DNA of 36,228 bases from a virus (lineage: Duplodnaviria > Caudoviricetes). Shown piece by piece: positions 1 to 36,228 of the stretch. The notes beneath the pieces were generated by a model. That model saw only the letters and a program-made list of their open reading frames with translations, searched no databases and was not told where the DNA came from. Each line of letters starts with the position of its first letter. The first letter of the stretch is position 1. The translations under genes and the position numbers were made by a program. Where the stretch lies: IMG/VR virus record IMGVR_UViG_3300022670_000109, positions 1 to 36,228 of that record; one strand, written 5' to 3'.

Positions 1-2
1 AT

Positions 3-1721
3 TTCTTTTTTAATTCAACAAGCACCACAACAGTCGATAATGTAAAAGTTTTTGCGACAGATGAGGGCGGTTCAGGTAGGTGGTTTAGAAACGGAGACGA
101 TGTTATAACAACAGATATGGCGGGTGTTGTTGCTGATGGCGTAGCAGATGACTCTGTAGCATGGCAACGATTCCTTACTGTAGGCGGTGAGCTGCTTGTT
201 AGGGCGGGAACTATATTAACTAACAATAGTAAAGTGCCTAGCAATACAAATTTAAGATTTGAACCTGGTGCAATATTGAAATTAAATAATTCTCAGGATG
301 ATCATTTGCTTGAGAATAGTGACACGGTAGGCGGCAACACTAATATTCATATATTCGGTGGAGAGTTTAACGGCAACAGACCAGGGCAAACACTTTTCGC
401 TAATGCTGATGGAATAAGATTTGAAAACGTAACTAATTGTTCAATTAACGATGTTTATGTTCATGATACGGAATTTACGGGCATTGAAGTTCACAAAAGC
501 AACAATGTTATTGTAAGAAACCCTTTAATAGAAGATTGCGGTGAGCCAAACGTTTTAAACAGCGGTGATGGCATGGCATTTAGAGAATGTGTGGATTGTC
601 ATGTTATAAGCCCCACAGTTCGCCGAGCTTCACGAATAGGGTTATTGTTCAAAGGAACTGTAGGAACACCTACTACAGATTGTACACATACGGGTGGCGG
701 TGTATTTGAGGACATAGGCGAGGTTGGTATTTCCTGTGAAGATTTTGTTAACGATGTTGATATAAGTCAGTTCTTAATTAAAGTAACCGGATTAAATACA
801 GCGGGTTCTACTAAATCAGGAATGAGTTTAGGTAAGCCTGGTATGTTTAATATTACAGTGCATGATGGCATCATTCGTGAAGCTGGCGGCTTTGGTATTG
901 AATTAGTCGGCGGACTTACGAACATAACCTTAAGAGATTTATGGATAGATACACCGGCATCTGATGGAATTATTGGTAATGTTACGGATAATATGGGCAG
1001 CGGCGGCGGTGACAGCGGAGGATATAGAGAGCTTTATATTACCAATGTAAAAGTTACTAATGGCGGACGCGATGGCATTACGGTTAGAGCAACTACGACT
1101 AATCCTGTAGACCCCGACAATTTGAATGAAGATGTGGTTATTACAGATTGTACTGTTAATGATATTGAGCGAGTTAATTACAGCTTCTTAAGTTGCCCAG
1201 GCATTAAGATTGTTAATTGTCATGCGGACGGTGTTGGTCAAGTTACGGAAAGTGACGCAATATTTTTAAGGGATTGTGATAGTGCTTCTGTTCAAGGTGG
1301 TGTATTACAGGACTATCCGCGCACAGGCATAGTTATGGAAGCCTCAAGCTTAACCACCATAACTAAATGCTCAGTGATGGGCGTTATTTTCGATGGTGCT
1401 GATCTAGGAATACGTGCTTCAGAATGTACAGGAAGTACATTTATGAATAACACCATTAGAAATCTAACTCTTGGCGCCAGTGTTGGAATACAAACACAAA
1501 CGACTTCAGATGATAATGTGCTTATAGGTAACGATCTACGCAACGCCTTTACACCCTTTAGTCTGGTCAATACCAATCTAACGGTTGCTAATGTTCCAGC
1601 GGAAGAGCAATTTACAATCACCAACGATGTTACGGATCGTGTTTATGATGCGAACACAGTAACAGTGGCCGAATTAGCAGATGTTGTAGCTACGCTTATT
1701 AAAGACAATGGCGCGGCTTAA
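3..1721 (+). CDS. Tailspike, C-terminal part (right-handed beta-helix, pectate-lyase-like); 5'-truncated by the window edge
   Basis: Frame is open from position 3 (FFFNSTSTTTVDN...GRWFR...). GVVADGVADDS motif typical of beta-helix onset; repetitive Gly/Asn/Ile-rich strands. The N-terminus appears to lie at 35880-36228. Confidence 0.85.
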   Translation, partial: FFFNSTSTTTVDNVKVFATDEGGSGRWFRNGDDVITTDMAGVVADGVADDSVAWQRFLTVGGELLVRAGTILTNNSKVPSNTNLRFEPGAILKLNNSQDDHLLENSDTVGGNTNIHIFGGEFNGNRPGQTLFANADGIRFENVTNCSINDVYVHDTEFTGIEVHKSNNVIVRNPLIEDCGEPNVLNSGDGMAFRECVDCHVISPTVRRASRIGLLFKGTVGTPTTDCTHTGGGVFEDIGEVGISCEDFVNDVDISQFLIKVTGLNTAGSTKSGMSLGKPGMFNITVHDGIIREAGGFGIELVGGLTNITLRDLWIDTPASDGIIGNVTDNMGSGGGDSGGYRELYITNVKVTNGGRDGITVRATTTNPVDPDNLNEDVVITDCTVNDIERVNYSFLSCPGIKIVNCHADGVGQVTESDAIFLRDCDSASVQGGVLQDYPRTGIVMEASSLTTITKCSVMGVIFDGADLGIRASECTGSTFMNNTIRNLTLGASVGIQTQTTSDDNVLIGNDLRNAFTPFSLVNTNLTVANVPAEEQFTITNDVTDRVYDANTVTVAELADVVATLIKDNGAA

Positions 1722-1741
1722 TACTCACACCTTTTTAACTC

Positions 1742-1770
1742 TTGCTAATTATGATACACTAAACTAAATT
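1742..1770 (+). promoter_or_regulatory. Putative sigma70 promoter
   Basis: TTGCTA-N17-TAAATT, plus an overlapping TGn-TACACT extended -10, upstream of the ORF at 1814. Confidence 0.4.
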
Positions 1771-1813
1771 TAACGAGCCAATGATGGCAGAATATATAAG
1801 GAATATATAATAA

Positions 1814-2137
1814 ATGGCCGATAAAATCAAAATGCCAAACTCTGTGAAAAAAATCTCACTTATGCAGATTAAAATTAAAAAGAGGATGCGTAAAATCACT
1901 CCTCTTTTTAATGACTTGCAAACACTATTAGACGAAGCAGGCGACTGCGATGTGGTTCGTAGTTGTGGTATTCAGCATGTACATTTAGGCTGGGCAAGAG
2001 CAATGCTTGCAGAAAACCATGCGATGTTTGAACAATCTTACGCAGGGCAATGTGATCTTCATAACGGCCTTACTAAGCAAGCGGAAGACGCGAACATGGA
2101 ATTAGTTGAAGTTAAAAACGGTGACGGTGGAAGATGA
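1814..2137 (+). CDS. Hypothetical protein ending in ...NGDGGR
   Basis: AAGGA RBS; ATGA overlap with the next gene. Confidence 0.7.
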   Translation: MADKIKMPNSVKKISLMQIKIKKRMRKITPLFNDLQTLLDEAGDCDVVRSCGIQHVHLGWARAMLAENHAMFEQSYAGQCDLHNGLTKQAEDANMELVEVKNGDGGR

Positions 2138-2676
2138 TTTCATTCTGGAGTGCATTATATTTAGTTCCGTTGTTAATAGCTTTTTACTTATCATTTAAGC
2201 TAGACAATAAGGAATGCAAGATAATCACTTCGGTGGCTTTGGTCGCTTATGTATTTACTCGGTTAACCACTGAGTTTGTCATGGGCGACCGTTACTTTTT
2301 TGACCTAGCAAACGATATATTTGTGGTGGCCTTGATAGTCAGGCTTCTAGGACTAACGCCAATTGTTATATTATTGATTATAACATATATGGCTATGACA
2401 TATTTTGCATATATTCCTTATTCAGAGGGCATTTTTAATAAACATTCAAGTCAAATTATATTGGAAGTTATAGGAAAAATTCAATTATTAATTATTTTCG
2501 GGGGCTTATATCATGGGCACTTTATACGAAACGGGGTTTCATTTCATAACAAGCTGGATGATGTGGTTAGAGATAATAGTTTTTACAATAATAATATTGG
2601 TGAAGATAAGCGAAAAGACGGATATGATAAACCTTTTAAGTCAGGCACTCATGCGAATATGGCGAAGGATAGTTAA
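2134..2676 (+). CDS. Multi-pass membrane protein
   Basis: About 4-5 hydrophobic segments in the first 125 aa, then a hydrophilic tail. Confidence 0.7.
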   Translation: MISFWSALYLVPLLIAFYLSFKLDNKECKIITSVALVAYVFTRLTTEFVMGDRYFFDLANDIFVVALIVRLLGLTPIVILLIITYMAMTYFAYIPYSEGIFNKHSSQIILEVIGKIQLLIIFGGLYHGHFIRNGVSFHNKLDDVVRDNSFYNNNIGEDKRKDGYDKPFKSGTHANMAKDS

Positions 2677-2680
2677 GTGA
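2513..2680 (+). CDS. Nested alternative-frame small membrane protein (55 aa)
   Basis: MGTLYETGFHFITSWMMWLEIIVFTIIILVK...RRIVK*; G-run upstream as possible RBS; its TGA overlaps the GTG at 2677. Confidence 0.45.
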   Translation: MGTLYETGFHFITSWMMWLEIIVFTIIILVKISEKTDMINLLSQALMRIWRRIVK

Positions 2681-2898
2681 CAGGTAAAGCAACAATCGCA
2701 GTAACGGCAAACGCAATCGGCAACGGTGCAGGAGCAGGCGCAATAGGTGGCGGCGGCATATTATATATAATGGGACAAAACGCCCCCGCTATTGGTGCTA
2801 TATGCGTTATTATTGGTATAGTCGCGTCTCTTGTTTTTAAAACTATCGGGTATCTTGAATTAAAACGTCATCATAGGGAATTGGAGAAAGACAAATGA
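2677..2898 (+). CDS. Putative holin-like small membrane protein
   Basis: Gly-rich N-terminus, TM helix, charged C-terminus; next to a holin-like gene. Confidence 0.5.
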   Translation: MTGKATIAVTANAIGNGAGAGAIGGGGILYIMGQNAPAIGAICVIIGIVASLVFKTIGYLELKRHHRELEKDK

Positions 2899-3389
2899 TA
2901 CTTAGTATTCTCGGTAAACTTCCTAAGCTTGTAAAAGCCATCACAGGTGGCGATAAATCCCTACTAGGGCGAGCGATAGACGCTGCGAAGGTTATAACGG
3001 GCATGGATAACGAATCTGATGCTGTAGACGCCTTAAAAGCCGACCCTGAGAAAATGTATCAATATCAAATGGCGTTACTTGCTGATAAACATATTCCTGA
3101 TAGGCTTGACCTTGATAATACCAAAGACGCAAGGGATATGTACAAAAAGGTTAACCATGACCGAGCCGATGAAATAGCGGGTCATGTTATGGCGTGGAAT
3201 TTACCAATAATTGTTGTTATGGTTATTTTAAATATATTGGTTGTTCAGTTTATTGAGGGTGGGGCGTTAATAGCCATTGCATCAAACTTTATAGGCATGG
3301 CAATGAAGCAATTAATGAGCGAACGACAAACTGTAATGAATTTCTTTTTTGGTAGTTCTATGGGTTCTAAAGACAAGGATATGTCATGA
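2895..3389 (+). CDS. Putative holin (3TM/GTA-holin-like)
   Basis: ALKADPE..., D.KDAR.M, two TM helices and C-terminal FFFGSS.GS.DK pattern. Confidence 0.65.
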   Translation: MILSILGKLPKLVKAITGGDKSLLGRAIDAAKVITGMDNESDAVDALKADPEKMYQYQMALLADKHIPDRLDLDNTKDARDMYKKVNHDRADEIAGHVMAWNLPIIVVMVILNILVVQFIEGGALIAIASNFIGMAMKQLMSERQTVMNFFFGSSMGSKDKDMS

Positions 3390-3673
3390 AAATAGACATT
3401 AAAGCAATATCAATAGCATGTGGAATACTTCTACCAATTGGAGCAACGGCTGGGGCTGTTTACGCTTTTGCTGATGATGTTCTATACCTTCAGAGTGAAG
3501 CCGATATTCACCTAGCACAAGATAGTAACCGTATATGCAGAGAAGACAGGGCTGAATTAATAGACCTTGAGCGTTATATAGCGTCATTACAGCCCCCTAT
3601 CCCTAGTTACTTGTATGATCAACTTGCTATGTTAGAACAAAGCGTTGCTACTCATTGCGCCAGCCGCGCTTAA
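3386..3673 (+). CDS. Hypothetical membrane-anchored protein
   Basis: N-terminal hydrophobic helix; ATGA coupling. Confidence 0.6.
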   Translation: MKIDIKAISIACGILLPIGATAGAVYAFADDVLYLQSEADIHLAQDSNRICREDRAELIDLERYIASLQPPIPSYLYDQLAMLEQSVATHCASRA

Positions 3674-3804
3674 TAAGCTGAACGTATCGACCACGACATA
3701 CAAAGACATACTATAACTGACAGGCATAAAAGAACCTTCCACATATAGAACCACCCGACCCGGGCAAGCGTATCAAGCTTTTCCATTTCTTCCTCAAAGG
3801 TCAT
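3670..3804 (-). CDS. Small membrane protein (44 aa)
   Basis: Hand translation MTFEEEMEKLDTLARVGWFYMWKVLLCLSVIVCLCMSWSIRSAY*; ATGA overlap with the upstream gene. Confidence 0.55.
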   Translation of the reverse strand: MTFEEEMEKLDTLARVGWFYMWKVLLCLSVIVCLCMSWSIRSAY

Positions 3805-3956
3805 CTCATTCCCATCCTTATTTTCTCAAGCTCTATCTTTGAATCATGCGTTGACTTGTTGATGTCTTTTAATTCGTCTGAAATAAAGAATAGCATTAGT
3901 ACAATAATTAATCCTATGCCCCATGAGATAAGCTGCGCGATAATATCATCTTTCAT
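3801..3956 (-). CDS. Small membrane protein (51 aa), cassette gene
   Basis: MKDDIIAQLISWGIGLIIVLMLFF...; GGAG RBS; TAATG overlap; follows the site at 3983. Confidence 0.65.
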   Translation of the reverse strand: MKDDIIAQLISWGIGLIIVLMLFFISDELKDINKSTHDSKIELEKIRMGMR

Positions 3957-4168
3957 TATTTTTCTCCCGTTGTTTGTTTTGGAGCGTTAAGTTCTTGCAA
4001 AGCCTTATAAGCGGCCCTTATAATTGGCTTACCGTTTAATTCTGGATATGGCCCCGTAGCGTCCGTGATGCTTTCTATGAAATCACGCAGTCGCTTGTTC
4101 TCATGAGCGAGGTGTTCAAGCTGTCCCATTTGTTCGCCTATAATTCTATCCATTTCAAAGTCACTCAT
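3956..4168 (-). CDS. Hypothetical cassette protein
   Basis: Start moved to MSDFE (GAGGAG RBS); ends ELNAPKQTTGEK. Confidence 0.7.
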   Translation of the reverse strand: MSDFEMDRIIGEQMGQLEHLAHENKRLRDFIESITDATGPYPELNGKPIIRAAYKALQELNAPKQTTGEK

Positions 4169-4379
4169 CAGTCTTCTCCTCACGCAATTCATCAATAAAT
4201 TTATACAATTCAATTTGATCGTTAAGTTGTTTCAAATCGAATACATAAGTTCCAGGCAACGCTTCCATCAATATACCAATGACCTTCTCTGTAATCTGCG
4301 TTTGTTTTTTAAGACCATCCTGCAACTTGCATATTTCTTTTTGCAGTCGCACAATATTTCTATCTTTATTTGCTAACAT
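4161..4379 (-). CDS. Hypothetical coiled-coil cassette protein
   Basis: Start MLANK, after the site at 4396 and a GGGAG RBS. Confidence 0.7.
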   Translation of the reverse strand: MLANKDRNIVRLQKEICKLQDGLKKQTQITEKVIGILMEALPGTYVFDLKQLNDQIELYKFIDELREEKTDE

Positions 4380-4560
4380 CGTCTTCACTCCCTTGAACGT
4401 CTGGTTGTTGCAAAACTCCAAGATTTCTATTCTCATGAAGTTGTAGAATGATATTTTCTAAGTACTCAAAACTTTCAGGGTCAAGGCTTTCAACACCCAT
4501 CCAATAGACTGCTTCGAGAATGGATTTTTCCATATTCTTTTTTGGTTCTGATTTAACCAT
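4366..4560 (-). CDS. Hypothetical cassette protein
   Basis: AAGGA RBS; ends QQPDVQGSEDDVSK. Confidence 0.7.
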   Translation of the reverse strand: MVKSEPKKNMEKSILEAVYWMGVESLDPESFEYLENIILQLHENRNLGVLQQPDVQGSEDDVSK

Positions 4561-4563
4561 TTT

Positions 4564-4812
4564 TCAATCCTTTCTAACGTTAAGTTTTGATTTCTCAACA
4601 CTCATTTCGTGAATATCATTGAAGGCGTCTTGCCAATCTGTATATCCACAGCGTAACGCTTTTTCTTTAACGATATTCCAGCCGTGTAAATCAGCAAACT
4701 TATAATATTTATCAACAACTAATCCAAAGACGTATTGACCTAGATAGAAAACGCCTATACCCATAATTAAATCTGCGGCGATATAGTGCATCCAGTAATG
4801 TAAATTTTCCAT
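4564..4812 (-). CDS. Hypothetical membrane cassette protein
   Basis: One TM helix; ends KLNVRKD. Confidence 0.7.
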   Translation of the reverse strand: MENLHYWMHYIAADLIMGIGVFYLGQYVFGLVVDKYYKFADLHGWNIVKEKALRCGYTDWQDAFNDIHEMSVEKSKLNVRKD

Positions 4813-4814
4813 GT

Positions 4815-5018
4815 TTAATCCTTCTCTGTTGTTTGGGGAACGTCTAGTTCTTTCAATTGATCTGAAATGTCATTATCTATATCGACCCACATATCACGCA
4901 ATCGACTGTAATCTTGTAAATATGCTGGAGGCAATATGTCAGCCATAAGACTAAACATCTCATCTATATAATCAGTAGTTACTGATATTCTCATCTCTAA
5001 CAGGTCTATCTTACTCAT
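4815..5018 (-). CDS. Hypothetical cassette protein
   Basis: Start MSKID with GGAGG RBS; ends ELDVPQTTEKD. Confidence 0.7.
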   Translation of the reverse strand: MSKIDLLEMRISVTTDYIDEMFSLMADILPPAYLQDYSRLRDMWVDIDNDISDQLKELDVPQTTEKD

Positions 5019-5202
5019 TTGAACCTCCATCGTTTGAAACGTCTGGTATTGCATTAATAACGCATTTTTGATTGCGAGGTAGTTCCGCTTCACAAGCATC
5101 AATGGCGGCATGGTATTTTCCCGCTACACCAATAGGAGATACAATTAGTCCGATGAAAATTATCATCCCAAGTGCAACAATACCAATAATTATGTTATCC
5201 AT
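5011..5202 (-). CDS. Hypothetical membrane cassette protein
   Basis: Start MDNII, TM helix, CEAELPRNQKC; ends IPDVSNDGGSNE. Confidence 0.7.
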   Translation of the reverse strand: MDNIIIGIVALGMIIFIGLIVSPIGVAGKYHAAIDACEAELPRNQKCVINAIPDVSNDGGSNE

Positions 5203-5491
5203 TTTCTTCACTCCCTTGAACGTTAAGTATTTCATTTGTCATGTTTTTAGCACTATTTACTGGACAACTCACGTTAAGTTCACGTTTATAGTTATTGAGA
5301 GAGTTCCTAATATTGTTCTCCCAATCGTTCATTTCTGCGAGAAACTTTTTATGACTAGCAATTGCCTTTTGTTTTGTTTGCCAAATATGAAGTATCTGTG
5401 CTTCTAAGAAATGCGGCATTAGCCTTTGACGCTCTTCATACGGCATATCATTCCATAGGTGGTCAAAATCGTGCGGCGGTAATTTATTCAT
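5195..5491 (-). CDS. Hypothetical cassette protein (reads through two sites)
   Basis: Start MNKLP with GGAG RBS; ends ELNV...ILNVQGSEENG. Confidence 0.7.
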   Translation of the reverse strand: MNKLPPHDFDHLWNDMPYEERQRLMPHFLEAQILHIWQTKQKAIASHKKFLAEMNDWENNIRNSLNNYKRELNVSCPVNSAKNMTNEILNVQGSEENG

Positions 5492-5690
5492 CTGAGCTAC
5501 TCCGAACGTATAGTTTTTGCAAATCAACTGGTTCAACCTCATCAAGTTCGTCTAATACCGCTTGAAGTTTGATTGCTCCAGCCATATCTAAATTACCTTT
5601 AATATGAGTGCCTCGTTTAACCCAAAAACCCTTCTTATTCATGTGCCAATTACGTGTACATAAATATTTTACAACCGTTCTATCGTCCAT
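5484..5690 (-). CDS. Hypothetical cassette protein
   Basis: Start MDDRT; ends KLYVRSSSDE. Confidence 0.65.
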   Translation of the reverse strand: MDDRTVVKYLCTRNWHMNKKGFWVKRGTHIKGNLDMAGAIKLQAVLDELDEVEPVDLQKLYVRSSSDE

Positions 5691-5976
5691 TACTTTGTGC
5701 CCCCTCGACCATCTTAATAAGTTTTTCCACAGTACTGTAAGAAATATACATGTGAGTATCATCAATTGATTTAGATGCTATTTTTGCTTTAATTTTTTCA
5801 ATGTGTTTTTGCGTTAACATAATTTGATCCTTTTCTGGTTGTTGGGGAACGTTAAGTTTTGCAATTGCTAATAAGACCTCCGCATATATTAAATACACTA
5901 CCGATGATAATAAGAGGGAAAGCAAAACCACCACGCCATATGATAGGGGCGCGTAATTATCAATAATATCAATCAT
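5680..5976 (-). CDS. In-frame fusion of two units (internal RBS and ATG at 5820)
   Basis: TM N-half, then KLNVPQQPEKDQI, then MLTQKH...; site at 5848 and AAGGA RBS lie inside the ORF. Confidence 0.65.
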   Translation of the reverse strand: MIDIIDNYAPLSYGVVVLLSLLLSSVVYLIYAEVLLAIAKLNVPQQPEKDQIMLTQKHIEKIKAKIASKSIDDTHMYISYSTVEKLIKMVEGAQSNGR

Positions 5977-6191
5977 GATCTGTCATCCTGTTTTGGAACG
6001 TTAAGTAAATCGGCTTTGTGCCATAATCGGTTCCAAAGATACCTATCATCTTTACCTTCTTCCGTTATGCAAACTCCATCTTTAGTCATGGACACAAAAA
6101 TGAACTTAGAGCCATTTACGTGATAGTGGTTACAGCCGCATATAGACCATTCATCTAGTACGCCGTTTTGCCAAGGTAATTTTCTAACCAT
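5973..6191 (-). CDS. Hypothetical cassette protein
   Basis: LPW...WSICG.NHY motif; ends LLNVPKQDDRS. Confidence 0.7.
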   Translation of the reverse strand: MVRKLPWQNGVLDEWSICGCNHYHVNGSKFIFVSMTKDGVCITEEGKDDRYLWNRLWHKADLLNVPKQDDRS

Positions 6192-6480
6192 TGTCTGAGC
6201 CTTTCAGGGGAACGTGTAGTAATTCACCAGTGACGTATTTATTAACTAGCTCGACAATATTGGATAGGACTTCACCGCTTTCAATTTTATCAATCCAGAT
6301 AACAACATCGTCTTCGCTCGGATGATAAATAGAGTTTTTCACCTCCATATTATCCGAACCTATTTCGATGTGTTTTTTTCTCGGCTTTAAAAGAACGCCG
6401 TGACGACCATCCATTGTGAAATGCGCCACATCAACCATGCCTTTACCAAGTTCAATTTCTTTACATTTAAGTTCAATCAT
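6184..6480 (-). CDS. Hypothetical cassette protein
   Basis: Ends LLHVPLKGSDNG. Confidence 0.7.
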   Translation of the reverse strand: MIELKCKEIELGKGMVDVAHFTMDGRHGVLLKPRKKHIEIGSDNMEVKNSIYHPSEDDVVIWIDKIESGEVLSNIVELVNKYVTGELLHVPLKGSDNG

Positions 6481-6643
6481 CGTCTAATATTTCCTTTTCT
6501 ACGATTTTAAGGACGCCAATAGCCAAGGCTAAAGGCATTTCTTCACTATAACTGTAAATAACAGTTTTTATTTCTTCACACATTTCGGCGGCTTTATAAC
6601 AAGACCGCTTACTTGCTAGGTGAGCAACATCAAATGGTTTCAT
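6473..6643 (-). CDS. Hypothetical cassette protein (56 aa, not in ORF track)
   Basis: MKPFDVAHLASKRSCYKAAEMCEEIK...EKEILDDD*; GGAG RBS after the site at 6661. Confidence 0.7.
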   Translation of the reverse strand: MKPFDVAHLASKRSCYKAAEMCEEIKTVIYSYSEEMPLALAIGVLKIVEKEILDDD

Positions 6644-6876
6644 GGGCTTTTCTCCGTTGGAACGTGTAGTATTTCATTATCGTCTGCTACACTTTTAATT
6701 TCATCATCTGTTGCTAAGACAACACGCTTGACATTTATCAAGGCCGTTTTCATTTTACAACCCCATGCTTCAACAATGTCCTGCGCGCAATACATTCGTG
6801 CTTGTCCTCTATTTTTACCGTAATAAAGTAATGGGGGATAACCCTTCACTTCTACGCGAAAACCTCTAGTTTCCAT
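6640..6876 (-). CDS. Hypothetical cassette protein
   Basis: Start METRG with AAGGA RBS; ends ILHVPTEKSP. Confidence 0.7.
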   Translation of the reverse strand: METRGFRVEVKGYPPLLYYGKNRGQARMYCAQDIVEAWGCKMKTALINVKRVVLATDDEIKSVADDNEILHVPTEKSP

Positions 6877-7144
6877 TATCAGTCCTTTCACTAACGTTAA
6901 GTTTTTGCAAATTATCTATCTTGCCAAGAAGATCATCCACTTCTATTTCTAGTTTTTTGAATGAGTTTTGAACTACAGATTTTTGGAAAATTACCTGCCG
7001 TAAGATAAAATCTCTTTTCTGTTGTTCATCGACATCTTTAATATGGTCGTCGCAAAAGCACCTGTAATCACCAAGAGGGCCACAAGTAAAATCTCTTTGA
7101 TGAACGCCCTCTTTTTCGCAACCTTTTGTGTCACACTGGCTCAT
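6866..7144 (-). CDS. Cys/His-rich (possible Zn-binding) coiled-coil cassette protein
   Basis: C-x4-C ... CFCDDH; ends KLNVSERTDNGN. Confidence 0.65.
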   Translation of the reverse strand: MSQCDTKGCEKEGVHQRDFTCGPLGDYRCFCDDHIKDVDEQQKRDFILRQVIFQKSVVQNSFKKLEIEVDDLLGKIDNLQKLNVSERTDNGN

Positions 7145-7488
7145 TTCTTCACCTCACTAACGTGTAGTAATTCACGTCTTATGATTTCTTTATGAAAATT
7201 AGCCAGTACAGCCGCCGAAGTAATAATATGATGTTTGACTTTATCCATGTCATTATCCCAATATGCTTTAGCTAATTTGCCGAGCAGAAAATTCAACACC
7301 ATAAACCAATCAGAAAAAGATTTCTTCTGGTCGTGTTCTTCTCCCCATCGTTCTTTTTGGTGTGCAGCTTCAATACATAATCCATGACGAAAATCAACAA
7401 TTTCAGGGCAGTTAATAAGCTCTTTTAACCGCTTGTTCTCTGCCTCAAGCTCATCAACATAATTTTGTGTATATATTAACCTAACCAT
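7141..7488 (-). CDS. Cassette protein, possibly MazG-like all-alpha fold
   Basis: EAAHQKERWG..HD..K...DW...GKL.KA...HIITSAAVL pattern; function uncertain. Confidence 0.45.
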   Translation of the reverse strand: MVRLIYTQNYVDELEAENKRLKELINCPEIVDFRHGLCIEAAHQKERWGEEHDQKKSFSDWFMVLNFLLGKLAKAYWDNDMDKVKHHIITSAAVLANFHKEIIRRELLHVSEVKK

Positions 7489-7739
7489 CACTCACCGCCT
7501 TTCTTAACGTCTGGTGAATATAAAAACTGCCATTTCTTGTAACTGCTTCTGTACATAACCTTACCGTCTTTTTTTAATAGTTGCATGGCTGATGATATTT
7601 CCCGGTCTGTCTCTTGACTTATGCCGCGACTAACAGCCAAAATATAAAGGTCATTAAAGTCTTGAAGGTGGCTGCACTCGCCCTTATCTCTTGCAATAAT
7701 GTGATTATCCCATATTTCTTTAGCTAATTCTCTACTCAT
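7488..7739 (-). CDS. Hypothetical (possibly winged-helix) protein, first gene after the resolvase-like gene
   Basis: ATGA overlap; ends SPDVKKGGE. Confidence 0.6.
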   Translation of the reverse strand: MSRELAKEIWDNHIIARDKGECSHLQDFNDLYILAVSRGISQETDREISSAMQLLKKDGKVMYRSSYKKWQFLYSPDVKKGGE

Positions 7740-8266
7740 TTCCCTTTACCCTTCTTCTTTTGATTAGTAAAATATTTACCGTTCATAATGTAGCTAACAG
7801 CGCGTGTTGATGTATCAAAGTATATAGCCGCTTCTGCTTGTGTGTGCTTCTCTTGCACATACTTCTTGATTAGCTCGGCACGTTCAGGCGTTATATCCAA
7901 TTTGCGGCCTATACGCTCGCCCATGCTACCATTTGCAGACCTTATATCCTTATGACCTTGAAGCACCCCTGCACCCTCTTTACAATCAACATTCAATTCT
8001 TTGTGTAATAGACGGATAAACGCGCCTTGTTCTTTTAGCTTATCAATAGTTTCATCATAAGCCGCTACAGTACCCAACACGGCACCATTCCAAACAACCA
8101 ATGTTAAACCCTCACGACAAGACCCAATAGCCTCTTGAAGCCCTTCATGTTGATAATATATTCTCTCTTCTTCAACACCCTGATCCATCAAAAGTTTCTT
8201 TTGATCGGCGGCGGTCATTTTCAAATTAGACCTATCTTGCACATATCCGATTAAAGTATTTTCCAT
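7736..8266 (-). CDS. Degenerate small serine resolvase/invertase-fold protein with C-terminal HTH
   Basis: LIGY...Q...L...GVEEERIY...GL.EAI..CREG.TLVVW...LG...L.E.G..I follows the resolvase pattern; GR + HTH (TQAEAAIYFDTSTRAVSYI). The canonical YxRxS and DRLGR motifs are altered (YVQDRS, AVLGT). Confidence 0.7.
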   Translation of the reverse strand: MENTLIGYVQDRSNLKMTAADQKKLLMDQGVEEERIYYQHEGLQEAIGSCREGLTLVVWNGAVLGTVAAYDETIDKLKEQGAFIRLLHKELNVDCKEGAGVLQGHKDIRSANGSMGERIGRKLDITPERAELIKKYVQEKHTQAEAAIYFDTSTRAVSYIMNGKYFTNQKKKGKGK

Positions 8267-8308
8267 TTATTTCACCTTGTTTCATAATTAGCTATTGTAA
8301 TTGAAATC

Positions 8309-8337
8309 AGTTTATGTAATATTACAAATTAAGTCAA
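8309..8337 (-). promoter_or_regulatory. Sigma70 promoter for the resolvase-like gene and left array, with a palindromic operator
   Basis: TTGACT-N17-TAAACT on the - strand; perfect palindrome TGTAATATTACA at 8315-8326 in the spacer. Confidence 0.65.
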
Positions 8338-8380
8338 CAACAATTTGAAATTACTTTACGCCCAAACAGAAAGACGCACT

Positions 8381-8938
8381 ATGACAACGAATAAAGAATT
8401 GTTAAAAATCATTAAGCCTTTGGCGTCTGCTAGGTATCAGGTTGATATTTTTTGGTACGATTTAGAGAGGTCGCTTTCTTATTATGAAAAAGAGTACGGT
8501 GGGCTTGATGTTAACCCTGATTTTCAAAGGGGGCATGTGTGGACATTAAGACAACAAGAACACTTTGTTGAGAACGTGCTTAGAGGTATTGTATCTAGCT
8601 CTGGGCTTGTCATACAGTGGAATTGTCCTAATTGGGATGAATACTATTATAAAGGCCCGATGCCTTTAGGTTTCCAGTGTATAGATGGGCTTCAAAGGTT
8701 AACCGCTATTAGAGGGTTCGTAGCAGGAAAGGTAAAGCCGTTTGGACTTTCTAAGGATGATTTAACTAGAACAGATTTTGATGTACGGCGTTGCATGTGG
8801 ACTTTTAAATTTGCAATACACAATCTCACAAGCAGAAAAGATTTATTAAATCATTACCTAGATTTAAACACTGGTGGAACACAACACACCACAGAAGAAA
8901 TCGACAAGGTAAAACAACTATTAGAAAACGTAACTTAA
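8381..8938 (+). CDS. DUF262 (GmrS/ParB-like) domain protein
   Basis: NPDFQRGHVW and IDGLQRLTAI motifs; the stop TAA lies within the junction site. Confidence 0.8.
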   Translation: MTTNKELLKIIKPLASARYQVDIFWYDLERSLSYYEKEYGGLDVNPDFQRGHVWTLRQQEHFVENVLRGIVSSSGLVIQWNCPNWDEYYYKGPMPLGFQCIDGLQRLTAIRGFVAGKVKPFGLSKDDLTRTDFDVRRCMWTFKFAIHNLTSRKDLLNHYLDLNTGGTQHTTEEIDKVKQLLENVT

Positions 8939-8976
8939 CGCCCGTTTTTATTGGGCCTTATATAAAGGGAAAGAAA

Positions 8977-9378
8977 ATGAAATGCCAAAAGTGCAAATGT
9001 GAACAACTTGTTACTATGCATGGTGATAGCGTAAATATATGTTTAACTGTTCATCACGACTTGAAAACAGCCTTAGATCATTATGACATGTTTAGGTCAA
9101 GATATGGCTATGAGGGGGCCGAACGCAACGCTTCTGACCCATCTTTCGCGTCTAAATATCTTATACGCTTAGTTAAAGGATTGGCAAGTATGAGTATGCA
9201 TTCAATAGCAATGACCGTTCACAGCTCTGACAATTTATTGAGTTATCAATATATAAAAGACAGCGGTTATTTCACTTCATTAATGGGATTGTTTTATTTC
9301 AATGGTAGTGAACAAGCGGTAAAATCTGTTTTGCAGAAAGCGTGGAAACGTGGCGGCAAAAGAAACAAACAAATTTAA
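8977..9378 (+). CDS. Hypothetical cassette protein
   Basis: N-terminal CxxC; lies between two sites. Confidence 0.65.
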   Translation: MKCQKCKCEQLVTMHGDSVNICLTVHHDLKTALDHYDMFRSRYGYEGAERNASDPSFASKYLIRLVKGLASMSMHSIAMTVHSSDNLLSYQYIKDSGYFTSLMGLFYFNGSEQAVKSVLQKAWKRGGKRNKQI

Positions 9379-9410
9379 CAACTTAACGCCCATATGAAAG
9401 GCAGAGAAAA

Positions 9411-9737
9411 ATGAGAACGGAAATTGGAAAGATTAAAAACGTGAATTTTGGTCACGGAGGTTATCAAGACGTTATGATAGGCATTACCTTTGATTTAGGT
9501 AGTGACGGGTGGGGTGTTACTGATTTTTGGGGTGAATGGTCTACGGAAGTAACTGAATATACTAAGTGGACAGATGAAAGCAGAATTACAAAGCTTGGTG
9601 AAACTGTTATGAGAATTTCACAATTATTAAAAGATGCAAAAGTTGACAAGGTGAATGATTTAAATGGCATCCCTATTGAAGTTTCATTCGATGGTAACAT
9701 ACTTAAATCATGGCGCATTTTAACAGAAGTAATTTAA
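9411..9737 (+). CDS. Hypothetical cassette protein
   Basis: GKI..V.FG.GGYQD pattern; lies between two sites. Confidence 0.75.
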   Translation: MRTEIGKIKNVNFGHGGYQDVMIGITFDLGSDGWGVTDFWGEWSTEVTEYTKWTDESRITKLGETVMRISQLLKDAKVDKVNDLNGIPIEVSFDGNILKSWRILTEVI

Positions 9738-9770
9738 CAAACTTAACGCCCATCGGGCAGGGAGAATAAA

Positions 9771-9956
9771 ATGGAATATATTGAAGGAAAGACCACAAAC
9801 GGTGATCGTTTTTCACTACGCAAAGACGCGATAGAATGTTATGAGCAAATCGATGATGGTCGGAATATAGGTGTCAGAATTGTTATGAAATCAGGCGCGG
9901 TTTTCAGAACTGTTTTATATGATTTTGACGGCTTGAAACGAGCATTAGAAACTTAA
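9771..9956 (+). CDS. Hypothetical cassette protein
   Basis: GGGAG RBS; lies between two sites. Confidence 0.7.
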   Translation: MEYIEGKTTNGDRFSLRKDAIECYEQIDDGRNIGVRIVMKSGAVFRTVLYDFDGLKRALET

Positions 9957-10092
9957 CACTATACGCCCGTGGTTGAAAGTTTATAAATATTGGGTTGCGG
10001 ATATTTCATAGCTCGAGATAGACTTTTGTAAAAGCCATCCCGCTAACCACGGGTAAATCAATACTTTCCGCCCGTCTTATGGGCTAAACAAC

Positions 10093-10125
10093 AAAAAGGC
10101 CAGAGGGTTTAAATCTCTGGCCTTT
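10093..10125. terminator. Intrinsic terminator between convergent units
   Basis: AAAGGCCAGAG-loop-CTCTGGCCTTT; the U-tract is stronger on the - strand. Confidence 0.75.
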
Positions 10126-10200
10126 AGTATGAAGAGCGGGGAGGGAGAAAACAATGAAGGGATACTATTTAACCCGCTCAATCCACGCCATTATATTGCG

Positions 10201-10599
10201 CTAATGAATCTGGAAAGTCAACCTTCCTGCAAGCCAACTCTCGTAATAGTCCTGTGCCATCCGCTTTACAACTTCCGTAATCTCATACTTTCCGTCTTTA
10301 ATTACTTGCTGAATAGCGCGCTCTTTTAGTTCATACGGGAACACCTCGAAGTATTTAATCAAGAACTGCGCTTGCCCACGATCCATTTCCATATGCAAGT
10401 CCTGGCGCAATGGAATAATGTACTGATCATCTTTCATGCCTAAACCGTAGCGCCCTATCGTTATATGACAGCCGGTAATCGAATGAGAACCAAACTCTGT
10501 GAACTCTTGGCCTGTTATCCAGCATACGTGTGTGTGCATCTTCTGGAAGCTTGCTCTCCACTTTTTATCTTTTACAGTGTCACTCTTCATGTAATGCAC
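10201..10599 (-). CDS. DUF968-like / degenerate HNH-type protein
   Basis: CWITG...H...GLGMK.DD...IPL...LH pattern. Confidence 0.5.
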   Translation of the reverse strand: MHYMKSDTVKDKKWRASFQKMHTHVCWITGQEFTEFGSHSITGCHITIGRYGLGMKDDQYIIPLRQDLHMEMDRGQAQFLIKYFEVFPYELKERAIQQVIKDGKYEITEVVKRMAQDYYESWLAGRLTFQIH

Positions 10600-10876
10600 A
10601 CCTTTTAAATACTATCTCATTATTTCCCCATTCATTTTCGCGGCGTTCGCCCGTATCCTCTATTAATCCCTGCTGAAGTAATTCAGTGGTTCTCGGTCTA
10701 GAGCTAAGTATAGACATTCCGACCCTTTCGGCTATTTCGCTTGCTGTACTAGGCGTTGTGAACCCGTCATATACAGCCTGTCTCATTTTAGGCAACTTAG
10801 GGATTAGTTTAATAGCCGCTTCTCTTGATGTGTCTGTTTTCCCAAATGCGGGCTTGTAGTCAAATAAATCAGTCAT
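10580..10876 (-). CDS. Winged-helix DNA-binding protein
   Basis: DTSREAA...TASEIAERVG..ILSSRPRTTEL...GLIEDTGERR; AGGAG RBS. Confidence 0.7.
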   Translation of the reverse strand: MTDLFDYKPAFGKTDTSREAAIKLIPKLPKMRQAVYDGFTTPSTASEIAERVGMSILSSRPRTTELLQQGLIEDTGERRENEWGNNEIVFKRCALHEE

Positions 10877-10886
10877 GGTTTCTCTC

Positions 10887-11306
10887 CTATCCAAATCCTA
10901 TTAATTCGCGTTCAAAATCATCTTTACCCATTGGCACGAAATATTTTAAGCAGCAATCAAGTATCTGATTATAACACTCCGCAAAGGTTTCTTCGTCCAT
11001 TTTATGAAATGCAAAGCTCTGCCTTTCAAAGTGCTGCTTGTCTTTGCCCCAAAACTCGCCAAGCCCTAAGATATGGCACACTGCAAACTTCATGCGCTCG
11101 TTACCTTGTTTTTTGGTGCTAAATTCAATTCGATCTTGGTTGGCAGCCACAAGGTCAATCATGGCGTTAAACTTTCTGTTGAATTTCACGTTGCGAGTTC
11201 CAACAAGTTTCCATTTTGTGAGGTCGCCGGGCTTTTGCTTTAACAGCGTGTCTGATGCCTCACTGTCAGCGGGTGCTATACCACCTTGGGTGCGTCTAAA
11301 TATCAT
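10887..11306 (-). CDS. DUF1367-family protein
   Basis: RN.KF.RKF.A and S.AF.KMDEE.F...Y pattern; recombination-module context. Confidence 0.65.
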   Translation of the reverse strand: MIFRRTQGGIAPADSEASDTLLKQKPGDLTKWKLVGTRNVKFNRKFNAMIDLVAANQDRIEFSTKKQGNERMKFAVCHILGLGEFWGKDKQHFERQSFAFHKMDEETFAECYNQILDCCLKYFVPMGKDDFERELIGFG

Positions 11307-11913
11307 TTAAAACGCCCACTATTTTATCACGTTCAACCAAAACCTCATCAATCAATCCGCTAAGTGTGGTGCAAAATTCTTCATCATAAGTTTGGCGAAT
11401 AACAAGCGTGGGTAATTCTGGATGAAAAAATACAAGGTCGCACCATTTGCGCTCTGCAATCATCATTTGACCCTGAGTTTGTGCAATATAAACTGGCTGT
11501 GCTTTTCCATGTTTTTTATAGTACATGATGGCCTTAATATGATTTTCGCCTTTTAAGCATTTATACTCAGTCATACCGTCCTTATTAACAAGCCCGTCCG
11601 GTGAGCAGCCACGAGTTTTATCATCGGAGGTTATAAAGCCCACTTCGTTAACGGTTACATCATTTGTGAACTCGTAAAATTCTTTTGCGTCTTGTTCCAA
11701 TTCCTTACCGCGCTCAGTCCATTGATTACCCTCCCATGCTTCAAGCTCTTTACCTGAGAACTTTTCACCCGCTAATGTCGTTGCATATTCTGGTAGTGAC
11801 TTTGACGGTTTCCCTTGTGATGTTATCAGTTTGGAAAATGCGGAACCTGTTGGAATACCAAGGCGTAAAGCATACCACGCATCTGAACGCTGTTCTATAT
11901 CATGTATAATCAT
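11296..11913 (-). CDS. YqaJ/lambda-exonuclease-family recombination nuclease
   Basis: EQRSDAW..LRLG..T.S, G.ELE..A, GCSPDGLV, E.KC, Q.QGQM. Confidence 0.92.
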   Translation of the reverse strand: MIIHDIEQRSDAWYALRLGIPTGSAFSKLITSQGKPSKSLPEYATTLAGEKFSGKELEAWEGNQWTERGKELEQDAKEFYEFTNDVTVNEVGFITSDDKTRGCSPDGLVNKDGMTEYKCLKGENHIKAIMYYKKHGKAQPVYIAQTQGQMMIAERKWCDLVFFHPELPTLVIRQTYDEEFCTTLSGLIDEVLVERDKIVGVLNDI

Positions 11914-12626
11914 TTCTTCACCTTTGCTTTTAGGGCAATTTTAGCCTTATTAAATTTCAATAGCGGGATTTCATCAACACTAGCAACATTCATAAATTTC
12001 ATAAATTTAGCTGTGTCCGTGTCTGTTGCTTTGATTAAATCAATAATTTCTTTCTTTTGGTCTTCGTCAATTTTTTGATTAGTACCGTAACCATCATCAT
12101 CCATTTCACGCGCTGTAATACCAAGCACAGCAAAAAGAGTATATCTCTGCAAATAAGATACTGTTGAACCCATAGCTTGAATGGTATTTCTACCAGCACC
12201 TAAATCAAGTGCGGCGCTTAAAGAGGATTGTTCAGAATGACCGTCTATATGTGTAACGATACAAATAACAGTAACTTCTTTCTTTTCTTCTTTCCCATCC
12301 GTTTCGGTGCGCCAAGAATGTGTTAACCCGCAATTTTCCATAGTTGATTTAATTGTATCAAGGGTATTTGATAGGGTTGCATATTTTGAGGTATGTGCTT
12401 TTGCGTCCTTGTTAATATCAGGACAATCTTTTCTAAATTTAGCAAGGGCAAGAACAAAACTCTTTTTGGCTTGTTTTTCCTCCCACCTGTCATGTAAATC
12501 CATTAAAGAATTTAACTGCTCTGGTGTTGAGCCATTCTGAACAGCCATTTGGATCATGTCCATAGGTGTTGGCGGCGCAACTAAAGCCCCATCATTTACC
12601 GTTGCGATTTCTTTCTTCTCAGTCAT
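11910..12626 (-). CDS. erf: ERF-family single-strand annealing protein
   Basis: KYATL, H..GHSE.S, QAMGSTVSYLQRYTL.A.LGI....DDDG. Confidence 0.9.
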   Translation of the reverse strand: MTEKKEIATVNDGALVAPPTPMDMIQMAVQNGSTPEQLNSLMDLHDRWEEKQAKKSFVLALAKFRKDCPDINKDAKAHTSKYATLSNTLDTIKSTMENCGLTHSWRTETDGKEEKKEVTVICIVTHIDGHSEQSSLSAALDLGAGRNTIQAMGSTVSYLQRYTLFAVLGITAREMDDDGYGTNQKIDEDQKKEIIDLIKATDTDTAKFMKFMNVASVDEIPLLKFNKAKIALKAKVKK

Positions 12627-12627
12627 A

Positions 12628-12759
12628 TCAATTCCCTTTGTTAAAATATTTAGCTATATTCTCTAAGCCGTAAATGAATATAAAAACTCCAGCGGCGAAT
12701 AGAAACGCGCCAAAGCCTATGGCTAATAGTTCCGTGATTGGGTCGGTCATGCTATCCAT
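12628..12759 (-). CDS. Small single-TM protein (43 aa)
   Basis: MDSMTDPITELLAIGFGAFLFAAGVFIFIYG...; GGGAG RBS. Confidence 0.6.
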   Translation of the reverse strand: MDSMTDPITELLAIGFGAFLFAAGVFIFIYGLENIAKYFNKGN

Positions 12760-12771
12760 TATTCTTCTCCC

Positions 12772-13116
12772 TTAGTTAAGTTGTTCGCTAAATTCAGGGT
12801 GATATGATATTAGTTCACCGTTGAACATTTCTTGCAATTGTGATCTCATGTCAGTCTGGTTCTCATCTTCGTTTACATCAAGTATAATTTTAAACTCTGC
12901 CATAAATTCAACATTCGCAGCGGTACGCATATTTGAAATACTTGTTAATTCATATTTATCATTCACGCTAAACCCGTCAAAGTCATCAAATGAATCTTTC
13001 AAGTTATCCTCGGCGGCTACGTTAATATCTTCGATGCAATATTCACCTTCTTCTTGCGGTGTGAATAAAAATGTGAAGTTTGATTTAACTTTAATTATGT
13101 ATCTGTTCGTGTTCAT
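12772..13116 (-). CDS. Acidic hypothetical protein, first gene of the leftward early operon
   Basis: ORF with GGAG RBS directly after the promoter. Confidence 0.65.
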   Translation of the reverse strand: MNTNRYIIKVKSNFTFLFTPQEEGEYCIEDINVAAEDNLKDSFDDFDGFSVNDKYELTSISNMRTAANVEFMAEFKIILDVNEDENQTDMRSQLQEMFNGELISYHPEFSEQLN

Positions 13117-13147
13117 TTTGTCTCTCTCCGTTTGTTTTCTCTCCTCT

Positions 13148-13228
13148 ATAATAGGGATATAAATATAAGTGTCAACTATTATATTAATATTATTTAACTA
13201 TTGACTTATATTTCATTTAGTTTATAAA
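13148..13228. promoter_or_regulatory. Divergent early promoters with symmetric operators
   Basis: - strand TTGACA-N16-TATTAT (13175-13148); + strand TTGACT-N16-TATAAA (13201-13228); CTTATATTT at both -35 boxes in inverted orientation. Confidence 0.65.
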
Positions 13229-13261
13229 AGTAGCTGAGTTTAATTAACACTAGGATATGAA

Positions 13262-13396
13262 ATGACTAAACAACAAGATTTAATATGGTTACGACCTGAA
13301 TACAAATTAAAGCTTAAGAGGATTGCAAAGCGCGAGGGCGTATCTAAAGGAACAATCGTTGAACGCGGTCTAGATAAAATTAAGGAACCGAAATGA
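13262..13396 (+). CDS. Ribbon-helix-helix (Arc/CopG-like) regulator, 44 aa
   Basis: MTKQQDLIWLRPEYKLKLKRIAKREGVSKGTIVERGLDKIKEPK*; AGGA RBS; ATGA overlap. Confidence 0.7.
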   Translation: MTKQQDLIWLRPEYKLKLKRIAKREGVSKGTIVERGLDKIKEPK

Positions 13397-13851
13397 TTAC
13401 CTTTGAAATAAACGCGAAACCATTTGGTAAAGAACGCCCGAGATTTGGGAGAGGAACGGTTTATACTGCACCTAAAACGTCAGCACATGAGATAATGATT
13501 GGCAACTTAGCGAAAACAGCAATGCGCGGTAAGAAGATTATTACGGGGCCAGTATGGGCAACAATTCGAGTTGTTGAGAAAGTTCCCGCAAGTTGGCCTC
13601 AATGGAAAAAAGAAGCCGCTCTACAGGGTTTAATAGCACACACAGCAAAGCCCGACCTTGATAATATGGTTAAGCTGATTTTGGATAGCATTAATAATAT
13701 TATTTACGTTGATGACAGCCAAGTTATGCGCCTTGAGCTTGACAAGCAGTTTTCTAATGTGAATTGCACAACGGTTTTCATCTCACACGGCGAAGGCGTA
13801 CCAAGCAACGTTAAGACATTAAAGGAATACAAACAATTGATAGGAGAATAA
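13393..13851 (+). CDS. rusA: RusA-family Holliday junction resolvase
   Basis: P.GKERPRF, KPDLDN..K.ILD.IN...YVDDSQV. Confidence 0.9.
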   Translation: MITFEINAKPFGKERPRFGRGTVYTAPKTSAHEIMIGNLAKTAMRGKKIITGPVWATIRVVEKVPASWPQWKKEAALQGLIAHTAKPDLDNMVKLILDSINNIIYVDDSQVMRLELDKQFSNVNCTTVFISHGEGVPSNVKTLKEYKQLIGE

Positions 13852-13853
13852 AG

Positions 13854-14108
13854 ATGGCATGGAGTATAGCAGACAACAAGACATTATTGGAAATGGTAAA
13901 GCGCGATGCTTCGCGTTCGGAAATGAAAGCAGTATTGGGAAAATCTCCTAGTATGATTGCGCGAAGAATAAAGAAAATCAAAGCGGCTATTTTACCGTTA
14001 AGTCATAATACTTTTATGAGAAAATGGATGGCACACTGTAAGGATAGCGACATTAAATTTGTCGAGTTTGGTAAGTGGAGAAGTAAGGGGAATTTAACAT
14101 GCATATAG
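13854..14108 (+). CDS. HTH protein (GcrA-like N-terminus)
   Basis: M.WS......L......S.SE....LG.S...I. Confidence 0.45.
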   Translation: MAWSIADNKTLLEMVKRDASRSEMKAVLGKSPSMIARRIKKIKAAILPLSHNTFMRKWMAHCKDSDIKFVEFGKWRSKGNLTCI

Positions 14109-14305
14109 ATACAACAATACCGGTTCCAGAAATACACCCACGATGTGAGATTGGCGTTACTGTTTCTAAGATGAAGGTTGGCGGTTCAATATTTGTTAAA
14201 AGCCATAACAAGCGTCAACAGGCAGCTAATGCGCTAAGAAAGCATGGATGGGGAGTTATAACACGGAAGTATCCAGATGGTTATAGAGTTTGGCGGGTGG
14301 CATGA
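14099..14305 (+). CDS. Small putative DNA-binding protein
   Basis: ID..IPVP...M.VG.S.FV...R...GYRVWR pattern common in phages. Confidence 0.6.
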   Translation: MHIDTTIPVPEIHPRCEIGVTVSKMKVGGSIFVKSHNKRQQAANALRKHGWGVITRKYPDGYRVWRVA

Positions 14306-14883
14306 CTTTTGATGAAGCGATAGCAATAAGGCCAGTTCAAGGGTATAGGGTTATCTATGCAGACCCTCCGTGGAATTTTGAAAACTGGTCTGAGAAGGGT
14401 GAGCAAAAGAACGCATCACAGCATTATGAGTGTATGGATATTGAAGATATTCACAATATGAAAGTTGAGGCTATTGCCAGCACAAATTGTATATTGTTCT
14501 TATGGGTTACTGACCCGCTATTACAACAAGGAATCGAAACTATAAAGCGTTGGGGATTCGAATATAAAACGGTAGGATTCACATGGCATAAAACAAGACC
14601 TAGCAAGAAAGAATTTCTAGGACAGGGATATTATACAAGAGGTAATCCTGAAATGTGTCTTATTGGCAAGCGGGGAAGCATGGGAGAGCCTAATGATAGA
14701 GGTGTACGGCAATATCAAGCTCATGACATTAGAGAACATAGCCGCAAGCCTGATGAGATTAGGAACTTGATAGCAAAAATGTATGATGGACCAAGGATTG
14801 AGTTATTCGCTCGCGAGAAATTCGACGGGTGGGAATCATGGGGTAATCAGACGGAGAAATTCAATGATCAACCGCATAAATGA
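14302..14883 (+). CDS. MT-A70-family adenine methyltransferase
   Basis: YADPPW, LFLWVT, WGFEYKT, HSRKPD, IELFAR, GWESWGNQ. Confidence 0.92.
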   Translation: MTFDEAIAIRPVQGYRVIYADPPWNFENWSEKGEQKNASQHYECMDIEDIHNMKVEAIASTNCILFLWVTDPLLQQGIETIKRWGFEYKTVGFTWHKTRPSKKEFLGQGYYTRGNPEMCLIGKRGSMGEPNDRGVRQYQAHDIREHSRKPDEIRNLIAKMYDGPRIELFAREKFDGWESWGNQTEKFNDQPHK

Positions 14884-14930
14884 ACTAACACCAGCAATGA
14901 AACGAGAGATAATACGAAGGAGAGCCAACG

Positions 14931-15191
14931 ATGGGTGATAATGTTAAAAGTTTCGGGCGTGAAACCGGACAGGGTAATTTAATGACCCCCTTAGAAACAC
15001 TTGAAGACGTTAAGGATTCTATAGGAAAACAGGGTGCTTTAGAGCATGGTAAGAAAATGATGGTTATTTGTCTCGATGATACAGATAGTAATTTTTCGAT
15101 AAGTTGGTTTCAATGTGGGTTAACTATGAGCCAATGTATATCGTTGTGCGAAGTCGCGAAGTCTAAATTTTTGAAAGAAATGAATTATTAA
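14931..15191 (+). CDS. Hypothetical protein
   Basis: AAGGAG RBS, clean ORF. Confidence 0.7.
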   Translation: MGDNVKSFGRETGQGNLMTPLETLEDVKDSIGKQGALEHGKKMMVICLDDTDSNFSISWFQCGLTMSQCISLCEVAKSKFLKEMNY

Positions 15192-15231
15192 CCCCCTCTA
15201 TACACCCATAGACAAAGGAGAAGAGAAGATT

Positions 15232-15441
15232 ATGAGAGATATTGCTACACCTAAATTTGGAAGTCCAATTGCACCATTTCATCAATGGTTTGCTTGGCAC
15301 CCAATAAAAACATGGGATCATAGGTTTGTCTGGTTAAGATTTATTTACAGGCGGAGAATACAATTACATGACTATCTAGATGGTGGGCCAGACAGTTGGT
15401 GGCAGTATAGCTTATATAATACCCATAGAAACAAACTATAA
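15232..15441 (+). CDS. Trp-rich hypothetical protein
   Basis: WFAWHPIKT.D..FVWL motif; flanked by ACCCATAGA direct repeats. Confidence 0.7.
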   Translation: MRDIATPKFGSPIAPFHQWFAWHPIKTWDHRFVWLRFIYRRRIQLHDYLDGGPDSWWQYSLYNTHRNKL

Positions 15442-15673
15442 AAAACTGTTTATTGATAGAAATTTTCTATTTGATTAAATCCGTAAAGGGTGTAAAATAG
15501 AAAACGCCGACCAGAGTTTAGAATTTGGAAAGACTCTCTGATCGACGTGATTATAAAAGTAAGATCATTATACACCCTTACTTTAGCAATTCAAGCCAAA
15601 AGTTTTTTCCAACGGTTGATTACCAAAAAATCAAAATATATTTAGTTCTTCGTTTTTTATGGAATTGACCATT

Positions 15674-15882
15674 AGAAGGATTGGACGCGATAAGCCAGCA
15701 AGAAGGTATTATCGAAAACTCGACGAAAGCGTACCGTGTTATTCTATCACAATTGATAGCGGGGCAGATGAAGGAAACATCTTAATAAATATCAGTCGGG
15801 CTATAGAGTTCTAAATATAATTACTTGCATATATAAGATACAATGGGATTGTAGTACCTACGGGGCTTTAAACAATCCTTCT
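15674..15882. ncRNA. Candidate structured non-coding RNA or origin element
   Basis: 10-bp closing stem AGAAGGATTG/CAATCCTTCT enclosing several hairpins; no long ORF. Confidence 0.5.
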
Positions 15883-15908
15883 TGATACACTTATGATTAA
15901 AGGAGAGA

Positions 15909-16166
15909 ATGATGAAAGAAGAATTAAAGATTGGTGATAGAATTAGACTTGAATTTCAGTATGGCGAGCTTAGAGATTTCACGATTGAAGAATTTAGACA
16001 GTGTTTAGGCATTTTCATTAGTGAGGCTCACAGGGAAGCGGGGGAATTTAAACCTCTTTGTGGCCTTTACGAAAGTTCGGCACAATCTGAAAGCCATTAT
16101 ATAGGAAATTATGGTTCATATTTTACACACATGGTTCCGTCTTGGATGAATATTCCTAAGACCTAA
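15909..16166 (+). CDS. Hypothetical protein
   Basis: AAGGAG RBS. Confidence 0.7.
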   Translation: MMKEELKIGDRIRLEFQYGELRDFTIEEFRQCLGIFISEAHREAGEFKPLCGLYESSAQSESHYIGNYGSYFTHMVPSWMNIPKT

Positions 16167-16192
16167 CCACACCAACACAAGAGGAGAAGAGA

Positions 16193-16399
16193 ATGACGTC
16201 ATCATTTGAAAGAGGCAGGGAGGCTGTTAAAGAAGAAGTCGCTAGCGGTCATATTTATGACGTAGCGGCAGCGTTTGAAAGTTTTAAGGGGGATAGGCCA
16301 GATAGCGAATGGATGTGGGGCTACTTCTCTGCATTGCATGATATTATTTTTGACGGTGAAGTTACCGATTATGAAAAACTTAGCTTTGATAAGGATTAG
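16193..16399 (+). CDS. Hypothetical protein
   Basis: GAGGAG RBS. Confidence 0.7.
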   Translation: MTSSFERGREAVKEEVASGHIYDVAAAFESFKGDRPDSEWMWGYFSALHDIIFDGEVTDYEKLSFDKD

Positions 16400-16401
16400 G
16401 A

Positions 16402-16548
16402 ATGACCATACCAACAAAAGAACAGGTAGGCGGCTTTGTGAAATTTAAAGAACTGCGAAAGCAATGGCTAAAAAACTTAGAGGCCCGCATGCGTGAAAAC
16501 TTACATGATGAATATGTGGAGGCACTCAGTGGCAAAAGGAAGCACTAA
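16402..16548 (+). CDS. Hypothetical protein (48 aa)
   Basis: MTIPTKEQVGGFVKFKELRKQWLKN...KRKH*; AAGGA RBS. Confidence 0.55.
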   Translation: MTIPTKEQVGGFVKFKELRKQWLKNLEARMRENLHDEYVEALSGKRKH

Positions 16549-16903
16549 TGGAACAAGAATACAAACCGAATTTAAAACCGAAGAAGGCGACATCTATGGA
16601 AGAATGCCTGAAGCGTATAGATATTTCGCAATTGAAAAAGGGATTATCGAAATCCAAGACACATGGGAAGAGTTTATCGACCATTGGCTTAGTAACGGTG
16701 AGACAAAGAAAGACTGGCTCGCAACATGGAGAAATTGGGTACGCCGCTCTATCAAATGGGGAAACAATAGACCACGAAATACAAGTAGCGGTAACAGGTC
16801 TGCCGGAAATTCCACAATTGAAGGGGCGAGAATGGCTATTGATAGACACAAAAATTCAACGGGAAATATACGACAACCACACCCCTATAACATTAAGCAT
16901 TGA
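16529..16903 (+). CDS. Replication initiator C-terminal-like (DnaT/O-like) protein
   Basis: GTRI...WEEFIDHW...KKDWLATWRNWVRR motif; GGAGG-N6-GTG start. Confidence 0.65.
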   Translation: MAKGSTNGTRIQTEFKTEEGDIYGRMPEAYRYFAIEKGIIEIQDTWEEFIDHWLSNGETKKDWLATWRNWVRRSIKWGNNRPRNTSSGNRSAGNSTIEGARMAIDRHKNSTGNIRQPHPYNIKH

Positions 16904-17270
16904 GCAAGAGAAGTTGTGGATGCCTGTATTGATACAAATGCAAGCGGCAACTCAGACACCGCCTTACGAGCTTCTTATTACAAGGCTCACGAGGTTGAAA
17001 TCAATAAGGGGTACGCAAAACATGACCACCGAACAAGCTAGCGTATTTTTAGAAGATATTGCAGAAATGATAATAGAGGATGGGTTTTGTTATGAGGCGA
17101 TTGATTTGGGAATTAAGGCGTTGTTGAGGGGAGAGAAAAATAATTGGTTTCCCGACTATTCAACATTAATGGCGTATATTTACAAGATAGATTACCAAAT
17201 TAAACGGCGCAAAGCCAAGCTACACGAGATATTATCACGCCCACATAGAATAGAAGGGAATGCAAAATGA
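16548..17270 (+). CDS. Putative helicase loader (C-terminal half); true start uncertain
   Basis: Follows the initiator-like gene; AI..G...L......WFP...L pattern. Confidence 0.45.
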   Translation: MEQEYKPNLKPKKATSMEECLKRIDISQLKKGLSKSKTHGKSLSTIGLVTVRQRKTGSQHGEIGYAALSNGETIDHEIQVAVTGLPEIPQLKGREWLLIDTKIQREIYDNHTPITLSIEQEKLWMPVLIQMQAATQTPPYELLITRLTRLKSIRGTQNMTTEQASVFLEDIAEMIIEDGFCYEAIDLGIKALLRGEKNNWFPDYSTLMAYIYKIDYQIKRRKAKLHEILSRPHRIEGNAK

Positions 17271-17548
17271 CGCTATCGGAAAGGCTTAAATCTTTAAAAA
17301 CGAGCAGCTATCCTAAGATGTCTGAACAGAGTGGTGTATCTGAGTATAAAATAAGTCGGATTATGAATGGTAAGCCCACGAGTGACGAGTTACAATCATT
17401 GATAAATATCTGTGAACATTGTTTTGAAATGCATATAATCGAGGTATTGCAGCCAGTCATGACAATGGCACTTGCGAATGGTTGGGAAAAAACTGAAGAA
17501 GCGAATGGTGTGAAAGAAACTGTTATGGTGTTTAGGGTAAAAGTCTGA
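17267..17548 (+). CDS. XRE-like HTH protein
   Basis: SYPKMSEQSGVSEYKISRIMNGK. Confidence 0.65.
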   Translation: MTLSERLKSLKTSSYPKMSEQSGVSEYKISRIMNGKPTSDELQSLINICEHCFEMHIIEVLQPVMTMALANGWEKTEEANGVKETVMVFRVKV

Positions 17549-17595
17549 TATTTAATCGTATTTGCAATCATATCAAGATGTGGTAAGCTATGCGC

Positions 17596-18141
17596 ATGAC
17601 AAAACTACGCGACAGAATGATAAATGAAGTTATCCGAATTGAGGGAGGCTATAGCGACAACGCCGCAGATTCGGGTGGTGAAACCAACTACGGCATAACT
17701 CACAGAGTAGCGCGAGCTTATGGCTATTATGGCGAGATGATTGATTTACCGCGTCAACAGGCTTTTGATATTTATGTAGATAGATATTGGACTTCTGTAC
17801 ATGGCGATGAGATGGCAGAAATATCCGAGATGGTGACTGAAGAGGTTCTTGATACCAGTATAAACATGGGAGTTAGTCGCGCTGCAAAGTTTCTACAGCG
17901 GGCATTGAATGCATTAAACGATAGTGAGGACTTGTACACAGATTTAGTTGTAGATGGTAACATAGGATCGGCAACGGTTAACGGGCTTAAGTTGTTTATG
18001 CTTAACCGGAACGAAGACGAAGAGGTATTATCTAAAGTTCTTAATTGCTTGCAAGGGGCAAAGTATGTTTCTCTTGTGGAGGCTCGCGAAAAGGATGAAC
18101 AGTTCTTTTATGGGTGGGTTAAGAATAGAGTTAAATTATAA
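17596..18141 (+). CDS. Endolysin, glycoside hydrolase family 108 with peptidoglycan-binding domain
   Basis: EGGYSD...DSGGETNYGIT; LQRALN; VDG.IG..T; F.YGW..NRV. Confidence 0.92.
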   Translation: MTKLRDRMINEVIRIEGGYSDNAADSGGETNYGITHRVARAYGYYGEMIDLPRQQAFDIYVDRYWTSVHGDEMAEISEMVTEEVLDTSINMGVSRAAKFLQRALNALNDSEDLYTDLVVDGNIGSATVNGLKLFMLNRNEDEEVLSKVLNCLQGAKYVSLVEAREKDEQFFYGWVKNRVKL

Positions 18142-18151
18142 AGGATTTATT

Positions 18152-18235
18152 ATGATAGAATTAGCAATAGGAATATTCATAGGCGCATTTATCATGTTTG
18201 TAATTATGAAGATGTATGTAAAGAAAAATAAATAA
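18152..18235 (+). CDS. 27-aa single-TM peptide
   Basis: MIELAIGIFIGAFIMFVIMKMYVKKNK*; AAGGA RBS. Confidence 0.6.
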   Translation: MIELAIGIFIGAFIMFVIMKMYVKKNK

Positions 18236-18553
18236 ATGGCTTTTAAATTAAAAATCTACACGGATGACGGTGTACTCAAAGAACGGTTTGATTTAAGGCG
18301 TGATGCCCATGCTAAAGCAATTGAGATTATGGACGCGGGAGTTTACTTCAAAACAACTCGCCGTGGAAACGATGTTTTGCATGACGTTTATAAAACGACT
18401 GTCGCAAGTTCTCGCGGTAAAATGTTATACGTCAATACGGGCGTTAAAGGTAGTCCTGATGAATATAGATTTGACGGTGTGAAAGAAGAAGCCGCTCTAA
18501 AGGTTGTTGATGATAAAGTCATGATTGAAAAGAGGAGGGTATCATCGCAATAA
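18236..18553 (+). CDS. Hypothetical protein
   Basis: ORF abutting its neighbours. Confidence 0.65.
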   Translation: MAFKLKIYTDDGVLKERFDLRRDAHAKAIEIMDAGVYFKTTRRGNDVLHDVYKTTVASSRGKMLYVNTGVKGSPDEYRFDGVKEEAALKVVDDKVMIEKRRVSSQ

Positions 18554-19677
18554 ACGAGAGATTTTTTGATCCCGATTTAGCCACAGGTTCTAATAACGGT
18601 ACGAGCGAGGCGAACGCATGGCAAACATGGTCAGCTATGGAAAGTGGACGAGTAGTGGGGGAACGGGTGAACGCTAAAAACCCGTCAAGTGCATTTCAAC
18701 CAGGAGCTAATATAGCTTTTGCATTAAGCGCAACAAATTTACTCGTTTCCATCTTTAGAGGTTATGGCTCATCTATTGGTGATGGAACTAAGTTCGTATT
18801 TGATTTAGAAACTTCGAACAGACTTACAATATCAGGGGAAAGCAGCAAGTTTCAATGTGTAGATATTACGGGGTCAACGGTTAGCAACATGGTTGTTATT
18901 AATGGTGATGCAGCACAGATTGATGACTTTTCAATAGTTGGTACTGGTACTACTACCAATTCTCACACAGCTTTACAACTATTAGACGGTAATGCTTTTA
19001 ACGGCTATATAGAGAATAATTCTACTGCTGCGGGAACTTCGGGGATTTGTCTTACCATATCCAGGGCTACTGTCAGTAGGTGTGAGGTAGTCAGCACTAG
19101 GGTAGGGATACGGGCAGATATGAGTTCACGCCCTACTACTATTTCAGACACTTTAGTTTATGAGAAAGGCTCCTCGGCTGTAACTGGCATACTACTAAAT
19201 AACGGGAGTGGTCAAGTAGCGAGTACGTTCAATAATCTTACTGTAGATGGTTACACGACATCCATTGACTTAACTAGTACTCCTTTAATTACGGCTACTA
19301 CCCCTATAATTTTCTCTAATTTGATATTGTCTAACGCAACTCAAGGCATAGCGAGCACAGACGTTGCCTCTGCAACCATGCCAGTATATATGTCCACTAT
19401 AGCATTTTATAATATAAGTGGTGCAGATACGGAATTTGGCGATAATCCTGTAATTAATTCAATTGCTCTTACCGTTGAGCCTTACACGGATGCTGCAAGC
19501 AATGATTATTCATTGAACAATACTGCGGGGGGAGGTGCTGATTGTAGGGCCGCACAATTGTTCGCGGGTGGAAAAACTGCGAACTTTAGGGACATAGGCG
19601 CAATGCAACATGAAGATACGGGCGGCGGCGGTGGTGGAATTTCAACATTAATAGGCGAAGGCGGTTTAATAGGATGA
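18544..19677 (+). CDS. Beta-helix-like putative virion protein; probable ATC start
   Basis: In-frame upstream extension AINERFFDPDLATGSNNGTSEANAW; GGAGG 5 nt before ATC; C-terminal DIGAMQH..GGG. Confidence 0.65.
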   Translation: MAINERFFDPDLATGSNNGTSEANAWQTWSAMESGRVVGERVNAKNPSSAFQPGANIAFALSATNLLVSIFRGYGSSIGDGTKFVFDLETSNRLTISGESSKFQCVDITGSTVSNMVVINGDAAQIDDFSIVGTGTTTNSHTALQLLDGNAFNGYIENNSTAAGTSGICLTISRATVSRCEVVSTRVGIRADMSSRPTTISDTLVYEKGSSAVTGILLNNGSGQVASTFNNLTVDGYTTSIDLTSTPLITATTPIIFSNLILSNATQGIASTDVASATMPVYMSTIAFYNISGADTEFGDNPVINSIALTVEPYTDAASNDYSLNNTAGGGADCRAAQLFAGGKTANFRDIGAMQHEDTGGGGGGISTLIGEGGLIG

Positions 19678-21665
19678 GTTATCAAGGTGATTATGTTGAA
19701 GACTACGCAACATTTAATTTCAAATTTCAATCAAGAGCTACGACAGCTATTCCCACAATTTTAACGGGTTCGCCAGTTATTTCTGTTTATAAAGCTAATG
19801 GACTTACTCAATCCACGGCGGGTGTAACACTTACCACAGAATTTGACGGCATCGTGGGAAGTAACCATGTCTTGATAGATTTAAGTTCCGATGTTTTCTA
19901 TGCGGTTGGCAATGATTATCAGATTGTTATCACTGCGGGTACTGTTGGTGGTATATCTGTAGTGGGTGCTGTAGTGGCTACGTTCTCAATTGAAAATAGG
20001 TTTAATGAGGTTGATGTTACGGCGATTAGTGGAGATATAACGGCGGCTGATAATTTAGAGCTTATGTATGATGGAACGGGTTATATTGATGACACTGCAC
20101 CTTCTTCACGTTCTCAGGTTGCGAGCATAGCAGCCACAGGTGGCGGTGCTGTTAATTTTAATGCTAACGACGATAACACAGGCGGCGCGATTAAGGGTGT
20201 GAGCTTTGTTGGTGTGCAGACATTGACCTTTGCTGATACTAAGACGTTAAACGATGTATTCCATCTAATTGACGACACGACCAACGAGATTGATATTGTG
20301 TACCAATTAGACGTAACGGCGGTTAATGTATCTACTCAGGTTGTTTGGGATGGATTTTTAAACAGCAGCAATGACGTTCTTAATATTATGGCTTATGATT
20401 TTGATGGTGCAGCCTTTGAGCAAATAGGCACAATTGTAGGTCAAAACGGCTCATCTAATGCTCAACTACAAGTTCCTTTATTCCCAAGGCATACAGGCAC
20501 AAGCGGTGCTGATACAGGGTTAGTGTTTATTAGATTCCAAGGTACGGCGCAAAGTAATCCATCATTAAGCACAGACAGGCTTTTCGTTTCGGCTGTTTCA
20601 AACATTACAACACTAGGTTTTGAAGGCGGCGCGGTTTGGGTTGATACAAGTACATCAAACAGCGGAACGGCTGCGGGTATTGGTTTTGTGGATAAGGCTG
20701 TTAATAACATTGCTGACGCTAAGACTATTGCACAAGCGAACGGACTTAAAACAATTGACCTATTACCTGGATCAAGCGACACATTAGCGAGTGCATTTGA
20801 CCAATTTGAATTTAAAGGGCGCGGGTATTCACTTGATTTCGGTAGCCAGTCATGTGTTCAAGGTCGATTTAACAACGGTCTATTTACGGGTATTCTTTCG
20901 GGTGCTACGGGGCCACTTCTCAGAGAATGTCGTGTTACCAATGTAACCATCCCCCCAATCACTGCTTTACTTAACGGCGCAATGGGCGGCACTATCAATC
21001 TAAATGGTGCCGGTGTTTGGAATATATCTGGTAATGAACAGGCTTTCGAGGCTGCAACTATTATTAATTTCAGTAGTGCGGGTACTAAAACCTTACGCTT
21101 GTTTGATAACGAGGGTGAAATTGAAATTCAAAATATGGCGGCTAACGATATTATCATTATGACGGGTGATGGACAAATTACATTAAACGCCAATTGTACA
21201 GGCGGTACGCTTCGCGTTTATGGCGTTATTGAAAAAATAGACAACAGCGGCGGCGCAGTAACAATATTGGAAACAGCGCGAATTGATAACGATACAATAA
21301 ACGCAGAAGTTGACACGGCGATTTCCGACGCGGCATTAGCTACAGCGGCTAACCTTGCTACGGTAGATACGGTAGTTGACGCTATATTAGTTGATACAAA
21401 CGAATTGCAAGGTGATGACGTGCCAGGATTAATAGCTGCACTTAATGACATTACGGCTGCTGATGTACTAGCGGCTGGCGATATTGATGGGTTTAGTTTA
21501 GAGGAAGCGCAGAAAATAGAATTAGCGGCATTAGGTGGTACTTTGGCAGGGGCTGCGACATCGACCAATACAATTCAAGCGGCTGATGGTAGTAAGGCTA
21601 GAATTACGGCAACGGTGGACGCAGATGGTAACAGAACGGCCGTAACTCTGGATGGGTCAGGCTAA
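19674..21665 (+). CDS. Large putative fibre/decoration virion protein
   Basis: Thr/Gly/Ala/Asp-rich modular sequence; C-terminal RITATVDADGNRTAVTLD. Confidence 0.6.
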   Translation: MSYQGDYVEDYATFNFKFQSRATTAIPTILTGSPVISVYKANGLTQSTAGVTLTTEFDGIVGSNHVLIDLSSDVFYAVGNDYQIVITAGTVGGISVVGAVVATFSIENRFNEVDVTAISGDITAADNLELMYDGTGYIDDTAPSSRSQVASIAATGGGAVNFNANDDNTGGAIKGVSFVGVQTLTFADTKTLNDVFHLIDDTTNEIDIVYQLDVTAVNVSTQVVWDGFLNSSNDVLNIMAYDFDGAAFEQIGTIVGQNGSSNAQLQVPLFPRHTGTSGADTGLVFIRFQGTAQSNPSLSTDRLFVSAVSNITTLGFEGGAVWVDTSTSNSGTAAGIGFVDKAVNNIADAKTIAQANGLKTIDLLPGSSDTLASAFDQFEFKGRGYSLDFGSQSCVQGRFNNGLFTGILSGATGPLLRECRVTNVTIPPITALLNGAMGGTINLNGAGVWNISGNEQAFEAATIINFSSAGTKTLRLFDNEGEIEIQNMAANDIIIMTGDGQITLNANCTGGTLRVYGVIEKIDNSGGAVTILETARIDNDTINAEVDTAISDAALATAANLATVDTVVDAILVDTNELQGDDVPGLIAALNDITAADVLAAGDIDGFSLEEAQKIELAALGGTLAGAATSTNTIQAADGSKARITATVDADGNRTAVTLDGSG

Positions 21666-21865
21666 TGTGGGGTTCACGGTTTTTTACAGCCCGTTATTGG
21701 ACGGCGAGATTTTTTAGTGCAACGGGTGCCGAGTCTGTTATTATACCTACAAACGTGGTTGAGACTATCGGATTTTTCACGGCACCACAAACAACCGCAA
21801 TGGTTAAGGCTACGAGTATGACTGGATTAATGAAAGCACCTACAACAATTGGACAGATTAAATGA
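21665..21865 (+). CDS. Small hypothetical protein with aromatic repeat N-terminus
   Basis: SRFF/ARYW/ARFF repeats; TAATG coupling. Confidence 0.65.
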   Translation: MWGSRFFTARYWTARFFSATGAESVIIPTNVVETIGFFTAPQTTAMVKATSMTGLMKAPTTIGQIK

Positions 21866-22221
21866 CTGCAATTCCTGTAAACCCATATAGACGGTTTGAT
21901 ATAAACGAGGGTACGAGCGCAATTCTTGAGGTAACACACCTAGACAAAGACAAGGCGCTCGTAACACCCTCGGCGGTATCATACAGAATTGACGACTTGA
22001 CGAATGAAAGACAAGTGCTAGACTGGGTTGCAATATCAACGCCAGCCTCAACAAACACAATCACCGTAACAGCGGCACAGAACATGGTGAAAAACAGGAG
22101 CCAAGACCGCGAGCTAAGACAAGTAACAGTAAACGCCACAGATAGTAATGGTAACGTGGCGCAGGATATATTTCACTACACCCTGATAAGAATCTTCACT
22201 AATGAGGATCAAGAGATATGA
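21862..22221 (+). CDS. Putative Ig-like structural/adaptor protein
   Basis: Beta-rich; NEG.S...D.....VTPS.VSYRIDD. Confidence 0.55.
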   Translation: MTAIPVNPYRRFDINEGTSAILEVTHLDKDKALVTPSAVSYRIDDLTNERQVLDWVAISTPASTNTITVTAAQNMVKNRSQDRELRQVTVNATDSNGNVAQDIFHYTLIRIFTNEDQEI

Positions 22222-22231
22222 GGAAATTAAA

Positions 22232-22507
22232 ATGGCAGATGATGACACATTCACAGTAACGACCACATGGCAAGCCGTACAAGCAAACGGCGCAGATATA
22301 AGAACCGGCATATTTACTATATTTAACAAGAAGAGAATGAGAGTAGAGTTACTAAAGGCGAGTAGTTTACCTAATCCCGAAGACGATTGTTCACGGTTTA
22401 TGGACAAGCAAAAAGATGAACAAGAGTATGTAATTGCAAGCAACGAACGGCTTTACGCACGAACAAGGCACGGAACCGCAGAGATAGGCGTAACCGAGGC
22501 CGGATAA
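22232..22507 (+). CDS. Hypothetical protein
   Basis: GAGGA RBS before MADDD. Confidence 0.65.
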   Translation: MADDDTFTVTTTWQAVQANGADIRTGIFTIFNKKRMRVELLKASSLPNPEDDCSRFMDKQKDEQEYVIASNERLYARTRHGTAEIGVTEAG

Positions 22508-22521
22508 CAAAGGAGAAACCA

Positions 22522-22614
22522 ATGCCCTCAGATACCAAAGCAGAGCGAGCGAAACACAACAGAATTAAATCACGGTCAGCCGTAAGAACGGTAAGACGTA
22601 GAAAGGGTAAGTGA
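22522..22614 (+). CDS. 30-aa highly basic peptide
   Basis: MPSDTKAERAKHNRIKSRSAVRTVRRRKGK*; AAGGAG RBS. Confidence 0.6.
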   Translation: MPSDTKAERAKHNRIKSRSAVRTVRRRKGK

Positions 22615-22805
22615 TGATAGGGGCATTACTAGTACTTGGCACAATAGAAGATGGCCTAAACGAATACGCTCAGCACATAACAATGGGCATGACAAAGAAT
22701 AAGATGTTAGATCAGCAAAAGGTGGTCGACGCAATTGTCAGTGGTAAGTTATCTAGTTTCGATACGAAGACCAGAATATGTGAGGTTATTAATGGCAGCG
22801 CGTAA
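22611..22805 (+). CDS. Hypothetical protein
   Basis: Overlap-coupled ORF. Confidence 0.55.
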   Translation: MMIGALLVLGTIEDGLNEYAQHITMGMTKNKMLDQQKVVDAIVSGKLSSFDTKTRICEVINGSA

Positions 22806-23094
22806 AAGACGAGGCACAAAAGAGAACCCTTGGCCCGATGATGTAAGGGAAAAGATAAGGAGTAGTATGCTTGTAAATCGCCTTGTAAGCTATGCACTTA
22901 ACGAAGATGACCCACAAGGAAACGAGGTAAAGCTTGAGACAGGGCAGGTTAGAGCCATTGAAATACTACTGAAAAAGACTTTACCAGACTTACAAAGCAC
23001 GGAAATCAACGCTAACGTAAGCGCCACAGTAACCCTTGAAGGCAAGACAGAAGATGAATTACAAGCACGTATTGATGAACTAACGAAGGAATAG
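22792..23094 (+). CDS. Putative terminase small subunit
   Basis: REKI..S.LVNRL...QVRAIEILLKKTLPDLQS; position upstream of TerL. Confidence 0.65.
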   Translation: MAARKRRGTKENPWPDDVREKIRSSMLVNRLVSYALNEDDPQGNEVKLETGQVRAIEILLKKTLPDLQSTEINANVSATVTLEGKTEDELQARIDELTKE

Positions 23095-23123
23095 CGGGGT
23101 TTCTATTCTTGTTCCCCGTTTCT

Positions 23124-23154
23124 GGGCGTTATCTCTCACGGTAGCGCCCTTTTT
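23124..23154 (+). terminator. Intrinsic terminator
   Basis: GGGCGTTATC-loop-GGTAGCGCCC-TTTTT. Confidence 0.7.
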
Positions 23155-23179
23155 ATGTAGTAAATAGCCACCATAACAC

Positions 23180-23208
23180 TTGACATAGTAGTCTATACAC
23201 GACATACT
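23180..23208 (+). promoter_or_regulatory. Sigma70 promoter (likely leaderless transcript)
   Basis: TTGACA-N17-CATACT, with ATG 7 nt downstream. Confidence 0.6.
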
Positions 23209-23215
23209 CCCTAAT

Positions 23216-23377
23216 ATGAGCATTTCAAAAGATATTAAAGAGCTGGGATTGCCCGGTTCAAAGCACGTTTACGAAGAGGCTGAACTCACCAAGGATGTGT
23301 TTTATGGATGGGTTAGGCGATACCCTCGCGCTGTTATATTAATGGCAAAGGGTTTATTATATGAAAGGGATGAATGA
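23216..23377 (+). CDS. Small Cro-like HTH protein (53 aa)
   Basis: MSISKDIKELGLPGSKHVYEEAELTKDVFYGWVRRYP...*. Confidence 0.6.
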   Translation: MSISKDIKELGLPGSKHVYEEAELTKDVFYGWVRRYPRAVILMAKGLLYERDE

Positions 23378-23616
23378 TGAATAGATTTAGCATAACAGCC
23401 AGCGAGATGTATAGAGAACGGCAACGCAGAAGAAATCACTTAATGAGCGCAAGTGATGACCTTGTTAAACCTATACTAACAACAACACGGTCACTGTTAG
23501 CCCCTTTAATAGTTGATTTAAGCTGTAAGGCGCAATTTGAGAAGGACACACACAATCTTGCAGTATTCCGCGCTAACATGGAGTTGAAGGAACTGGAGAG
23601 GAGAGATGATAGATAA
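23374..23616 (+). CDS. Hypothetical protein
   Basis: ATGA-coupled ORF. Confidence 0.6.
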   Translation: MMNRFSITASEMYRERQRRRNHLMSASDDLVKPILTTTRSLLAPLIVDLSCKAQFEKDTHNLAVFRANMELKELERRDDR

Positions 23617-23791
23617 AGATGAGGCATTACTGTGGGGTCTTTTGAACAAAGTACAGCTTTTTGAGGCAGAGAATGTTCAAAGACTGCACGGGGTTTGGTA
23701 TGAGTTTCCTGTTGGTATAGGCGCTGACCATACGGCATATATTACTATGGCGAAAGAGGATTACGACGAGTTGGTTAAAAGGAATAAATGA
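23606..23791 (+). CDS. Hypothetical protein
   Basis: GAGGAG RBS; ATGA overlap with TerL. Confidence 0.65.
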   Translation: MIDKDEALLWGLLNKVQLFEAENVQRLHGVWYEFPVGIGADHTAYITMAKEDYDELVKRNK

Positions 23792-25203
23792 ACAGAGCAG
23801 ATAAAATAGAATACATCCAACTACTGGAAGAAAAGGCACGGCGTAAGAAGTATAACGCTATCCGTGAATATAAACCGTACTCTAAGCAGTCATCATTTCA
23901 TGCAGCGGGTGCTAAGTATGCCGAACGTGCGCTTGGTGCTGGCAACCAACTCGGCAAGACTGTGGCTGGTTCTAACGAGGCGTCCTATCATGCAACGGGA
24001 TTATACCCTGATGATTGGGTAGGTATGAGATTTGACAAGCCAACTATCGGATGGGTCGGTGGTGTTACGGGTGATACGATACGAGACTCAACACAGAAAC
24101 TATTGGTCGGACGTATCCAGGAAGGTGAAGCTGCTTTGGGTACTGGTTCAATTCCTAAACATTGCATCGTTGAGACAGTCAAGGCACGAGGAACGCCGGA
24201 CTTACTCGATCATGTTGTTATCAGGCACGTAACTAACAGGCTATCACTTATCTTCTTCAAGTCATACGCGTCAGGCCGTGAGAAATGGCAAGCTGAGACC
24301 CTTGATTGGGTTTGGTATGATGAAGAGCCGCCTTATGATATTTACTCTGAAGGTCGCACACGTACCAACAACGGGCAGAACGGACGCTGTACATGGATGA
24401 CGTTTACTCCCTTACTTGGCATGACTGATGTGGTTAATCAATTCTATAAGAAGCCCACTAAGCAACAACATCTTACCATGATGGGTATCAATGACGTTGA
24501 CCATTACACTGCCGAGGAAAAAGAAAACATCATTGCGGGTTATGAAGAGTGGGAACGTGATGCACGTATTAACGGGATACCAACACTAGGCAGCGGTAAG
24601 GTATTTAGATACAAAGAGAGCGACATACGAGAAGAATACATTGCAGACGTGCCTGAGTATTGGGCTTTGCTTAACGGGTTAGACTTTGGTTGGGATCATC
24701 CACAAGCTTGCATACAAATAGCATGGGACAAAGACAATGATGTTATTCATGTGATACGTGGCAAGAAAGCGCGTGAGACTAAACCTAATGATATGTGGAT
24801 GATGTGTAAATCTTGGGCTGATGGTATCCCCACCGTATGGCCTCATGACGGATTTCAACACGATAAATCTGGTGTTCAGACAAAAGAGCTGTATAATGAT
24901 GCGGGTTTTGATATGCACCACATGCAAGCAACACATGAAGAGGGCGGTAACGGTGTTGAGGCTGGCCTTATGGAAATGCAAGATAGATTTGCAACGGGGA
25001 GACTAAAGGTTTGTGCAAGTTTAGAGGACTTTTGGGAAGAGTTTAGATTATATCACCGCAAGAACGGCAAGCTCGTAAAGGAAAATGATGACTTTATGGA
25101 CGCTTTAAGGTATGCTATTATGATGAAACGCTTTGCTCAGTCACGGGCAGACTTGGAGTATGTTGACGATGATACCGAAATTTATTCTGATATGCCGATG
25201 TAA
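23788..25203 (+). CDS. terL: Terminase large subunit (P22-like)
   Basis: Walker A AGNQLGKT, Walker B WYDEEPP, TFTP, nuclease GLDFGWDHP and DDFMDALRYA. Confidence 0.95.
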   Translation: MNRADKIEYIQLLEEKARRKKYNAIREYKPYSKQSSFHAAGAKYAERALGAGNQLGKTVAGSNEASYHATGLYPDDWVGMRFDKPTIGWVGGVTGDTIRDSTQKLLVGRIQEGEAALGTGSIPKHCIVETVKARGTPDLLDHVVIRHVTNRLSLIFFKSYASGREKWQAETLDWVWYDEEPPYDIYSEGRTRTNNGQNGRCTWMTFTPLLGMTDVVNQFYKKPTKQQHLTMMGINDVDHYTAEEKENIIAGYEEWERDARINGIPTLGSGKVFRYKESDIREEYIADVPEYWALLNGLDFGWDHPQACIQIAWDKDNDVIHVIRGKKARETKPNDMWMMCKSWADGIPTVWPHDGFQHDKSGVQTKELYNDAGFDMHHMQATHEEGGNGVEAGLMEMQDRFATGRLKVCASLEDFWEEFRLYHRKNGKLVKENDDFMDALRYAIMMKRFAQSRADLEYVDDDTEIYSDMPM

Positions 25204-25212
25204 GGATGCTTA

Positions 25213-27189
25213 ATGGCTGATAAAAAAGATAGTGAAGCTGAAGAAGTACGAAAAGTAATCAGTGAAGTTAATACACACATTCAAGACAGTGACGCAGCGG
25301 ATCAACGTGAGCGCGATTTAATGGTTGAAGACCTACGCTTTGTTTATGACGAAGACGGTCAATGGGATGAGAGAACTAAATCACAACGACACAATCGTCC
25401 ATGTTATACGTTTAACCGTGTTCAGCAATCAGTCAATCAAGTACTCGGTGAGCAACGTATGAATAGCATTAGTATTAAGATACGTGCTGTTGATGACAAA
25501 TCAGATCCTGACCTAGCAGAAGTACAAGCGGGTATGATCCGCAACATCGAAAGTTCGTCCGGTGCTGAAGCTATCTACGGCGAAGCGTTCAAGTTTGCCG
25601 TTGCTGGTGGGTTTGGTGCTTGGCGTGTATTGCCTGAGTTGCGTAATGATTACAGCTTTGACCAAGAGATATTCATTAAACCTATTCACAATCCTTTGAC
25701 GGTTTACTTCGATCCTCTTTCTCTTGATGCTGTGAAGCGCGACCAAACACGGTGTGTAATTGCCGAGCGTATCTCTAAGGATTTCTATAAAGCCAAGTAC
25801 GGCGATCAACCCGTGGACATAACGATAAGCCGTAATGATAATCGTGACTGGGTGACGGATAAAGGTGTGCGGATTGCGGAGTTTTTCAAGTTAGTACCGT
25901 TCACAAAAGAAATTGCCTTGATGAGTGATGGGCGTGTTGTTGACTTTGACAAAGAGCTAAAGAAGATACAAGAAGAATTAAAGAGCGTAGAGGGTGCGCC
26001 AACTGTAGAACGTACTCGTAAGGTTGAAACGTTCAAGGTTAAGTGGTGGAAGGTTGACGGGGCTAACATCTTAGAGGGGCCGATTGAATACGATTGGAAG
26101 TTCATTCCTGTTGTTAAGTTGCCTGGACGCTTTATCAATATCGAAGGTAGACAGAAGACGCAATCATTAATTAGACCAGCGCGTGATGCTCAAAGGGTTT
26201 ATAACTTTAACCGTACAACTATGACTGAGATGGTCGGCAATGCTTTACGTGCGCCTTATATGGTCACGGCTAAACAGATTAAGGGTTATGAAAAAGAATG
26301 GAACCAAGCTGGATCAGCTAACCGTCCATATATTAAATACAATGTTGATAGTGCTGCGGGTGGTGTTCCTCAACGAGCGGCACAGGCTGAGATTCCGTCC
26401 GCATTAATGGCAATGGCTGCACAAGACGCTGACGATATTAAAGCTACAACAGGTTTCCATGATGCGTCATTAGGCAAGCAAGGTAATGAAGTTTCTGGTA
26501 TCGCTATTGGTGCAAGAGCTAGACAGACTGACCTAGGCTCGTTTGAGTTCTTTGACAATCTTAAAGAGGCTATTAAGTTTACAGGTGAGATTATCCTTGA
26601 CCAGATGCCGGCGGTTTACGATACGGAGCGTGTTGTTCGCATCCTTGGATTAGATGGCGCTGAAGACTTCCAATTGATTAACGCATATGATGAGGCAACA
26701 GATAAAACCTTTGACCTATCACAAGGGCGCTATGATGTGACTGTTGACTTAGGCCCGACCTTTGCAACACAGCGCGAGGAAAGTTTTAGTAATCTATTAG
26801 AGGCTGCGGGTGTTATGCCTATCATCGCAGAAGTAGCGCCGGACTTAATTATGAAAAGCTCTGACGTTCGTGATAAAGATGAGCTTGTTAAACGCTTGCG
26901 TAAACCTTTGGTTGCGAGTGGTGCTATTGATCCTAACGAAGAAGAGCGTGAAGCTTTAGAAGCACAAGGCGAACCGGCTCCTGATCCTGTTCAAGATGCG
27001 CTTGTTGATGATTTGAAAAATAAGGCGGCCCTTAATGCTGCTAAAGTTGATAAGACTGTGGCTGATACGCAAGAAACACAGATTGATACGGCTATAAAAC
27101 AGGCTGAGGCCCCTGTAAACGTCAAACAATTGCAAACTAATCTAATTTCTAGTACAATGGATTCAATTAATAACCCGAAAGGTACATAA
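25213..27189 (+). CDS. Portal protein (P22 gp1-like)
   Basis: GQW...RP..TFN, VYFDP, RDAQR.YN, SG.AI..R, G.YDVTVD.GP.F.T.R. Confidence 0.92.
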   Translation: MADKKDSEAEEVRKVISEVNTHIQDSDAADQRERDLMVEDLRFVYDEDGQWDERTKSQRHNRPCYTFNRVQQSVNQVLGEQRMNSISIKIRAVDDKSDPDLAEVQAGMIRNIESSSGAEAIYGEAFKFAVAGGFGAWRVLPELRNDYSFDQEIFIKPIHNPLTVYFDPLSLDAVKRDQTRCVIAERISKDFYKAKYGDQPVDITISRNDNRDWVTDKGVRIAEFFKLVPFTKEIALMSDGRVVDFDKELKKIQEELKSVEGAPTVERTRKVETFKVKWWKVDGANILEGPIEYDWKFIPVVKLPGRFINIEGRQKTQSLIRPARDAQRVYNFNRTTMTEMVGNALRAPYMVTAKQIKGYEKEWNQAGSANRPYIKYNVDSAAGGVPQRAAQAEIPSALMAMAAQDADDIKATTGFHDASLGKQGNEVSGIAIGARARQTDLGSFEFFDNLKEAIKFTGEIILDQMPAVYDTERVVRILGLDGAEDFQLINAYDEATDKTFDLSQGRYDVTVDLGPTFATQREESFSNLLEAAGVMPIIAEVAPDLIMKSSDVRDKDELVKRLRKPLVASGAIDPNEEEREALEAQGEPAPDPVQDALVDDLKNKAALNAAKVDKTVADTQETQIDTAIKQAEAPVNVKQLQTNLISSTMDSINNPKGT

Positions 27190-28004
27190 TGAGTGAAGAA
27201 GCGATTGACAGCACGGACGTTGTCGAACAGGTCGAAAATGTGGTATCGACTGCCACCACGGAACAGGAAGCTACGCCAGAGCCTGTTAACGATGATGCGG
27301 CGGCAAGCACGGAAAATGCTGAAGAGGATAAGCCCTCTCGTGCGCAGCAACGTATCCAGCAGTTGGTTGGAGACAAAAAAGCAGCAATGGAATACGGCAA
27401 TTTCTGGAAGGATAAGTTTGAGCAATCAAACACAATCCAGCCAGTAGTAGAAGCGCCTAAACCATTGGTAGTACCTAAGTTAGAGGATTACGACCACGAT
27501 ACAGAACGTTGGTCTAATGCTATGATTGATTACAGCGGTGCAATGATTACCCAAACGGTAAACACTCAAGTCAATCAGGTAATGGACGCAAACCAGAAGC
27601 AAACAGCGCAAGCTGCTCTTAACGCTACATGGTCTGACAACGTATCTAAGTTTACGAATGACAACCCTGATTTTAATGAAGTCGCATTTGCAACAAATGA
27701 AATATACGATGTGATTAAATCATTACCTCAAGGGCCAGAGATTGCGTATTATCTAGGTAATAATCCTGTGGAAGCTGAACGGATTGGGCGACTGCCTACA
27801 TCTCAACAAGCTTTTGCATTAGGTCAAGTTCCTTTGTCACCGAATAAACCAGTTGCTAAACAGAAAACAACTCTAGCGCCTAACCCGCCTAGCCCTGTTG
27901 GTGGCAGTCAGCCCCATGAGACTTCATTAGGTAATATGTCTATGAAGGATTATATGGATTATATGAACGCTAAAGACAGAGACAAACGAGCGGGTAGAGG
28001 CTGA
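27189..28004 (+). CDS. Scaffolding protein
   Basis: Acidic N-terminus, QQRIQQL, GPEIAYYLG.NP; between portal and coat. Confidence 0.8.
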   Translation: MSEEAIDSTDVVEQVENVVSTATTEQEATPEPVNDDAAASTENAEEDKPSRAQQRIQQLVGDKKAAMEYGNFWKDKFEQSNTIQPVVEAPKPLVVPKLEDYDHDTERWSNAMIDYSGAMITQTVNTQVNQVMDANQKQTAQAALNATWSDNVSKFTNDNPDFNEVAFATNEIYDVIKSLPQGPEIAYYLGNNPVEAERIGRLPTSQQAFALGQVPLSPNKPVAKQKTTLAPNPPSPVGGSQPHETSLGNMSMKDYMDYMNAKDRDKRAGRG

Positions 28005-28024
28005 GTTAACTAAGGTTTAACAAA

Positions 28025-29215
28025 ATGGCTAATGCTCTATTAACGGTGGACATGATTACGAAGGAAGCCCTTCGCATCCTCCACCAAAAACTTACCTTCA
28101 TTGGTAGAATTAACCGTGCTTATGATAGTTCATTCGCACAAGAAGGCGCTAAGATTGGTTCAACACTACGGATTAGATTACCCAATCAGTATGTTGTTCG
28201 TGATGGCGCAACGCTTGTAACTCAAGATACAAACGAAACACAAGTCACATTATCAGTAACAACTCAAAAGGGTGTCGATCTTAACTTCACTTCTGTTGAT
28301 TTGACACTTGATATGGAAGAGTTCTCACGCCGTATCATTGCCCCTGCTATGTCAGTACTTGCAGCGGCTATTGAAAGTGATGCCCTTACTCAAATGACTA
28401 AAGATGTTTATAACGTTGTTGATAGTGATGGTTCAGCTCTTGCGTTCCTTGACTTGACTACTGCGGGTGCTGTACTTGGTGACAATCTAGCGCCACTTGA
28501 CCAACGTACTATGCTTCTTTCTAATACTTCACAGTCTGTTATTGTGGATTCTTTGAAAGGTCTATTCAATGATACTAACCAGATTTCTGAGCAGTATCTT
28601 GAGGGCATGATGGGTCGTACAGCAGGGTTTGACTTCTTTAGTTCTTCCCATGTTGCGGATCATCTATCAGGTACAGCGGCTAAAACCACTGGTTATCTAA
28701 CCGATGGCGCTGCACAAACTGGCTCTAGTATCATTGTCGATACAGGTACAACAACTTTCCTTAAAGGTGATGTTATTACTATCGCGACAGTTAATCGCGT
28801 TCATCCTGAAACTAAAGTTGACACAGGCAAGCTACAACAGTTCGTTGTTACCGCAGATAGCGGCACGTCTGCTACTACACTGGCGATTTCTCCAGCGGTT
28901 GTTGCAACAGGCGGCGCACAGAATGTGAATATCGCTGTGCCTACTAACGTTGCCATTGTTAAAGTTGGTGCTGGTGCAAATGACCTTATGTCAAGTGATA
29001 TTGCGTTCCATAAAGATGCGTTTACTTTCGCAACTGCTGACCTTGTAATGCCTGATGGTGTTGACTTTGCAAGTCGTCAAGTATTTGATGGTATTTCAAT
29101 GCGTATTGTACGTGCTTATGACATTAACAATGATAAATTCCCAACACGCCTTGATGTGTTGTATGGATTTAAAACGATCCGCGCAGAAAACGCTGTTCGT
29201 ATTGTTCATGATTAA
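28025..29215 (+). CDS. Major capsid protein (P22 gp5 coat family)
   Basis: MAN.LLT..MIT.EAL, KIG.TL.IR.P, FHKDAF, RLDVLYG. Confidence 0.93.
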   Translation: MANALLTVDMITKEALRILHQKLTFIGRINRAYDSSFAQEGAKIGSTLRIRLPNQYVVRDGATLVTQDTNETQVTLSVTTQKGVDLNFTSVDLTLDMEEFSRRIIAPAMSVLAAAIESDALTQMTKDVYNVVDSDGSALAFLDLTTAGAVLGDNLAPLDQRTMLLSNTSQSVIVDSLKGLFNDTNQISEQYLEGMMGRTAGFDFFSSSHVADHLSGTAAKTTGYLTDGAAQTGSSIIVDTGTTTFLKGDVITIATVNRVHPETKVDTGKLQQFVVTADSGTSATTLAISPAVVATGGAQNVNIAVPTNVAIVKVGAGANDLMSSDIAFHKDAFTFATADLVMPDGVDFASRQVFDGISMRIVRAYDINNDKFPTRLDVLYGFKTIRAENAVRIVHD

Positions 29216-29221
29216 TATGAT

Positions 29222-29252
29222 GGGGCGGGTTTCGGCTCGCCCCCTTCACTTT
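29222..29252 (+). terminator. Hairpin/weak terminator after the coat gene
   Basis: GGGGCGGGT-TTCG-GCTCGCCCC with an imperfect U-tract. Confidence 0.6.
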
Positions 29253-29263
29253 AAGGAATTACA

Positions 29264-29659
29264 ATGGCTGCTAATATTGACATAATCCGAGAAGCTTTAA
29301 CGCTTGCTAATATCATCAATGACCGTGAAGTACCTACTGCCCGTCAAGGTGAGTATGGTTTGACTTTGCTTAACGATATGATGAGCGACTGGCAAGAAGA
29401 TGGGATTGAGCTTGGTTATTTTCCACAAACATTAGTTGATGATACATTCCCTGTTGACGATAGGTTCTTTCGTGGTGTTAAGTATAATCTAGCGCGAGCG
29501 ATTGCAGGATTTAATGGTGTTGTTTCGCCGGATGAAACCACAAGAATAGCTAACCTCACATTCGATAGGCTAGAGAAGGCCACGACTGAGGTAGTAGATA
29601 CAAGTTTCAAACATATGCCTACTGGAAGGCGCGGTAGATTTGATGTGATTACTGGATGA
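29264..29659 (+). CDS. Head-tail adaptor (P22 gp4-like)
   Basis: L..LNDMM..W...GI.LGY, YNLA..IA, MPTG. Confidence 0.8.
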   Translation: MAANIDIIREALTLANIINDREVPTARQGEYGLTLLNDMMSDWQEDGIELGYFPQTLVDDTFPVDDRFFRGVKYNLARAIAGFNGVVSPDETTRIANLTFDRLEKATTEVVDTSFKHMPTGRRGRFDVITG

Positions 29660-31032
29660 GAAAAACACTACCCATAGGAACATACGGCTACGATAACGAG
29701 CAAGCTTCAGCGCGTAAGTTGGTTAATTGCACAGCAGAGCAAGCGCCTGTTGATAGTGGTAACCAAATTATATTACGCAGAATGCCAGGAATTGATGACT
29801 TCGCCACCGCTGGAACTAAAAACCGTGGGGCGCATCTTTTTAAAGGTGAATTATATACAGTTTCAGGCACGTCTTTATTTAAAGAATCCTCTACGGGAGT
29901 TGTAACTACTATAGGCTCTATACCCGGCACTAATCGCGTGTCTATGTCTGACAACGGCACGGATATGGTGATAGTCACTAATCCTTTGGCGTTCTCAACT
30001 AATGGCGTGACGGTTTCGCAAATTACTGATAGTGTGTTCTTGGGGTTCGGTGGCGCATCTGATGTTGATTTTCTGGATGGGTTTTTAATATTTACCGTTC
30101 CAAATAGTAAAGTTTCTTTTGTATCTGGGCTTAACGCGCTTACGTTTAATGCTTTAGATTTTACTAGTATAGAAGGTTCAACAGATAATTTGGTGGGTCT
30201 TATTGTGGACCATAGAGAAGTTATCTTTTTGAAAGAGAAGTCTGTTGAGCTTTGGTTCAATGCGGGTATTGCTACAGGATTTCCTTTGGCGCGTAGTCCG
30301 AACGGCTATCTTGAAGTTGGTTGCGCGGCGCGAGATACCGCCGCTAAGTTAGGTGGTTCTGTTTATTGGTTAGCTGATGATTTCACGGTTAGGCAGTTAA
30401 GTGGTAGTAGTCCTGTAATTATTACAAGTCCTGGTGTTGCCAAGTTTATTCGTGATGGTGTTGACCCTTTTGCGTTTGCTTACACATTTGAGGATAAACA
30501 TTATTACACATTAACTTTTGATGGCGTGACAATAGAATATGATATTCTCTCTAAGGAATGGCACAACAGAGAAACGTTTAACCGATCCAATTGGGAAGTC
30601 TGAACTGTTATCGAGGCTTACGGGAAGAATTTCGCGCTTGATAGTAAGTCAGGCAAGATAGGTAATCTAAGTAATCTTGTGCGTACTGAGTTTGGGGGGG
30701 TTCAAAAAGTATTCTGGACATATCAAGAAATAGCGAGCGAGGGTAAAAGAATTATGCACGACCGCTTTGAACTTGGCATGGGTACGGGTGTAGGGCTTAC
30801 AACAGGGCAAGGAAGTGATCCAGAGATTAGTTTATTAATTTCAGATGATGGCGGTAAACAGTTCTATCATTACGACACTAGAAGCCTTGGTAAAAAGGGT
30901 GAGTTTCTTGATAGGGTGTTCTGGTCTAAGTTAGGTAGCTCTTATAATAGGGTTTATCGTCTTGAGGTTTCGGACGCTGTTGATGTGTTGGTATTTAATA
31001 CTGATGTTGAATTGAGAGGGGGCGCATTTTGA
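29656..31032 (+). CDS. Tail hub/DNA-stabilisation protein (P22 gp10-like), interrupted by an in-frame TGA at 30601-30603
   Basis: The two track ORFs (29656-30603, 30679-31032) share a frame, separated by a single stop; typical SDDGG...G..G....R..W..LG C-terminus. Confidence 0.8.
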
Positions 31033-31412
31033 CGGGCTTACCTGATATTGGCTTAAGAATACCAAAAGAGTATAGCGCTGAGTTTATGCGTATATTAATT
31101 AGAGATGTGTTGCGCTTGGCAGACTCGCGAAACGCAACAGGTGTGGGAATTTTAGTGACGGGCGATGGTGAAACCGTTGCGACTTATGAAGTTGACAGTC
31201 AGAATGTTGATCTTGCCGAGGGTTTGGAAACAAGAAGTATATTAGCGGCAATGCGTAACCGCCTAGATATATTGGAATTACAAGTGAAACGTGGTAAAGT
31301 AAGGGAGTATGGTTTGACCAAAAGAATTGAAGAGTTGGAAGCTTCGGAAGCAGTTTTTCCTATTAATAGTTTAAAAAAACGAATTGAAGAATTAGAAATT
31401 GAGGTAGCCTAA
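31029..31412 (+). CDS. Coiled-coil tail protein (gp26/needle position)
   Basis: KRIEELE twice; synteny. Confidence 0.5.
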   Translation: MTGLPDIGLRIPKEYSAEFMRILIRDVLRLADSRNATGVGILVTGDGETVATYEVDSQNVDLAEGLETRSILAAMRNRLDILELQVKRGKVREYGLTKRIEELEASEAVFPINSLKKRIEELEIEVA

Positions 31413-31759
31413 TGGCAATACAACATATAGCGATAGACCCGCAAGCATTAGCGACAAGCGCGGTGACGGTTTACACGGTAGGAACGGCAATGATTGCTAA
31501 GTCTGTAGCGATTAGTGTATTTAACGGTAACGCTTCGACTAATAGAACAGTGACAGTCCATAAAGTGCCTTCAGGCGGGTCTGCGGATAGTACCAATATT
31601 ATAACTAAAAAAGTCATTGTTTTTACTGACGGTCAAGACAGTGTGATACTTGATGAGGTTTCAGTTCAAACAATGGATGCGGGTGATTTTATCGCAATAG
31701 CGCAAGACGTAGGAACAGATTGTATCGCGTCAGGCGGCGCAACGGAGGTATCAGTATGA
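31412..31759 (+). CDS. Putative small virion protein
   Basis: Beta-rich; VYTV...VPSGG.A...N. Confidence 0.55.
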   Translation: MAIQHIAIDPQALATSAVTVYTVGTAMIAKSVAISVFNGNASTNRTVTVHKVPSGGSADSTNIITKKVIVFTDGQDSVILDEVSVQTMDAGDFIAIAQDVGTDCIASGGATEVSV

Positions 31760-32193
31760 TTAGACGAGCAACAGAAGACGACATTGAATTTCTAGTTGAG
31801 ATGGGGCGTAAGTTTTATGAAAGCTGCGGCTTCCCTTCTATCTTAACATTTGACCCTGAAGTATTAACAGGCGTATTACATAATTTAATCGTCAATGAAA
31901 ACGCTTGCCTACTTGTTGACGATAAGATGCGCGGAATGATTGGCGGGGTAGTTTATCCTTATTACTTCACAGGGCAAATGTCAGGCAATGAAATGTTTTG
32001 GTGGGTAGAGCCGGAACACCGTAAGGGATTAGGCAAGAAACTACTAGACAAATTGGAAGAATGGGCCGCTGCTAAAGGGGCAGTTTCATTTACTATGATT
32101 TCTCTTGAAGCTTCTGAGCCTGAGAAAATGGATAAGATTTATAAGAAGCGTGGTTACGAGCCGCGCGAACATCATTATGTAAGGTATTTCTAA
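31756..32193 (+). CDS. GNAT-fold acetyltransferase-like protein
   Basis: IRRAT..D, WWVEPEHRKG.G..LL..LE.WA..KG, Y..RGY. Confidence 0.85.
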   Translation: MIRRATEDDIEFLVEMGRKFYESCGFPSILTFDPEVLTGVLHNLIVNENACLLVDDKMRGMIGGVVYPYYFTGQMSGNEMFWWVEPEHRKGLGKKLLDKLEEWAAAKGAVSFTMISLEASEPEKMDKIYKKRGYEPREHHYVRYF

Positions 32194-32882
32194 TGGCTAT
32201 TGGTACTACAGCAGCAATTATTGGGGCAACGCTTGGATCAGCGGTAATAGGTGCCGGGGCTTCTTTACTAGGTGGAGGCGCACAAGCGGGAGCTATACAG
32301 CAAGGGACAGAACAATCTATTACTGAACAGCGCAGACAGTTCGATATTGCTCAACAGTTTACAGCCCCACAACGGGAAGCTGAAGACGCGGCACGTCAAC
32401 AGCTACTTAATGTTTTAGGGCTAGGCGATCAAGCTTTTGATCCTTCAAGTATTAATATACCTGGGCAAGATTTCCAGTTAGCGGAATCGGCAAGGGGCAT
32501 AGAACGTTCAGCGGCGGCTCGTGGTGGTTTGGTTTCTGGTGGAACTTTAGCAGAGCTACAAAGCAGGGGTTTAGGAATTACTAATCAGAATTTCTTGACT
32601 AACTTCCTTAATCCTTTAGCGGGACTTGCTGGTGGCGGGGCTGGACAAGCGGCTGGTCAACAAGCTATTAATCTAGGCGTTAATGTCGGTAACGCACAGC
32701 AAGGTTTAGGTGTTAATCGTGCTAATATCATAGGTCAGACAGTTGGTGGTGTTGCGGGGGCTGCTCAAGGCGGCTTGTCTAACTTCTTATTGCAAAACCA
32801 GTTAAACCAAAGTAGCGCGAATGTTCCGTTCGGACAAACGGCTGTAGGCTCAAGATTAAATCAAAGGTTTGGAATTGCATAA
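32193..32882 (+). CDS. DNA ejection protein (gp7-like)
   Basis: Gly/Ala/Gln-rich; PG..F......IERSAAARGGL.SG.TL..L. Confidence 0.75.
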   Translation: MAIGTTAAIIGATLGSAVIGAGASLLGGGAQAGAIQQGTEQSITEQRRQFDIAQQFTAPQREAEDAARQQLLNVLGLGDQAFDPSSINIPGQDFQLAESARGIERSAAARGGLVSGGTLAELQSRGLGITNQNFLTNFLNPLAGLAGGGAGQAAGQQAINLGVNVGNAQQGLGVNRANIIGQTVGGVAGAAQGGLSNFLLQNQLNQSSANVPFGQTAVGSRLNQRFGIA

Positions 32883-34090
32883 TGGCACACGGACAAGGAT
32901 TAGACTTAGGAAATGTATTACAGCAAGTTGAAACCATTAAAGGTTCACGGCTACAAAACCAATTAAGTCAACAGACATTTGACACAAATGTACTTGCTCA
33001 ACAAGGCAGTAACCAATTCAACGCGCTTTTACAACAGCATATAGCTAACCCTACACCTGAGACATTAAACGCAATCGCTGCGGTTGATCCACGGGTTGCG
33101 GGACAATTACAGGGCGTACAAGTTCAGCAGCGTGAGTTTGAACGTGAAGACGCACGAAAAACTATAGTTGGTATTGACCAAGTTCTTAATTCTGCATCAC
33201 CTAAGAGGATGGCTCAAATATCTTTCCCTGATGCGCTTGAAACGTTCGCGGCTCAAGGAATTAATATTGATGATTTAAGTGACGACGAGTTTGTTAGTAT
33301 GCTTACGGATATTAAAAGCCAATTAACGCCTATTGCGGGTGCGGGTGAAGATACCGCTGCTTTACAAACATTCGCGGGATTAACTGAAGGGTTAGAGCCA
33401 GAACAGATAGAGCAAGCAAGGCAAGTTGAGCTTGGCATAGCGCCCCGCGCTGGTCGCCAACAAGTCTTTAATATTGGTGATGTGCCTCATGTATTCGATT
33501 CTAATACTGGTACGTTTGTCCCCGCACAAGTTGGGGGCGAAGAAGTAACGGCAGCAACGGTAGCAGCATCCCAAGCAGAAATTGCACAAACAACAGAACT
33601 TGCTAAAGGTGAGGCTAAACGCACAACTAAAACTATTGATGCTGGTTTTGAAAGTATTGGCAAGATTAGAACAAATGTGGCCAACATTAATCGCGCTATT
33701 GCCGCCCTTGATGCTGGGGCTAGAACGGGCGCTATTGATAGATTCCTACCTAATGTGTCGGCGGCTTCTGTTGAGCTTGGGCAGATACAGAAGGAGCTTG
33801 GTTTAGATATTATTGGCGCTGTAACATTCGGCGCACTATCACAAGGCGAATTGGACTTAGCGTTAAGTACCGCTCTTCCTGTAGGATTAGATGAGCCAGC
33901 TTTACGTGACTTCCTTGTAAGAAAACGTGACGCACAAACTAAGCTTAGTGACCATTTTGTTGACCAGATTAATTTCCTTGATGCGGGCGGAACGCTTGTT
34001 GAGTTCTTAAACCAACAGCGACAAGAACCACAAGATTTTAGTCAAATGACTGACGAGGAACTACAGGCTATAATTGGAGGCGGTCAGTAA
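32882..34090 (+). CDS. DNA ejection protein (gp20-like)
   Basis: Synteny; Gln-rich; TFGALS.GEL motif. Confidence 0.6.
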   Translation: MAHGQGLDLGNVLQQVETIKGSRLQNQLSQQTFDTNVLAQQGSNQFNALLQQHIANPTPETLNAIAAVDPRVAGQLQGVQVQQREFEREDARKTIVGIDQVLNSASPKRMAQISFPDALETFAAQGINIDDLSDDEFVSMLTDIKSQLTPIAGAGEDTAALQTFAGLTEGLEPEQIEQARQVELGIAPRAGRQQVFNIGDVPHVFDSNTGTFVPAQVGGEEVTAATVAASQAEIAQTTELAKGEAKRTTKTIDAGFESIGKIRTNVANINRAIAALDAGARTGAIDRFLPNVSAASVELGQIQKELGLDIIGAVTFGALSQGELDLALSTALPVGLDEPALRDFLVRKRDAQTKLSDHFVDQINFLDAGGTLVEFLNQQRQEPQDFSQMTDEELQAIIGGGQ

Positions 34091-35880
34091 TGGTTGATCA
34101 ATCTACATTAGCACGACAAGAGCTTGCAAGGCGTGAACTTGCTAGACGCGCTACTGTGCAGCAACCAATTGACCCAACAGGCGCGGGTATTCCTACCCAG
34201 TTTGCTACGGGTGTTCAAGTACCGCAATTACAAAGACAACAAGAACAATTATTAAGAGAGGGGCCAGACGCCCTAAGCCGTGTCGGCGCAGCTTTTACAG
34301 AACCATTTAAACAAACAGATTTTGGCTTATCTCAGGAAACTATTGATAAATTCAAAACCCCTGGCGGTGTATTTAATACATTCAATCAGGTAATTCTTGA
34401 ACAGGGGGTTTCTCCCGCCGTTGCTTTATTGGAAGCGGTGGGCGCTACTTCAGACGCTGCTATTGATGCATTCGCCCAAGTTATGAGGGAACAGGGAACA
34501 ACAAAAACAGACGCCGAAAGCTTCAAGCGTGATGCTAAAGGGCTGTTAATGATTGGCGGGTTATTCGCTGGTAGACCATCAGCAGCGCCACGAACCGCTG
34601 CAAGGCGCGGCACTACACAGGCTGAAGAAGTTATAGAAGCGGGGCAACGCGCAGACGTTCCAGTGTTAACAAGTGATGTACTACCCCCGACCACATTTGC
34701 AGGGCGTATAGCCCAAAGCACAGCCGAAAAAATACCTGTAATAGGAACGGGACAAGTTAGGTCTGCACAACAAGTAAGCAGACAAGGAGCTATAAGTGAT
34801 TTGGCGCGTGAGTTTGGCGCGGATTTAGATACAGCCTTTGATGCACAGATTATTAAATCATTGGGAGAGGTAAAGAACGCCAATCAAGCAAAGGCAGTAG
34901 GGTTTAGAAATGCAGCCATTGATAAACTAAAGCCTTTCGGTAACGTTGATGTCCCTCTATCTTTGAAGGCAATAGATGACCAGATTATTAAAGCAGAATC
35001 ATTAAGAGAATTAGCTGATCCCCGTGTAATAGAAAACCTTAGGCAAGTCAGAAAAGCTATTATTGATGGTGATTTTGAGCATGTAAAGAATATTAGAACA
35101 GAAGTAATAAGCGACATTAAAGCCCTCCAAAAAGGTGACTTTACCGTATTGCCTAGCAAAGCTGAAGCAGGATTACAGCGGGTGAAGTCATCTATAGACA
35201 AAGATATGTTACAGTTCGCGCAAAGTAATGACCGCAAAGCGGCGGCTGATTGGGTAAGATCAAATCGTTTATTCGCTGATGAGTTTACTAAATTTAAGGA
35301 CAGTGAATTAAAACGCTTAATTTCTAAAGGTGACTTAACGCCTGAAGTAGCCAATACTGTTATTTTTGGTGGTAAGAGTAGCGAGTTAAATCGACTGTTT
35401 AACAACCTTGATAAAGTAGGTCGTTCTAATGTTCGTGGGGCTATTATTCAAAGAGCTTTGCAGAAGTCAGGTTTCCCAGACGATATTAACCCTAATAATT
35501 TCTTGAGGGCTTTAAATCAAGAAAGCACACGTAAGGCAACTAAGACATTTTTTAGAGGGCCAGATGATAAGGCTTTAAGGGGGTTTAAGAAGCTACTAGA
35601 AGCCACTAAGCGCGCCCAAGATGCGTCAGTAGCCACGCCAACAGGTCAACAGTTATTACCTTTTGCGGCAGGTGGCGCTGCTATTGCAAGCCCTATCGCT
35701 ACATTAGGCAGTTTAGGAACGGTGAGCGCAGCGGCTAGAATATATGAAAGCGCAGCGTTTAGAAATTCATTATTGAAAATGGCTAATTTAAAAACAGGCA
35801 CTAAAGCCTTTTCTAAAGAAGTAGCTAAAATATCATTAGTAATTAACTCAGCAGTTCAAGCAGAAAAAAGGCAAGAATAA
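34090..35880 (+). CDS. DNA ejection protein (gp16-like)
   Basis: TSDV.PP.T...EKIP..GT...R..QQ..R, G..TPE, AR.YES...RN.LL. Confidence 0.75.
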   Translation: MVDQSTLARQELARRELARRATVQQPIDPTGAGIPTQFATGVQVPQLQRQQEQLLREGPDALSRVGAAFTEPFKQTDFGLSQETIDKFKTPGGVFNTFNQVILEQGVSPAVALLEAVGATSDAAIDAFAQVMREQGTTKTDAESFKRDAKGLLMIGGLFAGRPSAAPRTAARRGTTQAEEVIEAGQRADVPVLTSDVLPPTTFAGRIAQSTAEKIPVIGTGQVRSAQQVSRQGAISDLAREFGADLDTAFDAQIIKSLGEVKNANQAKAVGFRNAAIDKLKPFGNVDVPLSLKAIDDQIIKAESLRELADPRVIENLRQVRKAIIDGDFEHVKNIRTEVISDIKALQKGDFTVLPSKAEAGLQRVKSSIDKDMLQFAQSNDRKAAADWVRSNRLFADEFTKFKDSELKRLISKGDLTPEVANTVIFGGKSSELNRLFNNLDKVGRSNVRGAIIQRALQKSGFPDDINPNNFLRALNQESTRKATKTFFRGPDDKALRGFKKLLEATKRAQDASVATPTGQQLLPFAAGGAAIASPIATLGSLGTVSAAARIYESAAFRNSLLKMANLKTGTKAFSKEVAKISLVINSAVQAEKRQE

Positions 35881-36228
35881 TGGCAGCAAGATTAATACCA
35901 GCATATCAGACGTTTCATAGCTCTAACGGTGTTTCTCCGTTAAACGGTGGCAAGTTAAAGTTTTTTGTAGCAGGAACCGTAGACACGAATAAAGACACGT
36001 TTTCTGATAACACGCTTTTGGTGACTAATCCTAATCCTATTGTCCTTGATAGTTCGGGCCGCATCCCTAACACCGTGATTGATGTTTGGGGCGATGGTAA
36101 TTATGACCTTGTGGTAGCAAATAGTTCAGACGTAGAAATAACTCGCTTCGATAATGTTAGCGGTAGTATTTTTCAGCAAGCGGTGGTAACTATCGCGGCA
36201 CTTACAGCATTATTAAAAACTAATCTTA
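35880..36228 (+). CDS. Tailspike N-terminal head-binding domain (3'-truncated)
   Basis: MAARLIPAYQTF..NG.PLNGGKL.FF.AGT...NPNPIVLDSSGR; open to the window end. Confidence 0.8.
   Translation, partial: MAARLIPAYQTFHSSNGVSPLNGGKLKFFVAGTVDTNKDTFSDNTLLVTNPNPIVLDSSGRIPNTVIDVWGDGNYDLVVANSSDVEITRFDNVSGSIFQQAVVTIAALTALLKTNL

What the first reader, a model, noticed from the sequence alone, without database searches (positions are those of the whole stretch)
3956..7739. Site is always in the same frame: cassette genes borrow their stop codons from the next unit
Seen: all 15 left-arm sites lie inside the upstream ORF in one frame, giving L-N-A, P-D-V, L-N-V, L-D-V, P-D-V, L-N-V, L-N-V, L-Y-V, L-N-V, L-N-V, L-H-V, L-H-V, L-N-V, L-H-V, P-D-V. 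Wobble positions are fixed (xxA CYW NAC) while the amino acid varies (N/D/H/Y), so selection acts on DNA/RNA rather than peptide. In 13 of 15 cases the stop then falls on or within a few codons of the next ATG (TAATG, ATGA, 8-14-nt overlaps or 2-3-nt gaps). Inference: a universal junction frame would keep any cassette order translationally coupled, and each protein's C-terminal tail would be set by its neighbour.
Basis: partly seen in the sequence, partly recalled or inferred. Interest (0 to 1): 0.85.

Follow-up and report, generated by a model that had tools for sequence, protein, structure and literature searches.

The report
Frame-locked swap joints between phage genes
In this uncultured phage a row of small genes each runs, in the same reading frame, through one short shared DNA word, related phages change protein tails and neighbours at that word, and the word likely serves as a swap point that lets genes be reshuffled without breaking their translation.

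Summary
On the minus strand of 3992-7515, ACYWNAC-G occurs 16 times (0.69 expected), always read xxA CYW NAC GNN by the upstream gene. All 15 in-frame [LP][NDHY][VA] peptides use these codons, so the constraint is on nucleic acid, not peptide. Stops lie at the next ATG in 22 of 23 joints from three phages (3 and 8 in the other frames). Relatives change at the word: two contigs break within A-C-G-T-T, and 4 of 4 homologues that keep the motif have a different tail. One correction: the tail comes from a reusable leader, not from the next gene, because the same leader precedes unrelated genes. The sites are not attC (no hairpin). The array is one of two back-to-back arms around a Gin-like invertase gene that lacks catalytic residues; one relative has an intact invertase there. 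Best reading: conserved linkers exchanged by short-homology recombination and kept in frame by selection (0.5). Main rival: an invertase-driven cassette system (0.3). No reaction is shown.

The parts
3801..7739 (-). Left arm: operon of 17-18 small genes joined by in-frame joints
7736..8266 (-). Gin/resolvase-fold gene heading the left arm; catalytic Ser and the DRL motif are not kept
8267..8352 (.). Divergent control region, nearly identical in L017 and partly kept in L025 and L026; includes a sigma-70-like match for the left arm (8337-8309)
7506..7515 (-). Joint core, P-D-V, tail PDVKKGGE; same leader type in L017 and L022
7159..7168 (-). Joint core, L-H-V; homologue P0125 changes tail after LHVS
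6893..6902 (-). Joint core, L-N-V; this joint is matched as short pieces only in two X3 contigs, twice in one of them
6661..6670 (-). Joint core, L-H-V; an X3 contig with 1 difference in 195 nt stops matching after GTT; homologue P0122 changes tail after LHV
6211..6220 (-). Joint core, L-H-V; the core-to-ATG module sits between unrelated flanks in an X3 contig
5997..6006 (-). Joint core, L-N-V; homologue P0007 has L-D-V and another tail
5848..5857 (-). Joint core, L-N-V, no stop: in-frame fusion here; the same module ends in an ATGA overlap before another gene in an X3 contig
5505..5514 (-). Joint core, L-Y-V
5270..5279 (-). Joint core, L-N-V (GTG), start of a 51-nt mini-unit; relatives end this gene here with a 4585-type tail
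5219..5228 (-). Joint core, L-N-V; shares 17 nt of leader with joint 4405
5038..5047 (-). Joint core, P-D-V
4839..4848 (-). Joint core, L-D-V
4576..4585 (-). Joint core, L-N-V, tail LNVRKD; same leader type in L040, P0007 and P0127
4396..4405 (-). Joint core, P-D-V
4218..4227 (-).
3983..3992 (-). Last joint core, L-N-A; an X1 contig shares the downstream unit and switches left half at N|AC
8345..9968 (+). Right arm: four genes with five ACTWWAC-GCCC joints (8353, 8933, 9381, 9741, 9958). Four follow a gene's end, at or after its stop; three of the five begin a small hairpin

Best explanation
The word ACYWNAC-GTT is the core of a reusable joint at which related phages change protein tails and neighbours, and it likely works as a short-homology crossover point, kept in one reading frame by selection so that any swap would still give the upstream gene a stop beside the next start. 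Shown: the repeat, the fixed frame and codons, stops tuned to that frame, breakpoints at the core, and re-use of left halves and leaders with unrelated genes. Inferred: exchange is done by general short-homology recombination (phage Erf/exonuclease, or host or co-infecting functions) at two conserved words, the core and the ribosome site/ATG, so that gene body, core and leader reassort. CYW-NAC-GTT is the only frame in which no core variant can be a stop (follows from the consensus). The catalytically altered invertase likely acts as a DNA-binding regulator of the divergent promoters. The enzyme is not identified.
For: Left and right halves of 24 joints from three phages reassort independently: Mantel r -0.03; 15 of 276 pairs share 9 or more nt to the right (null 0.23) and 6 share 11 or more nt to the left (null 0.32). 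Contig X1 record 6 matches 3887-3987 (8 differences) and switches to another left half at N|AC; X3 record 13 matches 6661-6855 (1 difference) and stops after GTT (pieces repeated). Homologues P0007, P0122, P0125 and P0127 keep the motif and differ in tail, 4 of 4. Window-L017 DNA similarity ends at the first right-arm joint; L017-L022 similarity ends at the last one. Breakpoints also fall at the ribosome site or ATG: X3 records matching 5827-5857, 6189-6222 and 5285-5491; one fixed cut site does not explain these. The window encodes Erf, YqaJ, NinB and RusA families. RecET acts on 5-13 bp at low efficiency (PMC2327257, passage). Linker-mediated shuffling is described for T4-type phages (PMC2839356).
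Against: The shared core is only about 10 nt, shorter than the <50-bp patches cited for efficient phage recombination. The complete genome G001 carries the joints, but no Erf/Red-type family was found among the 25 of its ORFs scanned. L022, found by the joint word alone, has an intact Gin-like invertase at the head of its array, which this model treats as incidental. Why the core is conserved at all, also in the untranslated right arm, is not explained by homology alone. The breakpoints come from short contigs laid at 85% likeness, X1 may be the window's own source, and the loose end at 6661 was not displayed. 95 of 96 homologues of 5973-6191 lack the motif, so most copies of that cargo live outside such arrays.
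Confidence: 0.5

Rival explanations
1. A Gin-family serine invertase cuts at the joints, giving an integron-like cassette platform; phages with the altered copy would be frozen or served in trans.
For: An invertase-family gene heads the array in 3 of 3 genomes where the head is seen (window, L017, L022). L022 was found by the DNA word and its enzyme keeps the catalytic motif (Pfam Resolvase E 3e-42; best solved match a DNA invertase, E 1e-42). L025 and L026 carry AC-GCCC joints in the arm opposite the altered invertase. The two arms' sites are inverted about the gene, and GTT and GCC halves are arm-specific. A weak dyad is centred on TT or CC (z 4.8 left, 3.0 right, of 56 centres tested per arm).
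Against: The dyad is 3.9 of 12 pairs and falls to z 1.7 after removing repeated leaders. The enzyme lacks the catalytic Ser and DRL motif in the window and L017. L025 and L026 have the altered gene but no repeated left-arm sites. The L022 enzyme is only distantly related to the altered family (hhalign probability 14). Breakpoints at ATG and the CT centre at 3992, which changed upstream partner, fit a central-dinucleotide rule poorly (rule recalled).
Confidence: 0.3
2. The word is primarily an RNA or regulatory signal (processing site, protein-binding site or start-associated sequence); breakpoints gather there only because it is conserved.
For: It lies 23-38 nt upstream of each next ATG. The same core occurs untranslated in the right arm, followed by small hairpins (mean -6.0 against -1.5 kcal/mol in the left arm). 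SAS elements are a precedent (PMC3203893, passages).
Against: Distance to the ATG varies while the frame of the upstream gene is fixed, which a signal for the downstream gene does not need. No Rfam family matches. No RNA data were examined.
Confidence: 0.12
3. The joints are relics of backward integron attC sites that lost their hairpin, or hairpin-less secondary sites of a host integron integrase.
For: Same Asn-frame crossover geometry as earlier unchecked notes on backward phage integrons. The observed breakpoint interval includes A|C and G|TT. IntI1 can recombine shortened attI sites (PMC12901181, abstract).
Against: No hairpin: folding z between -2.2 and +2.3 in 56 windows, and a partner box downstream in only 1 of 14. 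Only 8 of 16 cores have AAC, the complement of the GTT of the R box. No integron integrase is among the ORFs scanned.
Confidence: 0.06
4. L/P-x-V is a peptide tag (degron or sorting signal).
For: The motif is always in frame near the C-terminus. Two NAT synonymous variants occur in relatives.
Against: Codons are fixed in 15 of 15, the middle residue varies, the same core is untranslated in the right arm, and 95 of 96 homologues lack it.
Confidence: 0.02

Closest known systems
Linker-mediated modular shuffling: PeSL cassettes of T4-type phages and the Botstein-Campbell linker model (PMC2839356; abstract and Discussion read)
   Same: Conserved short elements between small non-essential genes mark where genes are gained, lost and exchanged; no dedicated recombinase is established.
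   Different: PeSLs are intergenic promoter plus stem-loop units. These joints are about 10-35 nt, have no promoter or hairpin in the left arm, lie inside the coding sequence in a fixed frame, and supply the stop codon.
Integron cassette arrays and phage CALINs (PMC9892861; abstract and section 3.4 read)
   Same: Row of one-gene units in one orientation, with a GTT at the junction followed by a leader and ATG.
   Different: No attC hairpin or paired R boxes, variable base at the position of the conserved triplet, no IntI seen; genes read through the site.
Gin/Hin/Cin/Min serine invertase systems (site features recalled; protein relation)
   Same: Invertase-family gene beside inverted, in-frame sites that change protein C-termini.
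   Different: Sites here are many, direct within an arm, separate whole unrelated genes and have only weak symmetry; the enzyme is catalytically altered in 2 of 3 carriers; no mixing between arms is seen.
Start-associated sequences of Cluster K mycobacteriophages (PMC3203893; passages read)
   Same: Asymmetric short repeat, one orientation, upstream of starts of non-structural genes.
   Different: SAS overlap the ribosome site 3-7 bp from the start in wide intergenic gaps. These cores lie 23-38 nt upstream, inside the previous gene, in fixed frame, and coincide with breakpoints.

Membership tests
Integron/CALIN | attC folds into a hairpin with paired R''/R' boxes | tested here: not met
   no folding better than shuffles; partner box downstream in 1 of 14, upstream in 3 of 14
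Integron/CALIN | Conserved GTTRRRY / RYYYAAC core | tested here: not met
   AAC in 8 of 16 cores; bases after GTT are not RRRY as a rule
Integron/CALIN | IntI integrase in cis or from the host | tested here: inconclusive
   none among ORFs scanned; the window record is 63% complete; host unknown
Serine invertase/resolvase system | Catalytically intact serine recombinase | tested here: inconclusive
   not met in window and L017; met by sequence in L022
Serine invertase/resolvase system | Sites of two inverted ~12-bp arms around a central dinucleotide (recalled) | tested here: inconclusive
   weak dyad on +2/+3, z 4.8 and 3.0, falling to 1.7 after de-duplication
Serine invertase/resolvase system | Enzyme-dependent recombination at the site | not testable with these tools
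   needs an assay
Linker-type modular shuffling (PeSL-like) | Conserved element at gene boundaries coincides with exchange points between relatives | tested here: met
Linker-type modular shuffling (PeSL-like) | Each element carries a sigma-70 promoter and a terminator stem-loop (PeSL proper) | tested here: not met
   no promoter enrichment (29 against 22.4 +/- 5.2), left-arm leaders barely fold
Linker-type modular shuffling (PeSL-like) | Circular intermediates | tested here: inconclusive
   no joint row in table 5; contigs drop rare forms
Start-associated sequences | Repeat overlaps the ribosome site within a few bases of the start, in wide intergenic gaps | tested here: not met
   core lies 23-38 nt upstream of the ATG, inside the previous ORF

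The most novel reading that the evidence does not exclude
A serine-invertase counterpart of the integron in phages: a Gin-like enzyme, intact in some members and reduced to a DNA-binding protein in others, captures and reorders small early genes at 10-nt coding joints on two divergent arms, and the joint supplies every cargo's stop codon and coupling.
Probability: 0.3. Interest if true: 0.9.

Novelty: new variant of a known kind. Interest (0 to 1): 0.66.

Why it matters
Phage early regions are mosaics of tiny unknown genes, and whether mosaic boundaries come from dedicated linkers or from random joining plus selection is an old question. Here a defined coding joint coincides with breakpoints between close relatives and carries the stop codon, so the linker idea becomes testable at base resolution. 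The relative with an intact invertase gives a concrete enzyme-site pair to assay. A practical point: the C-terminal 6-12 residues of these proteins belong to the joint and not to the protein family.

Tried and rejected
Single-protein scans of viral contigs with 7736-8266 and 7141-7488 found nothing; an exact 20-nt joint found nothing. The metagenome scan returned 15 loci; those I could read were ordinary resolvases without arrays (8 of 15 were printed and the output was cut). Three of 5 hits (L018-L020) and all 9 genome hits lacked arrays and were dropped as chance. The integrase scan returned only the two known phages. Cultured phages: no match to the region, to P0001 or to P0006. P0103 matched 603 records below 60% identity; P0124 matched 14, and the one region opened showed the match inside a larger ORF and was not analysed further. 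Pfam and PHROGs name none of the left-arm cargo. Rfam gave nothing. attC hairpin rejected. Peptide tag rejected. Run X3 held 0.02 of the words, which is no evidence by itself; only laid contigs were used. Literature searches returned no paper describing hairpin-less in-frame joints or arrays beside an altered invertase; the library lacks most subscription papers, and no supplements were read.
Full report
Setting. The window is a virus record, 63% complete by CheckV, with terminase, major head protein, endolysin, Erf, YqaJ, NinB and RusA families. The one run that holds it is labelled marine sediment metagenome and may be its source. The finding lies in a minus-strand operon of small genes, 3801-7739, that converges on the genes ending at 3673. 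It is headed by 7736-8266 and faces away from a plus-strand arm, 8345-9968.

Observation. ACY[ATC]NACG occurs 16 times on the minus strand of 3900-7800 against 0.69 in shuffles, always in the frame xxA CYW NAC GNN of the upstream ORF. A peptide-first search found 15 [LP][NDHY][VA] in the 18 array ORFs, all with these codons, against background shares of 0.31-0.51 per position. The same core occurs five times in the right arm as ACTWWAC-GCCC: once before the first gene and four times at or after a stop codon.

Relatives with the same joints. L017 (complete genome G001, with other structural genes and an integrase) has a 74% identical head gene, a nearly identical control region and both arms, with no cargo shared by tblastx; DNA similarity ends at the first right-arm joint. 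L022, found by a joint pattern, has four in-frame joints behind an intact invertase, and a single site with no gene on the opposite arm. L040, at a contig end beside small membrane-protein genes like those at window 2677-3673 (likeness by eye), has three in-frame joints. Three of 5 hits and 9 of 9 were dropped as chance.

Are the joints exchange points? In 24 joints (14 window, 6 L017, 4 L022; 5279 and 4227 left out), left and right halves reassort independently, and both are re-used far above chance. In laid contigs, X1 record 6 shares the unit downstream of joint 3992 and switches left half at N|AC. X3 record 13 shares the gene upstream of joint 6670 with 1 difference in 195 nt and stops after GTT; its loose end was not displayed. 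An X3 contig joins the gene at 5285-5491 to a joint of the 4585 type. This places one crossover interval within A-C-G-T-T. At protein level, P0122, P0125, P0127 and P0007 keep the motif and differ in tail, 4 of 4. Against generality, 95 of 96 homologues of 5973-6191 lack the motif, and 10 of 10 further cargo proteins are singletons in their clusters.

The same leader precedes different genes: joints 5228 and 4405 share 17 nt, and one leader type precedes five genes in three phages. X3 contigs carry 5827-5857 and 6189-6222 with unrelated sequence on both sides, and the 5285-5491 gene with a different leader and a variant core upstream. The tail therefore belongs to the core-to-ATG leader, and there is a second exchange point at the ribosome site or ATG.

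Frame and coupling. For 23 joints (L017 12374 left out for an ambiguous next start; L017 11578 kept although its upstream gene stops before it), the first stop falls within -3 to +14 of the ATG in 22 cases in the observed frame, 3 and 8 in the others, and 14.8 on average after shuffling leaders. All-by-all swaps keep 484 of 506 coupled against 35 and 168; the first figure follows by construction from a fixed frame. Overlapping stops and starts are also the rule at joint-free junctions of this phage, so the fixed frame is the unusual part, not the coupling.

The head gene. It folds like gamma-delta/Tn3 resolvase (mean pLDDT 53.6, Foldseek E 1e-5), and its family profile hits DNA invertases best (E 3.5e-6), but the catalytic Ser and the DRL motif are not kept. 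Two more distant members, L025 and L026, head divergent small-gene operons with no repeated left-arm site; both have repeated AC-GCCC-hairpin joints in the opposite arm and share the upstream control block. The L022 enzyme is a canonical Gin-like invertase only distantly related to that family. A weak dyad centred on TT (left) or CC (right) appears in both arms but falls to z 1.7 after de-duplication.

Mechanism. Shown: repeat, frame, tuning, breakpoints and re-use. Inferred and preferred (0.5): conserved linkers exchanged by short-homology recombination, with selection keeping the frame. Breakpoints at two different conserved words and the altered enzyme favour this. The short core, the lack of a detected annealing protein among 25 G001 ORFs scanned and the intact invertase in L022 count against it. 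Rival (0.3): invertase-catalysed cassette exchange. An RNA signal (0.12), an attC relic (0.06; no hairpin) and a peptide tag (0.02) follow.

Known systems. Closest are PeSL/linker shuffling (PMC2839356: abstract and Discussion), phage CALINs (PMC9892861: abstract and section 3.4), SAS (PMC3203893: passages), shortened attI cassettes (PMC12901181: abstract) and recombination on very short homologies (PMC2327257: four passages). Invertase site geometry is recalled. Ten searches found no paper on this arrangement; no supplements were read. Earlier unchecked notes of this scan describe arrays around altered resolvases and frame-locked backward integrons in other genomes; they are leads, not support.

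Verdict. A real feature, a new variant of linker-type shuffling, interest 0.66. The invertase reading is 0.3 likely and would merit 0.9.

Noticed in passing
window 8345-9968 (+), L017 9375-9914, L022 near 6018, L025 8974-9901, L026 8142-9891: The arm opposite the invertase-like gene has repeated AC-GCCC-loop-GGGC hairpin joints before ribosome sites; one scores as an antisense terminator (9759-9747). The PeSL paper mentions T4 deletions at GGGC/GCCC.
   Followed up: partly
L022 5272-5916 (-): Intact Gin-like invertase heading an array of in-frame joints, with a gene-free site on the opposite arm.
   Followed up: partly
window 8267-8352: A control block upstream of the altered invertase is conserved in four loci, a candidate binding site.
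   Followed up: partly
window 5228-5279: 51-nt mini-unit between two joints that lengthens the tail; relatives lack it.
   Followed up: partly
window 5680-5976: In-frame fusion across joint 5857; the same joint ends in an ATGA overlap in an X3 contig.
   Followed up: partly
window 6473-6495: Decayed joint (L-D-D, two mismatches to the consensus) at the end of 6473-6643.
   Followed up: no
window 7141-7488: Homologue P0125 also differs in its first ~20 residues, a possible internal swap point.
   Followed up: no
window 8381-8938: GmrSD N-terminal domain gene (PF03235, E 1e-10) as first right-arm cargo.
   Followed up: no
L017 10525-11553: 342-aa topoisomerase-like cargo (phrog_6247) that keeps its own stop before an out-of-frame joint remnant.
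   Followed up: partly
window 9966-9974 and 10045-10053: 9-bp inverted repeat 70 nt apart after the last right-arm joint (read).
   Followed up: no
P0021, P0077 (homologues of window 5973-6191): Tails with D-N-V and N-N-S stretches that recall backward attC tails; no DNA context available.
   Followed up: no
window 14302-14883; L037 1793-2086: DNA methyltransferase in the window; acyl carrier protein family gene in G001.
   Followed up: no
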